A DNA stretch of 33,889 nucleotides from assembly GCA_001769005.1 (NCBI GenBank), contig MENE01000137.1:1-33889 (forward strand). Direction: 5' to 3'. The notes beneath the pieces were generated by a model, which made no database searches, was not told the origin of the DNA, and saw only the letters and a program-made list of their open reading frames with translations. Source of the DNA: Bacteroidetes bacterium GWA2_31_9b. GTDB lineage: Bacteria; Bacteroidota; Bacteroidia; Bacteroidales; UBA12077. A program made the translations under genes and the position numbers. Each line of letters opens with the position of its first letter. Positions within the stretch are counted from its first letter, which is position 1. This document shows positions 1 to 33,889 of this stretch, piece after piece.

Positions 1-1
1 T

Positions 2-556
2 ATGTACAGGGATGTAATTTTATCAACAAATGATTTCCCAATTAAAATGACTGCATGTACTCCTTGTTTCAGGCGCGAAGCAGGATCGTATGGAAAAGAT
101 GTTCGAGGATTAAACCGTTTGCATCAGTTTGATAAAGTTGAGATTGTTCAGATTCAGCATCCCGAAAAATCATATCAGGCACTTGAAGAAATGGTTAAGC
201 ATGTTGAAAGTCTTGTAAAATTATTAAAATTGCCATATCGTATTTTACAGTTATGTGGAGGAGATATGAGTTTTACTTCAGCACTAACGTATGATTTCGA
301 AGTGTATTCAGCTGCTCAGGATAAATGGTTAGAAGTAAGCTCTGTTTCAAACTTTGAATCTTATCAGGCAAACCGATTAAAATTAAGATTCAGAGACGAA
401 AATGATAAAAAAACAACATTAGCGCATACCTTAAATGGAAGTGCCCTAGCACTGCCTCGTATTTTAGCTGCTTTACTTGAGAACAATCAAACAAAAGAGG
501 GTATAATTATTCCTGAAGTTCTTAGAAGATTTACTGGTTTCGATATTATTGATTAA
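2..556 (+). CDS. serS: Seryl-tRNA synthetase, C-terminal fragment (5' end lies outside the window)
   Basis: The open frame runs from the window edge. Class II aaRS core motifs typical of SerRS are present (TPCFRREAGSYGKDVRGLNRLHQFDKVE, NGSALALPRILAALLENNQ). A hairpin terminator follows. Confidence 0.9.
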   Translation: MYRDVILSTNDFPIKMTACTPCFRREAGSYGKDVRGLNRLHQFDKVEIVQIQHPEKSYQALEEMVKHVESLVKLLKLPYRILQLCGGDMSFTSALTYDFEVYSAAQDKWLEVSSVSNFESYQANRLKLRFRDENDKKTTLAHTLNGSALALPRILAALLENNQTKEGIIIPEVLRRFTGFDIID

Positions 557-579
557 GAAATAAATTCATTAAAATTAAA

Positions 580-606
580 AGGGCGTTCATCGAACGCTCT
601 TTTTTG
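580..606 (+). terminator. Rho-independent terminator downstream of serS
   Basis: Stem 580-588 (AGGGCGTTC) pairs with 592-600 (GAACGCTCT, one G:U). The loop is ATC and TTTTTT follows. Confidence 0.6.
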
Positions 607-673
607 TTATCATGCAATTTTTAATATTTGAAATTTATTCGTATTATTCGTTTTATACATAAAATCTATAGCT

Positions 674-1198
674 ATGAAATTGTCTTTAATTTTCGTGAGT
701 TCAATTTTTTTATTGATTACATCGTGCACTAATAAAAAAGTTGAAACAAAAGAGCTGGACAAGCTTATTTCAATAACCGATAGTTTAATGAATAAAGTTA
801 CTATATCTAAAACACAGTTTCTCGATAGCATTTATTCTCTTTCGGGCAAAGAGCTTCAAAACACTATTTCTCAAGGTCGTATTAACTATAAGGATTCAAT
901 CTATTTCTATAATTTACTGACAAAAACCTCACGAAAGCTTAATGATATTTTTACATATTCTCACAAAGAAATTTTATTTTCTCAGGATGTTCTTGTTTCA
1001 TTAAAAGAAGAAATTATTGAAAATGGCGAGATTTCAGAATCAATTAAAAAGGACATTGAGAATGAAAAAGAAATATTAAAATTGTTGATTTCCAGAACAG
1101 ATTCAAGTATTATTTTAATGAATGAATCTATCGACGAGATTTATAAATTTTTAGGTGATACTTTTGCTCTTGTTACTCCAAAAGCTCAAGTAAAATGA
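674..1198 (+). CDS. Hypothetical lipoprotein
   Basis: N-terminal signal peptide with a lipobox-like LITSC. The rest is hydrophilic, helical and coiled-coil-like. The stop overlaps the next start (ATGA). No family recognised. Confidence 0.55.
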   Translation: MKLSLIFVSSIFLLITSCTNKKVETKELDKLISITDSLMNKVTISKTQFLDSIYSLSGKELQNTISQGRINYKDSIYFYNLLTKTSRKLNDIFTYSHKEILFSQDVLVSLKEEIIENGEISESIKKDIENEKEILKLLISRTDSSIILMNESIDEIYKFLGDTFALVTPKAQVK

Positions 1199-2091
1199 AA
1201 GATTTGAATAAATCATATCTTTTTGCAGGTTTAACAATTCTTTTTTGGGGAACTTCGGCTTCTGCATTTAAGATAGGATTAAAATATACCGATTATATAC
1301 AATTGTTGTTTTTTTCAATTTTTACTGCTGTTCTGATATTGTTTATTATTCTTATTTTTCAGAATAAGCTGCATTTACTAAAAAATCAAACAAAAACAGA
1401 TTATTTTAACTCTGCATTCATAGGATTTTTAAATCCCTTTTTATATTACACAGTTCTGTTTAAGGCATATTCATTGCTTCCTGCACAAATAGCACAACCC
1501 TTAAATTTTATATGGCCCATTACGCTTGTTCTCTTATCGATACCAATTCTTAAGCAATCATTAAAATTAAAAAGCTTCTTAGCACTATTAATAAGTTTTG
1601 CAGGAGTTTTCTTAATTTCATCCGAAGGACAGATATTTAATTTTAATCTTTCAAGTCCTTTGGGAGTTTTCTTAGCTTTAGGTAGCTCAATTGTTTGGTC
1701 GCTATTTTGGTTATTCAATATGAAAGATAAGCGCGACGAAGTTGTAAAATTGTTTTTAAATTTTTTCTTCGCACTTATATTTATTTCAATTTTAGCATTG
1801 TATCAGAATGCATTCGAAAGTTTTAGTAAAAATGGATTCTTAGCTTCAATTTATATTGGATTTTTTGAAATGGGCATAACTTTTGTGTTGTGGCTTAAAG
1901 CATTACAATTTGCAGGGAGAACCGATAAAATTAGCAATCTGGTTTATCTTACTCCTTTTTTTTCATTGTTATTTATTCATTTTGTTTTACACGAGAAAAT
2001 ATATTTAACAACTATATTTGGACTAATTTTAATTATTTTAGGAATATTAATTCAGAACAGAAAATCAAAATTTGAAAATGAAAACATTTAA
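1195..2091 (+). CDS. EamA/DMT-superfamily transporter
   Basis: About 10 hydrophobic helices arranged as two similar halves. Size is about 300 aa, which is the typical EamA duplication architecture. Confidence 0.7.
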   Translation: MKDLNKSYLFAGLTILFWGTSASAFKIGLKYTDYIQLLFFSIFTAVLILFIILIFQNKLHLLKNQTKTDYFNSAFIGFLNPFLYYTVLFKAYSLLPAQIAQPLNFIWPITLVLLSIPILKQSLKLKSFLALLISFAGVFLISSEGQIFNFNLSSPLGVFLALGSSIVWSLFWLFNMKDKRDEVVKLFLNFFFALIFISILALYQNAFESFSKNGFLASIYIGFFEMGITFVLWLKALQFAGRTDKISNLVYLTPFFSLLFIHFVLHEKIYLTTIFGLILIILGILIQNRKSKFENENI

Positions 2092-3358
2092 AACAAATTA
2101 TCTGATATTGATGATTATAATATCATCAGTACTTACTTTCAATTCATGTGAAAGAGAAAAAATTTTTCCTGAAGCCGATAACTCTGTAGAGGAACTATAC
2201 AATATAATGGATTATTATTATTTATGGAATGATTCTCTTCCTACTGTTGATGTTGAAGACTATTCAAAACCTGAAGATTTGCTTGAAGCATTGCGATATA
2301 CACCCCGTGATAAATGGAGTTATATAAGTACAAAGCAAGAAGAGAGTCAGTATTACGATGAGGGTACATATACAGGTCATGGATTTTCATATTCGGCCGA
2401 CATGGATGGTAAAATTCGAATTTCCTATTTATTTGAATCTTCAAGCTTAAATGATGCAGGTATTAAAAGAGGATGGATAATTAATAAAATAAACGGAACT
2501 CCAATTGATGAAAATTCTGATGTCAGCAGTTTATTAGGGGCTTCAACAATTGGTGTAACAAATAGCTTCGAATTTGAATCTCCTGCCGGAACAATATTAA
2601 ATCAATCGTTTAGTAAAGAACTAATTACAATCAATACTGTTCTTCATAAAAGTGTAATTACAGTTGACACCAAAAAAGTTGGATACCTAGTTTTTGAGAG
2701 TTTTATCAATCCGTCAATCGATGAACTTACTGATGCATTTATATATTTTAAAGCTGAAAATGTTACTGATTTAATTGTCGATTTAAGATATAATGGTGGA
2801 GGACTTATGAGTGTAGTTGAACATTTAGCATCGCTAATAATCCCTGACAGGTTAAATAATCAGTTGTTTCTTACTTATATTCATAATCACGATCTTACAT
2901 CAGAAAATTTCAGCTACAATTTTAAGTTAAGCTCATATTCGTTAGGTCTCGAAAAAGTTTATTTTATTGCAACAAATGGTTCAGCTTCTGCAAGCGAAGC
3001 TATTATTAATGGATTAGATCCATATCTTGATATTTTAATTATTGGTGATGATTCGTATGGTAAACCTGTAGGGATGTATTCTTTTGAAAGTAATGTGTCC
3101 GACTATGTTTATGTTCCAATTACTTTTAAAATTATCAATAGTGCTGGTTATGGAGAATATTATGATGGTTTAACAGCCGATGCATATGCTGATGATGATC
3201 TTACACACGATTTTGGTGATGTGAATGAAAGCTCTTTAGCCGAAGCATTATATCATATTCGAAATGGAAGTTTTAGCAGTAAAAAATCAAAATTAACAAT
3301 TAAAAGACAACCCAAAAAAGAAATAAGAACTCCAAAAGATGAGCTTGGTGCGTACTAA
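2072..3358 (+). CDS. S41-family (tail-specific / C-terminal processing-like) peptidase lipoprotein
   Basis: Signal peptide with lipobox LTFNSC. The S41 core is recognisable (DLRYNGGG, then NGSASASE around the nucleophile Ser, then a GKP segment). The start may be ATG 2072 or 2078. Confidence 0.7.
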
Positions 3359-3923
3359 AAAAATAAACGAACGAATTATTTTAGGAATTGATCCGGGAAC
3401 TACTATAATGGGTTATGGATTAATTCAAACAAAAGGGAATGATGCTTCTCTTATTGTTCTTGGAGTTATTAATCTTCGTAAATTCGATGATCATTATCTA
3501 AAGCTCAAACATATTTTCGAAAGGATTACTGGCCTTATAGATCAATTTCATCCTGACGAGTTAGCTATTGAGGCTCCTTTCTTTGGAAAAAATGTACAAT
3601 CCATGCTAAAGCTCGGTAGGGCCCAGGGTGTTGCTATAGCTGCAGGCCTCTCTCGTTCACTTCCAATATTTGAATATGCTCCCAGAAAAATTAAAATGTC
3701 AATTACGGGACAGGGAAATGCTTCAAAAGAACAAGTTGCTTTATTGTTAAAGAGCTTATTGAAAATTAAAGAATTACCTTCTGATTTGGATGCTACGGAT
3801 GGATTAGCAGCTGCAATGTGTCATTTTTATCAGACAAATAAACCTGTAAGTACAGGCGATTTTAAAAGCTGGAAAGATTTTATAAATAAAAACCCGGGAC
3901 GAATAAAAAAAATAACCGGTTAG
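3339..3923 (+). CDS. ruvC: Crossover junction endodeoxyribonuclease RuvC
   Basis: [17 protein letters not shown]-terminal catalytic Asp motif, an internal [12 protein letters not shown] motif, and a C-terminal [12 protein letters not shown] motif. Length is about 190 aa. Confidence 0.9.
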
Positions 3924-3941
3924 TTAACCGGTTATTTTTTT
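3904..3941. terminator. Bidirectional terminator between convergent ruvC and the tonB-like gene
   Basis: ATAACCGG (3912-3919) pairs with CCGGTTAT (3928-3935). An A-run lies upstream and a T-run downstream, so a T-tail follows the hairpin on both strands. Confidence 0.55.
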
Positions 3942-3959
3942 ATATTTTGATTTAATTTA

Positions 3960-4643
3960 TTATTGCAATTGGAATAAAATTGGAATAGTAAATGATACTT
4001 TTACAGGTCTACCTCTTTGTTTCCCAGGAACCCATTTTGGTGAAGATTTCACAACACGAATAGCTTCTTTGTCTAATGCAGGGTCAACACCACGAACTAC
4101 CTGAACATTCGCTATTGAACCGTCTTTATCAACTACAAAACTTATGTAAACTCTACCACTAATTCCATTTTCCTGTGCGATAACTGGATATTTTGAATTT
4201 GCTTGACAAAAGTTTCTGAATGATTCAATACCTTGTCCTTGAAATGTAGGCATGTCTTCAACTACTAAGAATATTTGTTGCTCATCAACAACTTCTTCTT
4301 CTTCTTCAAACTCTACAATTTGAACTTGTGTAGCCTCATCAGATTCAGTATCGTCGAGCAATAATTCGTCATTTATCTCTACGTCATCCTGAACGATATT
4401 AATAACTTCAGTATTTTGAACTGGAGGTGGAGGTGGAGGTGGCTCATTTAATTGTCTTGTAATTGGAATTATTTCTTCTTCAAGATCCATATTATCAAGC
4501 TTACCCAAATCACCTAAATCTGCAGGCCTAGATGTCCATTCGAAAGCTAGTAATACTGCACCAAGTGCTATTACAAACCCAATTTGATGAAACAACCCTT
4601 TTTTGTTCTCCAAATTTGCTTTATCTGTTTTTTTTATTTCCAT
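3960..4643 (-). CDS. Energy transducer TonB-family protein
   Basis: N-terminal membrane anchor, a proline run (EPPPPPPPV), an acidic linker, and a C-terminal TonB domain (YPVIAQENGISGRVYISFVVDKDGSI...PGKQRGRPVKV). Confidence 0.85.
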   Translation of the reverse strand: MEIKKTDKANLENKKGLFHQIGFVIALGAVLLAFEWTSRPADLGDLGKLDNMDLEEEIIPITRQLNEPPPPPPPVQNTEVINIVQDDVEINDELLLDDTESDEATQVQIVEFEEEEEVVDEQQIFLVVEDMPTFQGQGIESFRNFCQANSKYPVIAQENGISGRVYISFVVDKDGSIANVQVVRGVDPALDKEAIRVVKSSPKWVPGKQRGRPVKVSFTIPILFQLQ

Positions 4644-4908
4644 ATAGTCTGTTTTTTGAGAGCCTAAAAATAATCATTATTAAACTGTTTTTCAAAATTT
4701 TTTTTAATTTTTTTTTATTTTTTTTAATTTTTAACTTCTAAAATTTTTTTACGATATTTAATAAGTTTAGTTTCAATATTTCATAAATAAATTCAGTTAT
4801 TCCGGATACATTTTGAACGTAATATTTATCTAATTATTTTATTAAACCAGATAATAATAAATTCCATTTCTAAAAAAAATGATGTATTTTCGCTAAGATT
4901 TATAATAT

Positions 4909-4982
4909 GGGGCATTAGCTCAGTTGGCTAGAGCGTTTGACTGGCAGTCAAGAGGTCGACGGTTCGATTCCGTTATGCTCCA
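4909..4982 (+). tRNA. tRNA-Ala (anticodon GGC)
   Basis: A manual cloverleaf fold works. Acceptor GGGGCAT/ATGCTCC carries the G3:U70 Ala identity pair. The anticodon loop is CTGGCAG, the T-arm is GACGG-TTCGATT-CCGTT, and the discriminator is A. CCA is not encoded. Confidence 0.9.
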
Positions 4983-5005
4983 CTAAAATATTGCAAATTG
5001 AAAAG

Positions 5006-5030
5006 GAATGATTTAATGTCATTCGTTTTT
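5006..5030 (+). terminator. Weak hairpin/T-run after tRNA-Ala (also follows the convergent M28 peptidase gene)
   Basis: GAATGA (5006-5011) pairs with TCATTC (5019-5024), then GTTTTT. The stem is only 6 bp. Confidence 0.35.
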
Positions 5031-5041
5031 GGTCAACAATC

Positions 5042-6688
5042 TTAATTAATAAACTGTTTTTCTCTAAATTCTGAACCTTCTTTCCATTTTGGAAAAATAC
5101 TATCATTAGCAAGCTCATAACCAACTCTGAAAAGAATTTTTGCATCATCTGCTATCCCGGAAAAATCCCAAATAGTTGAATCGTATTGATCTGTAGGCTT
5201 ATGATAAAAATTCGTAAGCCATTCTTTCTCCATTTTTGCAGCCCACTCTTTACCATGTTCTCTGCTGTCACAATTTCCTCTTGCAAATAATGCTGGAACA
5301 CCAACTTGGGCAAAACTAAAATGATCTGCTCTGTAATACATTCCTGTATGAGCATTTGGATCGCTTATTATATATCTATCATATTCGGGAGCTATATTTT
5401 CTAAATAATCATCCAGTTCAGATTGTCCGTAACCGGTTATCATAATATCTTTATATCTTCCGTAGGGAAGCATAAGATCATTGTTGATATTAGCTACAGT
5501 TTTATTTAATGGATATATAGGATGTTCTGCATAATATTTCGATCCTAATAAACCTTGTTCTTCTGATGAAGGCGAAAAAATAAGTATTGAACGTGATGGA
5601 CGGGTTTTTAAATTTGAAAAAGCTTCTGCAATTTCAAGCATCCATGCAGTACTTGTACCATTATCAACTGCTCCATTGTAAATAGAATCACCATTTAATG
5701 ATGGACCAATTCCTAAATGATCCCAATGTGATGAGTAAACAATTATTTCATCTGCACGATCAGTTCCAGGTAAAATTCCTAATACATTTTGTGAAGAAGC
5801 AAATCGGTGAATAGAATGCATTGAAAAATTAAGTTGTGCATTTAAGAGAAATGGTTTAAATCCTTTAATTTTTGCTTTTTCTTTAATTTCAGTAAAATCA
5901 AGTCCTGCTAATGAAAAAAGTTTTTTTGCAGCATCCAAAGTAATCCATCCTTCTACTGCACACATCGACATATAATTATCTTCTGGCTGAAGATATAATT
6001 TTGGAATGGTTGCTCCATTTAAAACAACTCCCCATGGATAACCGGCTGGTTCAGTTTCGTGAATAATTAAAATTCCTTTTGCACCCTGACGTGCAGCTTC
6101 TTCATATTTATATGTCCAACGTCCGTAATAGGTCATAGCATTGCCCTTAAAAAAATCATCCTGATTTGTTCCAAAACTTGGATCATTTACAAAAACAACT
6201 ACAGTTTTTCCTTTTACATCAATACCTTCATAATCATTCCAATCATATTCTGGTGCAACAATTCCATATCCTGCAAAAACGATTTCAGAGTTTTCAAGTG
6301 AAATCTCGTTCACAAGCTGCTTTGAAAATGCTACAAAATCAGTTTTATATGATAATTCCAATGTGTTTTTATTTAAATTGATAATCATTTTATCGTCAGG
6401 GGAATCAGTAATTTCGACCATTGGTACTTTTTGCAAATAACTTCCGTTATTTACAGGCTCAAGACCAATTCGTTCGTATTCACGAATTAAGAAATTTATT
6501 GCACTGTCTTCGCCTGCTGTAAAAGGTTTTCTACCTTGAAAAGCATCAGAACTAAATTCTTTTACAATGCGAACCATATCGTCGGGTTGAATTGTTTGTT
6601 CAGCTTGTTGATAATCATTTAATTGAGTACATGAAATACCATTTAAGAATAAAAAAGCTAAAAGTAGGTTTTTTGAATGTTTTTTCAT
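5042..6688 (-). CDS. M28-family aminopeptidase lipoprotein with an inserted PA domain
   Basis: Signal peptide with lipobox (NGISC). There is a PA-like insert (VFAGYGI...YEGIDVKGKTVVVF). M28 metal-ligand context is present (SSHWDHLG, AVDNGTS, EEQGLLGS, ADHFSF). Confidence 0.8.
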   Translation of the reverse strand: MKKHSKNLLLAFLFLNGISCTQLNDYQQAEQTIQPDDMVRIVKEFSSDAFQGRKPFTAGEDSAINFLIREYERIGLEPVNNGSYLQKVPMVEITDSPDDKMIINLNKNTLELSYKTDFVAFSKQLVNEISLENSEIVFAGYGIVAPEYDWNDYEGIDVKGKTVVVFVNDPSFGTNQDDFFKGNAMTYYGRWTYKYEEAARQGAKGILIIHETEPAGYPWGVVLNGATIPKLYLQPEDNYMSMCAVEGWITLDAAKKLFSLAGLDFTEIKEKAKIKGFKPFLLNAQLNFSMHSIHRFASSQNVLGILPGTDRADEIIVYSSHWDHLGIGPSLNGDSIYNGAVDNGTSTAWMLEIAEAFSNLKTRPSRSILIFSPSSEEQGLLGSKYYAEHPIYPLNKTVANINNDLMLPYGRYKDIMITGYGQSELDDYLENIAPEYDRYIISDPNAHTGMYYRADHFSFAQVGVPALFARGNCDSREHGKEWAAKMEKEWLTNFYHKPTDQYDSTIWDFSGIADDAKILFRVGYELANDSIFPKWKEGSEFREKQFIN

Positions 6689-6795
6689 ATCTGGGGACTA
6701 TTTTTATAATATTGAGCTTCGAAAATAAGTTAATTATTTTGATTTATTAAAATAGACATATTTTTTATTAATTTTAACATTCTAAATCATGAAAT

Positions 6796-8409
6796 ATGAA
6801 AAAAATGAGTATTGGTTTTTACAGTTTGTTATTATCTGTTCAGGTATTTGCAAATCAAAACATTCAGATAATAACTTCGGAAATTAAAGAAGTAACTGTT
6901 TTTCAGCAAGGAGCTCAGATAAACAGAAAAGGAGCAGTTATGCTGAATGATGGAGTTACAGAAATTGTATTTACTGATCTCCCTCAAAATATCGATCAGC
7001 GAAGCATTCAGGTTAGCGGAACTGGTAATTTTTCAATCCTGTCAGTAAATTATCAGATAAATTATTTAAAAACACAAATTGAAGCCAAAGATGTTAAAAT
7101 ATTAACTGATAGTTTAAAATTATTGGAATTTAAAAAAAATGAAATTGAAAACAATATTGAGATTTGCCAACAGGAGGAAGTCGTATTGATGGCTAATAAA
7201 GTAATTGGTGGCACACAGAATGGTGTAAATGTTGAAACACTAAAAACGGCAATGAATTATTTTCTATCCAAATTAAATGAAATAAAAACGAAAGAGTTAA
7301 AACAGAATGTTGAACTAAGAATTATTGATGAAAAAATAACACGTTTACAAAATCAGTTAAATAGTGTACGATCAATAAAAAAAGATCCCATATCCGAAAT
7401 CATTGTTAAAGTGAATGCTGCTTCCAAAACAAATGCAAAAATAAATTTACGTTATGTAATTTATAATGCAGGGTGGTATCCGGAATATGATATTCGTGCT
7501 ATAAATATTAATGAGCCGGTAAATCTTATTTATAAAGCAAAAGTTTTTCAAAGTAGCGGAGAGGAATGGAATAATGTAAAACTAACCATATCTACAGGAA
7601 ATCCTCAGATTAGTGGTGAGAAACCAATAATCTATCCATGGTATGTTAATTTTAAAGAATATTTTGAATATAAAGTTTATGATGAAGTAATTACAGCAAA
7701 AGGAATTAAAAGAGAAGAACCTGCTACAGCAAAAAATGAAATTGTTGACTATGATTTAGAAGAGGAAGTAGCAGAATTTAATTCTTTCACTCAATCTACT
7801 AATCAAACCAATGTTGAATTTAACATTGACATTCCGTATTCAATACCATCAACTGGTAAGGAATATACTGTTCAGATAAATGAATATAAACTGGATGCTT
7901 CTTTTACTTATTATGCAGCACCTAAACTAAATACCGATGCTTTTTTGCTTGCAAAAATTACAGGTTGGGCCGAATATAATCTTTTAGCCGGACAAGCAAA
8001 TATTTTCTTCGAAGGTACTTTTGTAGGAAATTCTACTATCGATCCAAGTATTACCAGAGATACACTCGACCTTTCGCTTGGTCGCGACCAGTCTATTGTT
8101 ATTACACGAACAAAAATTAAGGATTTCGAAAGTAAAAAAGTACTGGGTATAAATAAAAAAGAAACTTATGGTTGGGAAATCTCTGTTCGCAACAATAAAA
8201 ATTCAGCTATTTCACTAATTCTTGAAGATCAATTTCCAATTTCTTCAAATAAAGACATTGAAGTTGAACAAATTGAAAAATCAAATGCTAAGCTCAATGA
8301 AACAACCGGTAGGTTAACCTGGGATTTGAAATTAAATTCACTTGAAGCGAAAAATATTCAGGTTAAATATTCAATTAAATATCCCAAGGATAAAATATTA
8401 AATATGTAA
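6796..8409 (+). CDS. DUF4139-domain protein (DUF4140/DUF4139, TIGR02231-like)
   Basis: Signal peptide, a central coiled coil, and a C-terminal region that resembles DUF4139 proteins as I remember them (YYAAPKLNTDAFLLAKITGW...LLAGQANIFFEGTFVGNSTI...LSLGRDQSIVITR). Confidence 0.7.
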   Translation: MKKMSIGFYSLLLSVQVFANQNIQIITSEIKEVTVFQQGAQINRKGAVMLNDGVTEIVFTDLPQNIDQRSIQVSGTGNFSILSVNYQINYLKTQIEAKDVKILTDSLKLLEFKKNEIENNIEICQQEEVVLMANKVIGGTQNGVNVETLKTAMNYFLSKLNEIKTKELKQNVELRIIDEKITRLQNQLNSVRSIKKDPISEIIVKVNAASKTNAKINLRYVIYNAGWYPEYDIRAININEPVNLIYKAKVFQSSGEEWNNVKLTISTGNPQISGEKPIIYPWYVNFKEYFEYKVYDEVITAKGIKREEPATAKNEIVDYDLEEEVAEFNSFTQSTNQTNVEFNIDIPYSIPSTGKEYTVQINEYKLDASFTYYAAPKLNTDAFLLAKITGWAEYNLLAGQANIFFEGTFVGNSTIDPSITRDTLDLSLGRDQSIVITRTKIKDFESKKVLGINKKETYGWEISVRNNKNSAISLILEDQFPISSNKDIEVEQIEKSNAKLNETTGRLTWDLKLNSLEAKNIQVKYSIKYPKDKILNM

Positions 8410-8585
8410 CGTGAATTAGATGTAAGGATCAACTTAACCAATTATATAACACTATTTTGAAATTAAAGATGATTGGGAAAATGGAATAATGGAATAATGT
8501 AATAAAATAGGTAGAGGTGACTTCCCCATTTTTGCATCATTCCAATATTCCAGTTCTACAATAAATTTCTTTATAGTTTTATTTT

Positions 8586-9675
8586 TTATTGTCCGGCAAA
8601 CTCCATTAAAAAAGCCTTTATAAATCCATCGATGTTTCCATCAAGGACATCTTGCACGTTCCCAGTTTCAAAGCCTGTGCGAACATCTTTTGCTAATTTA
8701 TACGGATGAAGAACATAATTACGAATTTGCGATCCCCATTCAATTTTTTTCTTTGCACCTTCAATTATCGCTCTTTCGTCCTGTTGTTTACGAAGTTCAA
8801 TTTCGTACAACTGCGACTTCAATAGTTTTAAAGCATTTTCTTTGTTATTTAACTGGGATCGTGTTTCCTGGTTTTCAATAACAATTCCTGAAGGTATATG
8901 TCTTAAACGAACAGCCGTTTCTACTTTATTTACATTTTGCCCACCTGCTCCACTCGAACGGTAGGTTTCAAATTCAATATCTGCAGGATTAATAACAATT
9001 TCAATGGTATCATCTATTACAGGAGAAACATATACAGATGCAAACGATGTATGTCTTTTACCATTTGAATCAAAAGGAGATATACGAACCAACCGGTGTA
9101 CTCCATTTTCACCTCTTAAATATCCATAAGCATATTCTCCCTCAAATTCAAGTGTTACAGTATTAATACCAGCTTCGTCACCTGCCTGATAATAAACTTC
9201 TCTTACTTTGTAATTGTTTCGTTCTCCCCAACGAATGTACATACGCATAAGCATTTCAGCCCAATCATGACTTTCGGTTCCACCTGCTCCAGGGTTAATT
9301 TGTAAATACGCTCCAAGTTTATCTTCCTCCTTACGTAACATATTTTTTAACTCGAGATTTTCAACAATGGCGATTACCGATTTGTATTGATTCTCAACTT
9401 CAGATTCTTCAATTTCTCCATCTTTATAGAAGTCAATGGCTAGTTTTAACTCATTTATTTGAGTTTCAATTATTTTAAATGCAGTTGTCCATTCTTTTAA
9501 ACTGGCAATATATTTTAATTGTTTTTCGGCTTCAGATGGGTCGTTCCAGAAGTTGGGAGCTTGCGTTTTTTGTTCTTCTTCGTCAATGCGAATTAACTTA
9601 TTTTCGATGTCAAAGATGCCTCCTAAGCGCATCTTTTCGCTTTTCAAGATCTTTAAATTGTTCGGTTAAAATCAT
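8586..9675 (-). CDS. prfB: Peptide chain release factor 2, expressed through a programmed +1 frameshift: join(9675..9613, 9611..8586) on the minus strand
   Basis: SPF tripeptide (RISPFDS) and GGQ ([10 protein letters not shown]) are present. A 21-codon leader ORF ([21 protein letters not shown]) ends in CTT TGA C. The main frame continues +1 as DIENK... Confidence 0.92.
9609..9624 (-). promoter_or_regulatory. RF2 autoregulatory +1 frameshift site
   Basis: The minus strand reads AGGAGG CAT CTT TGA C. This is an SD-like element 3 nt upstream of the slippery CTT plus in-frame TGA-C, as in the E. coli prfB site. Confidence 0.9.
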
Positions 9676-9693
9676 TTATTCTTTTTTGAAAAA

Positions 9694-9724
9694 CAAAAGT
9701 AGCAAATATGCAATCATTGTCAAA
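9694..9724 (-). promoter_or_regulatory. Bacteroidota-type promoter for prfB
   Basis: The minus strand reads TTTG (9724-9721), a 19-nt spacer, then TACTTTTG (9701-9694). This matches the TTTG / TAnnTTTG consensus about 20 nt upstream of the ATG at 9675. Confidence 0.45.
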
Positions 9725-9733
9725 AAAGAATAT

Positions 9734-9760
9734 ATAAAAAAAGGAACCCGAAAGTTCCTT
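9734..9760 (-). terminator. Rho-independent terminator after the 9785-10375 lipoprotein gene
   Basis: AAGGAAC (9741-9747) pairs with GTTCCTT (9754-9760). On the minus strand the hairpin is followed by TTTTTTT. Confidence 0.55.
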
Positions 9761-9784
9761 TTAAATTATTATAAGGGTTAAAGT

Positions 9785-10375
9785 TTAGTATCCACCACTA
9801 TTTTCAAGTTTTTCCATTTCTTTGTCAAAAGTTTCTTTGTATTTTTCGTAATCGTAATCAACTTTTAATCGTTGATCTTTTGAAAGTTTGTTGTTTAAAG
9901 CTTCTTCTAAAGCATCAACACTCATTTCAATAGCTACATAAGTTTTATACTTACCTTCTTTGGTTACAGTTTGTTTTTCGCAAAGAACTTTAATGTTATT
10001 TAACTGTTGATTTAAAACTTCACGAGTTAATGATTCAAAACGTTCTTCAACTTCTTCAACGTTATTAAATTCACGTGAATTTACATAGTTGTCGGTTGTA
10101 CCTTTAATTACGGTTTGAATTAAACCGGCTAAGTCAGCTTTAGCATTGCTCATTGCTTTTTTACGAGCAGTAATCTGATCTGTACTTTCACCGATTGAGT
10201 TAGCGCGGAAGTTTCCTTTGTCACTTCTGTATTGATCGCCTGAACAAAATACTTCAATTTCGGTTTCATTTTTAACATTTGAAACTTCTTTTGATTTGCA
10301 ACTAGTAAATATGCTGCTTATTACAACAGCTCCAGCTAATAATAAACCAAATGGTTTGTAAACATTGTTTTTCAT
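9785..10375 (-). CDS. Hypothetical lipoprotein (possibly LPP20-like)
   Basis: Signal peptide plus lipobox (IFTSC). The mature part is helical and charged. The resemblance to LPP20-type lipoproteins is weak (ARKKAMSNAKADLAGLIQTVIKG). Confidence 0.5.
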   Translation of the reverse strand: MKNNVYKPFGLLLAGAVVISSIFTSCKSKEVSNVKNETEIEVFCSGDQYRSDKGNFRANSIGESTDQITARKKAMSNAKADLAGLIQTVIKGTTDNYVNSREFNNVEEVEERFESLTREVLNQQLNNIKVLCEKQTVTKEGKYKTYVAIEMSVDALEEALNNKLSKDQRLKVDYDYEKYKETFDKEMEKLENSGGY

Positions 10376-10551
10376 AGGTTTCGATTTTGATTTAATGAAT
10401 AATTGAATATTTATTTTATAAATTAAGATATCTGCTTATTTTATTTTGTTGTTGATTATTAGATCAATTTATTGAATTGTATTTATGTAATACATGTAAA
10501 AATAATTAATTCTTTTATACAATTCCACGAATCAGGTTTTTAAATTGCAAT

Positions 10552-11034
10552 TCAAAAATGCGAATTCATCACTTTTTTTACCATATCAAATATCTTGCCA
10601 TTTTCAAAACCTCTTGAAAGTCCAAATCGAACAAGTTTTGATTTAATCACCAGTTCATCCTGTCCTTTAAGCGCATTTAATTTTTTTATTAATTCTTTTT
10701 CAAGCGATTTTTCTTGTTGTGTTTCATTTATTTCTTTAAGTGCAAGTTGTATATTCTGATCGTTAATTCTTCTCTGTTTTAATGCAAATTCAATTTTATG
10801 TTTCCCCCATCTATAAATTGTAGATTTATCTTTTACAAAAGCAATTGCAAACCTTAAATCATCAATAAAATTATCTTTTTTAAGAGATAGAATTATTTCA
10901 TTACTTTCCAAATCATTTAATCCCCATTTGTAAAGCGACGTTCTAATATCAAATTCACATTTTTCTTGTTTTGCACAAGTTTTTTGTGTTTTTTTCAGAG
11001 CATCTGCTTTTGTTATTTTTTTTTGATAGCTCAT
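10552..11034 (-). CDS. recX: RecX-family regulatory protein
   Basis: About 160 aa, helical-repeat protein. The pattern is RecX-like (ALKKTQKTCAKQEKCEFDIRTSLYKWGL...NFIDDLRFAIAFVKDK...GKHKIEFALKQRRI). Confidence 0.65.
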   Translation of the reverse strand: MSYQKKITKADALKKTQKTCAKQEKCEFDIRTSLYKWGLNDLESNEIILSLKKDNFIDDLRFAIAFVKDKSTIYRWGKHKIEFALKQRRINDQNIQLALKEINETQQEKSLEKELIKKLNALKGQDELVIKSKLVRFGLSRGFENGKIFDMVKKVMNSHF

Positions 11035-11040
11035 TTTAGC

Positions 11041-11901
11041 TCAATTCATTATGCATTTAATCAATCGATCTTTTCCATTAATATCTTTCTTGATTTGGAT
11101 TTCATGAAATTCAAATTTTTCAAGCATTTCTGCAATATCTTTTCCAAATTGTTCATTTATTTCAAAATAGATTTTCCCGTTTTTATTTAAATGAGTTAAT
11201 GCAAACTGCGCAATATTCCTGTAAAAAAGCAACGGGTCATTATCAGGAACAAATAATGCCTTATGAGGTTCAAAATCGAGAACATTTTTATGCATTAGTT
11301 CTTTTTCCTTCTCTGTAACATAAGGAGGATTACTAATAATAATATCGAACTTTTCTTCAAATTGATCATTATTACTCAATATATCAAGATAAATAACTTG
11401 TAAATCAACATTATTTAACTTGCTGTTTTCTCTAGTTAAAGAAAGTGCATCTTCAGATATATCTGCAGCAAATACTTTTGAACCAATTAAATTTTTTGCA
11501 AGTGAAATAGATATGCAACCACTACCGGAACCAATATCGAGAATTCTATAAGAGCCATCTTTATGATCGGAGAGTACCCATTGAACAAGTTCTTCAGTCT
11601 CTGGGCGAGGAATTAGAACTCCTGGATGAATTTTAAAATTTAAATTATAAAACTCAGTTACACCAAGTATGTATTGAATAGGTTTAAATTTTTTTAATTC
11701 AGATACAATATGATTAATTTCGTTAATCCCATTTGTTGGTAAAATGGTATCTTGTTTAAGAAATAAATCTGTTTTAGAATAATTAAATAAATGATTAAAG
11801 ATGAGATATATAAAACTATTTATTTCTGATAAAGGATAAAACCCATTTAATTCGGATTTTAAATACAAAATTGTTTTCTTTATGCTAAAATCTGGACTCA
11901 T
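11041..11901 (-). CDS. prmC: Release-factor glutamine N5-methyltransferase PrmC (HemK)
   Basis: SAM motif ILDIGSGSGCISISLA and catalytic NPPY (IISNPPYV). I prefer the start at MSPDFS (ATG 11901). The 19-codon extension to 11958 is hydrophobic junk and would overlap ribD. Confidence 0.85.
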   Translation of the reverse strand: MSPDFSIKKTILYLKSELNGFYPLSEINSFIYLIFNHLFNYSKTDLFLKQDTILPTNGINEINHIVSELKKFKPIQYILGVTEFYNLNFKIHPGVLIPRPETEELVQWVLSDHKDGSYRILDIGSGSGCISISLAKNLIGSKVFAADISEDALSLTRENSKLNNVDLQVIYLDILSNNDQFEEKFDIIISNPPYVTEKEKELMHKNVLDFEPHKALFVPDNDPLLFYRNIAQFALTHLNKNGKIYFEINEQFGKDIAEMLEKFEFHEIQIKKDINGKDRLIKCIMN

Positions 11902-11922
11902 TTCCCAAATGTAAAAAAAATA

Positions 11923-13002
11923 ATGAACGATTGTATGTCGCACGAAAAATATATGCAAAGATGCATAGAGTTAGCAAAAAATGGTTTCGGGAATACATCA
12001 CCAAACCCTATGGTTGGTTCCGTTATAATAAATAACAATAAAATTATTGGAGAAGGATATCACCGAAAATATGGTGAAGCACATGCTGAAGTAAATGCAA
12101 TTCAGTCAGTAGTTAATAAAGAGCTTTTAAAACAATCCACAATCTATGTAAATTTAGAGCCATGTGCTCATTTTGGCAAAACACCTCCGTGTGCTAACTT
12201 AATTGCTAGTATGGGAATACCAAATGTTGTTATTGGAACAATTGATTCAGTAGCACATGCTTCCGGAAAAGGAATAGAGATTCTCAAAAATGCCGGATGT
12301 AATGTAATTACAGGTGTATTAGAAAAAGAATCGAGGGAATTAAATAAGCGATTTTTTACATTTCATGAAAAAAAGAGACCCTATATTATATTAAAATGGG
12401 CAGAAACATCCGATGGATATATTGATATCCAGAAAATGAAAAAGACAAATATTGAACCGACATGGATTACTAATAATCTATCAAAAGCAATAGTTCATAA
12501 GTGGCGAGGTGAAGAAGATGCTATTTTGGTTGGAACAAATACCATAATCAGCGATAATCCAAATCTTACAACAAGATGCTGGGAAGGAAAAAACCCTGTT
12601 CGTATTGTTCTTGATCGTGAACTAAAATTAGAATCAACAAGCCATGTTTTTAATAGCGAAGCTGAAACAATTGTTATTGCTGATAAAAAATTTAAAAATA
12701 AAATAGATGAAATACAGTTGAAAAATGTTGGTATTGAATTTGTAGATTTTTCATTTGATTTTACAAATCAACTATTTGCAGCATTAATTAAAAGAAATAT
12801 TCAATCTGTAATTATTGAAGGCGGAGCCAAAGTTTTGAATTATTTTATAAATCAAGTATTGTGGGATGAAGCAAGGGTATTTATAGGTGAGAAACAATTT
12901 GGATTAGGAGTTAAAGCTCCAGTATTAGAAAAAAGAATATTTTTGGAGGAGAAATTTGGTAATAGTAAGCTGTTATTAATTAAAAATTTTCATTACATTT
13001 AA
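11923..13002 (+). CDS. ribD: Bifunctional riboflavin biosynthesis protein RibD (deaminase/reductase)
   Basis: CMP/dCMP-type deaminase zinc motifs (HAEVNA, PCAHFGKTPPC) are followed by a RibD C-terminal reductase domain. The start is ATG 11923 or 11935. Confidence 0.9.
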   Translation: MNDCMSHEKYMQRCIELAKNGFGNTSPNPMVGSVIINNNKIIGEGYHRKYGEAHAEVNAIQSVVNKELLKQSTIYVNLEPCAHFGKTPPCANLIASMGIPNVVIGTIDSVAHASGKGIEILKNAGCNVITGVLEKESRELNKRFFTFHEKKRPYIILKWAETSDGYIDIQKMKKTNIEPTWITNNLSKAIVHKWRGEEDAILVGTNTIISDNPNLTTRCWEGKNPVRIVLDRELKLESTSHVFNSEAETIVIADKKFKNKIDEIQLKNVGIEFVDFSFDFTNQLFAALIKRNIQSVIIEGGAKVLNYFINQVLWDEARVFIGEKQFGLGVKAPVLEKRIFLEEKFGNSKLLLIKNFHYI

Positions 13003-13118
13003 GCATTATAATGAAACGAATTGATAAAAAATTTCGTAAAATTAAAAGCTTTATTAAATTTGATTAAAATTAATTTAAAAATATAAACCTAAAGAATAAT
13101 ATCTAAAAGTTAAATAAT

Positions 13119-15476
13119 ATGAGAAATATGAAATTTAAACGAATGTTAATCTTTACTCCATTGTTATTGGTTTTGTTTTCACTTGTTGAATGTAGTCCAA
13201 AACTTTATAATACAGGTAAAGATTTTGCAGCAGCAGGTAATTATCAAGATGCAATTACTCAGTATACACAACAAATTGCTGAAAAACCTGAATTTACAGA
13301 TGCTTATATCGCAAGAGCGGAAGCTTATGAAAAAATGGGTAACCTTACTGAAGCTGCAGGGGACTATAAAAGAGCAACATCTTTTGATGAAAAAAATGCT
13401 TCCTATTTTTACAACTCAGGAAGATTGTATTTCGAGTTAAAAGATTATAATGAAGCAATATCTATGCTTTCAAAAGCAACTACGTTAGATAAAAAACATA
13501 TAAAAGCATTTAAACTAAAAAGAGATTCTTATATTGAATTAAAAGAATTTGATAAAGCTCTTAAAGAAAGTGATGCAATTCTTGCTTTGGAACAAGAAGC
13601 TAAAAATTTTTACTGGCATGGTTATATCAATGATAAATTAGGAAATTACAATGTTTCTGAAACATTCTTTAAAAAGTCGATAGAAAAATCTCCATCAACT
13701 TTAGAAGCATATATTTCTCTTGCTGATGTTCTTTTAAAATCAAAAAAATTAGACGAATCACTTTCAACATGTAATAAGGCACTTTCTATTGATGATAAAA
13801 ACAAAGAAGCACTTTGGATTCGTAGTAAAGTATATCGCGAAAAAATTGACTATACAAAAGCTATTGACGATTTATCAAAAATTATAATTTTCTCACCGTC
13901 AGATGATAATGCTTATTATACACGTGGATTATATTCTCAGGAGTTTAATAAACATCAAGATGCAATTAACGATTTTAGTAAAGTAATCTCTCTTAATTCA
14001 AAAAATGCACTTGCATATTTTAACAGAGCTAAATCTTTTGAAGAAATAACACAATACGCAAAAGCTGTAGCAGACTATAAAGTTTATTTGTCTTTATCTG
14101 ACAGTAAAGATGCTGATGCCCAATCAAGATTAGAGTTGGCAAATAAAAGATTGTTTGAATTAAACAGAGAATCAAATAAACCAGCTCTTGAGTTTATTCA
14201 GCCTATACAACTAGAAGCAACAAAAATAAATGTAATACAAAATGCTACTACTGCAACTTTTAAAGGTGTAATAAAAGATGAAAGTTCAATTCAGTATGCA
14301 AAAATTGAAGGAGTAGATGTTAAATTTATCGAAGGCTCAGCAAATAATGAATTTGAAGTTATTGTAGATGTTACCGGTAAAGAAGCTATTTCAGTTGCGG
14401 TGGCTGATATATACAACAATGTATTGGCCTCTACTTTAATTATAAATAGAACTGAAATTAATGCTCCACAAATTTCATTAATTGCTCCTTTCGCTTCTAC
14501 ATCTGGAGAAGTTTACCTTGCAGTAGATAATAGGAAGTTATATGTTGAAGGACGTATATCTGATGAAAATTTAATTAAAAGTATATCTGTTGAAGATATG
14601 AATGCAAGTTATGCTGTTGAAACTAAAAACCCAGAATTCTTTGCAACTATTGATATTGCAAATAAAAATAAATTTGTAGTTAAAGCAGAAGATATTTATG
14701 GCAATATAACTACTCAGGAATTTAAAATTAACCGAGAAGCATTCGATATTTCTCAGGATAATCCGATGGGCAAAACATGGGTAATATTTATTGAAAACTC
14801 ATCGTATGAAACATTTGCAAGTCTTGATGGACCAGTAAAAGATGTCAGCATGATGAAAGCTGCATTAGCAAATTATAAAGTGCATAATATTGTTCACAAA
14901 AAAGACATGACAAAAGAACAAATGGAAAAGTTCTTTTCAATTGAACTTCGTGATTTAGTTAGAAGCAATCAGGTAAATTCTCTATTAGTTTGGTATGCTG
15001 GCCATGGAAAATCTGTTAACGAAACTGGATATTGGGTTCCAATTGATGCAAAACGAGATGATGAATTCACCTATTTCAATATTAATACTTTGAAAGCAGC
15101 ATTACAATCATATTCACAATTTGTTACACATACTCTGGTTATTACCGATGCATGTGAGTCTGGACCTACATTTTATCAAGCTATGCGTTCAGGCTTAAAA
15201 GAAAGAGATTGTGGTGATTGGGAAGCTACTAAATTTAAATCATCACAAGTGCTATCATCTGCAGGTTACGAATTAGCTGTTGATAATTCTCAATTTACCA
15301 AAACATTTGCAAATTCATTAATGAATAACCCTAATGCATGTTTACCTATTGAGAATATTGTTTCAAAAGTAACTGTAGCAGTTGCTAAAAGTGGAAGTCA
15401 AAAACCTCAGTTTGGTAAAATTGATGGACTAGTTGATGAAGGAGGTACTTTCTTCTTTATTACAAAAGATAAATAA
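13119..15476 (+). CDS. Exported TPR-repeat protein with two tandem beta-sandwich repeats and a C-terminal caspase-like (peptidase C14) domain
   Basis: Signal or lipoprotein leader (LLLVLFSLVEC). About nine TPR units fill roughly aa 30-340. Two repeats of about 95 aa each end in ..DIY(N/G)N...IN R. The C14 dyad context is WYAGHG (His codon 15003-15005) and ITDACESG (Cys codon 15153-15155). Confidence 0.8.
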   Translation: MRNMKFKRMLIFTPLLLVLFSLVECSPKLYNTGKDFAAAGNYQDAITQYTQQIAEKPEFTDAYIARAEAYEKMGNLTEAAGDYKRATSFDEKNASYFYNSGRLYFELKDYNEAISMLSKATTLDKKHIKAFKLKRDSYIELKEFDKALKESDAILALEQEAKNFYWHGYINDKLGNYNVSETFFKKSIEKSPSTLEAYISLADVLLKSKKLDESLSTCNKALSIDDKNKEALWIRSKVYREKIDYTKAIDDLSKIIIFSPSDDNAYYTRGLYSQEFNKHQDAINDFSKVISLNSKNALAYFNRAKSFEEITQYAKAVADYKVYLSLSDSKDADAQSRLELANKRLFELNRESNKPALEFIQPIQLEATKINVIQNATTATFKGVIKDESSIQYAKIEGVDVKFIEGSANNEFEVIVDVTGKEAISVAVADIYNNVLASTLIINRTEINAPQISLIAPFASTSGEVYLAVDNRKLYVEGRISDENLIKSISVEDMNASYAVETKNPEFFATIDIANKNKFVVKAEDIYGNITTQEFKINREAFDISQDNPMGKTWVIFIENSSYETFASLDGPVKDVSMMKAALANYKVHNIVHKKDMTKEQMEKFFSIELRDLVRSNQVNSLLVWYAGHGKSVNETGYWVPIDAKRDDEFTYFNINTLKAALQSYSQFVTHTLVITDACESGPTFYQAMRSGLKERDCGDWEATKFKSSQVLSSAGYELAVDNSQFTKTFANSLMNNPNACLPIENIVSKVTVAVAKSGSQKPQFGKIDGLVDEGGTFFFITKDK

Positions 15477-15486
15477 ATTGTAAACT

Positions 15487-18400
15487 ATGGATCCTATTCA
15501 TAATCAGGAAATAATAAAAGTTATTCGCTTATTTAAGCGAATAACTTTTTTTTATGCAGTCTTCATTCTTTTCACAAGTAGTGTAAAGGGTCAAACGTAT
15601 TATTTCGACTATTATAGTGTTAAAGAAGGATTAGCACAATCAAAAGTTTATAGTGTAATTCAAGAAAATCAAGGATATTTATGGATTGGGACAGAAAGTG
15701 GAGTCTCGAAATTCGATGGAGTTACGTTTATAAATTATACCACAGAAGATGGTCTTGCCGAAGGAGGTGTAAAAACTCTTTTTAAAGATTCAAATGGCTC
15801 AATTTGGATGGGTCATAAATCAGGAGGTATATCTGTTTTTATAAATGGAGAAATAAGTATTCATCCTATTAGTTCAATTATTAAAGGAGATATTACAAGT
15901 TTTATTGAAGATAATGAAAAACAGTTGTGGGTAACAACATATGGAGATGGGCTAATAAGAATTGATAATCCATACGAATTAGATGCATCTAAACTTACAT
16001 ATGAGCAATATAAAGGCAAGCGATTGAGTGACAGGGTAGTAACAAGCACTAAAGCATTTGGCGATACTCTTTTCTTTGTAACTGATTTAGGTATAAAAAA
16101 ATTCAATAAATCAGAGAACTCATTTTCCAACTATTTGCCCAAAGGCCTTACATCCTATTTCCCAACAACTATGATGCATCAGGATAGAAAAGGTGATATC
16201 TGGTTTGGAACATTTCATGGTGGATTGTATAGGTATATTTTAAAAGAAAATAAATTTGTTATTTATGATTCGCGTGATGGATTGGCTAATAATTGGATAA
16301 GCACAATTATTGAAGATAGTAATGGAAATATTTGGGTCGGAACATGGGGAGGAGGAGTTACAAAATTTTCAGGAGATTCTTACAAAACATATAACAATAT
16401 TAATGGTTTGATAGATCCAAAGATTTATTGTATTAATGAAGATGTTGAAGGGAATATACTTATTGGAACAAATGAACATGGACTTGCTGTATTTAAAGGA
16501 GAAAAATTTATTACATATAGTACTGCTGATGGATTAGCCGACCAGCAAATATGGTCCGTTATCGAAGATAAATATAAAAACTTTTGGTTTGGAACTAATA
16601 AAGGCATTAGTGTTTATAATCCAACAGCAAAAGAACCAAGTAAAAAATTTACATATTACAATCAAGAAAAGAATTCAGTAGGAAATCAGATTCGGTTTTT
16701 AAAAAATGACAGAGACGGAAATCTTTGGGTTGGAACAAATGATAACGGGTTAAATATGTATGATTTCTCAACAGGAAGATTTATATATAACATGGTTGTT
16801 AATAGGTATATAAACAGTTTAATTGTTACAGCGTTGGATATTGACAGGCAAAATCAATTGTGGGTTGGAACAATTGATGGCCTGGTTTATTATGATATTA
16901 ATAATGATAAAAGTACAATTCTTACCCAGATTAATGGATTAAGTGGGAATGAAATTTCATCGATTTATGTTGATTCTAAAGATAAAGTATGGGTTGGAGT
17001 AGTTAATAAAGGTTTAAATTTTATACAGGATACTTTAATTAAACAAGTTGATATTGAAGGTTTGCTTACTCCTGAATGTATGGTTGAAGATAAAGATGGA
17101 AATATATGGATTGGAACTAATAATAAAGGAATTTTTGTTTATAATGGGAACCAAGTAATTAGAACCATAACTCAGAACGATGGTTTACTCTCAAATTTAA
17201 TTACTCAACTAAATATCGATATTGAAAATAATATATATGTAGGAACCAGTCAGGGATTAAATAAGATTGATAACAAAGGGAATATTCATACTTATACTGA
17301 AAAGAGTGGGTTTACAGGAATTGAAGCCAAAAAAAATGCAACATACAGAGATAATGATGGAAATTTATGGTTTGGTACTGTAAAAGGAGTAGTAAAATAT
17401 CAACCCAAAATGGAAATTGATGTACCAAAAGAACCACTAACGCATATTTCAAAGCTTCGGGTAAATTTAAAAGATCGAATAATGAAATCCGATCAGAAGT
17501 TCAATTATCGTGAAAATTCAATAATATTTGATTACAATAGTATATGTTTGACTAATCCTGATGCAGTAAAATATCAGATTATGCTTGATCCTGCAGATCA
17601 TGAATGGAGACCTGTTACTGATCAAACAATGGTAAACTACTCTTCTTTAGCTCCCGATAAATATACTTTTAAAGTAAAGGCGATGAATAGTTCGGGAGTA
17701 TGGAATACAGAACCTGTAACTTATACATTTACAATTTCACCTCCATTTTACAAATCATGGTGGTTTATTTCAGCAATAATAATTTTGGGATCTATAGGAA
17801 TAATTTCTTATATAAAAGTTCGTGAAAAAAACCTTATAAAAGAGAAAAGGATTCTTGAAGAAAAAGTGGCTGAGAGAACTGCTGAAGTTGTCCAAAAAAG
17901 TATTGAGATAGAGAAAAAAAATAAAGATATTACAGATAGTATTAAATACGCTAAAAGAATACAAACAGCCGTACTACCGCCCGAAATACCTTTTGAAAAC
18001 ACATTCGTTTTGTATAGGCCAAAAGATATTGTGAGTGGTGATTTTTATTGGTTGGAAACAGTTGGAAATAAGGAAATGATTGCCGCAGTTGATTGTACCG
18101 GACATGGTGTTCCTGGCGCTTTCCTTGCAATTCTTGGACATAGTATGCTTACTAAAATAGTTCGTGAATATGGAATTCTTCAACCTGCAGAAATATTAGA
18201 CAGGCTTGATGTTGAGATTATCAGCGCTCTTCACCAAAAGGATGTTACTGGTGAACGTATTGTAAATGATGGAATGGATTTGGCTATTATGTGTTATAAT
18301 AAAGACACACAAATACTTGAATATGCAGGAGCATATAATCCATTATTCCATATCAGGAATGGGGAACTTGAAGAAATTAAAGCCGATCGATTTCCTATTG

Positions 18401-18675
18401 GTATGACGAATATTCTAGAAAACAAAAAATTTACAAACCATGAAATAAAAATTGAAAAAGGAGATGCTTTTTATATTTTCTCTGATGGATATGCAGATCA
18501 ATTTGGTGGCGATGATGGTCGTAAATTGAGAAAAAAGAATATGAAAGATCTAATAGTTAGTTATCAAAATATTCCAATGAAAGAACAAAGCAAAGAACTT
18601 GAAAACTACATTGTGAATTGGATGGCTAATTACGAACAGGTTGATGATATTGTTGTAATTGGAAGAGGATTTTAA
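15487..18675 (+). CDS. Transmembrane sensor phosphatase: periplasmic Reg_prop beta-propeller repeats plus Y_Y_Y domain, a TM helix, a coiled coil, and a SpoIIE/PP2C Ser/Thr phosphatase
   Basis: N-terminal anchor helix. More than 12 repeats of the W(I/V)GT..G(L/V) two-component-regulator propeller type. A Y_Y_Y-like module (KYQIMLDP..W..V....VNYSSLAPDKYTFKVKA). TM helix WWFISAIIILGSIGIISYI. PP2C/SpoIIE motifs SGDFYW, DCTGHGVPGA, NDGMD, SDGYADQ and VDDI. Confidence 0.85.
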   Translation: MDPIHNQEIIKVIRLFKRITFFYAVFILFTSSVKGQTYYFDYYSVKEGLAQSKVYSVIQENQGYLWIGTESGVSKFDGVTFINYTTEDGLAEGGVKTLFKDSNGSIWMGHKSGGISVFINGEISIHPISSIIKGDITSFIEDNEKQLWVTTYGDGLIRIDNPYELDASKLTYEQYKGKRLSDRVVTSTKAFGDTLFFVTDLGIKKFNKSENSFSNYLPKGLTSYFPTTMMHQDRKGDIWFGTFHGGLYRYILKENKFVIYDSRDGLANNWISTIIEDSNGNIWVGTWGGGVTKFSGDSYKTYNNINGLIDPKIYCINEDVEGNILIGTNEHGLAVFKGEKFITYSTADGLADQQIWSVIEDKYKNFWFGTNKGISVYNPTAKEPSKKFTYYNQEKNSVGNQIRFLKNDRDGNLWVGTNDNGLNMYDFSTGRFIYNMVVNRYINSLIVTALDIDRQNQLWVGTIDGLVYYDINNDKSTILTQINGLSGNEISSIYVDSKDKVWVGVVNKGLNFIQDTLIKQVDIEGLLTPECMVEDKDGNIWIGTNNKGIFVYNGNQVIRTITQNDGLLSNLITQLNIDIENNIYVGTSQGLNKIDNKGNIHTYTEKSGFTGIEAKKNATYRDNDGNLWFGTVKGVVKYQPKMEIDVPKEPLTHISKLRVNLKDRIMKSDQKFNYRENSIIFDYNSICLTNPDAVKYQIMLDPADHEWRPVTDQTMVNYSSLAPDKYTFKVKAMNSSGVWNTEPVTYTFTISPPFYKSWWFISAIIILGSIGIISYIKVREKNLIKEKRILEEKVAERTAEVVQKSIEIEKKNKDITDSIKYAKRIQTAVLPPEIPFENTFVLYRPKDIVSGDFYWLETVGNKEMIAAVDCTGHGVPGAFLAILGHSMLTKIVREYGILQPAEILDRLDVEIISALHQKDVTGERIVNDGMDLAIMCYNKDTQILEYAGAYNPLFHIRNGELEEIKADRFPIGMTNILENKKFTNHEIKIEKGDAFYIFSDGYADQFGGDDGRKLRKKNMKDLIVSYQNIPMKEQSKELENYIVNWMANYEQVDDIVVIGRGF

Positions 18676-18698
18676 ACCCTTAGAATAAATTAATTTAT

Positions 18699-18738
18699 TG
18701 ACCTTCAGTATCATATATTGAAGGTCATTTTTTTATTT
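18699..18738 (+). terminator. Rho-independent terminator after the sensor-phosphatase gene
   Basis: TGACCTTCA (18699-18707) pairs with TGAAGGTCA (18719-18727), followed by TTTTTTTATTTT. Confidence 0.65.
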
Positions 18739-18741
18739 TGG

Positions 18742-19323
18742 TTATACTGCAGCAATATTTATAGCAGATTCGTCCCATTTTGGTGAAGTATTTATTGCTG
18801 AAATTATTTCTTCAGGAGTATCAACAGAAATCCACATTTTACGATGTTCTTCGCGCATAAATTTTTCTTCGATCATTTTATCTAGAAGTATAAACAAACT
18901 GTTGTAAAATCCATCAGTATTAACAAATACAAGAGGTTTTGTGAATTTACCCAATCGTTTTAAGGTAATAACCTCAAAAGTTTCCTCCAAAGTACCGGAA
19001 CCTCCGGGTAAAATTACAATTGCATCAACTCCTTCAATTAGTCCTTTTTTGCGTTCATGCATATCTTTAACAACAATGAGTTCAGAAACTTTTTTGTGTC
19101 CCCATTCAACATCCATCATAAATCCAGGAATTATTCCAATAATTTTTCCATTATTTTCTATAACAGTATCAGCCAGTTTGCCCATTAAGCCTACAGCACC
19201 ACCACCATAAACTGTTGTAATATTATTTTCTACAAGAACATTTGCTGTTCTTTCTGCTACTTCAAAATATTTCTGATTAACTTTATGACTAGATGCGCAA
19301 AACACACAAACTTTTAAAATCAT
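18742..19323 (-). CDS. LOG-family (TIGR00730) nucleotide phosphoribohydrolase
   Basis: VYGGGAVGLMG and PGGSGTLEE signatures (LOG motif PGGxGTxxE). Length is about 190 aa. Confidence 0.85.
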   Translation of the reverse strand: MILKVCVFCASSHKVNQKYFEVAERTANVLVENNITTVYGGGAVGLMGKLADTVIENNGKIIGIIPGFMMDVEWGHKKVSELIVVKDMHERKKGLIEGVDAIVILPGGSGTLEETFEVITLKRLGKFTKPLVFVNTDGFYNSLFILLDKMIEEKFMREEHRKMWISVDTPEEIISAINTSPKWDESAINIAAV

Positions 19324-19363
19324 ATCTTGTTTTTTAAACGATAAAGGTATAAAAAGAACAAAT

Positions 19364-19396
19364 ACAAAAAAGCCTTTCTCCGTTTGAAGAAAGGCT
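19364..19396 (-). terminator. Rho-independent terminator after rpsT
   Basis: AGCCTTTCT (19371-19379) pairs with AGAAAGGCT (19388-19396). A T-run follows the hairpin on the minus strand. Confidence 0.6.
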
Positions 19397-19416
19397 TTTA
19401 AAAAATATAGTAGTAA

Positions 19417-19668
19417 TTATAATTTATTCACTAATAAAGTTAAGCTTGATTTTAAGTTCGAAGCTTTATTTTTATGAATAACATTCTTTTTTGCTAATTT
19501 GTCTAGCATTGCAGTTACTTTTGGCAACATTTCTGTAGCTTCAGCTTTTTCAGTAGTAGCGCGTAATTTTTTAATCATATTACGAGTTGTTCTTGCATAA
19601 TATTTATTATGTAAAGTTACAATTTCGCTATGTCTCACTCTTTTTTCTGCCGACTTATGGTTTGCCAT
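19417..19668 (-). CDS. rpsT: 30S ribosomal protein S20
   Basis: [15 protein letters not shown] start, basic helical protein of 83 aa, typical bS20. Confidence 0.9.
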
Positions 19669-19701
19669 AATTCTTTTCTCCTTAATTCATTTTAAATTTT
19701 G

Positions 19702-19773
19702 TAGTCCGTAGGGGAATCGAACCCCTGTTACCAGGATGAAAACCTGACGTCCTAACCCCTAGACGAACGGACC
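19702..19773 (-). tRNA. tRNA-Glu (anticodon UUC)
   Basis: The minus strand reads GGTCCGT TC GTCT AGGGGTTAGGAC G TCAGG TTTTCAT CCTGG TAAC AGGGG TTCGATT CCCCT ACGGACT A. This folds as a clean cloverleaf with anticodon TTC. Confidence 0.9.
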
Positions 19774-19799
19774 AAATTCAAGTTCGAAACTTGGTGGTG

Positions 19800-19830
19800 C
19801 AAAAGTAAATGATTTTTTATTTCCTGCAAA
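19800..19830 (-). promoter_or_regulatory. Bacteroidota-type promoter for tRNA-Glu (and possibly rpsT downstream)
   Basis: The minus strand reads TTTG (19830-19827), a 19-nt spacer, then TACTTTTG (19807-19800). It ends 27 nt upstream of the tRNA 5' end. Confidence 0.5.
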
Positions 19831-19917
19831 TATTTTTAGAAAATTTATTTAAAAAAAGCACAATTATTTTCTTTTTTAACAAATTCGTAATAAAAACAAA
19901 CATTAACGATTTGAAAA

Positions 19918-21279
19918 TTATTGATTTATTAACTTTTTAGAAAAATCTATTAAGTTGATTCCTGAAAAACTTCCACTACTCATTAATAATATGTTCTTAT
20001 TTTTAAGATTTAAACTTTCAATAAATTGAATCAAATCTTTTTGTTCTGTAAAAACAATCAGTTTAGAATTGCCAAACGATTCACTAACTTGTTTTTTACT
20101 TATTGGGGCAAGCTTTTTATGTGCTATTACTTCCGGATTGTAGTAAACAACCGGAATGTCTGCAAGATCCATTGTTCCATTATATTCTTTTAAAAAATTT
20201 GCATTTAAACTACTGAAAGTATGTAATTCCATAACTGCAACAAGCTCTTTATTTGCAAACTGATTTTTTACTGCATTTACTGTTGCCTTAAGTTTTGATG
20301 GTGAATGAGCAAAATCTCTGAAAATCTTTGTATCTGAGTTCTCATTTAATAATTCCAAACGTTTTGAAGCCCCTTTAAAATGCGATATAGCTTCATAAAA
20401 TTCATCATTACTTATATTTAATTTATTGCAAACCAGCTTAGCACCACTTATATTTTGAAGATTATGTTCTCCAAAAATTTCGAGGGGAATTTCTGAATTC
20501 TTATAAATTAAAAATGTTTTATCCTTTTTCTGAGTATATGGGTGAACATCATAAGCTGTTTTTTTAATTTTATTATTTGATTTATCAACAATAACATTTA
20601 AAACCGGATCATTTTTATAATAAAAAAGTTCTCCATTTTTTTCAATTTGCTCAATAAATAAACTGAATTGTTCTTTGTAATTCTCAAATGTTGGAAAAAC
20701 ATTCATATGATCCCATGCTATACCACTAATTAAAGCAATATTTGGTTTATATAAATGAAATTTTGGTCTGAGATCAAGAGTTGATGATAAATATTCATCA
20801 CCTTCAAATATTGCTACCGGAGCCGATTCTGAAAGACTTACCATGGTTTCAAATCCTTCAATCTGAGCACCTACCATGAAATCAAAATTTTTGTTGTGAT
20901 AATTTAAAACATGCATAATCATTGATGTAATAGTTGTTTTACCATGACTACCACCAATTACTACACGAGTTTTGTTTTTAGTTTGTTCATACAAATATTC
21001 AGGATATGAATAAATCTTCAGATTTAATTCTCGGGCACGAATCAACTCAGGATTATCATCACGGGCATGCATACCTAAAATAATTGCATCAAGTTTAGAA
21101 TTAATTTTCTTCTTATCCCAACCTATTTCTATAGGTAATAATCCATGCTTTGCAAGATTGGTTCTTGATGGTTCGAAAATTTCATCATCCGATCCGGTAA
21201 CCTGATATCCTTTTTTGTGTAAGGTAATGGCGAGATTATGCATTGCGCTTCCACCAATAGCTATAAAATGAACATTCAT
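19918..21279 (-). CDS. mpl: Mur-ligase family protein, Mpl-like (UDP-N-acetylmuramate:L-Ala-gamma-D-Glu-meso-DAP ligase)
   Basis: MNVHFIAIGGSAMHNLA...GYQVTGSD N-terminal Rossmann region and a P-loop-like GGSHGKTTITSM. Central and C-terminal Mur ligase domains follow. I prefer the start at ATG 21279, because the upstream 23 codons (to 21348) look non-coding. Confidence 0.8.
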   Translation of the reverse strand: MNVHFIAIGGSAMHNLAITLHKKGYQVTGSDDEIFEPSRTNLAKHGLLPIEIGWDKKKINSKLDAIILGMHARDDNPELIRARELNLKIYSYPEYLYEQTKNKTRVVIGGSHGKTTITSMIMHVLNYHNKNFDFMVGAQIEGFETMVSLSESAPVAIFEGDEYLSSTLDLRPKFHLYKPNIALISGIAWDHMNVFPTFENYKEQFSLFIEQIEKNGELFYYKNDPVLNVIVDKSNNKIKKTAYDVHPYTQKKDKTFLIYKNSEIPLEIFGEHNLQNISGAKLVCNKLNISNDEFYEAISHFKGASKRLELLNENSDTKIFRDFAHSPSKLKATVNAVKNQFANKELVAVMELHTFSSLNANFLKEYNGTMDLADIPVVYYNPEVIAHKKLAPISKKQVSESFGNSKLIVFTEQKDLIQFIESLNLKNKNILLMSSGSFSGINLIDFSKKLINQ

Positions 21280-21378
21280 TATATTATATTTGTAATAGTA
21301 ATTTTGCTGTGAAGATACTAATTTTAGTAAATAATTATATCGCTTCATTCGTTAGTATTTACTTTAAACCATTTAAAT

Positions 21379-22212
21379 ATGAAACTATTTCCAATACATA
21401 TAACAAATTTTAAAATTGATGGAGGGGCTATGTTTGGTGTAGTACCTAAAGTTATGTGGCAAGTTAAATATCATGCTGATGAGAATAACCTTTGTAACTG
21501 GGCTTTAAGATCTTTATTAATTGATACCGGAAGCAGAGTAATATTAATTGATAATGGTTATGGTGATAAACAGGATGAAAAATATTTCAAACATGTTTAT
21601 TTAAATGGTGGCGATGGTTTGGACGGTGCATTAAAAAAACACGGATATTCTTTTAATGATGTAACAGATGTAATTTTAACTCATTTACATGCTGATCATT
21701 GCGGAGGGGGAGTAAAATATAATTCTGATAAAACAGGTTATGAATTAACATTTAAAAATGCAAAATATTGGGTTAGCAAACCACATTGGGATTGGGCTAT
21801 GAATCCAAATAAGCAGGAAGGTGCAGCTTTTCTGAAGGAAAACCTTATACCCATGCAGGAAAGCGGAAAACTTAAGTTTATTGAAAAAAATACTGAACTG
21901 TATCCTGATATTAATCTTCGTTTATACAATGGTCATACCGTAGGACAAATAATTCCATTTATAAATACAGGTAGTAAAACTTATGTTTTTGTTGCAGATC
22001 TTATTCCATCTACTGCACATATTCCTTTGGTTTGGAACATGGCTTACGATGTTCATCCTATGGTTACACTAAAAGAAAAAGAAGATTTTTTAAATGAAGC
22101 GGCAGATAATAATTATACTCTTATTTTTCAGCACGATTTGTATAATGAATGTTGTACAGTTCATAAAACTGAAAAAGGGGTAAGAGTTAAAGAAACATTT
22201 CCTTTGATTTAA
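21379..22212 (+). CDS. MBL-fold metallo-hydrolase
   Basis: HxHxDH motif (THLHADHCGG) plus downstream His/Asp ligand contexts (NGHTVGQ, VADL, FQHD). Confidence 0.8.
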   Translation: MKLFPIHITNFKIDGGAMFGVVPKVMWQVKYHADENNLCNWALRSLLIDTGSRVILIDNGYGDKQDEKYFKHVYLNGGDGLDGALKKHGYSFNDVTDVILTHLHADHCGGGVKYNSDKTGYELTFKNAKYWVSKPHWDWAMNPNKQEGAAFLKENLIPMQESGKLKFIEKNTELYPDINLRLYNGHTVGQIIPFINTGSKTYVFVADLIPSTAHIPLVWNMAYDVHPMVTLKEKEDFLNEAADNNYTLIFQHDLYNECCTVHKTEKGVRVKETFPLI

Positions 22213-22231
22213 GAAATTAAATATTTTTAAA

Positions 22232-22669
22232 ATGATACGTTCAAAATCACAAAGAAGAGTTTATAAATTTGTACACACACAAGATACATCAATACAAACA
22301 AATATTTATGGACGGATTTTTGAAACGGAATGGTTAAAAGTTGAATCCAATGGAATTATAACTGTTAAAGGATCGAATAATAGAGGATATGCATGGGATG
22401 GATGTTCTCCAAAATTTAATATATTACAGTTTACATGTGGTACTCCCGACGGGATGCTTGTGTATGAAACATGTTTTCCTATAACCTATTATGCATCAAT
22501 GTTTCACGATGCAATATATCAGTATAAAAAAGAAATAGATATTACTCGAAAAGAAACCGACAATCTATTTAAAGAGAACCTTAAAAAAGCTGACTTTATG
22601 TGGTGGTGGCTTTATTATTTTGCGGTTTGGGCTTTTGGATGGATTAGAGGAAAATGGAAAGTAAAATAA
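22232..22669 (+). CDS. DUF1353-like protein
   Basis: The pattern YAWDGCSPKF ... YYASMFHDAIYQY ... TRKETDNLFKENL ... YYFAVWAFG resembles DUF1353 (DG.S.P / HD..Y / R.EAD..F). This assignment is from memory only. Confidence 0.45.
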   Translation: MIRSKSQRRVYKFVHTQDTSIQTNIYGRIFETEWLKVESNGIITVKGSNNRGYAWDGCSPKFNILQFTCGTPDGMLVYETCFPITYYASMFHDAIYQYKKEIDITRKETDNLFKENLKKADFMWWWLYYFAVWAFGWIRGKWKVK

Positions 22670-22687
22670 ATTGTAATAATAATAAAA

Positions 22688-23737
22688 ATGATCATGCATA
22701 AACTTACAGATAGTACAATTGATAAGCTGGTTATTCATAAAGTTGGAAAAAAAAATCAGGATGAAAATATCCGGTTTTCAAAAAACCTGATTAAACTGAA
22801 TGATGATTTAAAAGATTTATTAGTTCGATATTTTCTTACTCCTTTTAAATCGGAAGAGTATTTTAATTTTTACCACGATTCGGATTTAAATCTGAACGAA
22901 GTATATCATTATGTTACAAAAATATTTTCTGAACCCGATTCATTCATTGAACAGTCTCGTAATCTTGCAAAACATTTGTACGAAAATTCAACTCATCCGA
23001 ATATAAATGGGGGTGAGTTTTATGTTGTGTACTTTAAACAATGCGAGTTTAACTATGAAATGGTTGATGCAATAGGATTATTTAAGTCGGAAACAAGAGA
23101 TACTTTTTTAAGAGTTTATTCAAATGATGAAAATTTTATTGTTGAAAGTGAACAAGGTATTGATATTAAGAAACTCGATAAAGGCTGTTTAATTATGAAT
23201 GTTGAAAATGAGAAAGGTTATATAGTTTCATCGGTTGATAAATTAAGCAAGGGTGAAGATGCCCGATATTGGATTGATGATTTTTTAAAAATCAAACAGC
23301 GCGAAGATGATTACTTTAAAACAGGTCAGGTAATTAAAATGTATAAAGAATTTGTTGTAAATAAATTATCGGATGAATTTCAGGTTACTAAAGCAGATCA
23401 GGCTGATATGTTAAATAAAACTAAGAAATTCTTTAAGGAAAATGATAATTTCGAGATGGAAGCTTTTGCAGGTAAAGTATTTGAACAACCTGAAATTATT
23501 GATACCTTTAATAAATTCAGGGTTGATTATGAAAACGAAAACGATCTCGAATTACCTTCCGAGTTCGAAATATCAGGAAATGCATTTAAGAAACAATCAA
23601 AATCGTTAAAAAGTGTAATTAAGTTAGATAAGAATTTCCATATTTATGTGCATGGGAATAGAGATTTTATTGTAAAAGGATTCGATGAAAAAACAGGATT
23701 GAAGTTTTACCAGGTATTTTTTAAACAAGAAAATTAA
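22688..23737 (+). CDS. Nucleoid-associated protein, NdpA/YejK (NA37)-like
   Basis: Length is about 345 aa. The N-terminus (IDKLVIHKVGKKNQ) is typical of Bacteroidota NA37-family proteins and the overall charge pattern fits. The true start may be the second Met (ATG 22694). Confidence 0.6.
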   Translation: MIMHKLTDSTIDKLVIHKVGKKNQDENIRFSKNLIKLNDDLKDLLVRYFLTPFKSEEYFNFYHDSDLNLNEVYHYVTKIFSEPDSFIEQSRNLAKHLYENSTHPNINGGEFYVVYFKQCEFNYEMVDAIGLFKSETRDTFLRVYSNDENFIVESEQGIDIKKLDKGCLIMNVENEKGYIVSSVDKLSKGEDARYWIDDFLKIKQREDDYFKTGQVIKMYKEFVVNKLSDEFQVTKADQADMLNKTKKFFKENDNFEMEAFAGKVFEQPEIIDTFNKFRVDYENENDLELPSEFEISGNAFKKQSKSLKSVIKLDKNFHIYVHGNRDFIVKGFDEKTGLKFYQVFFKQEN

Positions 23738-23760
23738 TTTTATTTAATTCAATATTAAGT

Positions 23761-23982
23761 ATGAAAATAAGAAAGAAAGGATATTGGTGGCTCTTAACAC
23801 TTACGATATTTTTTACAGTATTAGCAATAACAACAATTTTACCTGTAGAAACTGCTAGTAAAGTTAGTATGTTGGGCTACAAAGCACATTGTACATTTAC
23901 TCCAATAAGTACAATTCTTTGTATTTTACCGGCAGGTTTTGTGTGTTTTATTCGTAAAAGGTTTTTTGTAAGCTATAAATAA
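23761..23982 (+). CDS. Small predicted 2-TM membrane protein (hypothetical)
   Basis: Two hydrophobic helices (WWLLTLTIFFTVLAITTILPV and PISTILCILPAGFVCFI) with basic flanks. It lies 23 nt after the preceding gene. No family recognised. Confidence 0.4.
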   Translation: MKIRKKGYWWLLTLTIFFTVLAITTILPVETASKVSMLGYKAHCTFTPISTILCILPAGFVCFIRKRFFVSYK

Positions 23983-23984
23983 AA

Positions 23985-24365
23985 CTATTGAATTTGAACC
24001 AATTCAAAAGGGATTTCAATAGCGGATTTAAACTCTTCTCCTTTTTCTTCAATAAAGGTATCGTCGGCATTGAAATACCACGATATATTGATTTTTTTTC
24101 CGGTTTGTAAAACTTTTTGAAGAGTGAATAATATTTCGTAAATAAATTTCCCTGAAAGAGAATTAAAATAATCAAGCCTAAAAATTAAATGGGTTTGTTC
24201 ATTTGGATTCAAAGTATAAACTTCGAGCCATTGAATAAGTGGAATAAAAAATTTTGATGATTCTTCAGGAAAAGAGTTTCCAGTTATTTCAAAAATGTTT
24301 TTGTGAGGATTAAAATCAATTTTGGGTTTATCTTCAGAACCTTCACAAAAATATCTCTCAAACAT
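23985..24365 (-). CDS. DUF1987 / SiaC-like partner-switch phosphoprotein
   Basis: PKIDFNPHKNIFEITGNSFPEESSKFFIPLIQWLEVY ... FRLDYFNSLSGKFIYEILFTLQ ... ISWYFNADDTFIEEKGEEF matches the DUF1987 pattern (G.S.PE....FY.P...WL..Y / L.YFNTSS.K / W.Y...D.D..E.GE.F). Length is 126 aa. Confidence 0.75.
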   Translation of the reverse strand: MFERYFCEGSEDKPKIDFNPHKNIFEITGNSFPEESSKFFIPLIQWLEVYTLNPNEQTHLIFRLDYFNSLSGKFIYEILFTLQKVLQTGKKINISWYFNADDTFIEEKGEEFKSAIEIPFELVQIQ

Positions 24366-24377
24366 AACTACAAATTA

Positions 24378-25481
24378 TTATACGACAATATGAATAGTGA
24401 AAAATGATTTATCGTTATCAATTTTCTCAAAATTAAATACAAGGGGTTCAGATGTTCTTCTAGCAATATCTATCAATCCAATTCCTGCACCTCTTTTCTC
24501 AGGATCGTATCTTTCTTTAAGTTTAGAAAAATAGAATTCCTTAAGATTTTCAATACTTAACTTATTTAAATCCTGAAGATGGTTTTTAAGTTCTTCTACT
24601 TTATTGTTTTCAATAAAATTACCTGCATTTATTATATAAGTTGATTCTGATTTTCCAAGCAGAATAATTCCCTCACTCATTTTTTGATTTTTAAAACCAT
24701 GTTTGCTGATATTTTGCAATAATTCAACAATAATATGAAACACTTTTTTCTTTGATGACGAGCTTTTGAAAACACTTTTTAGATTGTTATCTACAATTTT
24801 CAAAACAGGCAAAATTGATTCCTGTGCAAAATCCCCTTTCTGAACTACAAGAATATTTTCTTCTTTCATTTTTTTATGAAATATAATCGCATCAGAAATT
24901 GGAGCATGTGTTGTATGTGATTCCTTAATTGAATCTTCTGATTGTAATAATATTTGATTATAAAAATACGACATGTATTTGTCAAAATCTTCGAAGGTAT
25001 ATTGTAATTTCTGGCCTGATTTACGTGCCATTTCAATTAGCCCTAAACCAGCTCCACCTTTTCCTGATATTTCATGATGTTCGAGTACATGCAAATAAAG
25101 ATCTCGTAGTTCATCTTTATTGAGGCTATTTACAACTTTTAACTGATCTTCGATTTTGCGAATATTTTTTTTAACAACTAAATTCCCGGATGCAATACAA
25201 TAAATATCATCCCAATTTCGAGTAAGAAAAAAACTGTTATTTTTATTTTTTTCAAGGTCGTTAATCATTTCCCCATGTCGAATAATGTTCTGAAAACATT
25301 CAGCCATAAGAAATGAAGCCTTCTTTTTCATTTTTGAAAGACCTTCAACATTATTAATATTATAATCGCTAAGCTCTATTAGCTTATTGGTTATTTCGTC
25401 GCTAATAACGCCATTATATAATAAACATAAATTATCGGTTTTTATCCTATCATAAAACCAGTAGGTAGTATTGATATCCAT
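24378..25481 (-). CDS. Tandem (duplicated) SiaB-like / RsbW-type GHKL serine-threonine protein kinase
   Basis: There are two modules of about 180 aa. Each has an N-box-like motif (ECFQNIIRHG and ELLQNISKHG) and a G-box (GKGGAGLGLIEMARKSG and KRGAGIGLIDIARRTS). It lies 12 nt upstream of the DUF1987 gene on the same strand. Confidence 0.65.
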   Translation of the reverse strand: MDINTTYWFYDRIKTDNLCLLYNGVISDEITNKLIELSDYNINNVEGLSKMKKKASFLMAECFQNIIRHGEMINDLEKNKNNSFFLTRNWDDIYCIASGNLVVKKNIRKIEDQLKVVNSLNKDELRDLYLHVLEHHEISGKGGAGLGLIEMARKSGQKLQYTFEDFDKYMSYFYNQILLQSEDSIKESHTTHAPISDAIIFHKKMKEENILVVQKGDFAQESILPVLKIVDNNLKSVFKSSSSKKKVFHIIVELLQNISKHGFKNQKMSEGIILLGKSESTYIINAGNFIENNKVEELKNHLQDLNKLSIENLKEFYFSKLKERYDPEKRGAGIGLIDIARRTSEPLVFNFEKIDNDKSFFTIHIVV

Positions 25482-25639
25482 ATATTTTGGCTTATCCAGA
25501 CATGAAATATAAATATAGCATAAAATTAATTAAAAGAGCTAATATTTTAATAAAAAAGTTTACAGAGGATTGTTTGATCTTTTTTAAATTTATAAGCTGG
25601 GAAAATTTAAAGTATATTTACAGTACATAAAAAACGACT

Positions 25640-26584
25640 ATGAAAGCTGCAATTATTCGAAAGTTCGGTTCTCCCGATGTATTTGAAATTACAGATGTAC
25701 TTATTCCTAAACCTAACAAAAATCAATTGTTAGTAAGGGTTTTTGCATCAGGAATTAATCCTATCGATTGGAAACAAAGAAAAGGAAATCACAGATTTAT
25801 ACTGGGTTCTCCATTTCCAATAATTTTAGGATATGATGTTTGTGCCGAAGTTGTAGAAATAGGTTTAAATATATCGAAATTTAAAACCGGAGATATTGTT
25901 TTTGGAGTACTAAACAATAAATATGGTGGAGCACTTGCCGAATATGCTTTAGGTACAGAAGAATGTTTTGCCTTAGCACCCAGAAATATTCGTTTTGATC
26001 AAGCAGCAGCTTTCCCTATGGTTTCTATAACTGTCTTGCAAGCTCTCCGCGATAAAGCTAATCTTAAAGAAGGACAAACAATTTTAATTAATGGGGCATC
26101 AGGAGGAGTTGGGCATATTGCAATTCAGATGGCTAAAATATTTAGAGCAAAAGTTATAGCAGTTTCTAGTAATAGAAATCAGTCATTTGTTGAAAGTTTT
26201 GAACCAAATCAATTTATAGATTATACAAAAACCGATTTGCTTAAATTAAAAGACAAAGTAGATGTATTTTTTGATGTTGCAGGAACTTATTCTTTTTTAA
26301 AATGTAAACATTTATTAAATGATGGTGGAGTTTATATAAATACATTGCCTCGACTTAAAATATTAGTACATAAGTTATTTCAGATATTTTCAAGAGGGAA
26401 AAAAGTAAAAACTTTATTAATGAAACATAGCAATTCAGACTTAGAGCAAATTAGTAGTTGGATTTCTCAAGGAAAGCTTAGGGTTGAGATTGATGAAACA
26501 TTTAATTTAAATAACATATCGGCAGCTCACGATTATGCTCAAAAAGGACATAATAAAGGTAAAAATGTAGTTATTATTAATTAA
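25640..26584 (+). CDS. Medium-chain dehydrogenase/reductase (NADPH:quinone oxidoreductase-like)
   Basis: GroES-like N-terminal domain (INPIDWKQRKG...GYDVCAEVVEIG) and Rossmann motif NGASGGVGHIAIQMAK. Zinc-ligand cysteines are not evident, which fits the QOR type. Confidence 0.85.
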   Translation: MKAAIIRKFGSPDVFEITDVLIPKPNKNQLLVRVFASGINPIDWKQRKGNHRFILGSPFPIILGYDVCAEVVEIGLNISKFKTGDIVFGVLNNKYGGALAEYALGTEECFALAPRNIRFDQAAAFPMVSITVLQALRDKANLKEGQTILINGASGGVGHIAIQMAKIFRAKVIAVSSNRNQSFVESFEPNQFIDYTKTDLLKLKDKVDVFFDVAGTYSFLKCKHLLNDGGVYINTLPRLKILVHKLFQIFSRGKKVKTLLMKHSNSDLEQISSWISQGKLRVEIDETFNLNNISAAHDYAQKGHNKGKNVVIIN

Positions 26585-26592
26585 CTGATGAT

Positions 26593-27300
26593 ATGTCTAC
26601 AAATTCAGAAATCTTTTTAAACGATTTCAATCAATTTGAAAAGTTTTTACAGGAGAAGTACAATAACAGTAATTATATGTCATACAGAGATATGATTCGA
26701 AATGCATCGTACAACAATGGTATTATTAAGCGATTTAAAAGAGAATTATACTTGTTCGGCGATTTACGTAATGTTCTTGTACATAATACCCGCATAAATG
26801 GTAAAATTATTGCAGAACCAATTGATGAGGTAATGGAGAAGTTTGAAACTATTGTAAAAGAAATTCAATATCCTGAGAAAGTAACAAAATTTAAAAAACT
26901 GGTTCATCAATGTTCTTCTGATGACAAACTATCTAAAGCTCTTAATTTTATTAATGATTTCAAAATATCACAAGTGCCAATAGTTCAGGATGGTAAAATT
27001 GTTGATGTATTAAACGGAAATCATATTGCAAGCTGGCTTGCAAAAAAAGAAAATGTAGTACCATCACAGGTTAATATTAAAGATGTATTAGTAAATGCTG
27101 ATCGAAGCAAAAATTTCGCAATTATATCTGAAACGATATCAATATATGATGCTGCTGAGATGTATAAAAAATCATTTCAACAACCGCCTGTTAATTGGTA
27201 CTTTGATGCAATTATAATTACTCCAAACGGTAAAAATAGTGAGCAAATGACTGGTATAATAGTATTAAAAGATATTGCAAGCTATATGCATATTGATTAA
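26593..27300 (+). CDS. Predicted HEPN-like (Rx4H) N-terminal domain fused to a CBS-pair domain
   Basis: The N-terminal roughly 95 aa form a helical domain ending in FGDLRNVLVHN (R59-x4-H64, nt 26767-26784). The C-terminal roughly 135 aa have two CBS-like units (ISQVPIVQDGKIVDVLNGNHIASWL and MTGIIVLKDIASYM). It lies 8 nt after the oxidoreductase gene. Confidence 0.55.
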   Translation: MSTNSEIFLNDFNQFEKFLQEKYNNSNYMSYRDMIRNASYNNGIIKRFKRELYLFGDLRNVLVHNTRINGKIIAEPIDEVMEKFETIVKEIQYPEKVTKFKKLVHQCSSDDKLSKALNFINDFKISQVPIVQDGKIVDVLNGNHIASWLAKKENVVPSQVNIKDVLVNADRSKNFAIISETISIYDAAEMYKKSFQQPPVNWYFDAIIITPNGKNSEQMTGIIVLKDIASYMHID

Positions 27301-27310
27301 GTAATTCAAT

Positions 27311-27346
27311 AAAAAAGCTTTCTGAATGGTTTCAGAAAGCTTTTTT
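27311..27346. terminator. Bidirectional rho-independent terminator
   Basis: AGCTTTCTGAA (27316-27326) pairs perfectly with TTCAGAAAGCT (27331-27341). The loop is TGGT. An A-run and a T-run flank the stem. It sits between convergent genes. Confidence 0.7.
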
Positions 27347-27364
27347 AATTTTTTTTATCTGATA

Positions 27365-27883
27365 TTAATTATTTGTAGAATCTTTAATTTCTTTTTTTAC
27401 TTTTTTAATTTCTTTTGTAAACTCTTTTAAAGCTTTTCCAGCAGCACGACCAATGTCCTCAGCATTTTCTTCGATTAAAACGTCTATTTCACCTTCAAGT
27501 TCGTCCATTGTTTTTTCAAGGCTATCCATTTCACTTTCAGAGAATTCATCTTCAAGGCCTTTTTGAAGTTCTTTGCTGAATGCTTCAATTTTATCAGTTT
27601 TATGTCCAAATGAATTGAGTCTTATTCCAACATAAATCTGAGATAATGAAATAAATAATGCAACAATTGAAATAATTAAACCTGCGATAATTAAGCCTCT
27701 TAAATTGTCAGCTTTAACAGTTTTTGAAACAGCTATGGATGTAAAAATAATAGCCAATATTGCAGGTACAATTGCCCCAATACCTATTACTGGAATAAAA
27801 GCAGTTAAAATTGCAATTAATGCCAGAACAAAACCGGCAATACCTAGTCCCTGACTAACTCTTGGTGTTTTAATTTCTTCCAT
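27365..27883 (-). CDS. Hypothetical membrane protein (DUF4190-like N-terminus, acidic coiled-coil C-terminus)
   Basis: Three hydrophobic helices (GLGIAGFVLALIAILTAFIPVIGIGAIVPAILAIIFTSIAV, LIIAGLIISIVALFISL) are followed by a Glu/Lys-rich tail. Confidence 0.5.
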   Translation of the reverse strand: MEEIKTPRVSQGLGIAGFVLALIAILTAFIPVIGIGAIVPAILAIIFTSIAVSKTVKADNLRGLIIAGLIISIVALFISLSQIYVGIRLNSFGHKTDKIEAFSKELQKGLEDEFSESEMDSLEKTMDELEGEIDVLIEENAEDIGRAAGKALKEFTKEIKKVKKEIKDSTNN

Positions 27884-27948
27884 AATTCGTAAATTTTTAA
27901 TCGGGTTTTAGTATATAGACGTAAAGTATTTAAAAATGCTGCATGTGA

Positions 27949-28464
27949 TTATTTCTTCAATAATATCTCTTGAATATCTTTTTCAAGACTAAAAACAGGA
28001 GATTCAATAATACGACCAATTTCTGTTCCTTGTTTATAAAAGATGATTGTTGGAACAAGCTCTATAGTCAATTTATATACAGGAGTATTTTCTGCTTCTT
28101 TTGTTCTGTTTACTGCAATTATTGTCAAATCATCAAACATGTAATTTAGATGCTCTAAAATTTTATAAAATCGTGGAAATTCTCTTCTACTATCGCTACA
28201 CCAAGTACCTAGTACAATTGTAATTTCTAGCGAATCCAGGGCTTCCTGATTGATTAAACTTAGGGTTTCAGTATCAACAATATAATTATCGTATTCTGTT
28301 TGAAACCATTCATTAAATGTGCCAGATGTAAACCCTTCAATGTTACAAAAACCATAAAGAATTTCTTGGTTGGCTTTTTCATCAAAAATAACACTATTTA
28401 ATTCTTGTGAAAAACCATTTAAAAATGCAATAAGTATTAAAATGATTAAAAGAATTTTTTTCAT
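27949..28464 (-). CDS. Exported thioredoxin-fold protein with a monothiol WCSDS active-site variant
   Basis: Signal peptide. GTWCSDSRREFPRF occupies the position of WCxxC. A VPTIIFY cis-Pro loop context lies downstream. Confidence 0.65.
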   Translation of the reverse strand: MKKILLIILILIAFLNGFSQELNSVIFDEKANQEILYGFCNIEGFTSGTFNEWFQTEYDNYIVDTETLSLINQEALDSLEITIVLGTWCSDSRREFPRFYKILEHLNYMFDDLTIIAVNRTKEAENTPVYKLTIELVPTIIFYKQGTEIGRIIESPVFSLEKDIQEILLKK

Positions 28465-28517
28465 ATAATTAAAATATTTTTGTGAGCAATAAATTTAGAA
28501 TTTATTTACTAATAAAA

Positions 28518-28560
28518 AAAGTTTAAAAGAAGAAGGTTGACTATTCGTCAACCTTCTTCT
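28518..28560 (-). terminator. Rho-independent terminator whose 5' arm is the last codons of the bTHX gene
   Basis: A 14-bp perfect stem (28547-28560 pairs with 28528-28541) with loop GAATA (minus-strand reading). TTTTAAACTTTTTTT follows on the minus strand. Confidence 0.6.
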
Positions 28561-28768
28561 TTGTTGTTTTTTTTGGCTTTGGAGTTTCTTTTATTTCAGT
28601 TTTAACTTTTGCTTTTGATTCAGCTTTTACTTTTGGTTCTGTTTTAACTGGAGTCTTTGGTTTTACAGATGGAGCCGCAGCTTTTGTTTTTTTTCTTTTC
28701 GGACGGCGTACACCGTGTGAACCTATTACGATCTTACCTTTTCTGGTTTTTTTATCTCCTTTACCCAT
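28541..28768 (-). CDS. 30S ribosomal protein bTHX with a Lys/Pro/Ala-rich C-terminal extension
   Basis: The N-terminus MGKGDKKTRKGKIVIGSHGVRRPKRKK parallels Thermus THX ([25 protein letters not shown]). About 45 further residues of K/P/T/E repeats follow. Confidence 0.7.
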   Translation of the reverse strand: MGKGDKKTRKGKIVIGSHGVRRPKRKKTKAAAPSVKPKTPVKTEPKVKAESKAKVKTEIKETPKPKKTTKKKVDE

Positions 28769-28883
28769 AGTTTTAAGTTTAAAGTATGATTATTATTTTT
28801 TAGTCGTAATCAAATTTAATAAGAATAGATGTAACTGTGAAATTAATTCCAATAAAAAAGAATTCCATTAGAATTCAAGCAAT

Positions 28884-28925
28884 TAAAAAAAGGAAGCTGG
28901 AGTTTATCTCCAGCTTCCTTTTTTT
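28884..28925. terminator. Strong hairpin terminator after hppA
   Basis: AGGAAGCTGGAG (28891-28902) pairs with CTCCAGCTTCCT (28908-28919). A-run and T-run flanks mean a T-tail follows on the minus strand. Confidence 0.7.
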
Positions 28926-28942
28926 ATTAAAGTAATGTTATT

Positions 28943-31204
28943 TTACATCAATGCATAAGCGAGTGTAACACCAACCACAACGATTGACACCATACTCATA
29001 AGCTTAATAAGAATGTTTAAACTTGGTCCGGAAGTATCTTTAAATGGATCGCCAACAGTATCTCCTGTAACAGCAGCTTTATGAGCATCGGATCCTTTGC
29101 CGCCATAGTTGCCTTCTTCAATAAATTTTTTGGCATTATCCCATGCTCCACCTGCATTTGCCATAAAAATTGCAAGGATAAATCCGGTAGCAATACTACC
29201 TAAAAGAAGTCCCATAACTCCCGCAACTCCAAACAGAAGACCGGTAACAACAGGAATAGTAATAGCTAATAATGAAGGGAATAGCATTTCTCTTTGTGCT
29301 CCTTTAGTTGAAATTTCAACGCAACGTGCGTAATCTGGCTCAGCTTTTCCTTCAAGAATACCTTTAATCTCGCGGAACTGGCGACGAACCTCTTCAACCA
29401 TTTTTTGAGCAGCACGGCCTACAGCAGTCATTGTTAATCCGCAGAAAAGGAATGCAGCCATAGAACCTAAGAAGGCACCAACAAGAACCCGAGGATTCAT
29501 AAGGTCTACATGATAATAATGCATAATATCAATAATACTAGCATCATGAATATTTTTTCCTACTACATCTGCAAAAGCTTGAGCTTTTTCTGGTAGTCGA
29601 GTTAAACCAACCTTTATTTCTTCAATATAAGCAGCTAACAATGCAAGAGCTGTTAAAGCAGCTGATCCTATTGCAAAACCTTTACCAGTTGCTGCAGTTG
29701 TGTTGCCTAATGTATCAAGTGCATCAGTACGTTTACGAACTTCAGGACCTAAATGGCTCATCTCAGCGTTTCCTCCAGCATTATCAGCAATCGGACCATA
29801 AGCGTCTGTTGCTAAGGTTATTCCTAATGTAGACAACATGCCTACAGCTGCAATAGCAATACCGTAAAGACCTAAATTGATATTTGCGAATTCAAAATTT
29901 GCAGCAAATAGAAAAGCTAAAATTATTGCTGTACTTACAATTAAAACAGGAATTGCAACTGATATCATGCCAATACCAATACCATTAATAATAACTGTAG
30001 CAGGTCCGGTTTGAGATGATGATGCGATTCTTTGGGTTGGTTTATAAGCCGATGAAGTATAGTACTCCGTTGATTTACCTATACCAATACCAGCAATTAA
30101 TCCAATAATCATTGCGCCCCAAATTCCTACATAGTTTGGTAAATCAAGATACCAAAGGATTAAGAATGAAAATATTGCAATAAATACAGAGCTAATATTA
30201 ACACCACGAGCTAAAGCTGCTAATAATTGTTTTTGGGTAGCACCTTCTTTTGTACGAACCATAAAAATTCCAAGTATAGATAGTATGATACCAACAGCAG
30301 CTATTAACATTGGAGCAATAACAGCTCTGAACTGAATTGTTGCAGCTTGTTCTGATGTATAAATAAATCCGGCAGATGTCAAACTTGCTAAAGTAAATCC
30401 AGAAGCACCTAATGCAGCAGTTGAAAGGATTGAACCGCAATATGATTCATAAAGGTCAGCTCCCATACCGGCAACATCTCCTACGTTATCACCTACGTTA
30501 TCGGCAATAGTAGCAGGATTACGAGGATCATCTTCAGGAATACCTGCTTCTACTTTACCTACTAAGTCGGCACCAACATCGGCAGCTTTTGTAAAGATAC
30601 CGCCACCAACACGAGCAAAAAGAGCTTGTGTTGAAGCACCCATACCAAATGTAAGTGTAGTTGTAGTAATAATAATTAGTTTCATTGATGGATCGCTAGC
30701 AATGATAGCATTTGTTGTATTATCAAGAGCACCAATAATATGATTTAATGCAAAAAACCAAATCGATATATCAAGTAATCCTAAACCTACAACAACCAAG
30801 CCCATTACTGCTCCTGAACGAAAAGCAATTTTTAGTCCATCATTCAGCGATTTTTGAGCAGCATTTGCAGCACGTGCTGAAGCATAGGTTGCTGTCTTCA
30901 TTCCAAAGAAACCAGATAGAGCACTAAAAAAACCTCCAGTTATAAAAGCGAAGGGTACCCATGGGTTCTGAATCTTTAAAACATAGGCAAGTAGAATAAA
31001 AATCAGGGTTAATATTATAAATACTATCCCAACAACTTTGTATTGTTGTCTTAGATATGCCATTGCTCCGGTTCTAACGTGCAAAGCAATTCTCTTCATA
31101 GTATCAGTTCCTTCATCTGCCTTCATCATCTCCTTAAAGAAGTACCAAGCAAAGGACAGCGCTAATACTGAACAAGCAGGAACTAACCAAAAAATACTTT
31201 CCAT
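28943..31204 (-). CDS. hppA: Membrane-bound ion-translocating pyrophosphatase (K+-dependent type)
   Basis: About 16 TM helices. Canonical M-PPase motifs are present ([40 protein letters not shown]). [10 protein letters not shown] has Ala, not Lys, after GNTT, which is the K+-dependent signature. Confidence 0.95.
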
Positions 31205-31467
31205 TTTTTTAAATTTTTAAATTAGTAATTATTATTAGTATCAATTTTTCCAATTTTAAAAAAGAGCATAGAGATTAAAAAAATCACTATGCATATATGT
31301 TACTTTTTACATATTAAAATCAAAATTAGTTTATTAAATTCTGTTGTACAACACAATTTTTAAATAATTATTCAAGGAATAAACTTTTATAAAAAAATAA
31401 CCGAAATGTTTTCTATTTTTGCAACGGGTGGAGAATTTTTAAAATGTAAAAGAGTTTTTAAAAACAT

Positions 31468-33006
31468 TCAGTTTCCCCATCCACTTCTATCCAAACTTCT
31501 ATATTGAATAGCTTCTGCAAGATGATAAGCCTGGATTTTTTCTTTTCCTTCGAGATCGGCAATGGTTCTGGAAACTTTTAAAATGCGGTCGTAAGCTCGT
31601 GCTGATAATCCAAGTTTTTCCATCGCTTTTTTAAGGAGAGTTTGTCCAGCAGAATCTATCTCACAAAACTCACGAATTTGCTTCGACGACATTTGCGCAT
31701 TACAATAAATATTTTCAAAATTTTCAAATCGTTTTGACTGTATTTCCCTTGCAATAATTACTCTTTCACGAATACTTGCACTACTCTCGGCAGGTTTTAT
31801 TTCTGACAATTTATCGTAAGAAACCGGAACAACTTCAACATGAATATCAATTCTATCAAGCAAAGGGCCTGAGATTTTATTTAAATACCTTTGAATACTC
31901 CCGGGAGCGCAAACACATTGTTTTTCAGGATGATTGTAATATCCGCAAGGGCATGGATTCATTGATGAAACGAGCATAAAACTTGCAGGATACTCAACAG
32001 TAAATTTTGCACGACTAATGGTAATTACTCTATCTTCAAGAGGCTGTCTCATTACTTCTAAAACTGATCGCTGAAATTCGGGCAGTTCATCTAAAAATAA
32101 AACACCATTATGAGCTAATGATATTTCACCAGGTTGAGGATATTGACCTCCACCAACAAGCGCAACATCGGAAATGGTATGATGAGGCGATCGGAATGGA
32201 CGTTTTGTCATCAGCGACGTTTCTGTATCAATTTTTCCTGCTACAGAATGAATTTTTGTTGTTTCTAATGCTTCGTGTAAAGTTAGCGGTGGTATTATAG
32301 TAGGTAGCCGTTTTGAAAGCATTGTTTTTCCTGCTCCCGGAGGACCGATCATAACAATATTATGTCCTCCTGCTGCTGCAATTTCGAGTGCTCGCTTAAC
32401 ATTTTCCTGTCCACGAACATCCGAAAAGTCAATATCGTAATTATTAACATTGTTAAAAAACTCTTCACGTGTATCGATTACAGTTTTTTCTAGTTCGCAT
32501 TCACCATTAAAGAAATCGATTACCTCTTTAATATTATCAACGCCATAAACATCAATATTATTAACAACAGATGCTTCGCGTGCATTTGCTTTTGGAAGAA
32601 TAAAACCTTTAAATCCTTCTTTGCGTGCTTGAATAGCTATTGGTAGAACACCTTTAATTTTTTGAACAGTCCCATCGAGCGAAAGTTCGCCCATAATAAC
32701 AAAATCATTTAAAGTGTCATGTTTTATAAGTTCAGATGCAGCTAAAACTCCGATCGCCAATGGTAAATCGTATGCCGAGCCTTCTTTGCGAATATCGGCA
32801 GGAGCCATATTAATAACAATTTTTTTACCCGGGACTTTTAGCCCGTGAGTTCTTAGAGCTGAATCTATACGTTGCTGACTTTCTTTTACTGCACTGTCGG
32901 GCAAACCTACAAGATAAAAATTTACTCCCTGGGAAACACTAACTTCTATGGTAATTGTTGTTGCATTAATTCCATGAACAGCGCTTCCGAATGTTTTTAC
33001 TAACAT
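31468..33006 (-). CDS. yifB: YifB/ComM-family Mg-chelatase-like AAA+ ATPase
   Basis: N-terminal Lon-protease-like domain, Walker [10 protein letters not shown], Walker [11 protein letters not shown], a Cys cluster (PCPCGY...CVC), and a C-terminal Mg-chelatase subunit ChlI-like helix bundle. Confidence 0.9.
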
Positions 33007-33020
33007 CCGCTTTCGATTTA

Positions 33021-33587
33021 TTAAATTTTACTTTCGATATATTGTATCAGTGAATGTATAACTTTTATATGTATTTCCTGAACTCTATCAGCGTATTTTG
33101 AGTAAGGAGCTCTAATTTCAATATCGCACAATCCTGATAGTTTGCCGCCATCTTTACCTGTAAGGGCGATAACAAATAATCCATTTTCCTTTGCCTTTTC
33201 TGCAGCTTTTATAACGTTTTCAGAGTTTCCGCTTGTGCTGATTGCAAGAAGTGTATCTCCTTTTTTACCAATAGATTCAATAAATCTGGAAAAAATAAAA
33301 TCATATCCGAAATCATTTGCTGTACATGAAATATGTGTAGGATCTGAAATTGAGATTGCCGAAATTGCTTTACGGATTTCTCTGAATCTCCCACTTAATT
33401 CTTCGGCAAAATGCATCGCATCTGCCATTGATCCACCATTTCCACAGGAAATAATTTTACAACCTGATTTTATGGACTTTACCAATAAATCTCCGGCAGA
33501 TTCAATATTTTTAAAATTGTGCTCATTAGAAATAAACTGATTCAAAATTTCAAGAGATTCTAAGAAAGTATTTTTAATGGTAAACAT
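33021..33587 (-). CDS. gmhA: D-sedoheptulose-7-phosphate isomerase (SIS domain)
   Basis: [17 protein letters not shown] and [10 protein letters not shown] motifs typical of GmhA. Length is about 190 aa. Confidence 0.85.
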
Positions 33588-33843
33588 GTATTCTAAATAT
33601 TTATATTGCTAAGATATATATAATCTTTAAATTATTTAAATCACTTAGATTTGATTTTTTCAAAGTTTTTCTATTAATTACTCAGTATAATTTTCTTTAC
33701 ATTACAATCATTTTATTAATAAAACAATAATTAAAATCAATGAAAATATGATATTTCTGAAACACACTTTTTGAAAAATAAATCATAAAATTGATGATTG
33801 ATTTGGTTACATTTGTATAAATTTGATTATTGAATAATTTTTT

Positions 33844-33889
33844 ATGAGTAAGATTAAACTAAATGTACTTGGAATTTCTTATAGTCAAA
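33844..33889 (+). CDS. 5' end of an ORF running off the window (MSKIKLNVLGISYSQ...), possibly a DUF151 bifunctional-nuclease-family protein
   Basis: The ATG at 33844 has an A/T-rich upstream context and TAnnTTTG-like boxes at 33808-33815 and 33818-33825. The N-terminal peptide resembles starts of Bacteroidota DUF151 proteins as I remember them. Only 15 codons are visible. Confidence 0.3.
   Translation, partial: MSKIKLNVLGISYSQ

Follow-up and report, generated by a model that had tools for sequence, protein, structure and literature searches.

A conserved gene pair of uncultured Bacteroidota predicted to combine a caspase-like exported protein with a phosphatase-coupled membrane sensor

Reg_prop β-propellers, then a Y_Y_Y domain and then a membrane helix make up the known arrangement of the hybrid two-component system (HTCS) sensors of Bacteroides, among them BT4663 (PDB 4A2L/4A2M), 3V9F and BT4673 (3OTT), whose output is made of HisKA/HATPase, receiver and AraC-type domains. 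MALT1, the metacaspases and the bacterial orthocaspases (family C14, clan CD) have in common a caspase fold with the His and Cys in YAGHG and D-x-C-x-S-G motifs. Intrinsic terminators or attenuators inside operons, which lead to unequal expression of adjacent genes, combine a G:C-cored stem and a U-tract with co-oriented genes, and show covariation. In the case of the SiaABCD system of Pseudomonas aeruginosa, the biochemistry of SiaA, SiaB and SiaC has been described (PMC7647112, PMC8457831), and the SiaC phosphosite is Thr68, in the peptide LLYLNTSSIK (PMC7647112). In this study, we have analysed a window of 33,889 nucleotides (the whole stretch of DNA considered, from contig MENE01000137.1 of Bacteroidetes bacterium GWA2_31_9b), which holds a conserved gene pair of uncultured Bacteroidota that, as read from its sequence, codes for a caspase-like protein destined for export (gene 1) and for a membrane sensor whose output is a phosphatase (gene 2). 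Its features, and those of the neighbours discussed below, are the following.

13055-13062, + strand: -7 promoter box of the Bacteroidota type, TAAATTTG, read in the sequence 5′ of gene 1
13119-15476, + strand: gene 1, exported TPR / 2x β-sandwich / caspase-like C14 protein, 785 aa (ORF, Pfam, alignment of 65 sequences, full-length model)
13119-13193, + strand: predicted signal peptide of gene 1, aa 1-25, the sole hydrophobic segment of the protein
13194-14162, + strand: TPR array, aa 26-348, about nine helix pairs (Pfam TPR_1, TPR_2, TPR_8, TPR_11, TPR_16)
14181-14735, + strand: two tandem β-sandwich (Ig-like) domains, aa 355-446 and 448-539 (internal repeat and model)
14778-15473, + strand: caspase-like C14 domain (PF00656, E 2.4e-17), with His629 at 15003-15005 and Cys679 at 15153-15155
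15487-18675, + strand: gene 2, HTCS-type periplasmic sensor / single transmembrane helix / SiaA-like PP2C phosphatase, 1062 aa (ORF, Pfam, PDB)
15516-15553, + strand: terminator-like hairpin (15-bp stem, loop ATTT) and T-run, codons 10-23 of gene 2 (scan, covariation)
15592-17736, + strand: predicted periplasmic sensor head, Reg_prop β-propellers aa 36-680 and Y_Y_Y aa 689-750 (Pfam, PDB)
17755-17823, + strand: transmembrane helix, aa 757-779 (Kyte-Doolittle 19-residue mean 2.12)
17848-18663, + strand: predicted cytoplasmic coiled linker and PP2C (SpoIIE/SiaA-like) phosphatase domain (NF038263 SiaA, PDB 6K4E)
18699-18734, + strand: terminator-like hairpin and T-run after gene 2 (hairpin scan)
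23985-24365, - strand: SiaC-family phosphoprotein (PF09345, E 5e-35)
24378-25481, - strand: tandem SiaB-family protein kinase with two SiaB/DUF6272 domains (PF19788, E 2.1e-68, two stretches)

The locus has housekeeping genes in stable synteny as its neighbours (prmC, ribD, rpsT and mpl), and its base composition is like that of its surroundings.

Gene 2 shares its double propeller, Y_Y_Y domain and membrane helix with the Bacteroides HTCS sensors. The Reg_prop, Y_Y_Y and SpoIIE/PP2C domains claimed by a first-pass annotation of this DNA were all found by Pfam (Reg_prop E 1e-52; Y_Y_Y aa 689-750; SpoIIE aa 864-1058), and the best PDB matches are 4A2L (BT4663, E 7e-70), 3V9F and 3OTT, the ectodomain aligning to the BT4663 sensor (4A2L) over aa 342-757 in the best of four matched stretches. 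The same annotation counted more than 12 Reg_prop repeats between two transmembrane segments; the propellers are there, nine W-x-G-T/H blade motifs being visible, and only one of the two segments is clear. A Kyte-Doolittle scan found no membrane helix besides aa 757-779, and the N-terminus looks rather like a cleavable signal peptide, since VKG↓Q comes after a hydrophobic stretch of short length. Where gene 2 departs from the HTCS is in its predicted output, a PP2C phosphatase: beyond the membrane helix the Pfam scan found SpoIIE only, and no HisKA/HATPase, receiver or AraC domain. It also lies in no polysaccharide utilisation locus, and its partner gene encodes a protease-like protein instead of a glycoside hydrolase.

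The PP2C domain of gene 2 is closest to that of SiaA, which is its sole PP2C family match in NCBIfam, and the SiaA PP2C domain (PDB 6K4E, E 5.8e-36) is its sole solved PP2C match; the metal-binding motifs GDF851, D869-x-x-GHG, DGY1000 and DD1053 are present. The match to the SiaA profile NF038263 is nevertheless confined to this part (aa 788-1059, profile positions 384-654) and, with 190.8 bits, stays far below the equivalog cut-off of 700, the sensor head being unrelated to the N-terminal part of SiaA. The window also has genes for a SiaB-family kinase and a SiaC-family phosphoprotein, a feature in common with SiaABCD. The kinase, here a tandem duplication, scores 252.6 bits against NF038262 (cut-off 85) and matches PDB 6KKO chain A (E 1.2e-13), and the SiaC-family protein matches PDB 6K4F and 6KKO (both E ~1e-11), with the phosphorylatable Ser of its YFNSLSGK motif aligned with the Thr68 phosphosite of Pseudomonas SiaC. 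In contrast to SiaABCD, gene 2 does not form one operon with them: they are located 5.3 kb downstream of the pair, on the opposite strand, as a two-gene operon without its own phosphatase, and no GGDEF protein or SiaD-like diguanylate cyclase was seen in the window. The SiaB-family kinase and the SiaC-family protein, which the first-pass annotation had overlooked, are likely to be the substrate module of the gene 2 phosphatase. In three distant contigs examined, SiaB and SiaC genes are not near the gene pair, and the SiaB/SiaC-family proteins could instead work with PP2C phosphatases encoded at other places in the genome.

Sequence and modelling alike place gene 1, a putative protease, in the C14 caspase family with an intact dyad. 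The TPR array and the C14 domain claimed for this protein were recovered, the former by several Pfam TPR families and the latter by Peptidase_C14 (PF00656; aa 554-765, 63.8 bits against a cut-off of 21.4, E 2.4e-17), and the YAGHG and DACESG motifs are both present. The two β-sandwich units, also proposed beforehand, are true tandem repeats (25% identity, E 8e-10), and the full-length model (pLDDT 79.8) shows all-strand regions at aa 356-445 and 451-538; its helices H26-H348 have pLDDT >90, with TPR superhelices matched by Foldseek. Both H629 and C679 are invariant in 65 homologues (39-87% identity), and a comparison of homologues shows the strongest conservation of the protein in its C14 domain. 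The correspondence of these residues to the C14 dyad, on which the earlier reading depended, held: H629 pairs with the YAGHG histidine of MALT1 paracaspase in HMMER, and C679 was assigned by the DACESG motif. By sequence, the similarity of the domain to any solved structure is marginal (E 0.013-0.04), and its model (pLDDT 82.9, pTM 0.86) retrieves in Foldseek the MALT1 paracaspase on top (E 1.1e-10), then caspases 3, 7, 8, 9 and 1; loops near the active site of the modelled C14 domain are of low confidence. An Asp precedes the Cys by two positions, which is also the case in para- and metacaspases and in the Arg/Lys-specific C14 members, and this suggests a cleavage after Arg or Lys.

Export of the gene 1 protein is well supported, as two kinds of signal peptide are used across the family, the N-termini reading ..V-[QE]-C-S.. 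in some homologues and ..A↓Q-[NTS]-A-K.. in others, and the single N-terminal hydrophobic segment is the only one. Of the "cleavable or lipoprotein leader" first proposed, the export thus stands, whereas the lipoprotein status is uncertain, with Glu or Gln, rather than the small residue of a lipobox, before the Cys in close relatives: this region of the protein reads L-V-E-C in the window and V-Q-C in its close relatives, and the distant ones show A↓Q sites of the signal-peptidase-I type that lack a Cys. This topology would place the C14 domain outside the cytoplasm, as had been anticipated. Compared with MALT1, metacaspases and orthocaspases, the gene 1 protein would be peculiar in its periplasmic location and in carrying TPR and two Ig-like domains on the same chain, and its gene adjoins that of a membrane sensor.

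Both reading frames were found as annotated, on the + strand with 10 nt between them (gene 1 13119-15476, gene 2 15487-18675), and so was the box TAAATTTG at 13055-13062; a TAnnTTTG box is present 43-91 nt 5′ of the gene 1 start in 19 of the 20 sequences checked, the window included. The conservation of the pairing, another expectation of the first-pass annotation, is borne out by 133 of 146 related loci, in which gene 2 is found directly 3′ of gene 1 on the same strand, ten of the 133 having a different upstream gene. Among about 75 loci, most have a gap of 3-16 nt between the genes, and the pair is kept in a 44%-identical homologue whose flanks are wholly different on both sides. With regard to a shared transcript, the evidence from sequence is mixed. 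The gap of only 3-16 nt, together with the lack of a TAnnTTTG promoter box within the final 300 nt before the end of gene 1, favours it, but a conserved terminator-like hairpin just inside gene 2 argues against simple co-expression. A strong terminator had been described only after gene 2; a hairpin with a T-run does occur there, at 18699-18727, but the word "only" was wrong, since the same scan detects a perfect 15-bp stem and T-run at 15516-15549, 29 nt into gene 2.

This internal hairpin (MFE -21.3 kcal/mol, z -3.85) looks like an attenuator, and we propose it as such: as predicted from the sequence, it has the form of an intrinsic terminator, a G:C-containing stem-loop with the U-tract directly after it. 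Related loci show it at the same place and with the same shape, about half of them carrying one; in unbiased counts, it was detected in 47/71 and 27/66 loci against 2/1370 control windows. Among 41 sequences picked for showing the hairpin, 94.4% of cells are paired, compared with 83.6% in shuffles (0/500 shuffles reach the observed value), with compensatory double changes at 12 of the 15 base pairs. The encoded peptide shifts in step with the stem, for instance from KVIR..RITFF to RVTQ..WVTLF, and some loci have unrelated stems at this position. As pairing is kept while bases and amino acids change, the constraint appears to act on structure rather than on a sequence-specific site or on the peptide. 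Roughly 40-50% of paired loci, among them more distant ones such as L054 and L095, lack the hairpin or show none that can be recognised; it is not essential to the gene pair. It resembles known intra-operon attenuators in stem, U-tract, gene orientation and covariation, and it differs from them in lying within the downstream coding sequence, in the n-region of the signal peptide, where the same bases specify stem and protein at once, so that covariation extends from the stem to the amino acids. Being 3′ of the gene 2 start codon, it must be passed by any gene 2 transcript.

We propose a model in which the locus is a two-gene cassette, vertically inherited in a set of Bacteroidales-like Bacteroidota lineages; taken jointly with all the steps that follow, this explanation has in our estimate an even chance of being right. 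Genes 1 and 2 would be transcribed from the conserved promoter 5′ of gene 1, and the hairpin in the first 25 codons of gene 2 would stop part of the transcripts, leaving the periplasmic gene 1 protein in excess over the membrane sensor, while read-through may require that ribosomes initiating at gene 2 unfold the stem. The phosphatase would dephosphorylate the SiaC-family protein, opposed by the tandem SiaB-family kinase, and this module would work as a partner switch. The least supported step is that the caspase-like protein would act together with the sensor in the periplasm, where processing of a ligand or of the ectodomain is plausible: the protease may produce a peptide ligand, as enzymes of polysaccharide loci make the oligosaccharides bound by HTCS heads, or the gene 1 protein may cleave or bind the gene 2 ectodomain.

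The first-pass annotation had gone further and taken the two proteins as one envelope-signalling unit, a claim that came through the checks of pairing, dyad and topology, three of the four by which it could have been refuted, and that is supported in part. Set against it, the adjacency could simply be inherited order, with gene 1 a general periplasmic protease or scaffold and gene 2 an independent sensor phosphatase, because the unrelated upstream gene ribD is linked to gene 1 just as often as gene 2 is, each of them in 82 of 93 loci. Furthermore, gene 1 with an intact dyad lacks an adjoining gene 2 in ten loci, the TPR-Ig-Ig-C14 architecture predates the pairing and has a wider spread, reaching lineages without gene 2, and the hairpin would set the two coding regions functionally apart. 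We nevertheless regard mere inherited order as somewhat unlikely: the same-strand junction is held at 3-16 nt, the search at the end of gene 1 revealed no promoter box for gene 2, the pair travels together into new contexts, and gene 2 transcripts still have to cross a hairpin situated 3′ of their start codon. If the two proteins do act together, gene 1 might do so without proteolysis, as a co-sensor or adaptor presenting a bound partner or ligand to the propeller head. TPR arrays are typical binding modules, and several family members that have lost the His and/or the Cys keep the full 780-aa architecture, which implies that the scaffold can function without catalysis. However, the dyad is intact in all gene 1 copies observed next to a gene 2, the C14 domain is the part under the strongest conservation, and the pseudo-enzymes examined are copies without gene 2, such as the three deep-branching lone relatives in which both catalytic residues are lost. 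A dispensable catalysis is for these reasons improbable in our view, and the loss of the dyad in lone copies is at least compatible with catalysis mattering where the sensor is present.

Bacterial caspase homologues with repeat domains are often found in conflict or programmed-death systems, and the locus might accordingly contain a caspase-like effector triggered by the sensor. Gene 1 matches the PADLOC "caspase" model (E 9.5e-5, 19.8 bits) and the EACC1-associated caspase model (40 bits against a cut-off of 140), but both matches are weak and neither reaches a meaningful score; in addition, the protein is exported, and the stable synteny of the housekeeping neighbours and the unremarkable composition also speak against such a system, which we consider hardly credible. 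As for the palindrome at 15516-15549, it might be, instead of an attenuator, a protein-binding operator, a stabiliser of the mRNA 3′ end left by processing, or a side effect of peptide conservation; in favour of such readings, it is a perfect palindrome at the DNA level, and the peptide KVIR..RITFF is conserved among close relatives. Such readings appear very unlikely given that pairing outlasts changes in bases and amino acids, that unrelated stems occupy the same place, and that the A-run / G:C-cored stem / T-run form is that of the intergenic terminators of the window; even as a 3′-end stabiliser, the hairpin would leave genes 1 and 2 differentially expressed. Returning to the hairpin as a putative attenuator, it is not a dispersed repeat and is the sole strong intragenic hairpin of terminator type in the window, and the G:C core of its stem uses two minor Arg codons, CGC and CGA, which account for 8% and 16% of Arg codons, respectively.

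The locus joins three elements of known kinds in an uncharacterised combination: a clan CD protease, a sensor head of the HTCS type and a partner-switch phosphatase of the SiaA type. To our knowledge, Bacteroidota signalling beyond the polysaccharide-sensing hybrid two-component systems has been little explored. The features concerned are the following.

13055-13062, + strand: promoter box TAAATTTG, upstream of gene 1
13119-15476, + strand: gene 1, an ORF of 785 aa
15487-18675, + strand: gene 2, an ORF of 1062 aa, 10 nt from gene 1
15516-15549, + strand: internal hairpin, a perfect 15-bp stem with loop ATTT and a T-run
18699-18727, + strand: hairpin and T-run after gene 2, from the terminator scan
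23985-24365, - strand: SiaC-family phosphoprotein (PF09345, E 5e-35)
24378-25481, - strand: tandem SiaB-family kinase (NF038262, 252.6 bits against a cut-off of 85)

The first-pass annotation had read gene 2 as a protein with Reg_prop, Y_Y_Y and SpoIIE domains, and Pfam recovers all three (Reg_prop at E 1e-52, Y_Y_Y at aa 689-750, SpoIIE at aa 864-1058). The ectodomain resembles the sensor heads of Bacteroides hybrid two-component systems, matching the PDB entry 4A2L at 7e-70 as well as 3V9F and 3OTT; unlike those systems, however, gene 2 shows no kinase, receiver or AraC domain in the Pfam scan. Among the NCBIfam phosphatase families, its cytoplasmic domain matches SiaA only, with 190.8 bits over the PP2C part, which does not reach the SiaA equivalog cut-off of 700 bits. 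The sole solved PP2C match is likewise the SiaA domain 6K4E (5.8e-36), making SiaA the closest relation of this part of the protein, and the PP2C motifs usual for the family are present. Such a composition suggests that a glycan-type sensor head has been rewired onto a Ser/Thr-phosphatase partner switch. The Y_Y_Y-TM-SpoIIE arrangement is abundant (at least 7997 of 8000 candidates scored at E <= 1e-25), commonly under the source labels 'SpoIIE family protein phosphatase' or 'RsbU', and the architecture of gene 2 is therefore not new by itself. Regarding the two transmembrane segments initially assigned to it, aa 757-779 is the only segment that scores as a membrane helix, while the N-terminal hydrophobic stretch, which terminates with VKG|Q, is short; to judge from these segments, the mature protein probably crosses the membrane once, its sensor facing outward and its phosphatase lying in the cytoplasm.

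The candidates for the cytoplasmic side of this pathway are found 5.3 kb downstream of the pair, where the SiaB-family and SiaC-family genes form a two-gene operon (23985-25481, - strand), with the kinase gene first and the SiaC-family gene second. The kinase has 367 aa and two SiaB/DUF6272 domains, and the SiaC-family protein has 126 aa. In Pseudomonas, the phosphorylation of SiaC at Thr68 (peptide LLYLNTSSIK) is set by SiaA and SiaB (PMC7647112), and unphosphorylated SiaC activates a diguanylate cyclase (PMC8457831). A Ser of the window's SiaC-family protein aligns to Thr68, the SiaB/SiaC-type operon contains no phosphatase, and the window has no PP2C other than gene 2. The kinase and the SiaC-family protein are thus likely candidate partners of gene 2, which would dephosphorylate the latter. 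No cyclase is found in the window or beside the operon. The fetched related loci end short of the SiaB/SiaC region, and in the three more distant, longer contigs that make up the synteny comparison, the neighbourhood of the pair has no SiaB/SiaC genes. With SiaB-family and SiaC-family candidates in the same window, the pathway can be tested end to end. In L082, a locus from a Flavobacteriales MAG, the gene 2 homologue is directly followed by a second SpoIIE phosphatase (2683-4325) with an SBP_bac_3 solute-binding periplasmic head, a hint that one partner switch may be fed by multiple sensor phosphatases that differ in their inputs.

For gene 1, the proposed order of a TPR array, two tandem beta-sandwich repeats and a C14 domain is borne out. 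Pfam assigns many TPR families to aa ~30-340 and Peptidase_C14 to aa 554-765 (E 2.4e-17), and the full-length AlphaFold model (pLDDT 79.8) consists of helix pairs up to aa 348, all-beta domains at aa 356-445 and 451-538, and then an alpha/beta domain. With 25% identity between them (E 8e-10), the beta domains form a genuine internal repeat. Conservation within the protein is highest in the C14 domain, and the His/Cys dyad, described as intact from the outset, is invariant at H629 (YAGHG) and C679 (DACESG) in 65 homologues of 39-87% identity. A PDB sequence search with the C-terminal half or its profile gave only MALT1 paracaspase matches at marginal E-values, in which HMMER aligns the YAGHG His to that of MALT1. 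Foldseek retrieved TPR proteins only when queried with the full-length model; with the C14 domain modelled alone (pLDDT 82.9, pTM 0.86), it retrieved MALT1 at E 1.1e-10, followed by caspases 3, 7, 8, 9 and 1. An Asp lies two residues before the catalytic Cys, an arrangement shared with para- and metacaspases, whose cleavage sites follow Arg or Lys; by analogy, the gene 1 protein may have the same specificity. Four MAG loci (L064, L073, L078 and L080) have a gene 1 match spanning ~3.2 kb versus 2.35 kb, which suggests an insertion or an extra domain inside the gene.

Gene 1 has one hydrophobic segment, at its N-terminus, and in relatives this segment has endings of two kinds, V-[QE]-C-S in close ones and A|Q-[NTS]-A-K in distant ones, the latter in keeping with the Gln that Bacteroidota tend to have at +1 in substrates of signal peptidase I. 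Export of the protein, as predicted from these features, is therefore well supported; of the cleavable or lipoprotein leader originally proposed, it is the lipoprotein status that is uncertain, given the two kinds of ending. Bacterial caspase homologues are discussed mostly as cytoplasmic death or defence effectors, and a conflict or death system is one rival reading of the locus. It is unlikely here, because the defence-system libraries gave no meaningful match to the locus and the gene 1 product is exported. The locus suggests that the sensor works alongside this exported caspase-like protein with its intact predicted catalytic residues.

The main rival to a functional unit is that genes 1 and 2 are merely inherited neighbours. 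The two ORFs lie as first described, 10 nt apart and co-oriented. Scanning a single genome from each species gave 80 loci (49-87% identity), to which a metagenome scan added a further 80 (37-54% identity to gene 1). Of the 146 loci whose sequence continues for 1 kb or more past gene 1, 133 have a gene 2 homologue directly 3' of it on the same strand, and in most paired loci 3-16 nt separate the gene 1 stop from the gene 2 start. Conservation of the pairing in relatives, which the earlier proposal had called for, extends to loci with different flanks, such as L083 and that of a 44%-identical gene 1 homologue, where the pair is flanked by an Omp28-like gene and tex. Comparison of both sides in the 93 loci with enough flanking sequence gave ribD-gene 1-gene 2 in 72, ribD-gene 1 only in 10, gene 1-gene 2 without ribD in 10 and neither in 1; thus, gene 1 is linked as tightly to the unrelated housekeeping gene ribD as to gene 2. 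An intact-dyad gene 1 occurs without gene 2 at 10 loci, where opposite-strand genes directly follow it. The pair is surrounded by housekeeping genes (prfB, recX, prmC, ribD, a LOG-family gene, rpsT, tRNA-Glu and mpl); relatives preserve this gene order, and composition is even over the region. The pairing is real and conserved, and no stronger than local synteny. At one locus, L089 (CP070687.1, 10001-11403), a 466-aa remnant of gene 2 holds Y_Y_Y and SpoIIE only, gene 1 and the propeller part are missing, the usual downstream neighbours (thioredoxin, dnaE, rpsP) are present and a GH2 glycosidase lies upstream; it looks like a deletion or rearrangement took out gene 1 and the sensor head together.

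The second rival, that gene 1 is a non-catalytic adaptor, has to be weighed against the invariant dyad and in the light of the deep relatives. In an exhaustive search, relatives with the ~780-aa architecture reach down to 27% identity over the C-terminal module, and 113 clusters score E <= 1e-30. At L091, L092/L093 and L094, and in the homologues P0291, P0300, P0318, P0322, P0325 and P0329, the catalytic His and/or Cys is replaced while the full TPR-Ig-Ig-caspase-fold architecture is kept, so that these proteins are predicted pseudo-caspases. Three deep relatives whose neighbourhoods were seen, one of them directly after ribD, have no gene 2, and all three have lost both His and Cys; this fits a role for catalysis where the sensor is present, in three lineages only. 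The distant intact-dyad homologues P0295, P0311 and P0313 have no close relatives in the metagenome scan (best 38%).

Two findings alter the picture of the locus: a conserved hairpin within gene 2 and a SiaB/SiaC-type module nearby. The box TAAATTTG is located where it had been placed, and 19 of the 20 sequences checked, the window included, have a TAnnTTTG box 43-91 nt upstream of gene 1. A strong terminator had been assigned only after the second gene; the terminator scan also returns the hairpin and T-run at 15516-15549, 29 nt inside gene 2 (MFE -21.3 kcal/mol, z -3.85). It shares its form (A-run, G:C-cored stem, T-run) with the window's intergenic terminators and is the only strong intragenic one of this kind in the window. 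A position upstream of the true gene 2 start was rejected, the ATG at 15554 being out of frame with a stop after 10 codons, and the stretch from the hairpin to the hydrophobic core contains no in-frame ATG, GTG or TTG. A dispersed repeat element was also discarded, the arm being unique in the window. At gathering thresholds, Rfam finds two tRNAs only in the window.

Related loci have a hairpin and T-run at the equivalent site, often with changed stems (for example GTTATCCGG/CCGGATAAC and GTTACCCAA/TTGGGTAAC) and in a few cases with unrelated ones. In 41 aligned loci, selected for showing the hairpin, 94.4% of cells pair versus 83.6% in shuffles, none of 500 shuffles reaches the observed value, slid controls pair at 39-56%, and 12 of the 15 pairs have changes on both sides. 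In an unbiased count over the 140 nt that follow the gene 1 stop, an uninterrupted stem with a T-run occurs in 47/71 genome and 27/66 metagenome loci; the same test on control windows inside gene 1 gave 2/1370. The encoded peptide shifts with the stem, from KVIR..RITFF to RVTQ..WVTLF, and in the G:C core Arg is encoded by minor codons, CGC (8% of Arg codons) and CGA (16%). The stem covariation, with the peptide changing in step, therefore indicates selection on nucleic-acid structure, a clear example of a sequence under selection for two roles, RNA structure and signal-peptide coding. The hairpin may act as an internal attenuator that would lower the expression of gene 2 compared with gene 1, and ribosomes that initiate on gene 2 may relieve it; it offers a simple handle on unequal intra-operon expression in Bacteroidota. 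The more distant paired loci lack the hairpin; it is thus specific to a lineage and not required for the pair. RNA folding also predicts a 7-bp hairpin (UAUGGAU/AUUCAUA, 15486-15502) enclosing the gene 2 start codon.

To the full reading we assign only a small probability: that the periplasmic caspase-family protease is the proteolytic input of the transmembrane sensor phosphatase, cutting a ligand precursor or the propeller ectodomain and hence setting the SiaC-type phosphorylation state, with the amounts of protease and sensor fixed by a terminator in the sensor's signal-peptide codons. If true, it would be the first signalling role of a caspase homologue in the bacterial envelope. We found no papers on this gene pairing or on Bacteroidota SiaC-family proteins, in an incomplete literature coverage that makes this an absence of evidence only.

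Two further observations concern the neighbouring genes. The release-factor gene prfB (8586-9647, - strand) has a classical site for +1 programmed frameshifting, a known phenomenon, with an ATG at 9674 followed by AGG AGG CAT CTT TGA C at 9609-9615 (- strand), and the mechanical ORF list therefore has the gene start with TTG; AGGAGG, which resembles a Shine-Dalgarno sequence, is notable for a Bacteroidota genome. The mechanical ORFs of prmC (- strand, TTG start) and ribD (+ strand) overlap head to head by 36 nt (11923-11958); prmC homologues align only from about residue 14-20, so the real prmC start probably lies further in, the overlap being a probable ORF-calling artefact.

Follow-up and report, generated by a model that had tools for sequence, protein, structure and literature searches.

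The two-gene locus on the minus strand at positions 23985 to 25481 of the analysed DNA (a stretch of 33,889 nt, referred to as the window) probably encodes a SiaABC-type partner-switching, or phospho-switch, module in a form characteristic of Bacteroidota. It comprises a fused tandem SiaB-family kinase and a SiaC-like phosphoprotein, and a candidate SiaA-like phosphatase is encoded in the same window. To our knowledge, SiaABCD is the only characterised SiaB/SiaC system, and it has been understood purely as a c-di-GMP/biofilm switch. Retention of the phosphatase-kinase-SiaC core in a larger Bacteroidota family, with no cyclase nearby and in a phylum mostly devoid of c-di-GMP, makes a role of DUF1987/SiaC outside c-di-GMP signalling directly testable. 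A preliminary description had outlined the operon and its flanks, and its coordinates, strand, product lengths (367 and 126 aa), 12-nt gap and neighbouring genes all proved exact. The features of the operon region are as follows.

24378..25481, minus strand: fused tandem SiaB-family kinase, 367 aa (DUF6272 twice and NF038262 profiles)
24933..25481, minus strand: N-terminal half of the kinase, residues 1-183 (linker at about residues 181-195)
24381..24932, minus strand: C-terminal half of the kinase, residues 184-367
23985..24365, minus strand: SiaC-family (DUF1987) phosphoprotein, 126 aa (PF09345 profile)
24159..24161, minus strand: codon of the predicted phospho-acceptor Ser69 (alignment to SiaC Thr68)
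25482..25639, no strand assigned: divergent intergenic region of 158 nt between the kinase and oxidoreductase genes, presumed from its position alone to hold the promoter region of the two-gene operon
23761..23982, plus strand: two-TM protein, 73 aa, converging on the SiaC gene with 2 nt between the 3' ends (substitution pattern and conserved motifs)
25640..26584, plus strand: divergent Zn-ADH-type oxidoreductase

The tandem kinase and its SiaC-like partner

Profile searches matched the 367-aa protein in two stretches each with Pfam DUF6272 (PF19788; 228.6 bits, cutoff 26.6) and NCBIfam NF038262 'SiaB family protein kinase' (252.6 bits, cutoff 85), in agreement with the earlier reading of two SiaB-like GHKL modules, each with an N-box and a G-box, and in disagreement with an unrelated family or a single domain. 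The score of 136.8 bits against the equivalog profile for the biofilm regulation kinase SiaB (NF038264) lies below the cutoff of 225 bits, and SiaB proper is a single-domain protein of ~180 aa, whereas the window kinase consists of two modules. Alignment of the two halves, suggested beforehand as a check for degeneracy, extends from end to end with 27% identity (E=7e-19). Judged by sequence, the kinase is thus a genuine fused tandem duplication, neither half of which is degenerate in the window. The N-half carries the N-box AECFQNIIRHG (E61/Q64/N65/H69) and the G-box GGAGLGL, the C-half the N-box VELLQNISKHG (E253/Q256/N257/H261) and the G-box GAGIGL; G-x-G-x-G is complete in both. Among 78 homologues, E61, Q64, N65 and H69 as well as E253, N257 and H261 are essentially invariant. 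Both E61 and E253 correspond to Glu61 of SiaB, the predicted catalytic residue (PMC7647112).

The AlphaFold2 model of the kinase (pLDDT 83, pTM 0.84) is most similar in the PDB, according to Foldseek, to SiaB (6KKO_A; target-normalised TM-score 0.87, rmsd 2.0 Å), followed by SpoIIAB, UsfX and RsbW. The pTM value indicates that the arrangement of the halves relative to each other is defined in the predicted structure. As SiaB and SiaC act in a 2:2 complex (PMC7647112), a covalent SiaB-like dimer would be mechanistically natural, and we envisage the 367-aa protein as the counterpart of the SiaB homodimer in one chain, in which a short linker connects two paralogous GHKL Ser/Thr-kinase modules. 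A GHKL Ser/Thr kinase that naturally occurs as a single-chain dimer would be of general value: since its two halves have diverged, the role of each protomer of a partner-switch kinase becomes separable by half-specific mutants.

The degree of divergence differs between the halves. The G-box of the N-half (K-G-G-A-G-L-G-L-I-E-M-A-R-K) is nearly invariant among the 78 homologues, that of the C-half is relaxed across the family, with its first glycine present in 30 of the 78, and the mean entropy is lower in the N-half (2.00 versus 2.37). Moreover, in two genomes the kinase halves and SiaC are fused into one protein, which retains the Y-x-N-T acceptor, and in both fusions the pattern G.G[LIVM]G is matched by the N-half only, the G-box of the C-half being unrecognisable. 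The N- and C-halves may therefore differ in their kinase function. In an asymmetric pseudo-dimer, one half, most likely the N-half, would be the working kinase and the other a docking or regulatory pseudokinase; this arrangement fits the main explanation, although the switch would then work differently. We regard it as a tentative possibility, because both the N-box and G-x-G-x-G are complete in each half of the window kinase and because the near invariance of E253, N257 and H261 argues for retained nucleotide/Mg2+ binding in the C-half, to which canonical SiaB is, if anything, slightly nearer than to the N-half.

The kinase gene is followed on the same strand, after 12 nt (24366..24377), by the gene of the 126-aa protein, whose previously noted DUF1987 signature is reflected in a PF09345 (SiaC) match of 120.2 bits (cutoff 24.5) spanning residues 8-124 of 126. 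Its alignment to the P. aeruginosa SiaC structures 6K4F and 6KKO_C is gapless (E~1e-11) and places YFNSLS onto YLNTSS of SiaC, so that Ser69 occupies the position of Thr68, the mapped phosphorylation site (PMC7278518, PMC7647112); the phospho-acceptor Ser/Thr on which the earlier interpretation depended is thus present. With 76.7 bits the protein remains under the equivalog cutoff of 150 bits for SiaC proper (NF038265). All 72 SiaC partners of tandem kinases carry serine (42) or threonine (30) at position 69, with Y66 invariant and N68 found in 69 of them. SiaC itself is structurally related to STAS (PMC8457831).

A scan for sigma-70-type promoters, the scope of which does not extend to Bacteroidota promoters, gave no more sites than in shuffled sequences and no terminator-like sites. 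A perfect TTGACA-17-TATAAT inside the kinase gene was judged to be a chance occurrence, as it is absent from relatives of 81% identity.

Family distribution and the candidate phosphatase

The fused kinase had been considered unusual. The fusion is real; its rarity is not, as the tandem form constitutes a large, mostly Bacteroidota family with 342 representatives (50% clustering, E<=1e-30) and at least 585 loci in species-representative genomes, occurring in groundwater, marine, rumen and gut lineages. MAGs labelled Flavobacterium, Chryseobacterium and Draconibacterium are among the related loci. The comparison of sequences points to one ancient duplication as the origin of the family and to the fused tandem as the standard, ancient Bacteroidota form rather than an oddity. 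Some members are already labelled 'SiaB family protein kinase' by NCBI; among the papers searched, none mentions DUF6272 or 'SiaB family' or describes the tandem pair with its PP2C sensors as a signalling system. In 63 of 80 related loci the kinase gene is directly followed by a co-directional SiaC gene, and the recurrence of the same architecture in hundreds of genomes lifts the kinase-SiaC association far beyond chance. For 13 of the 80 tandem kinases SiaC is absent nearby, in a few cases owing to contig ends, and some members may consequently act differently.

The preliminary description had taken the operon to be without the other components of the system. This view does not hold, since the window also encodes a SiaA-type sensor PP2C, homologues of which adjoin or are fused to the tandem kinase elsewhere. 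The genes concerned are the following.

15487..18675, plus strand: candidate cognate phosphatase (SiaA analogue), 1062 aa (Pfam Reg_prop, Y_Y_Y, SpoIIE)
13119..15476, plus strand: TPR and caspase-like (Peptidase_C14) protein, 785 aa (Pfam TPR, Peptidase_C14)

The 1062-aa protein consists of a signal anchor, a periplasmic Reg_prop beta-propeller with Y_Y_Y, a single TM segment (residues 757-779) and a cytoplasmic part with a coiled coil followed by a PP2C/SpoIIE domain (residues ~864-1058). The sole PDB match of this PP2C domain at E<=0.01 is the PP2C domain of SiaA (6K4E, E=7e-30). Its gene is located ~5.8 kb from the kinase-SiaC pair on the opposite strand, with unrelated genes in between. 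Elsewhere the linkage is closer: 33 of the 80 loci have a SpoIIE-type (SiaA-like) PP2C gene no more than 1 kb from the pair, with sensor domains that vary (TPR, Y_Y_Y/PAS, REC, cNMP-binding, TM), and 43 of the 80 loci have no PP2C within 10 kb. In one locus (L020), 176 nt separate the tandem kinase gene from that of a full-length homologue of the window phosphatase (E=2e-152), and in another (P0167/L093) Reg_prop, Y_Y_Y, SpoIIE and two DUF6272 domains form one in-frame ORF with SiaC 4 nt later. Bacteroidota possess many SpoIIE paralogues, and for this reason the assignment of the window PP2C as the cognate phosphatase, deduced from sequence and linkage, is not secure; we accordingly refer to it as a candidate.

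A gap of 10 nt separates the gene of the TPR-caspase protein from the phosphatase gene downstream, which has the same orientation, and the motifs of the caspase His/Cys dyad (YAGHG, DACESG) are intact. In a further locus (L091) the pair of TPR-caspase and propeller-PP2C genes adjoins the kinase-SiaC pair, at 2.3 kb and 4.7 kb from SiaC, respectively, with a caspase domain 75% identical to that of the window. The TPR-caspase protein is a possible companion. As a general partner of the module the caspase was rejected, since of 83 loci searched with the domain profile only 3 had a match close to the module.

ORF clustering within +/-7 kb of the 80 loci returned PP2C as the sole recurrent family beyond lineage-specific synteny and no conserved output gene. 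The recurrent neighbours confined to single lineages encode HtrA, sigma-70, DapF, Mur ligase, FtsA/FtsZ, PBP1a, YceG, thioredoxin-like/AhpC-TSA proteins and ferritin. The 73-aa two-TM protein downstream of SiaC is encoded by a real gene, as seen from third-codon-position-biased substitutions and the conserved motifs GYKAHCTFTP and CFIRKRFF. It neighbours SiaC solely where the kinase is ~57% identical or more, in 6 of the 80 genome loci and in metagenome copies, and was dismissed as a core part, since it is conserved in this close clade alone. An assignment as a defence system was likewise discarded, as PADLOC gave no match for the kinase, SiaC, the small protein or the PP2C.

Postulated switch and its output

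We propose the following scenario for the mechanism of the module. The tandem kinase would phosphorylate the co-transcribed SiaC-like protein on Ser69, and the SiaA-like membrane PP2C would remove this phosphate. In view of the large periplasmic beta-propeller/Y_Y_Y sensor on the PP2C, a periplasmic or envelope signal would set the ratio of SiaC~P to SiaC. By analogy with SiaC and SiaD, the unphosphorylated SiaC-like protein would bind and switch a target protein, which is expected to be encoded elsewhere and not to be a neighbouring diguanylate cyclase.

The absence of a cyclase gene in or near the operon, noted from the outset, extends to the whole 33.9-kb window, in which no GGDEF domain was detected in the scanned ORFs of >=90 aa and no GG[DE]EF motif in any frame. 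Within +/-10 kb of the 80 related loci (~1.4 Mb), where ORFs were searched with the motif as a regular expression, no ORF with GG[DE]EF was found either. A non-cyclase output of the window module is plausible on these grounds, and none of the three outcomes named beforehand as contradicting the earlier interpretation was observed. The stated scarcity of c-di-GMP signalling in Bacteroidota agrees with the few or no GGDEF genes reported for Bacteroidetes (PMC7288161). The canonical SiaABCD logic, in which SiaC activates a GGDEF protein or another nucleotidyl cyclase encoded at a distant site, is quite unlikely in this setting, with no GG[DE]EF found in the window or within +/-10 kb of any of the 80 loci and with Bacteroidetes genomes mostly lacking GGDEF. 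The SiaD-binding surface of SiaC (Y65, N67, T68, S69; PMC8457831) is indeed conserved as Y66, N68 and S69. However, the Y-x-N-[ST] patch has to persist anyway for recognition by the kinase and the phosphatase, and its conservation therefore says nothing about the target. A REC protein with a class III nucleotidyl cyclase and a signalling-helix stalk is encoded 3.5-5.6 kb off the module in a sister clade (L011, L012, L014, L015, L027), which would fit a cyclase output, but the window and most loci lack it.

Alternatively, the kinase itself might be the effector according to the RsbW/SpoIIAB logic, with one half sequestering or inhibiting a sigma factor or enzyme as its target, which unphosphorylated SiaC releases by binding the other half. 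The closest folds after SiaB are those of the anti-sigma kinases SpoIIAB, UsfX and RsbW, the halves have diverged into distinct types conserved family-wide with the N-half under stronger constraint, as expected if their jobs differ, and some tandem kinases lack a nearby SiaC. In addition, 10 Salinivirgaceae/rumen loci have a primary-type sigma-70 gene ~3 kb upstream. This gene, however, is of the housekeeping type and part of a synteny block of one lineage and hence not a general feature. No alternative sigma factor was found in the window, and neither alternative nor ECF sigma factors are consistently linked across the related loci. Given also that in SiaABCD the output is bound by SiaC and not by SiaB (PMC7278518), we consider an effector role of the kinase unlikely and favour the SiaC-like protein as the switching component.

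As to the nature of the target, the module directly adjoins envelope genes that differ between lineages, namely ftsA-ftsZ (at the end of a dcw-type cluster), dapF, mltG/yceG and a class A PBP gene, and in the window a Mur ligase gene is found ~3 kb from it. The occurrence beside different envelope genes in different lineages gives a hint at a target in peptidoglycan synthesis or cell division. Taken together, the tandem SiaB-SiaC pair and the propeller-, TPR- or PAS-type PP2C sensors could form a phylum-wide Bacteroidota system through which signals from the periplasm or envelope reach a non-nucleotide target, perhaps the peptidoglycan-synthesis/cell-division machinery, by means of an asymmetric single-chain kinase dimer with one catalytic and one docking half; this combined picture is speculative and improbable in its entirety.

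Comparison with known systems

SiaABCD of P. aeruginosa (PA0172-PA0169) is composed of the PP2C phosphatase SiaA, the kinase SiaB, the phosphoprotein SiaC and the diguanylate cyclase SiaD. It shares with the window a SiaB-family GHKL kinase, a DUF1987/SiaC protein and a SiaA-like PP2C, the acceptor position (Thr68 in P. aeruginosa, Ser69 in the window), adjacent and co-directional kinase and SiaC genes and a phosphatase that is a membrane sensor protein. The differences concern the kinase, a 180-aa homodimer-forming protein in SiaB and a fusion of two diverged SiaB modules in the window, the SiaD/GGDEF gene, which has no counterpart in the window, the phosphatase gene, which unlike that of SiaABCD lies outside the operon, and the host phylum, which in contrast to the host of SiaABCD is largely without c-di-GMP signalling. 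The periplasmic Reg_prop/Y_Y_Y sensor of the window phosphatase presumably also differs from the N-terminal region of SiaA.

The Bacillus partner switches RsbU/RsbX-RsbV-RsbW and SpoIIE-SpoIIAA-SpoIIAB combine, as does the window module, a PP2C, a GHKL Ser/Thr kinase and a small phospho-acceptor, and each half of the window kinase matches the fold of SpoIIAB, RsbW and UsfX. RsbW and SpoIIAB of Bacillus form homodimers of a single-domain protein and act as anti-sigma factors as well. The acceptor is a DUF1987 protein in the window and a STAS protein in Bacillus, and the window module has neither the STAS antagonist nor the linked alternative sigma factor of the RsbW/SpoIIAB type. Precedent for phospho-switches that act on enzymes by binding them directly instead of working via sigma factors is provided by HsbR-HsbA-HsbD (P. 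aeruginosa), BgrV-BgrR (S. meliloti) and HenR-All4160 (Anabaena), the last with polysaccharide synthesis as a non-cyclase output (bioRxiv 10.64898/2026.04.08.717354); these systems use a STAS acceptor and different kinases, none of them a fused tandem.

The glycan sensors of the HTCS type in Bacteroides consist of a periplasmic Reg_prop beta-propeller and Y_Y_Y followed by a TM segment. The sensor part of the window phosphatase has this same architecture, whereas the cytoplasmic output is a PP2C domain in place of the histidine kinase, receiver and AraC domains of HTCS. Sensor phosphatases with an HTCS-like propeller/Y_Y_Y part hint at a second, phosphatase-based route of envelope or glycan sensing.

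The two-gene module and its kinase family

The module consists of two minus-strand genes separated by 12 nt, with coordinates and product lengths exactly as in the preliminary description:

23985..24365, minus strand: SiaC-family protein (126 aa; PF09345)
24378..25481, minus strand: SiaB-family double kinase (367 aa; DUF6272 and NF038262)

Profile searches bear out the two SiaB-like modules previously described for the kinase. DUF6272 (228.6 bits, Pfam) and NF038262 "SiaB family protein kinase" (252.6 bits versus a cutoff of 85, NCBIfam) each match it in two stretches, and its N- and C-terminal halves align end to end with 27% identity (E=7e-19). The smaller product is a DUF1987 protein as stated; PF09345 (SiaC) matches it at 120.2 bits, and it gives a gapless alignment with crystal structures of SiaC from P. 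aeruginosa (E~1e-11). The NCBIfam equivalog cutoffs for SiaB (136.8 versus 225) and SiaC (76.7 versus 150) are not reached, which indicates family members rather than orthologue-level equivalents. From an alignment of 70 sequences, AlphaFold2 models the kinase with good confidence (pLDDT 83, pTM 0.84). In the PDB this model comes closest to the SiaB chains in entry 6KKO, with a target-normalised TM-score of 0.87 and an rmsd of 2.0 Å; the anti-sigma kinases SpoIIAB, UsfX and RsbW rank next. The latter folds bring to mind a kinase acting itself as an anti-factor-type effector, a role that we regard as unlikely.

The tandem fusion had been considered unusual but is the norm in Bacteroidota, where such kinases make up a large family. 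Searching a word index yielded 2819 homologues, the best 120 of which are all full-length (~360–380 aa) and mostly from Bacteroidota MAGs, and some homologues already carry the NCBI label "SiaB family protein kinase". Searched exhaustively, a set of 1.84 billion representatives clustered at 50% identity contains 342 matches with E<=1e-30, almost all 350–400 aa long and end to end. Among species-representative genomes, relatives are encoded at no fewer than 585 loci, their hosts being nearly all Bacteroidales, Marinilabiliales/Salinivirgaceae, Flavobacteriales, Crocinitomicaceae and allies. The window itself stems from a groundwater (Rifle) Bacteroidota MAG akin to "Bacteroidetes bacterium GWC2_33_15 / GWB2_32_14" (kinase identity 81%). 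HMMs trained on the N-halves and on the C-halves tell the two kinds apart cleanly (with the N-half model, N-halves reach at least 188 bits and C-halves at most 142 bits), which implies a single ancient duplication before the family radiated; single-domain canonical SiaB is about equidistant from both.

Among 78 homologues, E61, Q64, N65 and H69 of the N-half and E253, N257 and H261 of the C-half vary rarely or not at all; Glu61 of SiaB is its predicted catalytic residue (PMC7647112). The ATP-lid motif of the N-half (K-G-G-A-G-L-G-L-I-E-M-A-R-K) is near-invariant in the same set, whereas that of the C-half is relaxed, with the first Gly in only 30 of the 78, and the C-half G-box is beyond recognition in both natural kinase–SiaC fusion proteins (L087, L089). 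In the window kinase both motifs are complete (GGAGLGL and GAGIGL), neither being lost, in line with the earlier reading. Since SiaB and SiaC act as a 2:2 complex (PMC7647112, PMC7278518), the fused kinase is most simply read as a putative covalent dimer, presumably of pseudo-dimeric geometry, whose halves would be free to specialise. An asymmetric kinase/pseudokinase pair, compatible with the mechanism proposed below, is conceivable but less likely.

A perfect sigma-70 consensus (TTGACA-17-TATAAT; 24957..24985, minus strand) lies on the kinase coding strand just upstream of the C-half. It recurs only in the near-identical contig copies L001–L004, not in the 81%-identity relatives, and was rejected as a promoter; it is thus probably a chance match in AT-rich DNA.

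The SiaC partner

In 63 of 80 loci the tandem kinase gene is followed directly by a co-directional SiaC gene. Residues N68/S69/L70 of the window protein align with N67/T68/S69 of P. aeruginosa SiaC, which form the phospho-site and SiaD-contact patch (PMC8457831). A predicted Thr/Ser acceptor is therefore present, Ser69 occupying the position of Thr68. Across 72 SiaC proteins adjoining tandem kinases this position is Ser in 42 and Thr in 30 without any other residue, Y66 is invariant and N68 is found in 69. In L087:5149-6684 and L089:4409-5935, two of three Rosetta-stone fusions encountered, two DUF6272 domains and SiaC form one Pfam-confirmed protein of ~510 aa which keeps the Y-x-N-T acceptor. 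In some loci (L037, 10567-12303; L066, L067, L084) one tandem kinase gene is directly followed by an array of between two and four SiaC genes, paralogues that could reflect half-specific or multiple substrates. About 10 of the 80 tandem kinases are "orphans" devoid of an own SiaC. One of them (L032:10001-11104, beside yceG) resides ~5 kb from a canonical-looking set in the same MAG, composed of a single-domain 172-aa SiaB, a 128-aa SiaC, a REC-PP2C and a second PP2C (L032:3936-7920).

The candidate sensor phosphatase

A whole-window Pfam scan revealed a SiaA-like candidate phosphatase, preceded at 10 nt by a caspase-like gene:

13119..15476, plus strand: TPR-repeat and caspase-like (Peptidase_C14) protein (785 aa)
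15487..18675, plus strand: SiaA-like candidate phosphatase (1062 aa; Reg_prop repeats, Y_Y_Y, SpoIIE/PP2C)

The phosphatase comprises a signal anchor, a ~720-aa periplasmic region, one TM helix (residues 757–779) and, on the cytoplasmic side, a coiled coil and a PP2C domain; the sole PDB match of the latter at E<=0.01 is the SiaA PP2C domain (6K4E, E=7e-30). According to the SpoIIE profile, a PP2C gene lies within 1 kb of the kinase–SiaC pair in 33 of 80 loci: as a co-directional kinase–SiaC–PP2C operon in Flavobacteriales, convergent in Crocinitomicaceae and as three consecutive genes in Salinivirgaceae. The sensor domains of these linked PP2Cs differ (TPR, Y_Y_Y/PAS, REC, cNMP-binding, membrane anchors).

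Three loci tie the window's phosphatase type to the module. L020 (kinase 47% identical) contains a full-length homologue (31% identity over ~1100 aa, E=2e-152) 176 nt from the kinase in divergent orientation. In L091 (kinase 50% identical) the window's gene pair, TPR-caspase followed by Reg_prop-Y_Y_Y-SpoIIE, begins 2.3 kb downstream of SiaC. In L093:1-4116 (GCA_016763665.1) Reg_prop, Y_Y_Y, SpoIIE and two DUF6272 domains share a single ORF of at least 1371 aa, with SiaC starting 4 nt after it. The best reading of the window system is thus SiaA-like + (SiaB)2 + SiaC-like, the presumably cognate phosphatase being displaced by 5.8 kb.

The caspase-like protein retains the motifs of its His/Cys dyad (YAGHG, DACESG), and its caspase domain is 75% identical to that of L091 despite only 50% kinase identity. 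Caspase domains occur in just 3 of 83 loci; in L087 the kinase–SiaC fusion gene is preceded by genes for an unrelated MORN-repeat caspase and a papain-like protease.

Domain identities, conservation of residues and coupling of the genes, with the three fusions, are established computationally; the enzymatic activities and the direction of the switch are predictions. Mechanistically, the propeller/Y_Y_Y domain might sense a periplasmic or envelope signal and modulate the PP2C activity; the single-chain double kinase would phosphorylate Ser69 of SiaC, the PP2C would reverse this reaction, and SiaC in its phosphate-free form would presumably engage an unlinked, non-cyclase target.

Output, neighbourhood and comparison with SiaABCD

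As reported before, no GGDEF gene lies in or near the operon. The window ORFs scanned contain no GGDEF domain, and the GG[DE]EF motif is absent from all window frames and from all ORFs of at least 150 aa in the 80 related loci (~1.4 Mb in total). The literature describes GGDEF genes as scarce or absent in Bacteroidetes (PMC7288161). The non-cyclase output inferred earlier is a reasonable proposal which these data support family-wide; control of an unlinked cyclase appears quite improbable. In a sister clade (L011, L012, L014, L015, L027) a gene for a 349-aa REC, signalling-helix and class III nucleotidyl cyclase protein (PF00211), absent from the window, is found ~3.5–5.6 kb upstream of the kinase; having a stalk, this cyclase might conceivably serve as a SiaD-like target. 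DUF1987 proteins have been proposed by the SiaC authors to modulate the activity of adjacent proteins in general (PMC8457831). Clustering of all ORFs around the related loci disclosed no recurrent neighbour family besides PP2C and no conserved adjacent output candidate. The downstream neighbours in the window are:

21379..22212, plus strand: MBL-fold hydrolase
22688..23737, plus strand: NdpA-type nucleoid-associated protein (NA37)
23761..23982, plus strand: two-TM protein (73 aa), tail to tail with the SiaC gene, 2 nt separating the 3' ends

The 73-aa protein has no Pfam family but is encoded by a real gene, as judged from substitutions biased to third codon positions and from the conservation of two stretches, GYKAHCTFTP and CFIRKRFF, cysteines included; among relatives whose kinase identity is ~57% or higher, L011 alone does not have it in this place. 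The NA37 and MBL-fold genes, the latter with weak precomputed matches to the Anti-Pycsar Apyc1 family, are still nearby in relatives with kinase identities as low as 58% (L008), which is probably residual synteny.

Different peptidoglycan or division genes directly adjoin the tandem kinase in independent lineages. The gene immediately upstream is ftsZ after ftsA in four loci (L060, L077, L080, L086; co-directional with a 60–70 nt gap in rumen Bacteroidales), dapF in eight (L042, L043, L052, L065–L067, L076, L084) and yceG/mltG in four (L023, L025, L032, L036). A class A PBP is one gene off in five (L011, L012, L014, L015, L027), and a Mur ligase lies ~3 kb from the module in the window clade (window 19918..21348). 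These neighbours weakly hint at an envelope or division output, a lead rather than a finding, since the category was picked post hoc and the loci are non-independent.

The literature searched makes no mention of DUF6272 or the "SiaB family", and its sole paper on DUF1987 is that on the SiaC–SiaD structure. With its recognisable parts, the module represents a solid, widespread and uncharacterised signalling unit with a clear experimental path. It resembles SiaABC in its presumed mode of action and in SiaB and SiaC membership at the family level, but differs from SiaABCD in falling outside the SiaB and SiaC equivalogs, in lacking SiaD, and in its kinase architecture and sensor type.
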